64,000 bases of DNA from contig JAQCEV010000004.1 in NCBI GenBank assembly GCA_027618515.1, positions 355 to 64,354 on the forward strand. Direction: 5' to 3'. The translations under genes were made by a program, and so were the position numbers. Positions 1 through 64,000 of this stretch are shown one piece after another; position 1 is the first letter of the stretch, and every line of letters starts with the position of its first letter. This DNA is from Chloroflexota bacterium (GTDB lineage: Bacteria; Chloroflexota; Dehalococcoidia; Lucifugimonadales; Australimonadaceae). The notes below the pieces were generated by a model. The model saw nothing but the letters and a program-made list of their open reading frames with translations. It did not search any database and was not told the origin of the DNA.

Positions 1-405
1 CCAAACGTGGATCTTGAGCGTGTCGCCGAGTTGCTGGGTGTGGATGTAGAGACGCTTGAGGGCGCTGCCGGTGACGCTCGCAACGAGGTGGCCACGGAGG
101 CCTACTCAGCGCAGTTGGACGCCGCAGTAGCGGACGGTCGGATCACGGAGGAAGAGGCAGCGGCGATGCTGGAGCAGTTCGAGAATCGCCCGCAGCGTGA
201 GTTCGGCGAAGGTCAGCGAGGGCAGCACGGACGCGAGTTCGGTGAGGCGCAACGTGGTCAGCACGGGCGTGAGTTCGGCCAGCACCGCCGTGGCGGTCAC
301 GGTGGTGGGATCCAAGGCTTTAGCGAGATGCGTGGCATGGGCCCCGAGGCACCTGACGCTGACGAAGCACCCCCGGTCGTTGACCCGGCAGCGTTCGCCG
401 CGTAA
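1..405 (+). CDS. Hypothetical protein, 5'-truncated by the window edge, with a Gly/His-rich C-terminus
   Basis: Frame is open from position 1 to TAA at 403-405; contains 'AVADGRITEEEAAAMLE'; followed by an intrinsic terminator. Confidence 0.7.
   Translation, partial: PNVDLERVAELLGVDVETLEGAAGDARNEVATEAYSAQLDAAVADGRITEEEAAAMLEQFENRPQREFGEGQRGQHGREFGEAQRGQHGREFGQHRRGGHGGGIQGFSEMRGMGPEAPDADEAPPVVDPAAFAA
196..279 (+). repeat. Intragenic 36-bp tandem repeat (REFGExQRGQHG x2 plus a partial copy)
   Basis: Imperfect copies at 196-231 and 232-267, partial at 268-279. Confidence 0.75.
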
Positions 406-439
406 CGAGTAGGCCCCGCTAGGGACAGATGACAGTAAA

Positions 440-474
440 GTGCGGGCCCCATCGGGGGCCCGCACCTTTTTTTT
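440..474 (+). terminator. Rho-independent terminator
   Basis: GTGCGGGCCCC-ATCG-GGGGCCCGCAC stem followed by T8. Confidence 0.85.
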
Positions 475-535
475 GGGCGTGCTTGGTTGCATCGGCGGGG
501 TGCTAGTATCTGGTGAACGACTGAGGGAGGGCACG

Positions 536-751
536 ATGAATAAGGACGATCAGTACCTGATGGTCCGGATGCGCAGCTGATACCGCTCTTGAAGAGGTAA
601 CTTCGAAGAGACCACGGGGATGGTCTCCAGCGTGTTTGGATATACGGCAGAGCAGCTCGCGAAAAAGCTCAAAGAGGTTGCTGCGGAGAAAGCTTTCGAT
701 CCGGAGTACAAGGAGTTGCGCGAAGGCTTGCCGGAAAAGTTCCTGTTCTAA
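536..751 (+). CDS. Candidate 71-aa selenoprotein with two in-frame UGA codons (S-U-Y-R-S-U)
   Basis: RBS GAGGGAGG then ATG at 536; TGA at 578-580 and 590-592; the frame continues with protein-like sequence to TAA at 749-751; SECIS-like hairpins at 586-610 and 608-627. Confidence 0.6.
586..627 (+). promoter_or_regulatory. Two overlapping SECIS-like hairpins
   Basis: CTCTTGAAG-AGGTAA-CTTC(G)AAGAG with its loop 14 nt after UGA1, and GAGACCA-CGGGGA-TGGTCTC with its loop 22 nt after UGA2; G at loop position 2 in both. Confidence 0.55.
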
Positions 752-1523
752 GGACTGCGACTAGGTAGGCTGGGGAGTCGCACCTGCAACTGGCGCATGT
801 TCAAACGTGCGCCCGCCCAGGATTCACGTCGGCCGGTGATGGCCTGGATATGGCCGTCCCACTCAAGATTCCACGCCTCGATGCCTAGTTTCACCGCGCG
901 CCGCACACGATCTTGCGTCTCGTCGTCGAGCGCTAGCTTGCGGATGAGCTCGATCTGTCGTGAGCCGTGGCCGATATCTTGCTCGGCGTGTAGCTTGTAG
1001 GTCTCAGCGGCGTGTTCAGAGAAACCGTAGTGGCCGACGAGTTCCGGGTAGGCGATGCCCGCCGCCCCATCGTGACCACCATGCTGGGCTTCCACCAAAG
1101 CCAACATGGCGACGCCTTCTAAAGCAGAACGCCTCTGGCAATGGCAAGGATCATCTCGATCGCTGCCAGAGTGCCGGGGGCGGGATCGGCGTTGTCGGCG
1201 TCCTCGCGGGAGATGCCACCCTCTTCCAGGAACTGGAACATGATGTCCACGTGGGAGCGCTCGCCTGCGAGTTCTTCCATGTAATTTTCCAGTACGACTT
1301 CGGAAAGGCCAGGCACGCGCTCGGAGGCTGCGTTGACGGCGATGTAGCCGAAGTAGACGGGGTTTTCCCGCACGCGCAGGTAGTGTTGGACCTCACCGAT
1401 GACGATCTCTTCGCGGGTCCAGCGGTGATTGGCAATGCCCTGGAACCACGGGTGCTCCCTCATGGGCACCTGCAGTGCGTAATCCCAAAGCTCTGCGATG
1501 AAGTCGTCAGGTTTCTGGGCCAT
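748..1523 (-). pseudogene. Heme-oxygenase-like diiron enzyme (CADD/PqqC/TenA superfamily), split by a 1-nt frameshift near 1145
   Basis: N-half (MAQKPDD...EELAGERSH) and C-half (VEAQ...HAEQDIGH) lie in different frames; restoring one base gives continuous IEMILxHCQRRSALEGVAMLALVEAQH. Confidence 0.75.
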
Positions 1524-1614
1524 GGCGCGCCTCCTGGAAGCTCGGTCGCTTGCTTGGGCGCCTATGCTACATGGTTTTGGCCGCATGACCATGCCCGCGC
1601 AACTCGGAGGGGCG

Positions 1615-1839
1615 TTACTTCTGGAAGACGATCTCCGGCTCCGGGGATGCGTTATCGGATACGGAGACGGGGATGGTGGCGACCAAGATGAACCACATGG
1701 CGACGCCCGCAGCCATCAGTGCTGCTCCTGCGGCGCGCTTGCCCGTAGTCGTGGAGCCTCGATAGAAGATCAGTCCGCCAGCGAAGGCCGCCGCGCCACC
1801 GATGGAGAGGATGAGCCAGATAGCGCCTTCACTACTCAT
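1615..1839 (-). CDS. Small membrane protein (2 TM)
   Basis: 74 aa with two hydrophobic segments; RBS AGGAGG; downstream of secF. Confidence 0.65.
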   Translation of the reverse strand: MSSEGAIWLILSIGGAAAFAGGLIFYRGSTTTGKRAAGAALMAAGVAMWFILVATIPVSVSDNASPEPEIVFQK

Positions 1840-1879
1840 GGGAGAGCCTCCTGAATGACCTCTTTGGGGTGCCGCGGGG

Positions 1880-2854
1880 CTATGCGGCGGGTTTGGGGCC
1901 GATCAGCGGGATCTTCGACGCGACGTTGCGGATCTCACCGTTCTCCCACACGACCAGCATGAGGGTGGCGATGAAGATCGAGCTGTAGGTTCCGACGACG
2001 ACGCCAGCGGCTAGCACGTAGAGCAGGGGCTGAATCGACGTCGCGGCGAACATCACGAGCGCGACGACAACGATCAGCAGCGTGATCGACGTGTTCAGCG
2101 AGCGAGCGACGGTCTCGCGGACGCTGAGGTTGACGATCTCTGTGATGGTGAGCGTCGGGAACCGCACGATGTTTTCCCGCACGCGGTCGAACACAACGAT
2201 GGTGTCATTGACGCTGTAGCCGATGACCGTGAGGACGCCGGTGATGAACATGGCGTTGACTTCAAACTCGAAGAGCTTTCCGAGGATCGAGAAAAGGCCA
2301 AGAACGATAACAGTGTCGTGGATAAGGGCGACGATGGCTGCGATGCCGTACCTGAACGGCGAAGGGACGCGCCTGAAAGCCCACGTTACGTAGAGAAGGA
2401 TCGCCAGGGCGGCGACGACTACAGCGATGGCCGCGTTGCGGACGTTTTCGGAAGCGATGACACCGGTGACGGTGTCGAAGCCGTTCACGGTTGCGGGGCT
2501 GAGGGCGTTGAGCGAGGCTTCTACCTTTTCGCGCCCGCCATCCTGTTCGATATTGCCGTCGGTGTCTCGGATGGTCGGCTCTAGCTCACCCACGCGGATG
2601 AAGTAGTGCTTGCCGAATGTGCCATCTTCCTCGACGGAGGGTTGGACTGTCGCTTCTGGGTGGCCTATGTCACTGAGGGTCTTTTCAACAAGCGCAGGGT
2701 CGAGGACATCCTCGAAGCTCATGGTGAAGGCCGCGCCACCACTGAAGTCGATCCCTGCGGTTAGCGCGGGAGGGATCGCAAGCGTGACGATGGATGCGAT
2801 GAATAGGACGGCAGAGAGGCTGAATGTCCATTTGCGGATGCTTACGACGTTCAT
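1880..2854 (-). CDS. secF: Protein translocase subunit SecF
   Basis: GIDFSGG and GYSVNDTIVVFDRVRE motifs; abuts secD. Confidence 0.95.
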   Translation of the reverse strand: MNVVSIRKWTFSLSAVLFIASIVTLAIPPALTAGIDFSGGAAFTMSFEDVLDPALVEKTLSDIGHPEATVQPSVEEDGTFGKHYFIRVGELEPTIRDTDGNIEQDGGREKVEASLNALSPATVNGFDTVTGVIASENVRNAAIAVVVAALAILLYVTWAFRRVPSPFRYGIAAIVALIHDTVIVLGLFSILGKLFEFEVNAMFITGVLTVIGYSVNDTIVVFDRVRENIVRFPTLTITEIVNLSVRETVARSLNTSITLLIVVVALVMFAATSIQPLLYVLAAGVVVGTYSSIFIATLMLVVWENGEIRNVASKIPLIGPKPAA

Positions 2855-4261
2855 CTACGCACCCCGCTCGGCGGCTGATCCGCCTTTGTATGCTTCGGGG
2901 CTGAACGCTCTGGGCCACTTGCCTAGCGAAGTGCCCACGGCCAATCCCAGCATCTTCTTGCTGATGACGATGGCCGTGAACATGCTGATGAGCACGCCGA
3001 TGGTCAAGGCCACGGCGAACCCGGTAACAGAGGAGTTGGCGCCGCTACTGCCGAAGAAGAATAGGACGGCGGCGATGACGAGCGTGGAGACGTTGCCGTC
3101 CCTGATGGATGTCCAAGCGCGGTTGAATCCGATCTGCACGGCGAACGGGAGCGTACGCCCGATGCGGATCTCTTCTTTCATGCGCTCGAAGATCAGGATG
3201 TTGGCATCCACGGCCATACCGAGGGAGATGATGAAACCCGCAAGCCCTGCAAGGGTGAGGGTTACGGGGAAGAGCTTGAAGACGGCGAGAACCATGGCTG
3301 TGTAGAACACCAATGCCACTGCCGCGACGAGCCCGGCGAGCCGGTAGTACGCAATCATGAAGAAGAGGACGAGCGCGAGGCCGATGAGACCTGCTTGCAG
3401 CGCTTGGTCCAAGGAATCCGCGCCAAGTGACGCTGCGACGAAGGCCGATGAGAGCTCGGTGATCTCGATGGGCAAACGACCAGACTCGACCTGGATGGCG
3501 AGCTTACGCACTTCTTCCGCGCTGAAGTTGCCGTTGATCTGGCCGCTGCCGGCCAAGATTGGACTGGACACCACGGCTGCTACCAGAACCACTCCGTCCA
3601 TACGGAAGGCTAGTTGGTCAGGCGTGCCGCCCACGACGTTGGTGTAGTACAACTTGGTTGTGAGGTCGGCGAATTTGGATGCTGCTCCGCGATTCAGTTC
3701 GAACAGCAGGATCGGTTCGCCGGTTACGGTGTTAGTGCCGGCAAATGCCGTGGACATGTCCGATCCGGAGAGGCCGGAGGGCTGATCCGTGAAGTTCCCT
3801 GGGGCGGTTTCGTCGCACGGATAGGCGGTGCAGATGCGCTCGACGATTTCCAAGAGTGCGGTCGAGCCGATCAGCGACTTTGCTGCCTCTTCGTCCTCAA
3901 GACCCGGTAGCTGAATCACTAAGCGGTCGGTGCCTAGTTGCTGGATGCTTGGCTCTGCCACTCCGAGTTTGTTCACGCGGCGGGTGATGTTGTCCACAAG
4001 CCCGGCCATCTGGTCGGCGGTGGGCTCGAAGCCGTCCTCGCCAGCCTGATACACGAGGTGGATACCGCCGACGAGGTCGAGACCGAGGCTGAGGCCGAGG
4101 GGCTCACTAGAGCCACGCTCGAAGCTTCCTAGGTCGATGTTTTTGACCGCAAGCGTCGCGAATGAACCGCCAACCAAGATGATCATGGTTAGAGGCCAAC
4201 GCAATCGATAGGGCCATACGAAGAGGACGGTGGCGATGCCGCTGAGAATGGTTTGCAACAC
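2855..4261 (-). CDS. secD: Protein translocase subunit SecD
   Basis: LGLDLVGG, QLPG and GMAVDANILIFERMKEE motifs. Confidence 0.95.
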   Translation of the reverse strand: MLQTILSGIATVLFVWPYRLRWPLTMIILVGGSFATLAVKNIDLGSFERGSSEPLGLSLGLDLVGGIHLVYQAGEDGFEPTADQMAGLVDNITRRVNKLGVAEPSIQQLGTDRLVIQLPGLEDEEAAKSLIGSTALLEIVERICTAYPCDETAPGNFTDQPSGLSGSDMSTAFAGTNTVTGEPILLFELNRGAASKFADLTTKLYYTNVVGGTPDQLAFRMDGVVLVAAVVSSPILAGSGQINGNFSAEEVRKLAIQVESGRLPIEITELSSAFVAASLGADSLDQALQAGLIGLALVLFFMIAYYRLAGLVAAVALVFYTAMVLAVFKLFPVTLTLAGLAGFIISLGMAVDANILIFERMKEEIRIGRTLPFAVQIGFNRAWTSIRDGNVSTLVIAAVLFFFGSSGANSSVTGFAVALTIGVLISMFTAIVISKKMLGLAVGTSLGKWPRAFSPEAYKGGSAAERGA

Positions 4262-4471
4262 GTTCTAGATGAGGTGGCGAATGCCACCGTGCCTTTCGGT
4301 AAGCCTGGCAGCGGGCGTGTTCAAGTTCGGGGTGAACCGAAACTGCGCCTGCATGTGGGGATCGGGGCAGGGTGCGCGAACCGTTGACGCTGCGTTGGTC
4401 GCAGAGCGCACTAAGAGCGGATTCTATCACGCGGAGGTACTGTCCCGGAATCGGTCGCGGAGCAGGATTGG

Positions 4472-4651
4472 CTAGTCGTTGCTTGCAGGGGCAGCGATTG
4501 GGAGCGCGCACGCTTGAATCTTGCCCACGTAGTGCCCGTCGTCAGTGCAGGCTTTGAAGCTCGCGCCAGGCGCATAGACCTCACCGCAATCGTGGCACTC
4601 GTACCCGAGATCGTTGTCTTCTTCATGTGCGGTGGAGTGCGCGTCGGGCAT
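4472..4651 (-). CDS. 59-aa Cys/His-containing small protein (possible zinc ribbon), not in the ORF track
   Basis: ATG just after the def stop; MPDAHSTAHEEDNDLGYECHDCGEVYAPGASFKACTDDGHYVGKIQACALPIAAPASND*. Confidence 0.5.
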   Translation of the reverse strand: MPDAHSTAHEEDNDLGYECHDCGEVYAPGASFKACTDDGHYVGKIQACALPIAAPASND

Positions 4652-4653
4652 GC

Positions 4654-5253
4654 CTACTCTTTTCCCAGGCTGGGTTCTGGTGATTCAGCAGGTGCGCTGT
4701 CGCCTTCTTCCTGAGTGTCAGATCCGTCTTCACCAGGCGGGCGGGGCTCGCCCTCGCCATGTTCCTCGGCGCCATTGTCGACCTCAAAGAGGTCTTCTTT
4801 GGCGCGTAGGTAATCGACGTACAGCTTGCCATCTAGGTGGTCGGCTTCGTGTTCGAGAGCCTGGGCGAGCAGGTCTTCGACGCCTTTGTACTTGATGGGC
4901 TTGCCATCAAGGCCAACCGCGCGAGCCCACACTTGCTCAGCGCGAGGTATGTAGCCCTGCCAGCCAGGGAGGCTGAGGCAACCTTCGGTGACCTCACGCT
5001 CGCCTTCTTTGCGGGTGATCTCTAAGTTGATGAGGACGGTGGGCTCTTCGTCGTCTGGTAGCTGGATCACGCAGATCCGCTTCAGCGATCCGACCTGGTT
5101 AGCGGCTAGACCGACACCATAGTAGTAGTACATGGATTCGATCATGTCCGCAGCCAGCTTGTGCAGTTCAGGGTCGTCGAAATCGCGAACCTTGATGGCC
5201 TTCTCTCGAAGGATCGGGTCGTGGCCCACGTAGTGCATCGGAAGGATCGCCAT
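4654..5253 (-). CDS. def: Peptide deformylase
   Basis: GVGLAANQVG, EGCLS and EHEADHLDG motifs. Confidence 0.95.
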   Translation of the reverse strand: MAILPMHYVGHDPILREKAIKVRDFDDPELHKLAADMIESMYYYYGVGLAANQVGSLKRICVIQLPDDEEPTVLINLEITRKEGEREVTEGCLSLPGWQGYIPRAEQVWARAVGLDGKPIKYKGVEDLLAQALEHEADHLDGKLYVDYLRAKEDLFEVDNGAEEHGEGEPRPPGEDGSDTQEEGDSAPAESPEPSLGKE

Positions 5254-5322
5254 GATGCACAAAGTATAACTGGCGAGCCATGACGTTGGCTCGCACTGAG
5301 AGTAGGGCGTGCCCTAGCGACT

Positions 5323-7800
5323 TCAGATGACGTTGACGGGATCGACGTCGACTACCCACGCGGGGGGTAGCGTCAATTTGTCCAGCAACAGTTGCGGATT
5401 GGTGGCGCGGATAAATACGTGCCAGCGCCATGCCCCTCGCAGGCGGGGTGGGTAGCCCGGCGCCGGACCGACGACATCGACGTCTTGCATGTCCCACTCG
5501 CGAGCGATCTTGCGTAGCGTGTTGGCCATGCGCTGAGCCTCGTTGCGGGCGGTCTCGACTTCTGAGTGGCCGAACAGCAGGCGAACCAGGCGCGTTAGCG
5601 GCGGGTTGCCGTGGTCTCGCCGATACTGCATCTCCTGTTGGTAGAAGGCAGGGTAGTCCTGGAGTGCAGCGGCCTGGATGGCATAGTGGTCTGGTTGGTA
5701 GGTCTGGATGAGTACCTCGCCGTGGCCACCCCCGCGACCGGCGCGCCCTGCGACCTGGGTGAGCAATTGGAAGGTGCGCTCAGGCGCTCTGAAGTCCGGC
5801 AGGTTCAAGCCGAGGTCGGCGAGAACCACGCCAACGAGGGTGACTGAGGGCAGGTCGAGCCCCTTGGCGATCATCTGCGTGCCCACGAGGATGTCGGCTT
5901 GGCCAGATTCGAAGGTATTGAGCAGGTCAGCGTGGCTGGCGGCGGTTGACGCGGTATCGCTGTCCCATCGGAGTACGCGCGCGTCAGGGAGCAAGGCGTG
6001 AACCTCCTCGACGATCTTCTGGGTACCTGCGCCGAGCGACCTGATGTGTGGACTTCGGCAGTTCGGGCAGACTGAGGGCACTTGTCTGCGTTTGTTGCAG
6101 TGATGGCACACCAGCGTTCCTGGCTGGCTGGCCCCCGTTTTCTGTTCCCTCTGTTGTTCTGCGCCGTGCAGCGTCAGTGGAGTCGCGCAGCGCGAGCACT
6201 TGACCACGTGGCCGCAGTTGCGGCACTCGACTATGCCGGCGGTGCCTCTGCGGTTGAGGAAAAGAATGGCTTGCTTGCCGGTCGCAAGCGTGTGGTGAAG
6301 ACGCTCCTGCAGGTGCTTGCTGAACACACTACTGTTGCCCTGTCGAAGCTCGTCGCGCATGTCGACGATGCGGACATCAGGCAGGTGCGTGGCGGCGCCC
6401 GACCGTTCGATACGCGATGGCAGGACGAGGCGACCGATGGCCCCACGCTCGGCGGCGTACGCGGTGCCAAGATCGGGTGTCGCGCTGCCGAGCACGACGA
6501 CTGCGCCGGTGATGCGGGCCATCTGGTTGGCCACGTCTCGCGCGTGGTAGCGGGGTGCGCCATCCACCTGCTTGTACGTCCACTCGTGCTCTTCGTCGAG
6601 GATGATGAGACCGAGGTCTCGCTGAGGGGCGAAGAGGGCAGATCGCGGGCCGACGACGATCCGACGCTCGCCCCGATGGACGGCCCACCATTCCTCCCAG
6701 TGACGCATGGGAGAGAGACCACTCTGGAGCAGGGCGACCTCCCCAGGGAACCTCGCTTCGAAACGAGCGACGGTCTGGGGAGTCAGGGATAGCTCGGGGA
6801 CGAGGACGATGGCCCGCTTGCCCGCATCCATACAGCGCGCAAGGGCTTGCAGGTAGACCTCGGTTTTCCCTGAGCCCGTCACTCCTTCCAGAAGAAACGT
6901 TCGCGGAGTGATTGACGGGTCGTCCTGAGCGGCATTGATGGCGGCGAGCGCTTCGGACTGCGGCCCGGTGGGGAGCAAGGGCGATTCACCTACTCGTCCG
7001 CCGGTGGGATGCAGCTTGAGGGGCTCTTCGGAAAGAGAAACGAGCCCTTTGGCGACGATCCCTGCGAGTGCGGTTGCGCCGAACTCCCGGCGGATGGCGG
7101 GTGCGAAGTGGGTCGCGGTAGGGTGCGAGGCGAGGTGCGCAAGCAATGAGGCTTGCCTTGGAGCGCGCTTCAACGATTCAACGTGCGTGGCGACATCTGC
7201 GGGCGCGACGGTCAGGCGAACGACCTGCGCGGTGCGTTGCTGTGGGCGGGCCTCTGGCTCAGGCATGCGCTCTTCTAGCAAGCCCGCATGGATGAGCCCA
7301 CGCGCGGCGTTGGCGACCCACGGCCCCAGTGTGCGCGTGAGTATGGCTGTCTGGTGCGGTCGGGGGTTGGAACGCAGGTAGGAAAGCAGCTTCGTGGCAC
7401 CCGCTGACAAGCGCTCTGGTTCCTCGGCGTCGGCGATGAGTTGAACGGTGGTTCGGGATCGACCGCGCATGCCTGGGGGCAGCATGGGCGCAATGGCGTC
7501 GTATAAGGAGGCGCGGTAGTAGCGAGCGATCCACTCTGCGAGTTTCAGGTGCGCGACATCGAGCACCGGTTCGGGGTGGACGAGCCCCAAGACGGGCTTT
7601 ACGTAATCGAGTTTGAGTTCCTGTGCCAGCGCGACAACGACGCCGTGGAGCGTGCGCTGACCAAAGGGCACGCGCACGAGATGCCCGACGGCGAGTTCCA
7701 AGCTAGGGGGGCACTCGTACGTGAATCGGTCGCCCGGGACGTTGGTCCGAGAGTCGACGACTACTTCTACGTAAGGGGCTTTTTCATCATGCGTGACCAA
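5323..7800 (-). CDS. priA: Primosomal protein N' (replication restart helicase)
   Basis: [15 protein letters not shown], CxxC zinc clusters, GTQMIAKGLD, QVAGRAGR. Confidence 0.95.
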   Translation of the reverse strand: MVTHDEKAPYVEVVVDSRTNVPGDRFTYECPPSLELAVGHLVRVPFGQRTLHGVVVALAQELKLDYVKPVLGLVHPEPVLDVAHLKLAEWIARYYRASLYDAIAPMLPPGMRGRSRTTVQLIADAEEPERLSAGATKLLSYLRSNPRPHQTAILTRTLGPWVANAARGLIHAGLLEERMPEPEARPQQRTAQVVRLTVAPADVATHVESLKRAPRQASLLAHLASHPTATHFAPAIRREFGATALAGIVAKGLVSLSEEPLKLHPTGGRVGESPLLPTGPQSEALAAINAAQDDPSITPRTFLLEGVTGSGKTEVYLQALARCMDAGKRAIVLVPELSLTPQTVARFEARFPGEVALLQSGLSPMRHWEEWWAVHRGERRIVVGPRSALFAPQRDLGLIILDEEHEWTYKQVDGAPRYHARDVANQMARITGAVVVLGSATPDLGTAYAAERGAIGRLVLPSRIERSGAATHLPDVRIVDMRDELRQGNSSVFSKHLQERLHHTLATGKQAILFLNRRGTAGIVECRNCGHVVKCSRCATPLTLHGAEQQREQKTGASQPGTLVCHHCNKRRQVPSVCPNCRSPHIRSLGAGTQKIVEEVHALLPDARVLRWDSDTASTAASHADLLNTFESGQADILVGTQMIAKGLDLPSVTLVGVVLADLGLNLPDFRAPERTFQLLTQVAGRAGRGGGHGEVLIQTYQPDHYAIQAAALQDYPAFYQQEMQYRRDHGNPPLTRLVRLLFGHSEVETARNEAQRMANTLRKIAREWDMQDVDVVGPAPGYPPRLRGAWRWHVFIRATNPQLLLDKLTLPPAWVVDVDPVNVI

Positions 7801-7907
7801 GCGGCGAGTCCTCCGGCGCGGAGTATAGGCCCGAGGTGGTTAGCGGGCGGGTCGAATAGCAAGTGGAGAGCGGGTGTTGGAACCTACGCTTTCGGAGTCG
7901 GGGTACC

Positions 7908-7939
7908 AAAAAAGGGACCGGCCATTCGGCCGGTCCCTT
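7908..7939 (-). terminator. Intrinsic terminator after rplS
   Basis: Minus strand GGGACCGGCC-GAAT-GGCCGGTCCC-TTTTTT. Confidence 0.8.
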
Positions 7940-7966
7940 GAGAAACCGTAGTTCAGACTTGCGCGC

Positions 7967-8320
7967 TTACCGCTTTCCGGTTTGGGTGCGCTCCTTGATG
8001 CGGGATGCCTTACCGGATAGCCCACGCAGGTAGTAGAGCTTGGCCCGGCGGACGATGCCGCGGCGGATCACCTCTACGCTTTCGACGTTGGGGGAGTGGA
8101 AGAAGAAGCTTCGCTCGACGCCGATGCCGGATGCGACACGACGCACGGTGAAGGAACTGGACGGCCCGCCCCGGCGCTTCCGGAGTACGACTCCCTGGAA
8201 ACTCTGCTGACGCCGACGTTCGCCTTCACGGATCCACACGTTGACTTTGATGGTGTCCCCGGGCTGGAACTCAGCGATCTTTTCGTTCGAAACCAGGGTT
8301 GATACTTCGCGGGCTTCCAT
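7967..8320 (-). CDS. rplS: 50S ribosomal protein L19
   Basis: [22 protein letters not shown] and [10 protein letters not shown] motifs. Confidence 0.97.
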
Positions 8321-8406
8321 AACTACTCACATCCTCATTTGGGTCGCAACCTCACGATTATAGCCGGAACGGGGCTGGGCCGACAATGTTGGACGGTTGG
8401 GGCAGG

Positions 8407-9372
8407 CTAGATGGTCGTTAACAATTGAACTCGCGCGAGAGATTGCTCCCACGGATCCTCGCGTGGCTCAAGCGAGTCGTTGGCGCGCATCTCAACCTGG
8501 TTGTTGCGCCAGGTGGCTAGTACGCCAGAGCTGCCGTCGAGTAATGCGTCCGTCGCTGCGACGCCCATGCGAGTGGCGAGGATGCGGTCGAAGCGCGTGG
8601 GGATGCCGCCTCGTTGTATGTAGCCGAGGACGGTGTAGCGCGCTTCGTAGGCATTCGGAGATCCGTTGATGAGGTCGGTGAGCTCCGCTGCGCGCCAGCG
8701 TGCGCCCTCCGCCACGACGATGATGAAGAGCCGTTTGTTGCGCAGGAACGTTTCGCTCATCTCGTGGAAGATGTCCTCGAGTTCCACCGGGCGCTCAGGC
8801 GTGAGGATCATCTCAGCACCTGTCGCGATGCCGGCCATGACGGCGATGTAGCCACTGTGACGTCCCATGACCTCGACGAGCATGGCTCGGCGGTGCGCGG
8901 CCGCGGTGTCCTTAAGGCGGTCGATCGCCTCCATCGCTGTATTGATGGCGGTATCAGCCCCGATGGTTATCTCGGTCCCCGGCATGTCGTTGTCTATCGT
9001 TCCGGGAATAGTTACAGCGGGGAAGCCGATCTTATGGAGTTCGGTCGCCCCCGCGAGAGAGCCTTCCACGCCGATGACGACGATCCCGCCGATGCCGTCT
9101 TCTCTCAGCCGGTCGACTGCCGCCTGGCGGGCTTCAGGGAGTAAGAATCGAGGGCTTCGGCCCGCGCCTATGATGCTGCCGCCGCGGCCGATGATCGCCG
9201 CTACGCTGGAGGTTGTCAGCTGCTGCATCCGGTGGTCGATGAGACCGTCGTATCCGTCCCAGCCAGCCCAAACTTCTACTCCGCGACCGAGGGCGGTTCG
9301 AGTGACCGCGCGGAGGGCCGCGTTCATTCCGGGTGAGTCGCCACCGCTAGCGATGACTGCGATCTTGTCCAT
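8407..9372 (-). CDS. pfkA: 6-phosphofructokinase (PfkA family)
   Basis: SGGDSPGMNA, PGTIDND, EVMGR and VAEG motifs; start placed at MDKIAV. Confidence 0.9.
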   Translation of the reverse strand: MDKIAVIASGGDSPGMNAALRAVTRTALGRGVEVWAGWDGYDGLIDHRMQQLTTSSVAAIIGRGGSIIGAGRSPRFLLPEARQAAVDRLREDGIGGIVVIGVEGSLAGATELHKIGFPAVTIPGTIDNDMPGTEITIGADTAINTAMEAIDRLKDTAAAHRRAMLVEVMGRHSGYIAVMAGIATGAEMILTPERPVELEDIFHEMSETFLRNKRLFIIVVAEGARWRAAELTDLINGSPNAYEARYTVLGYIQRGGIPTRFDRILATRMGVAATDALLDGSSGVLATWRNNQVEMRANDSLEPREDPWEQSLARVQLLTTI

Positions 9373-28664: not shown

Positions 28665-30764
28665 ATGACGGTCGCCAACAAACGCATCGACAACAGCATC
28701 CCGTTCAAGGTCGTAGCCGACTTCGAGCCGGGGGGCGACCAACCGCAGGCGGTTAAGCGCCTAGCGGAGGGGATCAAGTCGGGCATCAAGCACCAGACGC
28801 TGCTGGGCGTCACCGGCTCCGGCAAGACGTACACGATGGCTAAGGTCGTTGAGCAGGTGCAGCGGCCAACGCTGGTGATCGCGCCCAACAAGACGTTGGC
28901 AGCGCAGCTCGCGCAGGAGTTCAGGGACTTCTTCCCGGACAACCAGGTGGGCTACTTCGTGTCCTATTACGACTACTACCAGCCAGAGGCCTACGTCGCG
29001 AGTACGGACACGTACATCGAGAAGGAAGCCGACATCAACGATGAGATCGACAAGTTGCGGCATTCCGCGACACGATCGCTGATGACGCGACGCGACGTGC
29101 TGATCGTGGCGTCGGTCTCGTGCATCTACGGTTTGGGCTCGCCGGACGAGTATTTCTCGTTCGTGGAGACGATCACTAAGGGCGAGAGGAAGAATCGGCA
29201 GAAGCTGTCACGCCGTCTCATCGAGATGCAGTACCAGCGCAACGACTACGACCTGGCGCGCGGCCGTTTCCGCGTCCGGGGCGACACGTTGGAGATACTC
29301 CCCGCCTACGACGACATAGCCATTCGCATCGAGTTCTTCGGCGATGACATCGACCGTATCGTTGAGCTCGACCCGCTCACGGGTGAGTTGATCGCGGAGC
29401 ACGACACCATCGAGATCTACCCCGCGAAGCACTTCGTGACTTCAAAAGACAAGCTCGAGGGCGGCGTGATCCAGATCGAGCAGGAGATGGAGTATCGAGT
29501 CGCTGAACTCAAGGCAGAGGGCAAGGTGCTTGAGGCCCAGCGCATCGAGCACCGCACGCGCTACGACCTGGAGATGTTGCGCGAGACCGGCTATTGCTCG
29601 GGCATCGAGAACTACTCGCAGCCGTTGGGTGGGCGCCCACGCGAGAGCACCCCGTGGACGCTGATGCACTACCTGCCGGACGATTTCCTGCTCATCTTGG
29701 ATGAGTCGCATATGGCGATCCCGCAGCTTCACGGCATGTTCCACGGGGAGATGGCCCGGAAAGACTCGCTGATCAACTTCGGATTCCGGCTGCCGTCGTC
29801 GCGAGACAACCGACCACTGAACTTCGAGGAGTTCGAAGGCATCGTTGACCAGGCGGTCTACGTTTCCGCCACGCCCGGCCCGTACGAGTACAAGCACAGC
29901 GGCCAGGTGGTCGAGCAGGTCATCCGGCCCACGGGGCTGCTGGACCCAACGATCGAGATCAAGCCAACGACCGGCCAGATCGACGACCTGCTGGAGCAGA
30001 TACGCAAGCGCGTCGCCAAGAACGAGCGCGCGCTGGTCACTACGCTCACCAAGCGCATGTCGGAAGAATTGACCGACTACATGCGCGAGATGAACGTGAA
30101 GGTGCACTACCTTCACTCAGAGGTCGATACGCTCCAACGCACGGAGATCCTGCGCGACCTGCGCCTAGGCGTCTACGACGTTGTTGTGGGCATCAACCTA
30201 CTACGTGAGGGGCTGGACCTGCCGGAGGTCAGCCTGGTCGCGATCATCGATGCGGACAAAGAGGGCTACCTGCGCTCCGTATCGTCGTTGGTGCAGACGA
30301 TGGGACGTGCGGCGCGTCACGTGGACGGCCACGTGATCATGTACGCGGACAAGATCACGGCCTCAATGAAACAGGCGATCGACGAGACAACGCGTCGGCG
30401 TGAGATACAGGCTGCGTATAACAAGCAGCACGGGATCGAGCCCAAGGGCATCATCAAAGCTGTCCGCGATATCACGGACTCCATCCGCCATGCTGCGGAG
30501 CCGCGGGCCGCCTACACAGTTCGTAAGGACATGCCCAAGGACGAACTCGCCCGCGTGGTGAAGGGCTTGGAGTTGGAGATGAAGACGGCGGCCAAAGAAC
30601 TGGAGTTCGAGAAGGCTGCCCTGCTACGCGACGAGATGACCGACCTCAAGAAGCTGCTCATCGCTCAAGAGGTCGTCGATCGGGGGAACGCGGGCTCCAT
30701 CGAGACCGAGTTCCGCGATCCGTCTGTCCGTTCGACCGGGCGCCGCTCACGCCGCAAGCGCTAG
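28665..30764 (+). CDS. uvrB: Excinuclease ABC subunit B
   Basis: [22 protein letters not shown] and a C-terminal UVR domain; start placed 6 nt after TACAAT. Confidence 0.97.
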
Positions 30765-30790
30765 CGGCCAACGCACGGCCCGACGGCCAC

Positions 30791-31510
30791 CTAAACGGTG
30801 GCCGTGACCTCGATCTCCACGCGTGCGTCGGGGCCCGCGAAGGCGTCCACGGATGCGTACTCAACCTCGGCGTTGGGTGCGGTGACGACAGCCGCGAACA
30901 GCTTGGCCATTTCGTCCTGCGACTCGTCGCGCTGCAGGTAGAACGACACCTTGGTCGCCTGTTCCCAGGAACTGCCAGCGGCCACCAGCGACTCACCGAT
31001 GCGACCGAGGATGTCGCTCGCCTGCTCAGCAAGCGTGGCTTTATCGGAGGTCACGCCGGACAGGTACACGAGCGGGCCGTAGATCGCGTAGCGCAGCGGC
31101 ACCTGAGCGGGGTCGTACTCGGTGAGCGCCTTCGTGAGTCCAGAAGCGGGCTTCATCGCGATGAGGTCCACCGCGATATTCGCGTTGGTCTCGAAATGGC
31201 TGGCGTCCACGTACGACGAGCTTGCCGCTCGAGCGTCGTTGGCGAGCATCTCGACGCGTGCGCGGCTGCCACGAGTGCGCGCGTCGGCGTCGCGGGCCCA
31301 TAGGCGCGTGCGTACCGTACCGATCAGCGACACTTCTTCTTTCCTCAGCTCCAGATCCATCCGCTCGAAGATGTCGCGCGTCTGATCGTGCGCGGACCCT
31401 CCTGAGCGAGCTTCATCTGATAGTGCAACGAACTCCTGACCATGCCACTCAAATACAGACTTCTGCACCGGGATCTCCTTGGGGCCCTTCTTCTCAGGCC
31501 CATCCGCCAA
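30791..31510 (-). CDS. Rid (YjgF/YER057c/UK114)-like two-domain protein
   Basis: VYLSG...L.EQ...AGSSW...VEIEVTA Rid-like C-terminal domain. Confidence 0.7.
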   Translation of the reverse strand: MADGPEKKGPKEIPVQKSVFEWHGQEFVALSDEARSGGSAHDQTRDIFERMDLELRKEEVSLIGTVRTRLWARDADARTRGSRARVEMLANDARAASSSYVDASHFETNANIAVDLIAMKPASGLTKALTEYDPAQVPLRYAIYGPLVYLSGVTSDKATLAEQASDILGRIGESLVAAGSSWEQATKVSFYLQRDESQDEMAKLFAAVVTAPNAEVEYASVDAFAGPDARVEIEVTATV

Positions 31511-31638
31511 ACTTGTTGGCTAGACCATCCCACAACTCGGCAGGAATTACCACAATCGCCAAGATCGTCAGGCCAGATTGCCCGTAACATCGGCTTTGGG
31601 TGCCATTCCCGTCTCTTCCCCTCTATCCTGTGGGCGCC

Positions 31639-32562
31639 ATGTCACGTCGACTGTTGATCATCGTCGGCACCATCGCGGTGCTTCTCGTTGCCTGCGCGCC
31701 GCCCGAGGCTCCCCCAGGAGCTTTGCCTCTGGGTATGCGGGAGGCTCCCGTTCCCCCAGTGGACGCGAAGGCCTACGTCTACATCCGGCCTCCAGGTAAC
31801 GTGACGTTTTCCAGCGCAGCGTTGGGCGTCGAGGATCTCACGTTGGAATCGGCTGACGTGCTCCTCGCCGACGACTCCAGTGGCGTTGCTGCTCGCTTCA
31901 GCACTAGCGGCCGGGGTGTAAGCGGTCCCCTGGGCGAGCTCGCTGACGGCTGGATAGATGCCGATGCCGACAGTTTTCGCTTTGGGCCTGCTTCTCCGTG
32001 GGGCGTTCGTGTGCGTATCGCCTGGAGACAGCAGCCGTCGGATTCCTTCGCGAAGCATTTTCCCGATGTGTGGGACGACCTTCTGCAGATGCCTGGAGCC
32101 CCGCCCACTCCACCCATTGGAGCCGGTTTCGTCAGGAACTTCGGGCCGCTATTGGAGCATCTGATCGGCGAAGCTGGCGTCACCGTTCCCAACCTCGCGG
32201 ACGGGCTATCGTTGGTTCGCATCAATCGCATCTCCTTCGTCGCCTACGCAGATGACTTTCAGCACATGCCGGCGAGCGTAGGGCCCAGCGTATTGCGTGA
32301 TCTCGATGTCAGCATCCTGGCGATCGCCGACAGCAGCTACCCCAGTGCCGTAGTGGGCCAGGTGTTCGACGGCTTCGTGTCTGCCCTTGGCCTCAAACCG
32401 ATATCTCTAGGCGACCACACCGCACACCATCGAGCGCTGAGCGATGACATCTCCGTTGTTGTCGTCCGCGACGGCGCGACGCTTTTCTTTGCCATCGCTG
32501 CCACGAACAAGCAAGCAATGGCTCTTATCGAGACCGTCGTGACGCAGCGAAACGAGAGGTAG
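31639..32562 (+). CDS. Putative lipoprotein of unknown function
   Basis: MSRR, a hydrophobic stretch and lipobox LVAC. Confidence 0.65.
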   Translation: MSRRLLIIVGTIAVLLVACAPPEAPPGALPLGMREAPVPPVDAKAYVYIRPPGNVTFSSAALGVEDLTLESADVLLADDSSGVAARFSTSGRGVSGPLGELADGWIDADADSFRFGPASPWGVRVRIAWRQQPSDSFAKHFPDVWDDLLQMPGAPPTPPIGAGFVRNFGPLLEHLIGEAGVTVPNLADGLSLVRINRISFVAYADDFQHMPASVGPSVLRDLDVSILAIADSSYPSAVVGQVFDGFVSALGLKPISLGDHTAHHRALSDDISVVVVRDGATLFFAIAATNKQAMALIETVVTQRNER

Positions 32563-32589
32563 ATCGGGTTGCTGGAGTACCCCCGATAA

Positions 32590-32622
32590 TTGTTGACACG
32601 ATTGGTCTACTTTCTCTAACAT
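32590..32622 (+). promoter_or_regulatory. Sigma70 promoter with an overlapping IscR/Rrf2-like operator
   Basis: TTGACA(32593)-18 nt-TAACAT; GTTGAC-N7-GTCTAC dyad overlaps the -35. Confidence 0.5.
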
Positions 32623-32685
32623 TCATGGGTAACGCGCTCAGCTAAATGGCTGAATCGCAAAACAAAAGAAGGGCAGAGAACGAAC

Positions 32686-33000
32686 ATGTCAGCAGACGTA
32701 ACGGTCGAAGAAGTCCGGACAGCGTTGAAGGATGTCTACGACCCGGAGATCCCGGTGAATGTGATCGACCTTGGGTTGATCTACAACATCGAGGTTGACG
32801 ACGAGAGCCGAGTGCACGTCGAGATGACGCTCACGGCTGCCGGCTGCAGCATGGGGCCGTTCATCGCTCAGCAGGCTGAGTGGGCCATCAACGAGGTCGA
32901 GGGCGTCAAGGACGTCGAGGTGAATATCACCTTTGACCCGCCGTGGAGCCCAGACAGCATCACCGAGGACGGCCGCAAGCTCCTCGGGCTTGACGACTAA
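32686..33000 (+). CDS. DUF59/SufT/PaaD-like Fe-S cluster assembly factor
   Basis: VYDPEIPVNVIDLGLIY, MTLTAAGC and FDPPWS motifs. Confidence 0.92.
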   Translation: MSADVTVEEVRTALKDVYDPEIPVNVIDLGLIYNIEVDDESRVHVEMTLTAAGCSMGPFIAQQAEWAINEVEGVKDVEVNITFDPPWSPDSITEDGRKLLGLDD

Positions 33001-33096
33001 AGTAGCCCCCGACACCGACAGGTAATCGAAGCGACGGAGCGTGGCCTGCCCCCTTTGTGATTTGGGGGGAACTGGCTGCGGTGGAGTTCACGTGCA

Positions 33097-33975
33097 ATGA
33101 ATATGAGTGAAGAGCAGCGCCAGCAACGTCTGACGCAGATCAAGCAGCAGTGGGAAACCAAACGCACGCTGAATCGCCAGCTCCGCCGGATCAAAACCAA
33201 GATCGGCGTCTACAGCGCTAAGGGTGGGGTCGGCAAGACCACGGTCGCGGTGAATCTCGCCGTGTATCTGGCCGCCCAAGGATTCAGCGTCGGCCTGCTT
33301 GATGCCGACATTGACACGCCCAACGCTGCAAAGGTCATCGGTGGGGGCGACGTTCCCAACATGGCCGACGGACGCATCCAACCAGCGGAAAACTGGGGCG
33401 TCAAAGTCGTCTCCATGTCCCAATTCCAGGAGAACGAAGAAGAAGCGGTCATCTGGCGTGGCCCGATGATTCACAACGCCCTCAACCAGTTCTTGCAGTT
33501 GACCGACTGGGGTGACCTCGACTTCATGGTCGTAGACATGCCTCCGGGCACGTCCGACGCACCGCTGACCGTGATGCAGACCCTTGAGATGGACGGATTC
33601 GTCTCTATCACCACGCCCCAGGCCCTGGCCCTCCTAGACGCTAAGCGCTCTATCAACATGATCAAGAAGCTGAACGTCGAGGTTCTCGGAGTCGTCGAGA
33701 ACTACACCGGGGACGTATTCGGTAGTGGCGGCGGCAAACAGCTCGCGAAAGAGATGGGTCTCACGTACTTCGGTGACATCGCGCTCCGCCCAGCGTACCG
33801 AGATGATTCACAGCCCACGGTGCTGGGTAACAAGGACGTGCGGGCCGAGTACGACAATATCTGGAAGGGGATCAAGGCCCGGCTTACCGAGCTTGAGGCC
33901 ATGCCTGACCAGGTAGCAGCCGCCCAGGCCGCAGCGGCCGAAGCTGAGGGCGAAGCAGAAGGCGCAGAGAAGTAA
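33097..33975 (+). CDS. Mrp/ApbC/NBP35-family P-loop ATPase lacking the CxxC motif
   Basis: SAKGGVGKTT, IWRGP, DMPPGTSD, TTPQ and VVEN motifs; no Cys in the sequence. Confidence 0.9.
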   Translation: MNMSEEQRQQRLTQIKQQWETKRTLNRQLRRIKTKIGVYSAKGGVGKTTVAVNLAVYLAAQGFSVGLLDADIDTPNAAKVIGGGDVPNMADGRIQPAENWGVKVVSMSQFQENEEEAVIWRGPMIHNALNQFLQLTDWGDLDFMVVDMPPGTSDAPLTVMQTLEMDGFVSITTPQALALLDAKRSINMIKKLNVEVLGVVENYTGDVFGSGGGKQLAKEMGLTYFGDIALRPAYRDDSQPTVLGNKDVRAEYDNIWKGIKARLTELEAMPDQVAAAQAAAAEAEGEAEGAEK

Positions 33976-34226
33976 GTCCCTTCCGTGTTCAACGCGTCGC
34001 AGGGCACCTGACGACGATTTCCCGCCTGAGCACCGCCTAGCCCGGCGTCCGCGCACCTCTGCGCCAGTCCACGACCACCGTGGCTACCGGAAGCATCTAT
34101 CCACGTACGCACTCCGGGGGCAATCGAAGCCCACAGCCGTAATCGTTTGTTAATGCCTGTAATTAGCGCGTAAGGACTACCGCGCACACTCCGTCTGTCG
34201 GCAAAAACCAACAGGGGGTAGATGTA

Positions 34227-34667
34227 ATGAGAAGCAAGATGATGGCAGTACTGAGCGTGACCTCAGCGGTCGCGGCAAGCGGAGCGGGTGGAGTTGTCGG
34301 TCCGGCGTTCTACGTGGACGGTGACCTGTACAAGACCGTCCTAACTCCGACCGATATCTCTGGCACCAAAGCGCCCGCGCACACATTCGACGCGATCTAC
34401 GTGATCGTCGCCAGCGACGAGGCCGGAGTCCCGATCAGTGCGTTCCCAGTGGCAGAGGCGGCCCCTGGCGACCGCGACTACAACGGTGGCCGCTGGCAGG
34501 CACACCCGGTCAGCATCGCTGACTACGCAGCAGCGATCGCTGCATTCGACGCCAACGGCAGTGGCGACTTCGATAGCGCCGAAGAGGTTGAGGCCGCCAT
34601 CGCGGGTGGTGCGGGAGTTGACCTGGGCGTGGCAGCTTCGTTCGTATGCCCGGTGATCAAGCTCTAG
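34227..34667 (+). CDS. Hypothetical, probably secreted, protein
   Basis: N-terminal hydrophobic segment, YNGGRW, EF-hand-like DANGSGDFD, C-terminal FVCPVI; followed by a hairpin. Confidence 0.7.
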   Translation: MRSKMMAVLSVTSAVAASGAGGVVGPAFYVDGDLYKTVLTPTDISGTKAPAHTFDAIYVIVASDEAGVPISAFPVAEAAPGDRDYNGGRWQAHPVSIADYAAAIAAFDANGSGDFDSAEEVEAAIAGGAGVDLGVAASFVCPVIKL

Positions 34668-34690
34668 CAGACCGAGAATAGTGCAGGCAG

Positions 34691-34724
34691 AGTGAGGGAT
34701 CGGCGGAACGCCGATCCCTCACTT
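34691..34724. terminator. Hairpin between convergent genes
   Basis: AGTGAGGGATCGGCG-GAA-CGCCGATCCCTCACT. Confidence 0.7.
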
Positions 34725-34753
34725 GGGTTCTATCGTGATGCGAGCGTTATCGG

Positions 34754-37207
34754 CTAGACGTCGTCGGGCAGGTAGAGCACTTCACGCGGCTTGCCAGGCG
34801 CGGAACTGGCGCCGACGATGCCCTCGGCCTCAAGCTGATCCATGAGCTTGGCTGCGCGCGGGTAGCCGATGCCCAGCTTGCGCTGCAACAACGACGTGGA
34901 CAGTTGCCGATTCACCGAAGCGACTTGCAGAGCCTGGTCGTAGAGGGAATTCCCCGTGTTCAGCATGGCGTCCTTCTCGGCCGCCACCATCTCAGCCTCG
35001 CGCGCCATATCGTCCAGCGGAATCTCGGCCAGCGGCAGCGGCGGGTGCGCGCGCCAGTGATTGGCGAGTATGTCCGTCTCCACCTCTGTGATCAGCACAC
35101 CCTGCACCCGGCGTGGCTTGGCCGCATCCGACGACAAGTAGAGCATGTCGCCCCTGCCCAGGAGTCGCTCAGCGCCCGCCATGTCCAGGATCGTGCGTGA
35201 GTCCACCTGCGACGCCACGGCGAAGGCGATACGGCTGGGGAAGTTCGCTTTGATGAGCCCGGTCACGACATCTACCGACGGTCGCTGCGTGGCGACCACT
35301 AGGTGGATGCCTGTGGCGCGGCCAAGCTGGGCCAAACGACAGATGCCCTGCTCAACCTCGAACGACGCCGTCATCATCAGGTCCGCCAACTCGTCGATGC
35401 AGATGACGAAGAGCGGCATGTCCTCCGTCGCCTTCGGACTGCTGTTGTAGGACTTGATGTTCCTAACGCCTGCTTGCTCCAGCAGCCTGTAGCGGCGGCC
35501 CATCTCCTGGATCGCACCTCGCAACAGGCGCACAACGTGATCTGGCTCCGTCACGACGGGCGTTACCAGGTGGGGCACGCCGTTGTACGGGGTGAGTTCC
35601 ACGCGCTTGGGGTCAACGAGCATCAGACGTACGCGAGACGGCGGTTGGTGCGCGATGATCGAGGATATGACGCTGTTCATGCACACGCTCTTGCCGGAGC
35701 CAGTGGCGCCAGCGATGAGCAGGTGAGGCATCTTCAGCAAGTCGATCGCGACGGGCTCCCCGGCAGAGGCCAGCCCCAGAGCCACGGGAAGTCCACCGTC
35801 GTTCAGGATGGTCTGGTAGGACTCGGAGTCCATGATCTGGCGGATCGTCACTGTGGTTGAGCTCTTGTTGGGCACTTCGACGCCAACGACTGACTCGCCG
35901 GGGACGGGAGCCTCCAAGCGCAAGCTTGGCGCGGCGAGGGCCAACGCCAGATCCTTCTCTCGCGCAAGGATACTGTCCACTTTCACGCGGCTCTTCGCCT
36001 CCGTGAACATGTCCTGAGCGCCAGATGCGTCGGTCTCTCCAGCGGTGGCCCGCGAGCGTCCACGCGCCTTGCGATTCCACCCAGGGACGAGGCCGAACAT
36101 GGTGACCGACGGCCCTGGCTTGATCTCAGCGACTCTGACCTCGACACCGTGCTCGGCAAGGGTCTCTTCGATGACACCTGCGGTCGCGTGGTGCACCTCG
36201 GTGATCGCGCCTGCGGAAACTCCTGCGGCTAACTCGCCGGTGTTCGGCAAACGCCAAGCAGGGGGCATCGGCGTGGCCCGCTCTGGCTCCGACCCCGGTT
36301 CCGGCGCAAGCTCCGCGTCGCGCGCTTTTCGGGGGGAACGGCGCTTCTCCTCAATTGGGGGCGTCAGCACCTCTGAGGGCGTCACAACGGTCGGCGGCTC
36401 TTCCAATCGGGTCGCCGTCGAATTCGACGGCGAGTCAGGATCTCGTAGAAAAGGGGGGATGTCCTCGGACTTGGGCGGGAGCCTCCGGCCAGGGGGGGAA
36501 TCCGGGCTGGGCTCAGATGCAAGGAAGTGGCCAAGTTCACGGCTGAGCGTGCCATCCTGGCGTGATGCACGCTTGTCACGCGCGGTGCGTACGGCAGCGC
36601 CGCTGCCACGAGCAACCGCAGAACCGCCACCCTTGGCCGCTTTGGCGCCGCTCCTTGCCGTTGCGCCTGCGAGCTTTCCGAGGATGCGGTGGACGGGGAC
36701 GTAGCGGTAGGCGCGAATGGTGCCTACCGCAGTCTTGCCAGCACCCTGGCCAGACCGACGCAGCACACGCTGGGTTAACGTTGGTAGAAGGAACCAGATG
36801 GCGAACGCAGTCACCAACCCGACGCGGAGGTAGGCCAGCCATTCGTTGGGCCCGCGCACCTCGTCGCCGAGCGTGCCACCGAGGTTCGCCACTCCCACCA
36901 GCGGGAGGTCATACTCGAAGTAGGCGAGCCCACCCTGGATGCCGGTGACGAGAAGAAGTGCCCCGGTGACCAACCGCCATCTCTTGATAAGGAGAATGGG
37001 TTTCTTCAGCAGCAGCGCTAGCAGCGCCAGCGCGTAGACACCCATAGTGACGACGCCTACCCCGGCGCTCAGCAAGACCCGTTCCGCCAGGTCGCGAATA
37101 GGGTCAACCAGCCACGCGGGCTGAGCGGTAGCGGCGTAGACGCCGAACGCGGCAACTCCCAGTAGCAGGAGAACCTTGATAGGTATGAGCCGAAACAGGA
37201 AAAACAT
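34754..37207 (-). CDS. ftsK: DNA translocase FtsK/SpoIIIE
   Basis: N-terminal TM helices, GATGSGKS, IDELAD, ATQRP and gamma domain STSLLQRKLGIGYPRAA. Confidence 0.95.
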   Translation of the reverse strand: MFFLFRLIPIKVLLLLGVAAFGVYAATAQPAWLVDPIRDLAERVLLSAGVGVVTMGVYALALLALLLKKPILLIKRWRLVTGALLLVTGIQGGLAYFEYDLPLVGVANLGGTLGDEVRGPNEWLAYLRVGLVTAFAIWFLLPTLTQRVLRRSGQGAGKTAVGTIRAYRYVPVHRILGKLAGATARSGAKAAKGGGSAVARGSGAAVRTARDKRASRQDGTLSRELGHFLASEPSPDSPPGRRLPPKSEDIPPFLRDPDSPSNSTATRLEEPPTVVTPSEVLTPPIEEKRRSPRKARDAELAPEPGSEPERATPMPPAWRLPNTGELAAGVSAGAITEVHHATAGVIEETLAEHGVEVRVAEIKPGPSVTMFGLVPGWNRKARGRSRATAGETDASGAQDMFTEAKSRVKVDSILAREKDLALALAAPSLRLEAPVPGESVVGVEVPNKSSTTVTIRQIMDSESYQTILNDGGLPVALGLASAGEPVAIDLLKMPHLLIAGATGSGKSVCMNSVISSIIAHQPPSRVRLMLVDPKRVELTPYNGVPHLVTPVVTEPDHVVRLLRGAIQEMGRRYRLLEQAGVRNIKSYNSSPKATEDMPLFVICIDELADLMMTASFEVEQGICRLAQLGRATGIHLVVATQRPSVDVVTGLIKANFPSRIAFAVASQVDSRTILDMAGAERLLGRGDMLYLSSDAAKPRRVQGVLITEVETDILANHWRAHPPLPLAEIPLDDMAREAEMVAAEKDAMLNTGNSLYDQALQVASVNRQLSTSLLQRKLGIGYPRAAKLMDQLEAEGIVGASSAPGKPREVLYLPDDV

Positions 37208-37269
37208 CGGTTTCACGATACCGCAATCGGCCGCGAAATGGAGCAGGGTTCGCCTGATGCTTTCGGGCG

Positions 37270-38925
37270 CTACATGTCCAGCAGGAGTGTCACGATCATG
37301 GGACGGCGCCCGGTCTGCTTGAAGAGGAAGCTCCCCAGCACATCGCGCACTCGCCCGTTGATGTAGTCCTCTTGTAGCGGCAACTTGGTCGCCGCCCTCA
37401 GAGCGTCCCCTACCAACGCGATGGCGTCGTCCACCAGTACCTCAGACTCCACCATGTCTATGAAACCGCTGGACGCGATCTCGGGCTCGCCAACGAGTCC
37501 ACCCGTGTCCTCGTCCAGCGTCAGCGCAACGACAACGAATCCGTCGCGAGCGAGGTGACGTCGATCGCGCAGCACTGCGCTTCCCACGTTCCACAGGCGC
37601 AGTCCGTCCACGAACACGTGACCGGCAGGCAGGTGGTCAACGACTTCAGCGCTGTCGCCGTAGATCTCGAGAACGTCGCCGTCTTCGAGCACGTTGATGT
37701 TTTCGGGTTCGACCCCCATGGTCTCGGCGAGGTCAGCGTGGGCGTTGAGCATCCGGTACTCGCCGTGGATCGGCACGAAGTACTTGGGTTTGATCAGGTT
37801 GAGCATCAACTTGAGCTCCTCCTGACTCGCGTGGCCCTGGACGTGCACGTTGGCCTGACGCCGCGTGATGACCTTGGCACCCTGGCGCGTGAGGTTATTT
37901 ATCACGTCTGAAACTTTAGTTTCGTTACCAGGTATCGTGCTTGCTGAGAGGATGACGGTGTCGCCGTCATCGACCTGGATGTCTCGACTGTGGCGTCGTG
38001 CAACGCGTGCCAGCATGGCAAGGGGCTCGCCCTGAGCACCCGTGAGAACGATGACCTGTTGCTCCGGTGGTAGCTTTGCGAGTTCGTCGATGCTGAGGAT
38101 CTTGCCCGCGGGGATCTTGAGGTAGCCCTTGGCGATGGCCATGTTTGTGTTGTTGATCATGCTGCGACCGGCGAACGCGATGCTGCGGCCGTGCGCAACG
38201 GCGGCGTCCGCTATCTGCTGGACACGCGAAATCAATGAGGCGAACGTGGCCACCATGACACGCCCTTCGGCGCGGCCTATGGTGATATCGAGCGCGTCAG
38301 ACACGATCTGCTCAGAGGGCGTGAAGCCGGGGTTCTCAGCGTAGGTGGAGTCGGACAGAAGCAGCAGTACGCCAGCCTTGCCAAGCTCGGCCAGTCGATG
38401 GAGCTCCGTGGGGTGTCCATCGATCGGCGTGTGGTCGATCTTGAAATCGCCGGAGTGGACGATGACGCCAGCGTCGGTGTGGATCGCGATGCCGCACGCG
38501 TCTGGAATCGAGTGGCACACGCGGAAGAACTCCGCTGTGATGCCACCAAACACGACGGTCTCGCCGGGTTGCACTTCGCGCAGGTCATACTTGCCTACGC
38601 CGGTGTTTTCCCTGAGCTTCACGTCGACCAAGTCGCGCGCCAACGGTGGCGCGTAGACCGGCACGTTGATGTCGCGCAGGAGGAAGGGCAGGGCGCCCAC
38701 GTGGTCTTCGTGCCCGTGGGTGATGAGCACCGCGCGTACCCTGTCTTTGTTCTCGATCAGGTAGGTCATGTCTGGGAGCACGAGATCGACTCCGTGCATG
38801 TCCTCTTTCGGGAACATCAAACCAGCGTCGATCACGACGATGTCGTCGCCGTACTCGACGACCATCATGTTCTTTCCAACTTCACCGAGTCCCCCAAGGG
38901 GGATGATACGAATAGGGTCTGCCAT
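37270..38925 (-). CDS. rnj: Ribonuclease J
   Basis: GGLGEVGKN, THGHEDH, SDST and HVQGHAS motifs. Confidence 0.95.
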   Translation of the reverse strand: MADPIRIIPLGGLGEVGKNMMVVEYGDDIVVIDAGLMFPKEDMHGVDLVLPDMTYLIENKDRVRAVLITHGHEDHVGALPFLLRDINVPVYAPPLARDLVDVKLRENTGVGKYDLREVQPGETVVFGGITAEFFRVCHSIPDACGIAIHTDAGVIVHSGDFKIDHTPIDGHPTELHRLAELGKAGVLLLLSDSTYAENPGFTPSEQIVSDALDITIGRAEGRVMVATFASLISRVQQIADAAVAHGRSIAFAGRSMINNTNMAIAKGYLKIPAGKILSIDELAKLPPEQQVIVLTGAQGEPLAMLARVARRHSRDIQVDDGDTVILSASTIPGNETKVSDVINNLTRQGAKVITRRQANVHVQGHASQEELKLMLNLIKPKYFVPIHGEYRMLNAHADLAETMGVEPENINVLEDGDVLEIYGDSAEVVDHLPAGHVFVDGLRLWNVGSAVLRDRRHLARDGFVVVALTLDEDTGGLVGEPEIASSGFIDMVESEVLVDDAIALVGDALRAATKLPLQEDYINGRVRDVLGSFLFKQTGRRPMIVTLLLDM

Positions 38926-38984
38926 AACTCCAAATTTCCGGTGCCCGCAGGCACCTAACCAACCGCGTCGCTGTTAGGGCGGCG

Positions 38985-39767
38985 CTAAAACATAGTCATT
39001 TGTTGTGAAGGCGGCTCGTCCGCCTTTTCCTGATCTGGCCCCGGTCCAGGCTCAAGCTCCGGCTCGTCTATCGCTGGCTCCGACTCGGCTATCACTTCCG
39101 GTGCTGCCGCGACCACGGTCGCCGATATATCCGGCAAGACCTCAGCCAGCGACTCCGATGCGGCGTTTATCTCGACTGGCGCCACCGGTACGGGCGCCTG
39201 GGCTGGCGATTCTGCGTCACCAAGCTCAGCGAGCAACTCACCCAATTTGGCGAAATCTTCCTCGATGGTTGATCTCAGCCCTCCGTTGTGGAGCGCTGCG
39301 GCTGGATGGTACAGCGGGAACAGCGTGATGCCGTCGAACACCTTGGGCTGGGCCCGCAACTTGCCGATCGCCTCACCGGGGAACCAGCGCGCAAGCGCGT
39401 GGCGGCCTAGCGGCACGATGATCTTCGGCGCAATCTCGGCGATCTGCTCATCGAGGTAGTGCCTGCAGGCCTCCGTCTCCTCAGGGAGTGGATCGCGATT
39501 GTTGGGTGGGCGACACTTCACCATATTGGTGATGAACACGTCCTCCCGGCGCAAGCCGATGGACTCCAGCAAGTGAGTAAGGAACTTGCCAGCCGCGCCT
39601 ATGAAGGGGCGCCCCTGTTTATCTTCGTTCAGGCCAGGGCCTTCGCCGACGAACATGATCCCGGCGTGCGCGGATCCCTCGCCAGGCACCGCGTTGATGC
39701 GCTCCTGGCACAGGTCACAATCCTGGCACGTCGTGATCGCCTGGTGGATGACGTCCAAGCCAGCCAA
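38985..39767 (-). CDS. Uracil-DNA glycosylase, family 4 (Fe-S), with an acidic/Pro-rich tail
   Basis: CQDCDLC, GEGPG..ED..GRPF, VKCRPP and YHPAA motifs; TTG start inferred from the RBS. Confidence 0.9.
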   Translation of the reverse strand: MAGLDVIHQAITTCQDCDLCQERINAVPGEGSAHAGIMFVGEGPGLNEDKQGRPFIGAAGKFLTHLLESIGLRREDVFITNMVKCRPPNNRDPLPEETEACRHYLDEQIAEIAPKIIVPLGRHALARWFPGEAIGKLRAQPKVFDGITLFPLYHPAAALHNGGLRSTIEEDFAKLGELLAELGDAESPAQAPVPVAPVEINAASESLAEVLPDISATVVAAAPEVIAESEPAIDEPELEPGPGPDQEKADEPPSQQMTMF

Positions 39768-39789
39768 TGGTCGATCCTCTTGGCGGGTG

Positions 39790-40047
39790 CTAGTCCGTGT
39801 AGCCCTTGCCCTTGATGAAATCGACCGCGCTCTGGATGGTCCGGATGCTTTCGGCGTCCTCATCGGAGATCTTCAGAGGCTCGTCGCCGTCAGCGAACTC
39901 CTCTTCGAACGCCATGATGAGCTCAACCAAGTCCAGCGAATCTGCGTTGAGGTCGTCGACGAACGACGCATCTGGCACGACTGCTGCCTCATCCGCACCG
40001 AGGCGGTCTATAACTACTGCTTTAACTCTATCGAGGACACTCGCCAT
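39790..40047 (-). CDS. acpP: Acyl carrier protein
   Basis: [20 protein letters not shown]. Confidence 0.95.
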
Positions 40048-40055
40048 GGGGTCTC

Positions 40056-40529
40056 CTAATCAGTTGATCTTTCATTCGTGGAGTCCAGCCCTTCGAGGGT
40101 TGCTCCCAACACACCGTTGACGAAGCGTGAAGACGCTGCGCCACCGAATTCCTTTGCCAATTCTACCGCTTCGTTGATCGCGACCTTCGGTGGAATGTCT
40201 GATCCGGGAAGCAACTCGAAAATCGCTAGCCTGAGCACGTTGCGATCCACGAGCGATAGCTGATTCACCGGCCACATCGGCGCGTTGATCGAGATCAACT
40301 CGTCGATGTGCGACATGGACGCTAGTACGCCCTCAACGACTGCGGTCGCCATCTCGATCACGTGATCCGACGACTCCGTCGCCTCAGCGTGGGTTGCAAG
40401 CGACGCACGCCAAGGGTGACCCGACACGTCGACTTCGTACAGCACCTGGAGCGCAAGGACACGCGCCCTGTGTTGTTGGGTCTTGGGCTTCTTCGCCCGG
40501 CGGCCCGCAGGCGTTGTTCGTGTTTCCAT
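40056..40529 (-). CDS. nusB: Transcription antitermination factor NusB
   Basis: [27 protein letters not shown] and FVNGVL motifs. Confidence 0.95.
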
Positions 40530-40544
40530 GTCTACCTGCGCAGC

Positions 40545-41468
40545 TTACGTCAGGGCGCCGAGAGCGTCTAGGTCTCCGATTGCTACCGTCTCCGCTCCTG
40601 GCGCGATGCGCTTGGCCAGGCCAGTCAGCACCTTGCCGGGGCCGATCTCCACGTAGCGCTCCACACCGTTCGCTGCCATGTACTCGATGGTTTGCTGCCA
40701 GTAGACGCACCCACAGAGTTGGTCGGCTAGCTCACCACGGATGTCGTCAGCGTTCACCAACGGAGTTGCTGTCGTGTTGCAGATCACTGGCACTGCCGGT
40801 GCCACGAATGCGGTCTCAGCGAACAGGCGATCCATCTCGTCCTGCGCGGGTCGCATGACCTCGGTGTGGAATGCGCCTGCCACGTCCAGCGGCAGCGCCC
40901 GTCGTGCGCCCGCCTCCTTGGCTCGCTCGATCGCCGCATCTAGCGCAGCCCTGGGCCCCGCGATGACGATCTGCAGTTCGCTGTTCGCGTTGGCCACCTG
41001 AGCGCCCGTGCCCTCGCAAGCCGCGAGGGCCGCGTCCAGCGCCAGCCCGATGAGTGCGGCCATCCCACTGGGAGTGGCCTCTGCTGCCGCCTGCATCAGC
41101 TCACCTCGGCGGCGCACCAGACGTAGAGCCTGCGCGAAGTCCAACGAGCCCACTGCTACGAGCGCGGTGTACTCCCCGAGACTATGGCCGGCAACGAACG
41201 ACGGCTTGGGCATCGCATCGCCCATGCGCTCTTCGAGTGCACGAAGCAACGCGACGCTTGCGGTTAGAATCGCTGGCTGGGCATTGTGGGATCGGACCAA
41301 CTCGTCGGCTGGCCCTTCAAGGATGATCTTGCTCAGGCTCGTGCCCAGAACATCATCAGCTTCGTCGAACACCGCCTTGGCGGCGGCGGACGCACCGACA
41401 ACGTCGGCAGCCATACCGACCTCTTGGGCACCCTGGCCAGGGAACAGGAACGCAGTGATATCACTCAT
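40545..41468 (-). CDS. fabD: Malonyl-CoA:ACP transacylase
   Basis: FPGQGAQ, GHSLGE and AFH motifs. Confidence 0.95.
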   Translation of the reverse strand: MSDITAFLFPGQGAQEVGMAADVVGASAAAKAVFDEADDVLGTSLSKIILEGPADELVRSHNAQPAILTASVALLRALEERMGDAMPKPSFVAGHSLGEYTALVAVGSLDFAQALRLVRRRGELMQAAAEATPSGMAALIGLALDAALAACEGTGAQVANANSELQIVIAGPRAALDAAIERAKEAGARRALPLDVAGAFHTEVMRPAQDEMDRLFAETAFVAPAVPVICNTTATPLVNADDIRGELADQLCGCVYWQQTIEYMAANGVERYVEIGPGKVLTGLAKRIAPGAETVAIGDLDALGALT

Positions 41469-41583
41469 GGATAACTCGAATCACGCCTGCTCGCAGGTGC
41501 GGCATGGCAAGGATCTACACCTGACTCGAAGTCGGTGGTAAATATAACTTGCCCCCGGAATAAATATTCCAGGGGCGGGATAT

Positions 41584-41772
41584 TTAGGCGAGTTCGGTCT
41601 CGGCGTTCAGGACGTCACGACCGCGGTAGAAACCGCAGGCCGGGCACGCGTGGTGCAGCCTCATCGGGCGGTGGCAGTGCGAGCACTCCACCACATGAGG
41701 AAGGGTGATCGCCTGATGGGCGCGGTGAGATCGGGTACTGGCCTTGGAACGCTTACGCTTTGGTACTGGCAT
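41584..41772 (-). CDS. rpmF: 50S ribosomal protein L32
   Basis: MPVPKRK..., CxxC...CxxCGFYRG. Confidence 0.95.
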   Translation of the reverse strand: MPVPKRKRSKASTRSHRAHQAITLPHVVECSHCHRPMRLHHACPACGFYRGRDVLNAETELA

Positions 41773-41775
41773 GAA

Positions 41776-42297
41776 CTATCTCAACAACTCTCGTAACTTT
41801 TCCCATCGGGGGTCTAACTCATCTTCACAGTCATGGGTGTTCTCATTGAGATCCACCCCGCACTGCGCACAGATTCCCTGGCAATCTTCCCTGCACAGCG
41901 GAGCCAGCAGGAGGCCGGCCAACCGATACTGTTGCAACGTCTCGGTGAGGTCCAGATCGTGATGATCGTCGATGCTAGCCGTATCTGCATCATCTGCATC
42001 ACGGTCCTCGACGCGAACACGAGCGCCCGTGGCCAGATCGACCTTGGGCAGGTACTCGTCGTCGATCTGCGCCGGAACGATGTACTCCATCGGCTTCAAG
42101 CACCGCGAGCACTCGCTAGACACCACGATCTCGGCGGGCCCTGAGACCCACACCCCTCGGTCGGTCTTGGTGAGTTTCAACTCTCCAGTAACCGTGCCGA
42201 GCACCGACTGATCCGAGTCCAGCAACGGGCCTTCTAGGTCAGCTGACCGGGCCGCCCCCACTGTCTCTTTGAGAAGCTGAGCGACGTTGACCTTCAT
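41776..42297 (-). CDS. DUF177/YceD family protein
   Basis: CSRCL, LCREDCQGIC..CG and DPRW motifs; upstream of rpmF. Confidence 0.9.
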   Translation of the reverse strand: MKVNVAQLLKETVGAARSADLEGPLLDSDQSVLGTVTGELKLTKTDRGVWVSGPAEIVVSSECSRCLKPMEYIVPAQIDDEYLPKVDLATGARVRVEDRDADDADTASIDDHHDLDLTETLQQYRLAGLLLAPLCREDCQGICAQCGVDLNENTHDCEDELDPRWEKLRELLR

Positions 42298-42368
42298 CTC
42301 CGACACGCTCCACCTCCGCGCAACCCGAATAGTGTACGCCAATAGAACCCCATGAGGCTAGCCTCTCC

Positions 42369-42776
42369 CTACGCCTGCCCTCGCTGATACGCTGCGATCG
42401 CGGCTTCGATGGCTGCACGGATGTCCTCCGTACGAGCGCCGGGGCCAAAGATGGCGACGACCCCCATCTCCAAAAGCGCCGCTCGATCATGCTCTGGGAT
42501 GATGCCCCCAAGGGCCACCGGCACGGTGTCCATGCCACGATTCGCGAGCGCATCCATCACACGCGGTACCAACTCCATGTGCGCCCCTGACAGGATGCTT
42601 AGTCCCACTAGTTCGGCGCCAAACTCCTCGGCGTGAACGGCGATCTCCTCCGGCGTGCGACGGATCCCCGTGTAATCCACCTCGAACCCCGCATCGCGCA
42701 GCGAACGAACCACCATCCGCGCGCCGCGGTCATGGCCATCAAGCCCTGGTTTCGCGATCAGTATCTTGCCTGCCAC
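42369..42776 (-). CDS. Cobalamin-binding subunit of an acyl-CoA (methylmalonyl-CoA) mutase
   Basis: KPGLDGHDRG, GLSILSGAH and GGIIP motifs. Confidence 0.92.
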   Translation of the reverse strand: MAGKILIAKPGLDGHDRGARMVVRSLRDAGFEVDYTGIRRTPEEIAVHAEEFGAELVGLSILSGAHMELVPRVMDALANRGMDTVPVALGGIIPEHDRAALLEMGVVAIFGPGARTEDIRAAIEAAIAAYQRGQA

Positions 42777-42778
42777 GC

Positions 42779-43207
42779 CTAGTGCTCGTCTCTCGGCTTC
42801 ACGATCTCGATCAGCACACCATGCGTCGACGATGGGTGCGTGAACGCGATGCGACCGCCTAGCCCTTCGCGTGGGCCCACGATGATGGGAATGCCTAGCG
42901 CCTCAAGCTCCTTCGCCTTTGCGTCAGTGTCCTCGACCGTGAACGCCATGTGGTGGATGCCCTCGCCATGATTCGTGATGAACTTCCCGATGGCGGTGTC
43001 CGCGTGGAGCGGCTGCAGCAACTCGATGTGCGTTTCTCCCTGGTGGATGAATGCCGCGATCAACCCGTGCTCCTCGCTCCTGATCAACTCAGCGTCGGGC
43101 GAGTCGTACAGATCCCGGAATTGCTTCAACGATGCCTTGAGGTCAACGGTGGCGATCCCTATGTGGTTGATCGCACCGACTTTGGTGTTCGGGGTGAATA
43201 GCGTCAC
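42779..43207 (-). CDS. mce: Methylmalonyl-CoA epimerase (VOC family)
   Basis: HIGIA, IELLQP, GEGIHHMAF and GVLIEI motifs; adjacent to the B12-binding subunit. Confidence 0.85.
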   Translation of the reverse strand: MTLFTPNTKVGAINHIGIATVDLKASLKQFRDLYDSPDAELIRSEEHGLIAAFIHQGETHIELLQPLHADTAIGKFITNHGEGIHHMAFTVEDTDAKAKELEALGIPIIVGPREGLGGRIAFTHPSSTHGVLIEIVKPRDEH

Positions 43208-43445
43208 GGTTGCTCCTGAAGAACTTACTTGCCTCGGCCATAGGGGCGAGAGAGGTCGCGATCTAACAGACCGCAGAAGCATGGTATCGCTGAGAGCAAC
43301 TGCCCGAAAGTACTAGAGAACCACCCACTATTGGACTCTGTGTAACCGAGAGCCCGCCGCCACAATGTCATAAGGAGCAGTGCCTGGAGCCTAGACCAGT
43401 CTTGTTCCGACAGAGGGATACACCCTGTTTGCGCGAGGGTGTGTT

Positions 43446-43886
43446 TTGGATATTCGGACGATCGGCGGTACAAAGCGACGGATTTTCATCTCGTTCGACT
43501 CCGAACGGGATCGTCCTGTGCGCGACTATTTTTACAACCAGGGGCGCCGGGACGACGCTACTTGGATCGTGAAGAGTTGGTCCGAACCGTTTGCAGACGA
43601 CAGCACGGGGATGTGGATCTCCCAGACCACTGGTCGGATCAAGCAGGCCGAGGTGGTAGTCGTGTTACTGGGCCCCACTGCGTTCCGTTGCCCGGGCGTT
43701 CTCAAGGAAGTAACCATCGCCCAGATGTTGGGTAAGAGGATCTACCAGATCATCCCGCACGGAGGGGGTTCCCCCAACGTCATCCCTAACGCTGGCCGGG
43801 TGCTTCGCTGGGAATGGGACAACATCAAACGAGCCATTGCCGCGTCTCCCGCTCGCTGGAACACTGCGAGGCAGGTCAGGCTATGA
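43446..43886 (+). CDS. TIR-like domain protein (DUF1863/MTH538, ThsB-like)
   Basis: RRIFISFD, I..A.VVVVLLG..A...GV..E...A...GK pattern. Confidence 0.75.
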   Translation: MDIRTIGGTKRRIFISFDSERDRPVRDYFYNQGRRDDATWIVKSWSEPFADDSTGMWISQTTGRIKQAEVVVVLLGPTAFRCPGVLKEVTIAQMLGKRIYQIIPHGGGSPNVIPNAGRVLRWEWDNIKRAIAASPARWNTARQVRL

Positions 43887-43941
43887 ACTAGGTGCCGAAG
43901 AGTGGCACTCCTTCCCTGCCGGAGGAGACCGCTTGTGCGTG

Positions 43942-43970
43942 GAAGGGGCGTCCGAGAGGGCGCCCCTTCT
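43942..43970. terminator. Hairpin between the TIR gene and yebC (convergent)
   Basis: GAAGGGGCGTCC-GAGA-GGGCGCCCCTTC. Confidence 0.6.
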
Positions 43971-44042
43971 GTATTAAGCCATGGATGAGTGGTGCCGGAT
44001 CACAGGTCGAGTGGCAGCCAGCGGGTGCAAGGCATCGCCCAG

Positions 44043-44801
44043 CTAGGCTCCGTATTCTGCGAGCGCCTCTTCGGGGAAGTCAGCGTTCGTGTAGACCTCT
44101 TGGATGTCGTCCAGTTCCTCGATCTTGTCGATCAGGCGCATCGTCTGGCCGGCTCTGCCAACGTCGAGCTCCATGAACGTTGTCGGCAGCATGGTCACGA
44201 CCGCGTTTGAGGGCTCTAGGCCTTGCGCCTTCACGCACTCCATGAGGGCCTGAAGCGACGAAGGCGGTCCGGTGATCTCCAGGCTGCCTTCCTCTGACTT
44301 GAAGTCGTCGGCACCGGCGTCGATGGCGGCCAGTTCGACTTCCTCGGCCTGCTCGTCGCTAACGTCATCAACGGAGATGACGGCCTTGGACTCGAACATC
44401 CAGCCCACTGAGCCGGACTCGCCAAGGTTGCCTCCTGCTTTGGAGAACGTCGAACGAACTTCGGCTGCGGTGCGGTTGCGGTTGTCGGTGAGGGCCATCA
44501 GCATGATGGCGGCGCCACCTGGGCCGTACCCCTCGTAGGTGATCTCTTCGAAGGTGGTGCCATCCGAACCGATGCCGAGGCCCTTCTTGATGGCCCGGTC
44601 GATGTTCTCCGAAGGCATATTGGCGGCCTTCCCCTTCTCTATGATCAGCCGTAGCCGGAAGTTCATCGCGGGGTCGCCACTGTTACCTGCGCGCGTCGCG
44701 ACAGTGACCTCCCTAGCGAGCCTCGTGAAGACGGCGCCGCGTTTGGCGTCGATCCCTGCCTTCTTGTGCTTGATCGTTGACCACTTGGAATGTCCTGACA
44801 T
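44043..44801 (-). CDS. yebC: YebC/PmpR family protein
   Basis: MSGHSKWSTIKHKK, YEGYGPGG and TDNRNRT motifs. Confidence 0.95.
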   Translation of the reverse strand: MSGHSKWSTIKHKKAGIDAKRGAVFTRLAREVTVATRAGNSGDPAMNFRLRLIIEKGKAANMPSENIDRAIKKGLGIGSDGTTFEEITYEGYGPGGAAIMLMALTDNRNRTAAEVRSTFSKAGGNLGESGSVGWMFESKAVISVDDVSDEQAEEVELAAIDAGADDFKSEEGSLEITGPPSSLQALMECVKAQGLEPSNAVVTMLPTTFMELDVGRAGQTMRLIDKIEELDDIQEVYTNADFPEEALAEYGA

Positions 44802-44898
44802 CGCTCACCACCTATATGGAATCTAGGCTGCCGCCTGGTTCCCCAATGGTACCAAGTTCTGCGCCCAAAGTCGGCAGCAGAGATACGTGGGCTGCCAG

Positions 44899-45567
44899 CT
44901 AAGCTGAAGCAGCAGGCGCGCTGGGCGGTCGTTTTGGCCTTGGTGTCCGTCGGCGAACAGGCTTATTTTTGACCTTCGGGACGGTCGACCGTGGTTCGAT
45001 GCCCTCCGGCACGTCAACGGTCATCCGAGCGTTCGCGACGTCCACGTCGAGAACCACATAGGCCAGCGCCGGAATCATCAACTCTGACCCCTCGGCGGTC
45101 ACCACGTACACGTCGTTCGCGCCGGTGGAGATCACCTCCGTGAGCGTGCCCAACTCCAAGCCTGTCGGGTCGACGACCGTCATGTCGAGAAGTTGATAGT
45201 GGTAGTACGTGTCCTCCGGGAGCGGAGGCACAGCATCGGTTGCACCGAGTACGGGTTGGTTGACCAGCGCGGCTGCCTGCTCGCGGGTCGTAAGTTCGTT
45301 GACCGTTACGATCAGGACTTGTCCGCCCGCTGCGTTGGTGACGTGCGCCACCGTGTAAGGCGCTTCGCTGATGATCAGCGTGCTTCCGGGGGCGAAGCGT
45401 TCGGGACTATCCGTTTCGGGGTCGACGCGGAGACGCCCATCGGTACCGTGGGTGCCGACAACGCTACCAACCCGGACATGTCCGTCCAGTTGAATACCGG
45501 GCTCGGGCATGTTGACCTCTGTCGAGTCTGGCTCAGGGGAATCTGAAGGAGATGATTGATTGGCCAT
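44899..45567 (-). CDS. rimM: Ribosome maturation factor RimM
   Basis: G.VVGTHG..G, YYHYQL and TGANDVYVV motifs; follows rpsP-khpA. Confidence 0.9.
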   Translation of the reverse strand: MANQSSPSDSPEPDSTEVNMPEPGIQLDGHVRVGSVVGTHGTDGRLRVDPETDSPERFAPGSTLIISEAPYTVAHVTNAAGGQVLIVTVNELTTREQAAALVNQPVLGATDAVPPLPEDTYYHYQLLDMTVVDPTGLELGTLTEVISTGANDVYVVTAEGSELMIPALAYVVLDVDVANARMTVDVPEGIEPRSTVPKVKNKPVRRRTPRPKRPPSAPAASA

Positions 45568-45591
45568 AGGGCCGACGGGCCTGGGGCCCGG

Positions 45592-45822
45592 CTAGACGAT
45601 CTCTAGAGTGACTCGGGAGTCGTCTTTGATCGCGGCGACTCGAAGCAGGACGCGCATCGCCTGGGCCACACGACCCTGGCGCCCAATCACCTTCCCCTTG
45701 TCGTCCGCGTGAACCTCAAGGCGAATGATGATGTGTCCATCATCTTCAACCTCTTCGGTCACCTTGACGTCGTCAGGGTTGGTCGCGATGGATCTGGCGA
45801 TGTACTCGACCAGTTCCTTCAT
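45592..45822 (-). CDS. khpA: KH-domain RNA-binding protein KhpA
   Basis: DKGKVIGRQGR motif; lies between rpsP and rimM. Confidence 0.9.
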   Translation of the reverse strand: MKELVEYIARSIATNPDDVKVTEEVEDDGHIIIRLEVHADDKGKVIGRQGRVAQAMRVLLRVAAIKDDSRVTLEIV

Positions 45823-46088
45823 TACGCTTCGGCCGGCTCCGGAGTCTTTGCGGACGCGTTCTGACGATCCAGCAAGCGCTGGACGGTGTCAGAGGGCTTG
45901 GCGCCAACGCCGAGCCACTTCTGGACCTTCACGTTGTCGATAACAACAGTCGCGGGGTCGGTGAGCGGGTTGTAGATACCAACCTGCTCGACGATCGCGC
46001 CATCACGGGGCGACCGGGCATCCGCTACCACGATCCGGTAACTGGGTTGCTTCTTCTTGCCTACACGGAACAATCGGATTCGTAGCAT
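45822..46088 (-). CDS. rpsP: 30S ribosomal protein S16
   Basis: LRIRL.R.GKKKQPSYRIVVADARSPRDG. Confidence 0.97.
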   Translation of the reverse strand: MLRIRLFRVGKKKQPSYRIVVADARSPRDGAIVEQVGIYNPLTDPATVVIDNVKVQKWLGVGAKPSDTVQRLLDRQNASAKTPEPAEA

Positions 46089-46186
46089 CGGGGACGCGCC
46101 TCGCACCTGACTCTGCTGATTCTTTACTAGCCGGTGAATTCTACCATAGTGGCAAGCTCAGGTCGCGCAAGGCCCGTGATACCAGT

Positions 46187-46912
46187 TCATTGACCCGATG
46201 AGAGCCTGCTGATCAAGGCCTCCGGGAGGCCGACATCCGCCATCGCCCTTTGCGTCGCGCTGATGTCGTACCACACGCGATGCAGGTAGACCATCCGCGC
46301 ATCATCGTCGTAGATCGCGTACGCCGCCCGCGGGTCGCTGTCGCGAGGCTGGCCCACGCTGCCAGGGTTGATCACAAGCCTCGCGTGCCCGAGAGGCATC
46401 GCGAGCCCGTTTGGCCCTGGATGCTCGACTCCCCGTCCAGCTTCCACTGCGAATTGGAAGTGCGTGTGGCCCACCAGCACGTCGGAAGAGTCCGTGCGCT
46501 CCCAGGCTTCGACCGCCTGCCCGTAGGAGATCAGATAATCCCAAAGCGGGCCCTTGGGCGACCCGTGAACCAGCAGGAATGAATCGTCAACCAATTCCTG
46601 TGGGAGATCCGCGAGGTACTGGATCGCATCGCTTGATAGCTGCTGCGCGGTCCAGCGCGAGGCTTCAGCCGCATAGAAGTTGAAGTCGTCCAGCCCGATA
46701 ATTCCCGCCACCGCAGCGTCGTGGTTGCCCTGGATGGAGACCGCGTGGCGCTCCCACAGCGCCTCCAGGCAGGCCATGGGTGCGGGGCCATAGCCGACAA
46801 TGTCACCGAGACACAGCACGCGCTCGACGGGCTCATGCTCCTCAGCGTCGGCGAAAACGGCGTTGAGGGCTTCGATGTTGGAGTGAATATCGCTGACGAC
46901 CAGGGTACGCAT
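46187..46912 (-). CDS. Metallophosphoesterase (YfcE/PrpA-like)
   Basis: SDIHSN, GDIVGY, GNHD, GHTH and NPGSVGQPRD motifs. Confidence 0.92.
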   Translation of the reverse strand: MRTLVVSDIHSNIEALNAVFADAEEHEPVERVLCLGDIVGYGPAPMACLEALWERHAVSIQGNHDAAVAGIIGLDDFNFYAAEASRWTAQQLSSDAIQYLADLPQELVDDSFLLVHGSPKGPLWDYLISYGQAVEAWERTDSSDVLVGHTHFQFAVEAGRGVEHPGPNGLAMPLGHARLVINPGSVGQPRDSDPRAAYAIYDDDARMVYLHRVWYDISATQRAMADVGLPEALISRLSSGQ

Positions 46913-46996
46913 ACAGGGATTCTACGCGCGTCGCGACCTATCCTAGGAGGAGCGATACCCGTAGGCCACTAGGGTGGACACGCGAGGAGGGTCAAG

Positions 46997-48394
46997 ATGA
47001 CGGACGAGAACACGCCAGAGGATCCTCAACGCCATTCCTCAGAGCCTGATCTTGGCCCCTCGACCGAGGTGGTCGCAGGGGCCAAAATCGCTGTGCTGTT
47101 GGAGCAGAACGAAGCTGAGGCGGCTGCGCAGGCGCTGGAGGCGCTACGCCCGGTGGACCAAGCGGCGGTCATCGGTCATCTGGCTAGCGCGCTGCGGCCG
47201 CTATTGATCGCGGTGTTGGACAGTGAGGCAACCTCACGCATCGTTGAGGAGATGCACCCAGAGGATGGAGCCGAGATCACGGCGCTCCTTTCGCCAGCGG
47301 ACGTCGCTGACGTCCTTGACCTGGTGAGCCCGGACACCGCCGCTGACTTGTTGCGGGCGATGCCGTATGAGGAAGCGCAAGGCGCGCTGACTGCGATGAC
47401 CCACTCCGAAGGCGTCGCGTCTCTGCTGGACTACGCGGACGACGTCGCTGGCGGTCGCATGACGACTGAATACGCAGCCGTACTTGCGGAGGTGACACCT
47501 GCGGTCGCGCTGGACGCGGTGAGCTTGATCAACGAAGAACATGGCGACGTGAGCACGATTTTCGTTGTTGACGCGGCGCGTCACCTCGTCGGGTGGGTGC
47601 GCCTCCGACGCTTGGCGCTGGCGCGTCCGAATCAGGTGGTCAGCGATCTCATGGAATCAGCCGTGTCCGTTGAAGCGTCCGAGGATCAAGAGGCGTGTGC
47701 CCGCCTGGTTGCGCGCTACGACCTCACCCAACTGCCGGTCACTGACGAAAGTGGCGTGTTGCTGGGCGTTATCCACGCGGACGAGCTACTGGACGTTGCT
47801 GCTGAGGAGGCGACCGAGGATATGTTCCGCATGGCGGGCATGCAGGGCGAACGGCTCTTTGGTTCCTTAGGCCGGTCCGTGAGGACGCGACTACCGTGGC
47901 TCACCCTGAATCTGCTCACCACATTTGCGGCAGCGGGCGTCATCAGCCTCTTCGAGGGCACCATCGAGCGCCTGGCGGTGCTTGCGATATTCCTCCCGGT
48001 CGTCGCGGGCCAGGGCGGGATCGCTGGGACGCAGACGCTGACCTTGGTCGTGCGTGGTATCGCGCTGGGTGAGATCACAGGGCGGGGCGCGCGCCGGATG
48101 CTCATCCGCGAATCGCTGCTGGGCGGGCTGCATGGCCTCTACCTTGCGCTGCTGGTGGGACTCGTCGGCCTCGTGTGGGTCGGCGAGCCGATCCTCGCGG
48201 TCGTGCTCGGTGTGGCGATGCTCGGCAATATGCTGGTCGCAGGCATCGTTGGCGCAGGTGTGCCACTCCTGCTGCGAGCGCTTCGCCAAGACCCCGCCGT
48301 CTCGTCGGCGGTGGTCGTCACGACCGCCACTGACATCGCTGGCTTCTTGCTGTTCCTGGGACTGGCGTCGCTGTTCATCGATCGCCTGGTCTGA
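46997..48394 (+). CDS. mgtE: Magnesium transporter MgtE
   Basis: MgtE-N domain, CBS pair, RLPWL, GQGGIAGTQ and DPA.SS...TT..D motifs. Confidence 0.93.
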   Translation: MTDENTPEDPQRHSSEPDLGPSTEVVAGAKIAVLLEQNEAEAAAQALEALRPVDQAAVIGHLASALRPLLIAVLDSEATSRIVEEMHPEDGAEITALLSPADVADVLDLVSPDTAADLLRAMPYEEAQGALTAMTHSEGVASLLDYADDVAGGRMTTEYAAVLAEVTPAVALDAVSLINEEHGDVSTIFVVDAARHLVGWVRLRRLALARPNQVVSDLMESAVSVEASEDQEACARLVARYDLTQLPVTDESGVLLGVIHADELLDVAAEEATEDMFRMAGMQGERLFGSLGRSVRTRLPWLTLNLLTTFAAAGVISLFEGTIERLAVLAIFLPVVAGQGGIAGTQTLTLVVRGIALGEITGRGARRMLIRESLLGGLHGLYLALLVGLVGLVWVGEPILAVVLGVAMLGNMLVAGIVGAGVPLLLRALRQDPAVSSAVVVTTATDIAGFLLFLGLASLFIDRLV

Positions 48395-48491
48395 TGGCCC
48401 GGTTTGAGCGGAGGCTCTGGGCTTGATAGCGGCCGACGTGGAATCCACCCGGCGATAGGCGATACTACTGCGGATATGACAGGAGGTTCAG

Positions 48492-48683
48492 ATGCGCTAC
48501 GCAATCGCTTGAGCGGATCTCGGGGTGGTCTGGTGTGACCACGAGGTTATTACGGATAACGCCGACGATCTGGTGAATGAAGCCCGGGCTCACGCCGTGG
48601 CCGTCCACGTGCAGGACCATGAGGCGTTCGACTCCGTTGAGTACGGCTTGCTGGTGAAGGCCGCGATGCGTGAGGTCGAGTAG
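48492..48683 (+). CDS. Candidate selenoprotein, DUF1059-like small metal-binding protein (U at residue 7)
   Basis: RBS AGGAGG; MRYAIA-TGA-ADLGVVWCDHEVITDNADDLVNEARAHAVAVHVQDHEAFDSVEYGLLVKAAMREVE*; the TGA falls at the Cys of the C-x-D-x-G..C / H-x4-H pattern; SECIS-like hairpin follows. Confidence 0.7.
48517..48547 (+). promoter_or_regulatory. SECIS-like hairpin
   Basis: ATCTC(GGG)GTGGTC-TGGTGT-GACCACGAGGT; loop starts 18 nt after the UGA at 48510-48512. Confidence 0.6.
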
Positions 48684-48801
48684 CAAGCGGCGTCTACGCG
48701 ACAGGCGCGCCCGCATTTGGGGACGAGGATTGGATGCTACGCTCCCGTCGCGTAGCGCGAACGTGCAAAAATGGCGCTATCGCTGATCGGAGGCGCCACG
48801 C

Positions 48802-50205
48802 ATGACCACCGGAACCCATTCGACGCAAGACCTAGCCATTACGTGGGCGGACTACGCCTCACGCGTCACCTACGACGACCTGCCGGACAACGTGAGACGA
48901 ATCTTGCGTTGGCTGGTGCTCGACACGCTATCCACGACGCTCGCCGCGAACACGTTGGGCGTGGGTATCCCACAACTCCTGACCTGGGCGCGAGGCGCGG
49001 GTGGCACGCCTGAGGCAACACTGATCGGCTTCGGCGACCGGCTGCCCGCGGCGGCTGCCGCGATGGTCAACGGCGGCATGGCCCATGCGCTGAACTTCGA
49101 CGATACGACGGCGGTGGGCTCCGGCCACCTCGGCCCCGTGACGTTCCCGTCGGCGTTCGCTGCTGCTGAATTGCGTGGCGGTGCCACGGGCAAAGAGTTG
49201 ATGGCATCTATCGCGGTCGGTGCCGAACTGATGTCACGCATCGGCGTTGCCCTCACCAAGGCGCAGACGTCCTACACGGAAGCCAAGCCGCAACCCACTC
49301 AGATGCCCGGGTTCTTCGCGTCAGCACTCAGCGCATCTCACATGCTTGATTTCGACGCGCTCCAAACGCACTCCGCGCTCGGTCTTGCGTTCATGCAGGC
49401 ATCTGGTGGCCGCCAGCCCGTGCTGGACGGCCGCCCAGCCAAGGCCATCTACGCTGCGTTCAGCAACCAGGGTGGCATGCAGGCAGCACTGCTGACGCGA
49501 CATGGATTGCTAGGCGATTGTGACGTTTTCGAGGGCAAAGCCGGGTTCTTCCCCACCTACTACGACGGCGCCTTCGATCGCCCTTCACTGGTGGATGGTC
49601 TTGGCGACGAATTCTTCCTGACCAACGTTGGCTTCAAGCCGTGGCCGACCACAGGCGTAGCACACGTGTTCATCGCTGCTGCTGCGGATCTCCACCGCGA
49701 GCTAGACCCCGCTGACATCCAGCGCGTGCGCATCATCGGGGAGCCGCACCTAGCGAGTTTCTGCGAGCCCAGCCAGATACGACGCAATCCGCAGGCGCCC
49801 GTCGAGGCCGAGGACAGCGTGCTGTTCACCACGGCCAAGGCGCTCGCCACCGGTGACATGACGCTTGCCGACCTCCAACCGACAACCCAGGGGCTATTTG
49901 ACGACCAGGCCATCCGCATAGCGAACCTGATTGAGTGGGAGGTCGACGAATCCCTGGGACGTTCCGGGATCGTTGAAGTCACGCTGGGTTCTGGGGAAGT
50001 GCGCACCCGTCGCGTCGACCAGGCCCCCGGCCACCGCGACAACCCCCTCACCGACGACCAACGCCAACAGAAATTCATCGCCTGCGCCCAGCACGCCGGG
50101 TCGACCCTCAGCGAAGCGTCGCTCCGCCAGGTCATCGACCTCGTCGATAACCTGGAGGACGTTCCCGATGTGCGAGTATTTGCCTCTCTGCTTTCTGGCG
50201 AATAG
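48802..50205 (+). CDS. MmgE/PrpD family protein
   Basis: NGGMAHALNFDD, GFKPWP and PGHRDNPLT motifs. Confidence 0.9.
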   Translation: MTTGTHSTQDLAITWADYASRVTYDDLPDNVRRILRWLVLDTLSTTLAANTLGVGIPQLLTWARGAGGTPEATLIGFGDRLPAAAAAMVNGGMAHALNFDDTTAVGSGHLGPVTFPSAFAAAELRGGATGKELMASIAVGAELMSRIGVALTKAQTSYTEAKPQPTQMPGFFASALSASHMLDFDALQTHSALGLAFMQASGGRQPVLDGRPAKAIYAAFSNQGGMQAALLTRHGLLGDCDVFEGKAGFFPTYYDGAFDRPSLVDGLGDEFFLTNVGFKPWPTTGVAHVFIAAAADLHRELDPADIQRVRIIGEPHLASFCEPSQIRRNPQAPVEAEDSVLFTTAKALATGDMTLADLQPTTQGLFDDQAIRIANLIEWEVDESLGRSGIVEVTLGSGEVRTRRVDQAPGHRDNPLTDDQRQQKFIACAQHAGSTLSEASLRQVIDLVDNLEDVPDVRVFASLLSGE

Positions 50206-50340
50206 TCACTTCAGGACGCCGATAATCGACGCATTGCTGTGTGATGCATTCGGGAGGCTTGCTTTCCGCATTGAATATGGAGATTCGCAGGATTACGATG
50301 CGATTAAAGCATTAGGGTTCTAAAGGCAAAGGAGGTCGGC

Positions 50341-51729
50341 ATGGTAGATATCATCCGAGCGCGAGGAGACTACTCCATCGCTGAGTACATCGATAGTGAG
50401 AAGGGAACCGTGAGTCGCGAACTCTACGTGAATCCCGACATCTTCGAGCAGGAGATGGAGCAGATCTTCCAGCGCTGCTGGCTGTTCCTCGGCCACGAGA
50501 GCCAGTTGCCCAACCCTGGCGATTTCATCGTCAGCCGCATGGGCACTGAAGAGGTCATTGTCGTCCGCGACCGCAACGACAACAAGATTCGGGCCTTCCT
50601 GAACTCCTGTCGCCACCGTGGCATGAAGGTCTGCCGGTATGACGAGGGCAACGCCCTCGTCTTCACCTGTCCCTTCCACGCTTGGACTTATGACACGACT
50701 GGCAGCTTGGTTGGTGCTGGTTTCTACAACCGCCCGGATGCCTCCACCGACACCTTGCCACGTGAGAACTGGGGCCTCAGCGAGGTTGCGCAGTTCAAGA
50801 ACTTCTACGGCTCCCTCTGGGCGACGTGGGACCCTAAAGCCCCGTCCTTCGAGGACTACCTTGGCCCCTTCGCCGAGAGCCTTCGCCACTGCCTCCAGTC
50901 GAGCGACGGTGAAGACAACGGGCTTGAGTTCTTCACGCCGTTCCAGCGCCACCGTCTCCCGACCAACTGGAAGGTTCCTGGCTTCACCTCGGTCACCGAC
51001 CTCACGCACACGGCCATGACGCACCGATCGTCGCAAGCCGCAGGCCTCCACCAAGATCGTGGACAGGGCAAAGAGAAGCCCACTATCCCGTTCCCGCAGG
51101 AGAAGTACGCCATCGGAGACCACAGCCTCGGCCACGGTGGGATGTGCACGTTCTACAACCAAGCGGGCGTCCCGCAGTACACCAACGAATGGTTCGAACC
51201 TGGCGTTGACGACTACTTCCGTGATGCCACGGAACGTAAAGCCCAGAAGTACGTCGACCGTGTCATGGCCCCCCATGGCTGGGGTGGCGGTCACTTCGCC
51301 ATCTTCCCCGCCGTCATGGTGGATAGCTGGCGCCTACGCTGGTACCACCCGCACGAGACCGGCATGACCGAGCGCTGGACGCTCTCCGGCGTCGACAAGA
51401 ACGCGCCGAAAGAGGTGAAGGACGCGGTACGGCATTACTCCGAGCGCTTCAACGGCCCGATCGGTTTCTTCGAGTCCGACGACATGGAGAACTGGAACTA
51501 CGTGTACCCGGCCAGCCAGGGCGCCCGAGCGCGCAAGCTGGACTATTTCTTCCGGAACGGAATCGGCCATGGCAAGTACGACGACCGCCTCCCTGGGGTC
51601 ATCGTCAACGGCTCGTACACCGAAGAAGCCCAACGCGCGCGCTTCAGCCGGTGGCTCGCCTTCATGGAAGCCAAATCCTGGGATGACCTATACCCGATCA
51701 ACAAGTCCAGCGCCCGTCGCATCTGGTAA
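50341..51729 (+). CDS. Aromatic ring-hydroxylating Rieske dioxygenase, alpha subunit
   Basis: Rieske CRH...CPFH; mononuclear-Fe DLTHTAMTH and ESDDMENW. Confidence 0.93.
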   Translation: MVDIIRARGDYSIAEYIDSEKGTVSRELYVNPDIFEQEMEQIFQRCWLFLGHESQLPNPGDFIVSRMGTEEVIVVRDRNDNKIRAFLNSCRHRGMKVCRYDEGNALVFTCPFHAWTYDTTGSLVGAGFYNRPDASTDTLPRENWGLSEVAQFKNFYGSLWATWDPKAPSFEDYLGPFAESLRHCLQSSDGEDNGLEFFTPFQRHRLPTNWKVPGFTSVTDLTHTAMTHRSSQAAGLHQDRGQGKEKPTIPFPQEKYAIGDHSLGHGGMCTFYNQAGVPQYTNEWFEPGVDDYFRDATERKAQKYVDRVMAPHGWGGGHFAIFPAVMVDSWRLRWYHPHETGMTERWTLSGVDKNAPKEVKDAVRHYSERFNGPIGFFESDDMENWNYVYPASQGARARKLDYFFRNGIGHGKYDDRLPGVIVNGSYTEEAQRARFSRWLAFMEAKSWDDLYPINKSSARRIW

Positions 51730-51753
51730 ACCCCCTCCGGCAAGGAATGAGCA

Positions 51754-51987
51754 ATGGCTGAAGCAAACAAGTACGACCTCTCAGGGCAGGGTGGGATCCA
51801 GGTCTGGACCAACCTCCCTGACGGCGTAAAAATCACGCTCCTCAACGGAGCCCACGGCGAAGTCATCGCGAATCCCCATGACGGCGGATTCATACTGGTC
51901 AAGTTCGACGAATTTCCCACCGACCCATCACGCGTGGGCACACAGGGATACGTATTCTTCAACGAGGTTCGGTCTGCGCAGGACTAG
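51754..51987 (+). CDS. 77-aa hypothetical protein between the dioxygenase alpha and beta genes
   Basis: RBS AAGGA; co-oriented with both neighbours; beta-rich; no Cys. Confidence 0.7.
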   Translation: MAEANKYDLSGQGGIQVWTNLPDGVKITLLNGAHGEVIANPHDGGFILVKFDEFPTDPSRVGTQGYVFFNEVRSAQD

Positions 51988-52037
51988 GTCACCGCGATGG
52001 CGGGCCACGCCTGTTCGACCGGACGAGGAGTAATGAG

Positions 52038-52580
52038 ATGGTAGAGATTGGCTCAGACAGAGCATCCCTAGAACGTTTGATATTGCAGCAGGAGCTAGAG
52101 AAGTTCCTGTACAGAGAAGCGCGCCTGCTTGATGAGCGGCGGCTGGAAGAGTGGCTCGACCTATTGGCCGAGGAGATCCACTACTGGATGCCCATGCGGA
52201 GAAACGTCAAGTTCGGCGATTGGGACAGGGAATTCACCAGCGCTGAGACGGAGATCAACTGGTTCAACGAGGGTAAAGAGATCCTTGAGGGCCGCATCCG
52301 GCAGCTCAATACGGGTGTCCACTGGCCTGAGGAGCCCGTCTCTCGCTACGAGCACATAGTTACCAACGTCGAGATCATGGACGTTACTGGCGACGAGATA
52401 CGCGTCAACAGTAAGTTCTTCTGCTACCAGAACCGCCTCCAAGATGAGGTGAACACCTGGGTAGGCCGCCGAGAGGATCTGCTGCGCCGCGACGCAGAGA
52501 CCGGCTTCAAGGTCGTCAAGCGCAAGATCATCCTCGCCCAAAACGTGATGCTGCCAAAGGTCGTCAACACGTTCTTTTAG
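52038..52580 (+). CDS. Ring-hydroxylating dioxygenase beta subunit (BphA2/HcaF-like)
   Basis: FLYREARLLDERR..EWL.L, YWMP and W.EEP.SR motifs. Confidence 0.93.
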   Translation: MVEIGSDRASLERLILQQELEKFLYREARLLDERRLEEWLDLLAEEIHYWMPMRRNVKFGDWDREFTSAETEINWFNEGKEILEGRIRQLNTGVHWPEEPVSRYEHIVTNVEIMDVTGDEIRVNSKFFCYQNRLQDEVNTWVGRREDLLRRDAETGFKVVKRKIILAQNVMLPKVVNTFF

Positions 52581-52720
52581 GCTGCCCGCTGGGATGATGG
52601 GATGGGATGCAAGACAGGAGCGGGGGAGGGGATTGTCCTTGACCTCACACCTTGCACGAGAGAGTACCCTACGGCGAGAGGCCCACATGAGCCTCTCGCC
52701 ATTGCATATATGGAGAAGCC

Positions 52721-53065
52721 ATGACCGCGCGAATCGAGTGGAGAACCAACGGTAAAGGCGACGACGCGCTGATCTACGTAGGTGAGTTCGGCGAAGACAG
52801 CAACACCGTACTCAGGACGTGGGAAGCAGACGCCGCCCACCTCACCGACTTCTTGAACAAGATGACGGGATTTGCCACCGACGTCGTAGGCTTAGAGGTC
52901 GACGCCGAGAAGCGCGACCCGCTGCTGTATGGCCGACTCGTCATGACGCGGTCGCCCCACGGGCAGGTCATGCAGATCGACCCTGAACTCTACTGGGATG
53001 CCATCTACTACTGGTTCCGATCCAACGGTAGCGACCCCCACCCGATGCGCGAACTCACCACGTAG
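52721..53065 (+). CDS. Hypothetical protein
   Basis: RBS GGAG; 114 aa; genome-typical codon usage. Confidence 0.65.
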   Translation: MTARIEWRTNGKGDDALIYVGEFGEDSNTVLRTWEADAAHLTDFLNKMTGFATDVVGLEVDAEKRDPLLYGRLVMTRSPHGQVMQIDPELYWDAIYYWFRSNGSDPHPMRELTT

Positions 53066-53099
53066 CTCCTAGGCCCGCGCCATGCGAGCGCACCGCTCA

Positions 53100-54068
53100 T
53101 CACATGGTGATGACGATCTTGCCAACGAATCGGCCTTCCCCGAAATGCCGCAAAGCATCTGCGGCCTCGCTCAGCGCGTAGCGACTATCGATGGTAGGCA
53201 CTACTTTCCCTGCCTCGATAAGCTCCGCCAGGAAAGCCAAGTCTTTGTTCGGCTTCAGCGCTAGGATCCCGAACTTCTTGCTGCCGATCACTGAGAGGAT
53301 CGATCCCACGACCAGCCCCTGGAATATCCGTCCCATGGAGCCGCCGGCCATGACGTAGATTCCCCCAGGGTTCAGCACGCGCCTGTAATCGAAGATCGAA
53401 TGATGCGCCTCAAGATCAACGATCAGGTCGTAAAGCTCGCCACCCTGGGTGAAATCCTCGCGCGTGTAATCGATGACGTGGTCAGCGCCGACCGCGCGCA
53501 TGCCGTCCAGCTTGTTCGCGTTGTCCACGCCGGTCACCTCAGCCCCGAACGACTTGGCGATCTGCACGGCGAACGAACCTGCGCCACCGCCAGCCCCGTT
53601 CACCAGCACCTTTTGCCCTTGCTGAACGTGCCCTTTGTCGCGAACACCCTGGAGGGCGATGACCGCCGCTTGCGGCACCGCCGCTGCCTGCTCGAATGTC
53701 AGGTTGGTAGGCTTCAGCGCCAACACATCTTCACGAACGCATGCGTACTCGGCAAAAGCGCCAAACCCACTCCCCGATAGATCCCCGAACACCTCATCAC
53801 CGACGTGAAGCAGCGACACGTTTGCACCAACCGCTTCGACCTGTCCTGCGATGTCACAGCCGAGGATCGTGGCTTTTGGCTTCCGAAGGCCCCCGCCCGA
53901 AACACGAGCCATGAATGGCTTGCCTGTCAGGAGACCCCAGTCCCACGCGTTTATGGAAGCCGCGTGGATCCGCACAAGTACCTCGTTGTCCTTCGCGACT
54001 GGCTTGTCGACCTCTTTGAGCGCGAGAACATCCGGTGAGCCGTACTTCGTGTAGACGATCGCTTTCAT
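53100..54068 (-). CDS. Zinc-independent MDR / NAD(P)H quinone-oxidoreductase-like protein (paralog 1)
   Basis: YGSPDVL, NGAGGGAG and GKIVI motifs; no catalytic Zn ligands. Confidence 0.9.
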   Translation of the reverse strand: MKAIVYTKYGSPDVLALKEVDKPVAKDNEVLVRIHAASINAWDWGLLTGKPFMARVSGGGLRKPKATILGCDIAGQVEAVGANVSLLHVGDEVFGDLSGSGFGAFAEYACVREDVLALKPTNLTFEQAAAVPQAAVIALQGVRDKGHVQQGQKVLVNGAGGGAGSFAVQIAKSFGAEVTGVDNANKLDGMRAVGADHVIDYTREDFTQGGELYDLIVDLEAHHSIFDYRRVLNPGGIYVMAGGSMGRIFQGLVVGSILSVIGSKKFGILALKPNKDLAFLAELIEAGKVVPTIDSRYALSEAADALRHFGEGRFVGKIVITM

Positions 54069-54129
54069 CGTGCCCTCCCGCCTCGTCGTTGGTTACTTGG
54101 ATTCCTCGACCTGAGCGACCGCCTCAGCC

Positions 54130-55104
54130 TCACATCGTGATGACGATCTTCCCGGTGAATGTGCCTTCCAGGAAGTACCGGAACGCGTCAGCGGTCTCGC
54201 TCAACGTGAAACGTCTATCGATGACAGGCACGACCGTGCCTGCCTCGATCATTCCGACCAAAAGATCGAGACCCTCGTTCGGTTTCGCTCCAACCGTGCC
54301 CATCTTCTTGCGCCCGAGCATCGAGACGAACCGCCCCACGAGCTCCGCCTGGAAGAAGCGCGCCTGGGAACCACCGATCACGCCGTATGCGCCCGTGGGA
54401 CTCAGCGCGCGCTTGTAATCGAAAGTCGAACGCGACGCCGCAACATCGACGATCAGGTCGTAGCGCTGGCCGTTCTTCGTGAAATCTTCCTGCGCGTAAT
54501 CGATAAAGTGATCCGCACCGAGCGACCGCACCACGTCCCGCTTGCTGGCGCTGTCCACGCCCGTCACCTCGGCCCCAAACGACTTAGCGATCTGCACCGC
54601 GAGCGTCCCCACCCCACCCCCGGCGCCGTTGATCAGAACCTTCTGCCCTGGCTGGATCTGTCCGTTGAAGCGAAGAGCTCCTAGGGCGAGGGCGCCCACC
54701 TGCGGCAGGGCCGCCGCCTGCTCGAACGTCAGGCTCGCAGGCTTTTTCAGCATGGAGCTTTCGCGCGCACACACGAACTCGGCGAACCCACCCCAACCGA
54801 TCGAGAGCAATCGCTTGCTGACCTCTCCGAACACCTCATCACCTACGTTGTGCAACGTGACGTTGCTGCCAACCGCTTCAACCCGCCCCGCTACGTCTGT
54901 TCCCAGGATCTTGTGTTTGGGCCTTAGGAATCCCTCGAACGGACGAGCCAGCAAGCTGCCTCTTAGGAAATCAACGTCCCATGAATTGATGGACGCTGTG
55001 GTGACCGCTACCAGCACCTCATCGTCCATCGGAACCGGTTTGTCGACTTCCTGGAGCTTGAGAACGTCAGGCGAGCCGTACTTGTTATAGACGATTGCTT
55101 TCAT
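54130..55104 (-). CDS. Zinc-independent MDR / NAD(P)H quinone-oxidoreductase-like protein (paralog 2)
   Basis: Same motifs as paralog 1, with an identical C-terminus GKIVITM. Confidence 0.9.
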   Translation of the reverse strand: MKAIVYNKYGSPDVLKLQEVDKPVPMDDEVLVAVTTASINSWDVDFLRGSLLARPFEGFLRPKHKILGTDVAGRVEAVGSNVTLHNVGDEVFGEVSKRLLSIGWGGFAEFVCARESSMLKKPASLTFEQAAALPQVGALALGALRFNGQIQPGQKVLINGAGGGVGTLAVQIAKSFGAEVTGVDSASKRDVVRSLGADHFIDYAQEDFTKNGQRYDLIVDVAASRSTFDYKRALSPTGAYGVIGGSQARFFQAELVGRFVSMLGRKKMGTVGAKPNEGLDLLVGMIEAGTVVPVIDRRFTLSETADAFRYFLEGTFTGKIVITM

Positions 55105-55342
55105 ATGTTGAACGCCCTTTTCTGAGTGCATCAGGCTGTGAACAGAGTGCGAGCCGCTTCCCTAGTGCCAACCTAGTTCGCAGTCGTGAACCGGGCATGC
55201 ACCGAGTGCGATCGCCCGTGTGGTTCGTGTGCCGTCCCCGCAGGCGTGCGGGCGCGTTGACACTCCTTCGGGCCAGTCCTACCATCGCCAAAGGTGCCGT
55301 ATCAGGTAGCCCTGCGACGAATTTCACAGGAGTTTCCCCCGC

Positions 55343-56614
55343 ATGCTCTCTGTTTCTGACAACGAGAAGATTACGCGCGTCGGACGCGGAACGCCCATGG
55401 GCGAACTCATGCGCCGCTATTGGCAACCCGTCCTCCTCTCCCGCGAGGTCGCCGAGCCCGATGGCGACCCCATCCGCGTACGCATCCTGGGTGAGGACCT
55501 GGTCGCTTTCCGCGACACCAGCGGTCGCGTGGGCATGATCTCAGAGTGGTGCCCCCATCGCCTCACGTCCATGTTCCTCGGTCGCAACGAGGAGGACGGC
55601 CTCCGCTGCGTGTACCACGGCTGGAAGTTCGACGTGACAGGCGCTTGCGTGGACATGCCCAACGAGCCTGAGGAATTCGACTTCAAGCACAAGGTCAACA
55701 TGGTCGCGTACCCCACGCTCGACATGGGTGGCGTGATCTGGGTCTACATGGGCCCCGCTGATCAGCAACCTCCCCCTCCCAAGTTCGAGTTCACCCAGCA
55801 GCCCGAGACTCACCGTGGTGTGTCGAAGGTCATTGAGGAGTGCAACTGGCTCCAGGCGATGGAGGGAGGACTAGATTCTGTCCACTCGTCGTTCCTCCAC
55901 CGCAAGTTGGCCGCAGGCGACGGCCTTGGCTTCGATGGTCTTCGCGCCGACGCGACCGCCGGGCGACTGGACGTGGAGACCGAGGACTACGGCTACCGCT
56001 ACGCCGCGCACCGGCCGATACCCGGTAGGGAAGACAACTACGTCCGCTCGTACCATTTCGTCATGCCCCACGTGCAGATCCGTGCGGCGCAGTTGAACAA
56101 TGATGGCTCCTGGTTGAAGTTCAAGATCGCAGGCCACCACTGGGTGCCCATCGACGACCACACCACCCTCGTCTGGAACTGGCTCTACAGCCTCGATGAG
56201 CCGCTAACCAAAGACGAGCAGGAGGAGCGTGGCTTCGGCAACGGCCCCAACGACGTTGACCAGCAAACGTTCCGTGCTGCTGGTAACAAGCGTAACGATT
56301 GGCGGATCGACCGCGCCAAGCAGCGCACCGCTAGCTTCACAGGCATCGATGGAGTGAACGCTCAAGATAGGGCAGTGCAAGAGTCCATGGGGGCGGTCGT
56401 CAATCGCTCGCAGGAGCACTTAGGCCAGACGGACAAGGCCATCATCACCATGCGCAAGATGTTGATGAACGCGATTGCGGTCGTGCAGGACGGTGGAGTG
56501 CCGCCTGGTGCGTCGGATTCCTACTACCACCTACGTGGGATCGAAGAAGTGTTGCCGCAGGATGCTGCGGGGCTCGAAGTTCTGGCTGACAAGATGTTCG
56601 CCAGAACCAGTTGA
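55343..56614 (+). CDS. Rieske oxygenase, phthalate-4,5-dioxygenase/LigX-like (paralog 1)
   Basis: CPHR...CVYHGW, NWLQ..EG..D..H...LH and QDRAVQE motifs. Confidence 0.92.
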   Translation: MLSVSDNEKITRVGRGTPMGELMRRYWQPVLLSREVAEPDGDPIRVRILGEDLVAFRDTSGRVGMISEWCPHRLTSMFLGRNEEDGLRCVYHGWKFDVTGACVDMPNEPEEFDFKHKVNMVAYPTLDMGGVIWVYMGPADQQPPPPKFEFTQQPETHRGVSKVIEECNWLQAMEGGLDSVHSSFLHRKLAAGDGLGFDGLRADATAGRLDVETEDYGYRYAAHRPIPGREDNYVRSYHFVMPHVQIRAAQLNNDGSWLKFKIAGHHWVPIDDHTTLVWNWLYSLDEPLTKDEQEERGFGNGPNDVDQQTFRAAGNKRNDWRIDRAKQRTASFTGIDGVNAQDRAVQESMGAVVNRSQEHLGQTDKAIITMRKMLMNAIAVVQDGGVPPGASDSYYHLRGIEEVLPQDAAGLEVLADKMFARTS

Positions 56615-56695
56615 TTGATTCAGCCCCGCTAGCGGGCTAAAGTGTCGGCCAAGGTGAGAACCCGAGCCGACCCATACGCAGTGAGGAGATCAGAG

Positions 56696-57967
56696 ATGCT
56701 TTCAGTTGCTGATAACGAGAAGTTGACGAAGGTCGGGCCGGGGACTCCCATGGGGAACCTGATGCGCCGCTACTGGCAGCCCGTGCTGCTTGCCCGCGAG
56801 GTTGCGGACAACGACGGCGACCCCATCCGCGTGCGTATCCTCGGCGAAGAGTTGGTGGCGTTCCGCGACACCAGCGGGCGCGTGGGCCTCATCTCCGAGT
56901 GGTGCCCCCATCGCCTCACGTCCATGTTCCTCGGTCGCAACGAAGAGGACGGCCTCCGCTGCGTGTACCACGGCTGGAAGTTCGACGTTACGGGCTCATG
57001 CGTGGACATGCCCAACGAGCCCGAAGAGTTCGACTTCAAGCACAAGGTGAAGATGATCGCCTACCCAACAGAAGAGATGGGCGGCGTCATCTGGGCCTAC
57101 ATGGGGCCCGCCGAGTTGAAGCCTGTATTGCCGAAGTTCGAGTTCACGCAGCAGCCTGAGTCGCACCGTGGCGCGTCCAAGGTGATCGAGGAGTGCAACT
57201 GGCTCCAGGGGCTTGAAGGCGGCATCGACAGCATCCACTCGTCGTTCCTGCACCGCAAGATCGGCGAAGGCAAGGGCATCGGCCTCGATGGCCTTCGCGC
57301 AGAAGGCCTCGCTGGCAAGCTCGACGTTGAGCCCACGGACTACGGCTACCGTTACACGAACTCGCGTGGACTCCCCGGCAAGGGGCAGAACTACGTCCGC
57401 GGCTACCACTTCGTCATGCCGCACATCCAGGTCCGCGCCGCGCAGTTGAACAACAACGGTGACTGGTACAAATTCAAGATCGCAGGGCACCACTGGGTGC
57501 CCATCGACGACCACACGACGATGGTCTGGAACTGGTTCTACAGCCTGGACGAGGCGCTGACCCAGGATGAGAAGGACGAGGAGATCAGCGGGAACGGCCC
57601 GGCGTACGTTGATCCCGTGACCTTCCGGGCAGCAGTGAACCCGCGCAACAACTGGTTGATCGACCGTGACATGCAGCGCAAAGAGAACTTCACGGGCATC
57701 CAAGGCGTGAACGCGCAGGACAGGGCGGTTCAAGAGGCCATGGGCCCCATCGTGAATCGCTCCAAGGAGCACTTGGGCCAGACCGACAGGGCCGTCATCA
57801 TGACGCGCCGGATGTTGCTGAAGGCCGTCGACACAGTCGCCGACGGTGGAACGCCCCCAGGACTCGGCGAGTCCTACTACGCGGTTCGCGCTATCGAAGA
57901 CGTTCTACCCGAGGAAGACTTCGGGCTAGATGCGCTATCGGAGCGGATGTTCGCAGGAGCTCGCTAA
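56696..57967 (+). CDS. Rieske oxygenase, phthalate-4,5-dioxygenase/LigX-like (paralog 2)
   Basis: Same motifs and same length (423 aa) as paralog 1; RBS GAGGAG. Confidence 0.92.
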   Translation: MLSVADNEKLTKVGPGTPMGNLMRRYWQPVLLAREVADNDGDPIRVRILGEELVAFRDTSGRVGLISEWCPHRLTSMFLGRNEEDGLRCVYHGWKFDVTGSCVDMPNEPEEFDFKHKVKMIAYPTEEMGGVIWAYMGPAELKPVLPKFEFTQQPESHRGASKVIEECNWLQGLEGGIDSIHSSFLHRKIGEGKGIGLDGLRAEGLAGKLDVEPTDYGYRYTNSRGLPGKGQNYVRGYHFVMPHIQVRAAQLNNNGDWYKFKIAGHHWVPIDDHTTMVWNWFYSLDEALTQDEKDEEISGNGPAYVDPVTFRAAVNPRNNWLIDRDMQRKENFTGIQGVNAQDRAVQEAMGPIVNRSKEHLGQTDRAVIMTRRMLLKAVDTVADGGTPPGLGESYYAVRAIEDVLPEEDFGLDALSERMFAGAR

Positions 57968-58073
57968 CTCTTGGGATGCTGACTGGTAGGCCGAATACGG
58001 GGCGGCTGCGTGGCCGCCCCGAGTCACCTTAGTCGGAGGCTGCAAATGCTGAGCGCCAGAGGAGGCTAGCCCG

Positions 58074-58949
58074 ATGACCACGACTCCTACAGGTGATTCC
58101 TCCACGGCAGTGGGGCGCTGGCGATCGATGGTGGAGGCAGACCGGGAGCAAACAGCCCGCGTCGCCTCGCAGCAGGCGGGCGGCCCTGGTCAGCGGTGGA
58201 GCGGGGGCCGGGCTGAGACCTTCCGGGCCGATCCTCACCGCGTAGGGGACCCCAACGTCGATCTGATCGCCAGCTTTCAGCGACCCGATCAGACGTGGTT
58301 GGATGTGGGTGCTGGCGCCGGTCGGTTGACTCTTCCTCTCGCGTTGAACTGCAAGCACGTGTACGCCGTAGAAGCAGCCCCACCCATGGCGGCGATACTC
58401 ACGGAGCAGGCCGCAGCCGCAGAGATTTCCAACGTTACCCTCATAGAAGGGCGCTGGCAGGACGTCGACGCGCCGATGGCTGACATCGCACTTTGCTTCA
58501 ACGTGATGAACTTCGTTCCTGACATCGATCTGTTCATTACGAAACTGAACCAGCACGCCCACGATCGCGTGTTGGTCGTCTTGATGAAGGATGGTCCGAT
58601 GGCCAATGTGGCGCCGTTCTGGCGTCTCGTGCATGGTACTGAGCCCGCTCAACCCCCAGCGCTGGCCGAGTTGCTGGCAGTGCTCTGGGAATTAGGGTTC
58701 TATCCCGATGTGCAGATGCTCCCGCCGCGCTATCGAGTCTCGAAGGATCGCGAAACCGTGCGCATGCTCATGGCGGATCGATTGGGTGTGGTGCCAGGCA
58801 GCCCCGAGGAAGGCCGCTTAGAACTCGCTCTGGACGAACTCCTTGTGCCGATCGAAGGTGGATTTGCCGTCCGCGGCGCTGAGTGGTTCCGTGAAGCACT
58901 GGTGACCTGGCGCCCTCAGGCGTCAAACACACTGTTAACCTGCGTGTAA
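58074..58949 (+). CDS. Class I SAM-dependent methyltransferase
   Basis: WLDVGAGAGR motif I. Confidence 0.85.
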   Translation: MTTTPTGDSSTAVGRWRSMVEADREQTARVASQQAGGPGQRWSGGRAETFRADPHRVGDPNVDLIASFQRPDQTWLDVGAGAGRLTLPLALNCKHVYAVEAAPPMAAILTEQAAAAEISNVTLIEGRWQDVDAPMADIALCFNVMNFVPDIDLFITKLNQHAHDRVLVVLMKDGPMANVAPFWRLVHGTEPAQPPALAELLAVLWELGFYPDVQMLPPRYRVSKDRETVRMLMADRLGVVPGSPEEGRLELALDELLVPIEGGFAVRGAEWFREALVTWRPQASNTLLTCV

Positions 58950-58989
58950 CTGTTACGTAACCTAATCGCCAGACCGTGCATCTAAGCTA

Positions 58990-59135
58990 GTACCAAGCAA
59001 GACGCCAAGCACGGTCAGGGTGGTCCCTCCCGAAGATCAACAAATGGGGCATGAGTAGTTGTGCAGCGTCGAGCAGGCCCGGGGTGTTCCTCCCAGCACC
59101 CTGGAAGAGGCGGGGCCTTCCCCGCCTCTTTCTTT
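58990..59135 (+). ncRNA. Candidate small RNA with a CCUCCC loop
   Basis: Structured non-coding stretch ending in a terminator; CCTCCC occurs twice. Confidence 0.35.
59105..59135 (+). terminator. Intrinsic terminator
   Basis: AAGAGGCGGGG-CCTT-CCCCGCCTCTT-TCTTT. Confidence 0.75.
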
Positions 59136-59338
59136 GCCCGTCTTCAGGGCCGCTTTCTGTAAAGTAGATTGGTCGCTTCGTTCTGGGTTTGTTCGGCCGA
59201 TGCTATGCGATAATAATCAGCTTGGATGGTCAGTTTCCACGGGTGATTCGTGCGGATCGATTGCGCTGCCCCCTGGTGCCTTGGCGCTTCACTCGCGCGA
59301 TCGGTGGGCGTATTTGTGATATCTCGTGATGCCTCGCG

Positions 59339-60745
59339 ATGAAGGATCCCATCTTGGCTAGTCGATTCCCTGCAGTGGTCGTGCGCATCGCGCAGGCGGT
59401 TGCTGACGCAGGAGGAACAGCATTCCTGGTAGGTGGCGCCGTCCGAGACTCGCTGTTTGGAGCGCCTAGTGTTGACTTCGATCTCGAGGTCTACAGGATT
59501 CCTCCGCCAACGCTCAATCGTGTGATGAAAGCGCTCGATCCGAGTTGGATGGACACCGTGGGGGCATCATTCGGTGTACTCAAGGCCCAATTCGGCGAAC
59601 ACTTAGTCGACGTGTCCCTCGCTGGGGGCGACCCTAATCCGGGCACGGAACAGGGGCGCGTCCAGGTTACAGAAAACCCGCCGATGCCCTCCCGCGAAGC
59701 TGCGCGCCGTCGTGATTTCACCATAAACGCGATGGCCATCGATCCGCTGTCTGGGCAAGTCTTCGATTACTTTGAAGGCCAACAAGACCTCCAGGCGACC
59801 GATGCACAGCGGTTCGGCGATGATCCACTCCGTGTTTTGCGGGCTGCTCAATTTGCGGCCCGCCTTGAGTTCTCGATCGAACCTAGAACGATTGAACTTT
59901 GCCGAGCCGTAACACTCACGCCTGAGTTCGCTGCGTTACCCGCAGATCGGATAGGGCCAGAGTGGCGGAAGCTGCTTCTGATGAGCCGCAGGCCCTCCAT
60001 GGGGATGCGCGCCGGTTTACAGGTCGGCGCCTGGAGCGTCCTTCACCCTGAACTTCAATCGCTCGTTGGTTGCCAGCAAGACATGGGTTGGCACCCCGAG
60101 GGCGATGTCTGGACACACACCAATATGGTGATTGATGCAGCGGCCGAGATCGTGCACCGGGAGCAGATGACCAACGCCGACGAAATATCGATCATGCTTG
60201 GCGCGCTTTGTCATGACTTCGGTAAACCGGGCACCACTGAGTTCATAGATGGGCGATGGCGATCACGCGGGCACGAAGCCGCAGGGCTGGTTCCCACCCG
60301 CTCGTTCCTGTCGCGCATCGGACTCGCAAAGGGGATGCACGTGAAGATTGAACGATTGGTCGCTGACCACCTTTTCCCGAGCATTCACGCAGGCACCGCA
60401 ACTGATACGGCCGTCCGGCGACTCGCGAAACGATTGCAACCGGCCACCATCAAAGAACTCGTACTCGTACCCGAAGCCGATCAACGCGGGAGAGCGCTCC
60501 CCTGGAAGGGCTTTCCTGCTGGAGAGGCGCTAGTAGCCCAGGCTTCACGACTATCGGTTCAGGCAAACGCCCCCAAGCCCCTGATTTCCGGCCAGGACTT
60601 GATCGACAACCTTGGTTTAGTCCCAGGGAAACCATTTGGTCGAATCTTGTCTGGGGTTGAAGAAGCGCAGATAGCCGGTGCGGTCACTACGTTTGAAGAA
60701 GGGCTAGCAATGGCTCGCTTGATCGCTACTCAACCTGACCTATGA
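59339..60745 (+). CDS. tRNA nucleotidyltransferase (CCA/poly(A) polymerase family) with HD domain
   Basis: VGGAVRD, DFD, RRDFTINAMA, DDPLRVLR, HPEGDV and CHDFGK motifs. Confidence 0.88.
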   Translation: MKDPILASRFPAVVVRIAQAVADAGGTAFLVGGAVRDSLFGAPSVDFDLEVYRIPPPTLNRVMKALDPSWMDTVGASFGVLKAQFGEHLVDVSLAGGDPNPGTEQGRVQVTENPPMPSREAARRRDFTINAMAIDPLSGQVFDYFEGQQDLQATDAQRFGDDPLRVLRAAQFAARLEFSIEPRTIELCRAVTLTPEFAALPADRIGPEWRKLLLMSRRPSMGMRAGLQVGAWSVLHPELQSLVGCQQDMGWHPEGDVWTHTNMVIDAAAEIVHREQMTNADEISIMLGALCHDFGKPGTTEFIDGRWRSRGHEAAGLVPTRSFLSRIGLAKGMHVKIERLVADHLFPSIHAGTATDTAVRRLAKRLQPATIKELVLVPEADQRGRALPWKGFPAGEALVAQASRLSVQANAPKPLISGQDLIDNLGLVPGKPFGRILSGVEEAQIAGAVTTFEEGLAMARLIATQPDL

Positions 60746-61093
60746 GCCAAGGCCTGACCCCTCGAAAGTTCTTGAACGAGACTCCGAGTCGTGAGCTACT
60801 GACCTGACAGTAGGTTGCCAGCACCACCGCGAGCGTGAACACCGTGGCTCCGAAGATCGTTGCCACGCGGGTCACTGGCGACCCATTATGACCGATGGCA
60901 GGGCTGTTCAATGAACGCTTCTCGCGTTGGTGCCAGCGCACCTCTGTCCCAGCCACAGTACTGCCCATGGCGCGGTCTGACGTAACAGCGCGGGAACGTC
61001 TTGGTTGGATTTGCGTGTACGAACGGTGAACGGTTCGCCTTCCCTTCCCGTATCCATGCGCTCCCCGGTCGCTACCCGCCTATAATCCCCTAC

Positions 61094-62089
61094 GTGACCA
61101 CCGTAGGCGAATTGGGGGAGTTCCCCCTCATCGAGCGCATCGCGTCCGCGATCGACCGCGCGTCCCTGGCTGCGGCCACCGCCGGTGGCTTCAGTTTGGC
61201 GCTCGGGATCGGCGATGACGCCGCAGCGTGGTCGCTGGCCCGTGGCGTCCAGGTGACCACCACCGACACCGCCGTCGAGAACGTCCACTTCACGCAGCAG
61301 ACCACTCCTTGGGCAGACCTCGGCTGGCGAACGTGGGCGGCCAATGTCAGTGACATCATTTCAATGGGCGCGACTCCACTAGTAGGCGTCGTCACCCTGG
61401 GTATACCTGGCTCGCTGGACGTCACGGCCATCGACGACCTCTACGTGGGCATGATCGACGCCTGTCGCGCCTATGGCACGCTGATAGCAGGCGGCGACAT
61501 CGTGTCCTCGCGTGACGTGTTCGTGTCCGTTGCGCTGATGGGCGTGTGCGAAGGAGAACTGCTCCGCCGCGATGTTGCCCAGCCTGGCGACGTGATCGGC
61601 GTATCGGGCCCCCTCGGCGGCTCCGCAGGTGGCCTGCGCGTGCTCCAACGTGGCCTCATGTCGAGCGACGCATTGCTGACGGCCCATCGCCGTCCTACGC
61701 CCCGCGTTTCCACAGGCCAGGCCCTGCTGGATGCGGGCGTCACCGGTGCGATGGATGTCTCTGACGGCCTCGTCGCCGACCTCGCCAAGCTCTGCCGAGC
61801 CAGCGGTGTTGGCGCCAGGGTGGATTCCCCCCTCGTACCCGTCGCATCGGCCCTGCACGAGTCGTTCTCCGATGAAGAATCGCTTTTGTGCGCGTTGGGT
61901 GGCGGTGAGGACTACGAAGTCCTGTTTACCGGCCCACGCCAAGCCGTCGAGCGCGCCGTCGCGTCCATCGACGGCGCAGCCGTGATCGGTGAGATCGTCA
62001 CCGACACGCCCGGCCGCGTGATCGTGCTTGGTGCCGACGGCAACGAACTCGAGGTCAGCGACGCTGGCTGGGAGCACCTGTCCACATGA
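61094..62089 (+). CDS. thiL: Thiamine-monophosphate kinase
   Basis: GEFPLI, GDDAA, NVSDI..MGA, DVSDGL and GGEDYE motifs. Confidence 0.95.
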   Translation: MTTVGELGEFPLIERIASAIDRASLAAATAGGFSLALGIGDDAAAWSLARGVQVTTTDTAVENVHFTQQTTPWADLGWRTWAANVSDIISMGATPLVGVVTLGIPGSLDVTAIDDLYVGMIDACRAYGTLIAGGDIVSSRDVFVSVALMGVCEGELLRRDVAQPGDVIGVSGPLGGSAGGLRVLQRGLMSSDALLTAHRRPTPRVSTGQALLDAGVTGAMDVSDGLVADLAKLCRASGVGARVDSPLVPVASALHESFSDEESLLCALGGGEDYEVLFTGPRQAVERAVASIDGAAVIGEIVTDTPGRVIVLGADGNELEVSDAGWEHLST

Positions 62090-62574
62090 GTGGCCTAACC
62101 CTAACGACTGATAGCCCGGAGGCCACTCAGGCGTTCGGGCGTCACATCGGCGAGGCGCTGGGAATCGGCGACGTCGTGCTGCTGGCAGGTACGCTGGGCG
62201 CTGGCAAGACCACGCTCACCCAGGGCATCGCCTGGGGCGCTGGTGTCACCGAGTACGCCCACAGTCCCACCTTCGTGCTCGTTCACGAGTACGCGGGTCG
62301 TATCCCCATCTACCACCTCGACCTCTACCGTTTCGAGGGCGCATACGCAGTCGACGACCTGGCCGAAGTCGAAGACCTGGGCATCGACGAGATGCTGGAG
62401 ACCGGCGCGTGCATCGTAGAGTGGGCCGAGCGAGCGGCTCAGGTGTTCCCTGGCGATTTCCTTGAGATATCGCTGGCAGAAGGCGACACGCCAGACCAGC
62501 GCATCGTGACCCTCGCGGCGCACGGCACACGCTACGAAGAGATGATCGCGGCACTGGAGAGCTTCACCGAATGA
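62086..62574 (+). CDS. tsaE: tRNA threonylcarbamoyladenosine biosynthesis ATPase TsaE
   Basis: GTLGAGKT, SPTF, HLDLYR and VEW motifs. Confidence 0.95.
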   Translation: MSGLTLTTDSPEATQAFGRHIGEALGIGDVVLLAGTLGAGKTTLTQGIAWGAGVTEYAHSPTFVLVHEYAGRIPIYHLDLYRFEGAYAVDDLAEVEDLGIDEMLETGACIVEWAERAAQVFPGDFLEISLAEGDTPDQRIVTLAAHGTRYEEMIAALESFTE

Positions 62575-63329
62575 CAAGCCTTTACCTAGCGATAGACACC
62601 TCCACCCGCTACGGCGCCGTCGGCCTCTGGTCCGCCGGTGCCCTCGTGCGCGCGCATTCCTGGTACTCCCGGCACAACCATACCTCCGAACTCATGCCTG
62701 CCGTCGAAGCCGCCCTCGCCGCCTCTGGCGCGACGATGGCCGACCTCACCGGCATAGCCGTGGCTCAAGGCCCAGGGGGCTTCTCCGCGTTGCGCTCCGG
62801 CCTTGGTGCCGCCAAAGGCCTCGCCTTCGCAGCGAACCTACCCGTGGTTGGCGTCAGCACCGTTGAGGCCAGCGCGTACCCCCACCGTGGCGCGGGCCTA
62901 CCGGTCTGCGCCCTCATCGAATCCGGGCGCGGCATAGTTGGCTGGGCCCGCTTTCAGTTGAGCGGGGACGGGCAGGGCGCCACCTGGGTGCGACGCACGC
63001 CTGACCGAGTCACGTCGCTGGATGCCATGCTCACCGCCCGTGGACGCCACACGTTGTTCTGCGGCGAGGGCGTCGCCACCCATGCAGACGCTATCCGTGA
63101 AGCGCTGGGCGACAAAGCCCACCTGGCCATCGAGCCCGCGCCCCTCAGTCGCATAGCGGGCGTCGCAGAGTTGGGCGCGATTCGCCTGGACGCTGGCGAC
63201 GCCGACCCCGTGGCCAGCCTTGCGCCCCGCTACTTACGCTCGCCAGCCATCACGGCGCCCAATCCGCCCAAGGCCATCATCCAGGCGAGTCACGCAGGTC
63301 GATCACGAGCCGGTCGCACGCAGGCCTGA
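62571..63329 (+). CDS. tsaB: tRNA threonylcarbamoyladenosine biosynthesis protein TsaB
   Basis: LAIDTS, GPGGFSALR and PRYLR motifs; follows tsaE. Confidence 0.9.
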   Translation: MTSLYLAIDTSTRYGAVGLWSAGALVRAHSWYSRHNHTSELMPAVEAALAASGATMADLTGIAVAQGPGGFSALRSGLGAAKGLAFAANLPVVGVSTVEASAYPHRGAGLPVCALIESGRGIVGWARFQLSGDGQGATWVRRTPDRVTSLDAMLTARGRHTLFCGEGVATHADAIREALGDKAHLAIEPAPLSRIAGVAELGAIRLDAGDADPVASLAPRYLRSPAITAPNPPKAIIQASHAGRSRAGRTQA

Positions 63330-63374
63330 TAATCTACCGCGAGTCATCTCAGTGAGCTAAGGCAGGAGAAGCCA

Positions 63375-64000
63375 ATGGTTACAGCGATACGCACCAAGAA
63401 GATAGACGCGGATACCCACTTCAACCTGACCGTCGACTACGCCCTGCTCAAGGACATGCTGCCCAACTCACTGAACGCCCAGCTACATGACATGATGTGG
63501 CACGACGCTCTGCGCGTGGTGGACGCGGACAGCGTTCGTGCGGCGCTCACCGGCGGCCCCGTAGCCGACCACACAGGCGATCCTGAGTGGGATCTCGAAG
63601 CGCGCCTCATTGAGATGGATCGGCTGGGTTTCGACATGCAAGTGCTGAACACCCAACGGGCGATGCCTTCACCCCTGAAGGCCCAAGGCGACACCCCACT
63701 CTGGCTTCGCACAGCACTCGGCCAGCTCTACAACAACGCATCAGCCGATATCCAGAAGAAGTACCCCGACCGCTTCATCGGACTCATCACCGTCCCCTGG
63801 GATGACATCGACGCCTCGGTGAAAGAAGTGGAGCGCGCAGCCGCACTCGGCCTCAAGGCCGTCAGCATCTGCGGAAGCTGGGTGGATCAGAACCTGGACG
63901 CGTACGAGCTCTACCCCTTCTGGGAGGCCGTCAGCGGCCTGGGCCTGGCCTGCAGTGTCCACAACCACACCCAAGGCCACCGGGGCACCATGTACGACCA
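63375..64000 (+). CDS. Amidohydrolase-2 family protein (LigW/ACMSD-like), 3'-truncated by the window edge
   Basis: RBS AGGAG; IDADTH, MDRLGFDMQVL, YPDRF and YPFWEA...VH motifs; frame open to the window end. Confidence 0.85.
   Translation, partial: MVTAIRTKKIDADTHFNLTVDYALLKDMLPNSLNAQLHDMMWHDALRVVDADSVRAALTGGPVADHTGDPEWDLEARLIEMDRLGFDMQVLNTQRAMPSPLKAQGDTPLWLRTALGQLYNNASADIQKKYPDRFIGLITVPWDDIDASVKEVERAAALGLKAVSICGSWVDQNLDAYELYPFWEAVSGLGLACSVHNHTQGHRGTMYD

Follow-up and report, generated by a model that had tools for sequence, protein, structure and literature searches.

A candidate double-selenocysteine protein family linked to a heme-oxygenase-like diiron oxidase in Chloroflexota, with cysteine-containing relatives in archaea

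Genes and signals at the locus

The stretch of DNA analyzed here (the window) comprises 64,000 nucleotides of contig JAQCEV010000004.1 from a Chloroflexota genome (assembly GCA_027618515.1, referred to below as G000). Near its start, a small gene with two in-frame TGA codons lies between the terminator of an upstream gene and a convergent oxidase gene. The features of the locus are as follows:

440..474, plus strand: intrinsic terminator of the upstream gene, with an 11-bp stem and a T tail (by folding; z = -3.55)
504..509, plus strand: possible but weak -10 hexamer, TAGTAT, with TG one base earlier, 26 nt before the ATG
523..530, plus strand: Shine-Dalgarno sequence, GAGGGAGG
536..751, plus strand: 71-codon gene for a predicted four-helix protein with the motif U-x-x-x-U (Sec15 and Sec19), from the sequence, its homologs and a structural model
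578..580, plus strand: UGA1, read as Sec15, aligned with Cys in an archaeal family and in one Chloroflexota copy
590..592, plus strand: UGA2, read as Sec19, doubling as the 5' arm of hairpin 1 (by alignment and folding)
590..605, plus strand: conserved core of hairpin 1, UGAAG/CUUCG, with its loop at 595-600; the hairpin extends to 586-610 only in this genus
608..627, plus strand: hairpin 2, the putative SECIS proper, GAGACCA-CGGGNA-TGGTCTC, -9.2 kcal/mol, with the loop CGGGNA in 57 of 57 copies
620..622, plus strand: Met29, the false start from which gene callers produce 43-aa database fragments (from the list of open reading frames and database records)
761..1523, minus strand: gene for a heme-oxygenase-like dimetal oxidase (HDO), PF14518/CADD-like (PF14518 above cut-off), convergent with the small gene

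The frame runs from the ATG at 536 to the TAA at 749-751 and, with TGA read as Sec, encodes 71 residues. When the sequence was re-read, the coordinates, start, both TGAs and translation given in the first-pass annotation all proved correct, and the terminator that it had placed before the gene was found at 440-465, where it separates the upstream gene from the small one. The spacing between TAGTAT and the ATG is the same in copies L022 and L029. A sigma-70 scan of this region of the window gave no promoter, and a search of positions 380-900 against Rfam gave no match at E values up to 1. Expression is hinted at only by one 151-nt contig of depth 2 over 620-770 in an RNA run, which DNA could explain.

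The annotation had also predicted that gene callers would miss the gene. The standard list of open reading frames does show just the 43-aa piece from ATG 620, and the protein databases (protein records alone) hold 95 short fragments, nearly all of which start at Met29. TGA is an ordinary stop elsewhere, as had been stated: priA ends in TGA, as do 102 of 537 long coding-like open reading frames of the genome, which rules out a genome-wide reassignment of the code.

Conservation of the reading frame in Chloroflexota

Among 57 distinct coding sequences of the small gene, 56 have TGA at both codon 15 and codon 19, and one has TGT at both. All 56 Sec copies carry TGA at these two codons alone, have no internal TAA or TAG and end with a stop directly after codon 71, a degree of conservation well above what chance would give. 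The gene is present, each time with two TGAs, in 18 of 61 related genomes (G000 included; weak matches L039-L041, with E values of 0.06-0.09, were left out), and a sample of 401 genomes across the phylum gave 15 strong matches (leaving out L104-L106, with E values of 0.001-0.01). A scan of genomes from all species found 48 loci, all in Chloroflexota, with patterns that could miss divergent copies. Plasmid and phage collections searched with protein P0013 gave no match, and a weak negative comes from 8000 scored candidates, in which no longer fused forms (234-2000 aa) were found. The protein of G000 and its congener G001 sits on a long branch (0.6) in the tree, and codon 70 encodes Leu in the window versus Pro in 56 of the 57 copies; the closely similar contigs X3 and X4 described below have Pro.

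A start at ATG 620 had been named as the outcome to expect if the N-terminal codons were not conserved. Codons 2-14 are conserved: among Sec copies they differ by 0.29, 0.18 and 0.41 at the three codon positions, compared with 0.70, 0.68 and 0.70 upstream, and this pattern indicates that the stretch before UGA1 is coding. In 44 copies codon 1 is itself a start codon, and in 12 a start codon lies one or two codons further upstream. Of the 57 copies, 27 have a -10-like hexamer 5-8 nt ahead of the start, which suggests that many mRNAs of the small gene may be leaderless; a loose Shine-Dalgarno match is present in 23 of the 57. In the upstream regions of the Dehalococcoidia copies L023-L068, many have TACAAT or TAGAAT 6-7 nt before the ATG and lack a Shine-Dalgarno sequence.

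Cysteine-containing homologs

The single Cys/Cys copy from Chloroflexota (L092, in genome G438; L070 and P0006 have the identical sequence) is nested inside the Sec clade in a tree that is based on a short alignment and leaves many forks open. Hairpin 1 is lost in this copy and hairpin 2 is weakened to -6.6 kcal/mol. Searches of G438 (80 per cent complete) found none of SelA, SelB, tRNA-Sec and SelD; the switch to Cys goes with an absence of detectable sel genes.

A profile search of 1.84 billion representative sequences gave 118 matches. With the exception of P0006, the named members of the Cys family are archaeal and come from Thermoplasmata, Heimdall-, Hod- and Thorarchaeota, Sulfolobaceae and Marsarchaeota. 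The archaeal and Chloroflexota families align over all 71 columns (hhalign, 99.8 per cent; E value 1e-29). Residues other than Cys at codons 15 and 19 had been proposed as a sign that the TGAs are nonsense mutations, but the homologs carry either TGA or Cys at these codons, with the exception of P0119, whose N-terminus is unrelated and lacks the cysteines. P0119 is one of 28 longer or unusual matches that were retrieved, of which 24 have CxxxC at both positions and three begin at Met29 or shortly before it. CxxxC is also present in all 113 new proteins of a follow-up search. The Cys/Cys pairs of 80 out of 80 metagenome loci were dropped as evidence, because the scan pattern had required both cysteines, and a search of the ESM Atlas with an archaeal Cys homolog returned just unnamed clusters with a score of 0.76, which is uninformative. 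The Cys version is present in the named archaeon Sulfodiicoccus acidiphilus (P0168), which we take to be in culture, so that the function could be tested without expression of a selenoprotein.

Selenocysteine machinery

The first-pass annotation would have been contradicted by a genome without selA, selB and selC. G000, which is 93.8 per cent complete, has SelA, SelB, tRNA-Sec and SelD, all above cut-offs; its SelD gene itself carries an in-frame TGA, and the tRNA-Sec is its only tRNA with a UCA anticodon (ARAGORN). SelB was found in 56 of the 61 related genomes and, being nearly universal there, does not discriminate carriers of the small gene; it is present in 16 of the 18 carriers, and the remaining two have SelA and tRNA-Sec. 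Among the other TGA-bearing genomes of the phylum sample, 13 of 13 have at least one tested sel component (SelB in nine of nine tested, SelA or SelD in the other four); SelD was not found in G122.

Twelve other Sec candidates in G000, SelD included, fold with loops 16-27 nt from the UGA. The scan that yielded them allowed spacings of 10-39 nt and demanded GG in the loop; in this reference set just the spacing is therefore informative, and the GG is no evidence.

Several Sec candidates of G000 belong to recognizable families. Window positions 48492-48683 (plus strand) encode a candidate 63-aa DUF1059-like selenoprotein (PF06348, E value 1.2e-4, above cut-off), in which TGA takes the place of the first conserved Cys and a TGGTGT-loop hairpin follows 18 nt later. 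Locus L200 (G000:C141:19347-19922) encodes a zinc-type alcohol dehydrogenase (PF08240) in which a TGA (GV-U-GSD) occupies a Cys-like position, presumably that of the catalytic zinc Cys, followed by a GG hairpin of -14 kcal/mol. Neither DUF1059 nor the family of L200 appears in Table 1 of PMC13188914. A DUF427 protein (L201, G000:C123:21731-22510) has an in-frame TGA and a GG hairpin, and nine candidates (L199 and L202-L209) fall into known families: DUF3179 (two), deiodinase-like, rhodanese, AhpC/TSA, OsmC, CMD/AhpD (two) and AhpF-N/thioredoxin-like.

Hairpins and the decoding of two UGAs

The first-pass annotation had assigned a SECIS-like hairpin to each UGA. For hairpin 2 the assignment holds up well. 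Its perfect 7-bp stem is present as described, and its loop (CGGGGA, 615-620) begins at a distance of 22 nt from UGA2 and 34 nt from UGA1. The bacterial SECIS model calls for a G in the first two loop positions, a loop 16-37 nt after the UGA and an energy of at most -7.5 kcal/mol (PMC13188914, in the legend of Fig. 2), and a subset of real SECIS elements fails the consensus model, according to the accessible part of the same paper. Hairpin 2 agrees with all four constraints of the model for UGA2 and, at 34 nt, with the spacing rule for UGA1. Its stem codons have no synonymous variation, while the free loop base varies, and L103 has a compensatory change from A-U to C-G.

Hairpin 1 as a SECIS of its own for UGA1 is plausible, with sub-canonical spacing: it has the loop G, but its loop (AGGTAA, 595-600) starts only 14 nt after UGA1 and its energy is -7.1 kcal/mol in the window (-4.0 to -4.5 in many close relatives). 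The 9-bp stem described earlier is there, interrupted by one bulged G. An overlap of the two hairpins at 608-610, from which consecutive folding had been proposed, exists in the window and is complete in just two of the 56 Sec copies, both from this genus. All 43 distinct segments preserve the five pairs of the core, in which one change is compensatory and two are wobbles. In free folds, the central pair probability is below 0.5 in 11 of 56 copies.

Hairpin energies are not significantly lower than those of dinucleotide shuffles (z from -0.3 to -1.9), and the case therefore rests on comparison. Counted over the two helices together, double-sided changes occur in three pairs, versus 1.1 in shuffles, in a test that is inflated by relatedness. 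Residues 20-31 are frozen in Sec copies and variable in Cys homologs; residues 25, 27, 28 and 31, in particular, are nearly fixed in Sec copies and variable in 68 archaeal-type copies. Together with the invariant stem codons, these fixed residues point to selection on the RNA.

The GG of hairpin 1 occurs in 51 of 56 Sec copies and in none of the 68 archaeal-type copies, which favors a second SECIS. On the other hand, the five Sec copies without this GG keep a stronger stem, so that one SECIS may serve both codons; L097 and L102 have no G at the first two positions of loop 1, and their genomes have SelB and tRNA-Sec. Judging from these comparisons, hairpin 1 probably acts as a structure in some lineages, where hairpin 2 would serve both codons. 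Two SECIS elements and one SECIS with a spacer seem about equally probable, and the arrangement may differ by lineage.

We propose that SelB would read hairpin 2, through its CGGGNA loop, for UGA2. A ribosome at UGA1 would meet hairpin 1, which starts 9 nt downstream and has UGA2 inside it; hairpin 1 would either bind SelB or, by being folded, bring hairpin 2 within reach of UGA1, and would have to melt before UGA2 is read. This family would allow the bacterial decoding of UGAs spaced 12 nt apart to be studied in a natural setting, including natural variants in which the stem of hairpin 1 is kept and the GG loop is lost.

Predicted protein and family status

AlphaFold2 models of the Sec protein and the archaeal protein have four helices and no strand (pLDDT 88 and 93). 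In both, residue 15 lies inside helix 1 and residue 19 at its end, with the two Sec or Cys residues on one face of the helix. Met29 never varies in either family, and Met12 hardly varies.

Taking the alignments, machinery and models together, the gene almost certainly encodes a real 71-residue selenoprotein in which Sec15 and Sec19 would lie one helical turn apart, in helix 1 of a small four-helix bundle. That Sec is not inserted, and that the product is instead a 43-aa protein from Met29 with the TGAs being nonsense or coding for another residue, is hardly credible. The short database fragments from Met29 would fit such a product, as would the failure of hairpin 1 to reach the 16-nt minimum and the -7.5 kcal/mol threshold, but the coding pattern of codons 2-14, the -10-like box before codon 1 in 27 of the 57 copies, the alignment of TGA with Cys at both sites, tRNA-Sec as the lone UCA tRNA of G000 and the coincidence of the Cys switch with no detectable sel genes all argue against it.

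The first-pass annotation did not recognize the family, and neither did our searches. The window protein (P0001) had no NCBIfam match at E values up to 5 and a single Pfam match, PF13769, at an E value of 0.18; Cys homologs gave nothing above cut-off in Pfam or NCBIfam. Foldseek returned no match at E values up to 0.001. The best hit was a designed protein in one fold search (Z 7.2, rmsd 2.7, 63 residues aligned) and a structure with Z 6.2 in another (rmsd 2.6, 53 aligned). Structural neighbors represent common helical arrangements, mostly helix-turn-helix (HTH) domains, and the absence of a clear match does not show a new fold.

We found no match to the Pfam, NCBIfam or TIGR models of the 119 catalogued selenoprotein families in Table 1 of PMC13188914, for those families that have such a model. 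The motif UxxxU is likewise absent from the table, some rows of which give no motif. BSepDB searched known families only (PMC13326102, part of the text), and deep-Sep reported new families from its own test genomes, with no mention of Chloroflexota in the part of PMC12013277 at hand. We found no published description of the family, although one may exist in Haft and Tolstoy (2025) or in Deng et al. (2026). On the sequence evidence, the proteins are an uncatalogued putative double-Sec family whose Sec spacing is new and whose model is all-helical, represented in bacteria and, by its Cys form, in archaea.

A diiron oxidase linked to the small gene in two domains

The first-pass annotation missed a conserved link between the small gene and the neighboring diiron oxidase gene. 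HDO is encoded in 51 of the 57 Chloroflexota loci, mostly convergent with and adjacent to the small gene; being convergent, the two are not co-transcribed. Across the 61 related genomes, an HDO ortholog occurs in 17 of the 18 carriers and in one non-carrier, and 42 genomes have neither gene; the two discordant genomes are 79 and 60 per cent complete. In the 401-genome phylum sample, HDO was found in 14 of 15 carriers and in none of the other 386 genomes at an E value of 1e-30. Because related genomes are not independent, these counts overstate the co-occurrence, part of which could be explained by a co-moving gene block.

A third gene, upstream in 46 of the 57 loci, encodes a 130-aa Ig-like protein that belongs to no family and is found in exactly the same 18 of the 61 genomes as the small gene. 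The Ig-like gene of G000 is on another contig (L197:113-466, G000:C115) and divergent, with 29 per cent identity. Atlas clusters of the Ig-like protein include Myxococcota and Ca. Binatota.

The HDO gene of the window is frameshifted: compared with near-identical strains, single bases are missing near 1144 and near 775. The same two losses are seen in run X1, possibly the source sample itself, whereas contigs X3 and X4, from two other studies and about 97 per cent identical, have both bases and keep both TGAs of the small gene. The congener G001 has lost the 5' half of HDO by deletion and kept the Sec gene, and G002 has neither. These cases may reflect decay of the module in this genus, or a function of the small protein apart from the oxidase. 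At the congener locus L042 (about 3930-4900), the HDO remainder abuts the end of secF and the remaining frame is open. L054 and L089 also have HDO split by a frameshift, for which sequencing error is possible. Flags of one TGA in the oxidases of G155 and G415 raised the candidate of a Sec-containing oxidase, which we rejected because they were not internal stops in tblastn alignments.

Archaeal-type loci, from unlabelled metagenome contigs judged archaeal by similarity, have a different gene order. Among the best 80 of 121 such loci, an oxidase gene comes next on the same strand in 72, and the remaining eight contigs end within 223 nt; the gap between the two genes is 13-66 nt in 40 complete pairs. 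The archaeal-type oxidase is a zf-C2H2_9 domain fused to a TenA/HDO domain. Ta0938, which has a weak TRASH match, follows in 51 of the same best 80 of 121 loci. L107-L186 display this conserved archaeal-type operon of a CxxxC protein, zf-C2H2_9-TenA/HDO and Ta0938, and we found no description of the three-gene operon in the literature. The two oxidase types are about 23 per cent identical (hhalign, 86 per cent) and have a QH[FY]LR motif in common. The Chloroflexota HDO retains the 3-His/3-carboxylate ligand positions, at a conservation of at least 95 per cent over 73 aligned sequences, and the archaeal-type oxidase has Gly at one of the His positions. The link between the small gene and HDO recurs in two domains of life, with different gene orders.

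Proposed role and alternatives

From this gene context, the small protein is probably a dedicated accessory or partner of the co-inherited CADD-like diiron oxidase, within a module of three genes whose third member would be the Ig-like protein in Chloroflexota and Ta0938 in archaea. HDOs need re-reduction, a consequence of the state in which they react. They activate O2 at a diferrous site, and most of those studied need no protein effector (PMC13108848, in the part available). Most likely, though at less than even odds, the small protein would alternate between a selenol and a diselenide form (thiol and disulfide in archaea), passing reducing equivalents to HDO and so returning its diferric center to the O2-reactive diferrous state. 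Taken as a whole, a redox accessory of HDO with two Sec residues is our best explanation, which we hold tentatively and at somewhat less than an even chance. A broader version, in which a four-helix shuttle is the physiological HDO reductant across domains and a single SECIS serves both Sec codons, with a transient UGA2 hairpin shortening the reach, is unlikely.

The first-pass annotation had left the choice between redox activity and metal binding open, and on the present evidence we infer that metal binding is about as likely as a diselenide-type redox role. Two residues at positions i and i+4 of a helix are no less suited to binding a metal than to forming a diselenide. A double-Sec metal chaperone or an Fe-S, Cu or Zn carrier, in which Sec15 and Sec19 together with Met29 or a second monomer would bind a metal that is handed to HDO or regulates it, is somewhat less probable than the redox role. 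The placement of both Sec or Cys residues on one helix face agrees with it, as do the invariant Met29 and nearly invariant Met12, the Cys-rich parts of the archaeal operon (the zf-C2H2_9 domain and Ta0938, with its weak TRASH match) and the estimate that about 70 per cent of predicted selenoprotein ligand interactions involve metals (PMC13188914, in the accessible part); however, a monomer offers two chalcogen ligands only, known metallochaperone folds gave no standout match and Ta0938 is replaced by the unrelated Ig-like protein in Chloroflexota.

Two further roles are improbable. The small protein could be a substrate of HDO, a RiPP-like precursor modified near the U/C-x-x-x-U/C helix, as the tight linkage and the length fixed at 71 codons would allow and as is the case for the HDO MboA, which acts on a tripeptide (PMC13185094, in the part available). 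The predicted bundle is well folded, though (pLDDT 88 and 93), with no leader and core layout, and the neighboring gene clusters contain no conserved transporter or other tailoring enzyme; an M32 peptidase cluster accompanies just eight of the best 80 of 121 archaeal-type loci. Alternatively, an HTH-like regulator of the module could sense redox state or metal. Most of the best structural neighbors are HTH domains (Z 5-6), the arrangement of helix 2, Gly and helix 3 is HTH-like and the gene often has its own promoter. Against this role, Z values below 8 indicate a common arrangement according to the tool's own note, helix 3 (the would-be recognition helix) is poorly conserved, the protein is acidic (median net charge -7 in Sec copies and -2 in archaeal copies) and no HTH model of Pfam matches.

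Comparison with known systems

Selenocysteine insertion and double-Sec proteins as such are already known. The small gene resembles other bacterial SECIS genes in having UGA aligned with Cys, a GG-loop hairpin 3' of the UGA and selA, selB, selC and selD in the genome. It differs from them in that the second of its UGAs, 12 nt after the first, is enclosed in a conserved hairpin, whose loop starts 14 nt from UGA1, compared with the 16-nt minimum.

Predicted double-Sec families include a metal-binding one (NF041115, UxxU), an FmdB-like one (TIGR02605, UxxU), a Prx-like one (UxxU), TsoB (NF045694, UxxxxU) and MbdU (NF045648), as given in Table 1 of PMC13188914. They share with the window family a pair of Sec residues, closely spaced in the UxxU and UxxxxU cases, and a basis in computational prediction only; the window family differs in its UxxxU spacing, its lack of a model match and its all-alpha structure. 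Thioredoxin-fold oxidoreductases are alpha/beta proteins with (U/C)xx(U/C) at a helix start, whereas the predicted small protein has no strand and a three-residue spacing.

The nearest solved relative of the HDO is the 4-aminobenzoate synthase CADD (CT610; PDB 1rcw and 8va9; E value 1.6e-12). HDO scores 59 bits against the 200-bit cut-off of TIGR04305, has Phe at the position of Tyr27, which we take to be the tyrosine that CADD sacrifices, and has no Lys at the position of Lys152, presumably also of functional importance in CADD; its reaction therefore probably differs from that of CADD.

The closest parallel to the proposed partnership is MboB, reported as perhaps the first dedicated HDO redox partner, for MboA (PMC13185094, in the part available). 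Like the small gene, the gene for MboB lies beside that of an HDO, and its proposed role is regeneration of the diiron center. MboB is an NAD(P)H/flavin/2Fe-2S reductase, whereas the window protein has 71 residues, no such domain in Pfam or NCBIfam searches and a putative role; the lack of a reductase domain lowers the probability that it is an MboB, not that it works like one. With one dedicated partner described in the literature covered here (PMC13185094), this double-Sec protein, which gene callers cut to 43 aa, is a candidate for the re-reduction or metal loading of an HDO in vivo.

Follow-up and report, generated by a model that had tools for sequence, protein, structure and literature searches.

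Does the TGA at the seventh codon of a small open reading frame (ORF) in this DNA end translation, or is it read as selenocysteine (Sec)? The ORF lies in the window (the whole stretch of 64,000 nucleotides that was analyzed), and the original prediction had assigned it to a DUF1059-like small metal-binding protein with Sec in place of its first conserved Cys. The gene bears every computational mark of a bacterial selenoprotein. Taken as a whole, a selenoprotein with a predicted metal site is the best explanation of the locus, to which we give a probability of about 0.8.

The gene and its family

The ORF first described, with AGGAGG at 48481-48486, ATG at 48492, TGA at codon 7, 56 further sense codons, and TAG at 48681-48683, was found again with an identical translation (Table 1). 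The pairing energy of the Shine-Dalgarno sequence (calculated with a 7-nucleotide anti-Shine-Dalgarno core) was −10.7 kcal/mol for ATG 48492 versus −3.3 kcal/mol for an internal GTG at 48525, at which gene callers start the gene to give a 52-residue database product (P0009). A dicodon model, for which 1351 long ORFs from the host genome served as training set, scored the frame behind the TGA as coding (+10.1), versus −16.8 and −13.1 for the other plus-strand frames; the mirrored minus-strand frame also scored +9.4. The gene stands alone between mgtE and an MmgE/PrpD gene, and neither a sigma-70 promoter nor an intrinsic terminator was found within 48300-48900. In a separate metagenome assembly (L043) with nearly identical DNA the TGA is kept while other letters differ, and it is therefore not an assembly error.

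Table 1. Positions of the gene, its start signal, the hairpin and the codons of the predicted ligands in the window
Feature	Position	Strand	Basis
Shine-Dalgarno AGGAGGU	48481..48487	+	sequence; 4-5 nt upstream of ATG
63-codon DUF1059 gene, predicted Sec at codon 7	48492..48683	+	Pfam match, coding score, Cys/TGA alignment
In-frame TGA, predicted Sec codon, on first conserved DUF1059 Cys	48510..48512	+	alignment A4; same-codon TGA in G006, G449, G569, L043
bSECIS-type hairpin: lower stem 48516-48521/48543-48548, 3-nt bulge, 6-bp upper stem 48525-48530/48537-48542, loop 48531-48536	48516..48548	+	minimum free energy (MFE) fold
Cys15 codon, predicted ligand 2, within hairpin loop	48534..48536	+	Cys in 32/32 A4 rows
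His34 codon, predicted ligand 3	48591..48593	+	His in 32/32 A4 rows
His39 codon, predicted ligand 4	48606..48608	+	His in 29/32 A4 rows

When the translation was searched against Pfam with U given as C, it matched DUF1059 (PF06348) at 22.6 bits (E = 1.2e-4), above the curated gathering cutoff of 21.1 bits, which bears out the assignment to this family. The TGA also falls where it had been placed, on the first conserved Cys: all full-length Cys rows of alignment A4 have Cys at position 7. The predicted ligands are U7, C15, H34, and H39, with spacings of x7, x18, and x4, and of these Cys15 and His34 are invariant. The first-ligand state was assessed in 103 distinct profile matches, which comprise all fetched loci (chosen, not random); it was C in 79 and U in 4, and 20 were without the full pattern. 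Sec forms are therefore a small minority of DUF1059 matches, and all four U residues fall on the first ligand position. The host genome (3.0 Mb, 94% complete) contains three Cys DUF1059 paralogs. A DUF1059 gene has been reported within group 1m [NiFe]-hydrogenase clusters (PMC9561532). Elsewhere in the family, two adjoining genes at L109 (G449:C78:1258-2109) each consist of two DUF1059 repeats.

The same codon in other genomes

The TGA is shared with other assemblies. Besides L043, a TGA at the same codon was found in G006 (another genus of the same family) and in two genomes from other families of the class, G449 and G569. The G006 protein (M-T-I-H-I-A-U-A-D-T-G-I-T-W-C) is 35% identical to that of the window, and its gene lies directly behind that of a Cys paralog; those of G449 and G569 share K-V-L-R-U-x-D-x-S-x-M-Y-C. 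The six residues upstream of the TGA fit the first strand of the family, and in G449 they (MAKVLR) equal those of a Cys form in G464. In G006, selA, selB, selD, and tRNA-Sec are present. In G449 (71% complete), selB and tRNA-Sec were found and selA and selD were not; in G569, selD and tRNA-Sec are present.

The frequency of the family and of its Sec forms was assessed by several searches. The 32-row profile matched in 77 of 401 genomes of the class, 46 of 401 of the order, and 22 of 186 of the phylum. These samples overlap, and one of the 77 is G665, which is flagged as unpublished and used in no other result. Both genomes of the window's own genus were without a match. A U form may show up only as a partial match, as that of G569 did, and 39 partial or odd regions were examined. 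A TGA-motif pattern scan of genome contigs gave 27 matches, namely, the G006 gene and 26 chance matches. A search for related loci confirmed 0 of 29 in genome contigs and gave two in metagenome contigs, of which L043 was real and L044 a chance match. A profile search of 1.84 billion representatives returned seven matches, from which P0003 and P0007 were dropped as repeat artifacts.

Truncated homologs in the databases may mark further genes of this kind. All eight matches to a profile of the window gene's subgroup (one being the window gene itself) are 51 to 54 residues long and start at residue 10 to 13, just past the TGA. With a profile of the G449 and G569 proteins, six of seven matches (two being G449 and G569 themselves) start at residue 13, and the seventh (P0021) is a full Cys form. 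In total, 11 additional homologs, namely, P0002, P0004, P0006, P0010 to P0013, and P0017 to P0020, begin just after the predicted Sec codon; these are mostly known here as protein entries alone. Contigs of four runs were also aligned to the window at 80% likeness, and three divergent relatives cover codon 7: X15 record 2 (55 other letters, with changes matching P0010), X15 record 3 (with a loose end matching P0004), and X16 record 4 (with changes fitting P0011). Among the 40 of 77 difference rows listed, none is a change within 48510-48512. For X15, the two A>C changes and the single A>T change that were tallied all lie elsewhere, which excludes TGC and TGT in both X15 contigs. X15 record 2 and X16 record 4 rejoin the window at the prpD gene.

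These homologs bear on whether the TGA is a true stop, either because a Cys codon has mutated to a stop in a paralog that is being lost or because translation restarts at GTG 48525 to yield the 52-residue product. A single change turns TGC or TGT into TGA, the host retains its three Cys paralogs, and the short form (P0009) is the one called in databases. Moreover, the lineage can lose the residue at position 7, as seen in P0005, a close relative with Arg at this position and a diverged tail that is probably a decayed copy, and a DUF1059 gene of G668 is broken by a TGA elsewhere. A stop does not, however, account well for a TGA at the same codon in four genomes of three families, with 11 further homologs starting just behind it, with ligands and frame intact in all, and with tRNA-Sec in all four genomes. 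In addition, the ribosome-binding site is strong before the ATG and weak before the GTG, and the first strand upstream of the TGA is conserved. We therefore consider a true stop quite unlikely and retain the reading as Sec. The G668 homolog, in which the TGA lies off any ligand and the tail is degenerate, was regarded as a broken gene and excluded from the count.

In trees, the U forms occupied two or three spots beside Cys genes (a second tree was built without 8 of the 37 rows, mostly long or redundant). A single clade of U forms was not rejected by the approximately unbiased (AU) test (P = 0.095), and repeated gain of Sec is therefore not claimed.

Decoding machinery, hairpin, and other candidates

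The Sec machinery on which the original prediction depended is encoded by the host, with selA, selB, selC (tRNA-Sec), and selD (the last with its own in-frame TGA) all present. The tRNA-Sec scored 71.4 bits against a cutoff of 47 and is 98 nucleotides long with a long extra arm. Cys in the aligned column of homologs would also suit a UGA that is read as Cys, or as Trp, through an altered code or a suppressor tRNA. Yet this tRNA-Sec was the only tRNA with a TCA anticodon found, release factor 2 is present, and TGA ends 289 of the 1351 long ORFs of the host; there is therefore no general recoding, and decoding as Cys or Trp is highly improbable. We favor instead that UGA codon 7 would be read as Sec by the SelB and tRNA-Sec of the host via the hairpin directly behind it; actual insertion of Sec, inferred from these features together, is very probable.

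The hairpin proposed to follow the UGA is indeed the MFE fold, with its loop 18 nucleotides from the UGA and a G at loop position 2 (+20). Its upper stem is GUGGUC/GACCAC, its loop is UGGUGU, and its energy is −15 kcal/mol. Published criteria for bSECIS elements are a loop of 3 to 9 nucleotides, a stem of 4 to 16 bp, a G in the first two loop positions, a spacing of 16 to 37 nucleotides, and an MFE of ≤ −7.5 (PMC13188914, Fig. 2 legend), and the hairpin, with a loop of 6 nucleotides and an upper stem of 6 bp, lies within all of them. It exceeds dinucleotide shuffles in stability by a modest margin (three cuts gave z = −1.5, −1.7, and −2.9, with 15, 11, and 2 of 200 shuffles equally good).

Hairpins were further assessed with two filters, a strict one (contiguous stem), which was set first, and a bulge-tolerant one, which was written after the strict results had been seen. 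The strict filter passed the window gene and the G006 gene (2 of the 4 genes with TGA at the first ligand) and 13 of 16 other read-through candidates in the host genome (described below), against a background of 24 of 287 TGA stops, 309 of 3927 Cys codons, and 5 of 32 Cys DUF1059 genes. The G449 and G569 genes failed this filter, as did host selD (locus L011, G000:C112), the TGA of which is without a passing hairpin. With the bulge-tolerant filter, 4 of 4 DUF1059 genes and 16 of 16 other candidates passed, against 46 of 287 TGA stops, 693 of 3927 Cys codons, and 8 of 32 Cys DUF1059 genes. The hairpins of G449 and G569 have a bulged stem and the loop UGUAY in common, and they differ at one stem pair by a compensatory exchange of G-C for C-G. 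The peptide V-V-W-C-D-H by itself favors a stem: of synonymous recodings of the window peptide, 48.6% passed the strict and 43.8% the relaxed filter, and 6.2% were equally stable (relaxed pass rates were 28%, 11%, and 12% for recodings of the G006, G449, and G569 peptides, respectively). Because the peptide alone often yields such a stem, the weight of the hairpin is moderate, not decisive.

A scan of the host genome for TGA read-through ORFs gave 43 candidates, the DUF1059 gene included. As the original prediction had led one to expect, other TGA-interrupted ORFs were among them, 16 of which have redox-type motifs (UxxC/CxxU-like), which we take to be typical of selenoproteins. These ORFs, at least 16 in number and with SECIS-type hairpins, lie on contigs C50, C59, C61, C102, C112, C114, C115, C117, C120, C123, C126, C127, C134, C148, and C154 of the host (G000); their motifs include GA/AF-U-x-LT (C148 and C134), STT-U-P (C123), and FR-U-PF (C117).

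The ORF at 536-751 of the window (plus strand, 71 residues), which had been put forward as a companion gene, proved to be of another kind, with two in-frame TGAs at 578-580 and 590-592 (U-Y-R-S-U) and no relation in sequence to the DUF1059 gene. Its family gave 34 matches in 57 family genomes, all 34 with two TGAs; no Cys homolog was found in this search, and the ORF had no Pfam or NCBIfam match. A hairpin with G at +24 follows its second TGA. This ORF is a strong candidate in its own right for a new family with two Sec residues. The idea of a small selenoproteome in this lineage gains from it (34/57 genomes) and from the 16 candidates; the mutual support once claimed for the two genes does not hold in that form, as they belong to unrelated families and do not prove each other. 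In the remainder of the window, two adjoining ORFs at 751-1523 (minus strand, 119 and 134 residues) each match part of a heme-oxygenase-like/TENA fold, as if one enzyme had been split, and 50341-57964 contains the alpha and beta genes of a Rieske ring-hydroxylating dioxygenase, together with two other Rieske-like genes and a near-duplicate pair of quinone-oxidoreductase-like genes (the pair named by sequence look only).

Predicted metal site and comparison with known systems

The product would be a 63-residue DUF1059 protein with a predicted Sec7-Cys15-His34-His39 site. Its AlphaFold model (pLDDT, 93) consists of strand 2-6, turn 7-10, strand 18-21, helix 24-39, two short helices, and a last strand, with H34 and H39 at the helix end. 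A sequence search gave no solved relative, Foldseek gave nothing at E ≤ 0.001 against PDB and viral libraries, and the best Z of a wide structural search (3.8) was within background. From conservation, model topology, and the JGI name of P0008 and P0021 ("predicted small metal-binding protein"), we infer a four-ligand site; conservation and the beta-hairpin/helix arrangement of the model make it likely that Sec7, Cys15, His34, and His39 bind one metal.

A selenolate is ionized at neutral pH, and it binds soft metals more tightly and oxidizes more readily and reversibly than a thiolate. On the basis of this chemistry, a redox-sensitive metal holder is proposed: the site would likely hold one zinc-type metal ion, and oxidation of the selenolate may lead to its release or exchange. 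Without selenium, the UGA would stop translation after six residues and the three Cys paralogs would still be made. That the role is that of a redox-sensitive metal holder or chaperone, and not of a purely structural site, is suggested with some reserve. More speculative still is a broader picture, in which this is a natural selenium-ligated Cys2His2-type zinc site, Sec was gained more than once at the first DUF1059 ligand, the Sec form would act as a metal switch gated by selenium and sensitive to redox state, alongside Cys paralogs that are made at all times, and the protein is one of a set of hidden, very small selenoproteins of Dehalococcoidia that includes the two-Sec 536-751 family.

Gene context was examined in all four genomes. 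The Sec-type genes lie beside mgtE and prpD in the window; beside a kinase, a receiver-thioredoxin-reductase fusion, and uvrB in G006; and beside gap and hicB in G449. That of G569 (L130, G569:C74:1-12663) lies in a sulfur/selenium cluster with yeeE/yedE, three tusA-like genes, two tandem rhodaneses, selD with a TGA, a dsrE-like gene, and a JAB protease. No neighborhood is common to the four, and context therefore indicates no shared pathway. Cys DUF1059 genes adjoin a histidine kinase and a thioredoxin-reductase-like gene in G006 (L131, G006:C3) and G010 (L133, G010:C8); in L131, the thioredoxin-reductase-like gene is fused to a receiver domain, and the Sec paralog stands in tandem with the Cys-DUF1059 gene.

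These surroundings were weighed in considering whether the protein, although a selenoprotein, holds no metal, with Sec7 and Cys15 forming a redox pair (selenylsulfide) or serving as a selenium or sulfur carrier and the His residues being structural. The G569 cluster and the kinase and thioredoxin-reductase-like neighbors of DUF1059 genes in G006 and G010 would suit this reading, and most bacterial selenoproteins cataloged in PMC13188914 are redox proteins. However, in Cys forms as well as in Sec forms both His residues are nearly invariant, there is neither a thioredoxin fold nor a CxxU/UxxC motif (the spacing is 7), and the selenium/sulfur cluster is found in only one of four contexts, where the DUF1059 gene is on the opposite strand. 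We regard a metal-free pair or carrier as improbable and prefer the metal-binding selenoprotein.

The Sec form of DUF1059 is apparently uncataloged. As the original prediction had supposed, the family (PF06348) is not among known selenoproteins, at least as listed in the 119-family prokaryotic table of 2026 (PMC13188914, Table 1); other catalogs (BSepDB; Haft and Tolstoy 2025) may list it. A search of NCBIfam 20.0 gave no match to a selenoprotein model, the only match being unrelated (E = 0.084). By title and abstract, the DUF1059 literature (PMC9561532 and PMC12470103) does not deal with selenium, and a literature search gave nothing for COG5466 or for a small metal-binding protein with selenocysteine. 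Two Dehalococcoidia are among the ten richest selenoproteomes of BSepDB (PMC13326102). The gene would add to the bacterial selenoproteome a family missed by current catalogs and annotation, because databases, owing to the TGA at codon 7, list a shortened protein that looks plausible. Unlike the thioredoxin-type majority, this protein of 63 residues would have its Sec in a predicted metal site of the Cys2His2-like type. Such a site, with natural Cys twins in the same genome, offers a small, direct test system for selenium versus sulfur as a metal ligand, and a first handle on DUF1059 function.

Several cataloged small selenoproteins are similar in that Sec replaces a Cys thought to bind metal, namely, NF041115 (UxxU), MbdU (NF045648; CU), FmdB-family UxxU, CopZ-like GxUC/CU, and UXX-star proteins (PMC13188914, Table 1), and for SaoB, SaoC, and UXX-star proteins the same review states that Sec may coordinate metal (PMC13188914). 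Those proteins have Cys/Sec pairs, whereas a Sec-Cys-His-His set is predicted here, and no NCBIfam match to any of them was obtained. Cys DUF1059 proteins are alike in length (~55 to 65 residues), in the pattern C-x(1-9)-C-x(14-22)-H-x(2-5)-H, and in passing the Pfam cutoff; here, a TGA with a bSECIS-type hairpin behind it stands in place of the first Cys codon, and the subgroup of the window gene has a conserved DHEAF motif with an additional His. As in Cys2His2 (beta-beta-alpha) zinc fingers, such as p06 of the archaeal virus AFV1 (PDB 2LVH; rank 2 in the wide structural search, with Z = 3.6, root mean square deviation of 2.1, and 40 aligned residues, within the search background), the model places its pair of Cys-type residues on a hairpin and both His residues at a helix end. 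Classical fingers have the spacing C-x2-4-C-x12-H-x3-5-H; the DUF1059 protein departs from it with x7, x18, and x4, and it is acidic and has two extra helices. With respect to decoding, the gene follows the SelB/bSECIS paradigm of formate dehydrogenase, with a hairpin of the expected geometry directly after the UGA, and differs from it in that the loop also encodes the second predicted ligand, Cys15, so that RNA and protein constraints overlap.
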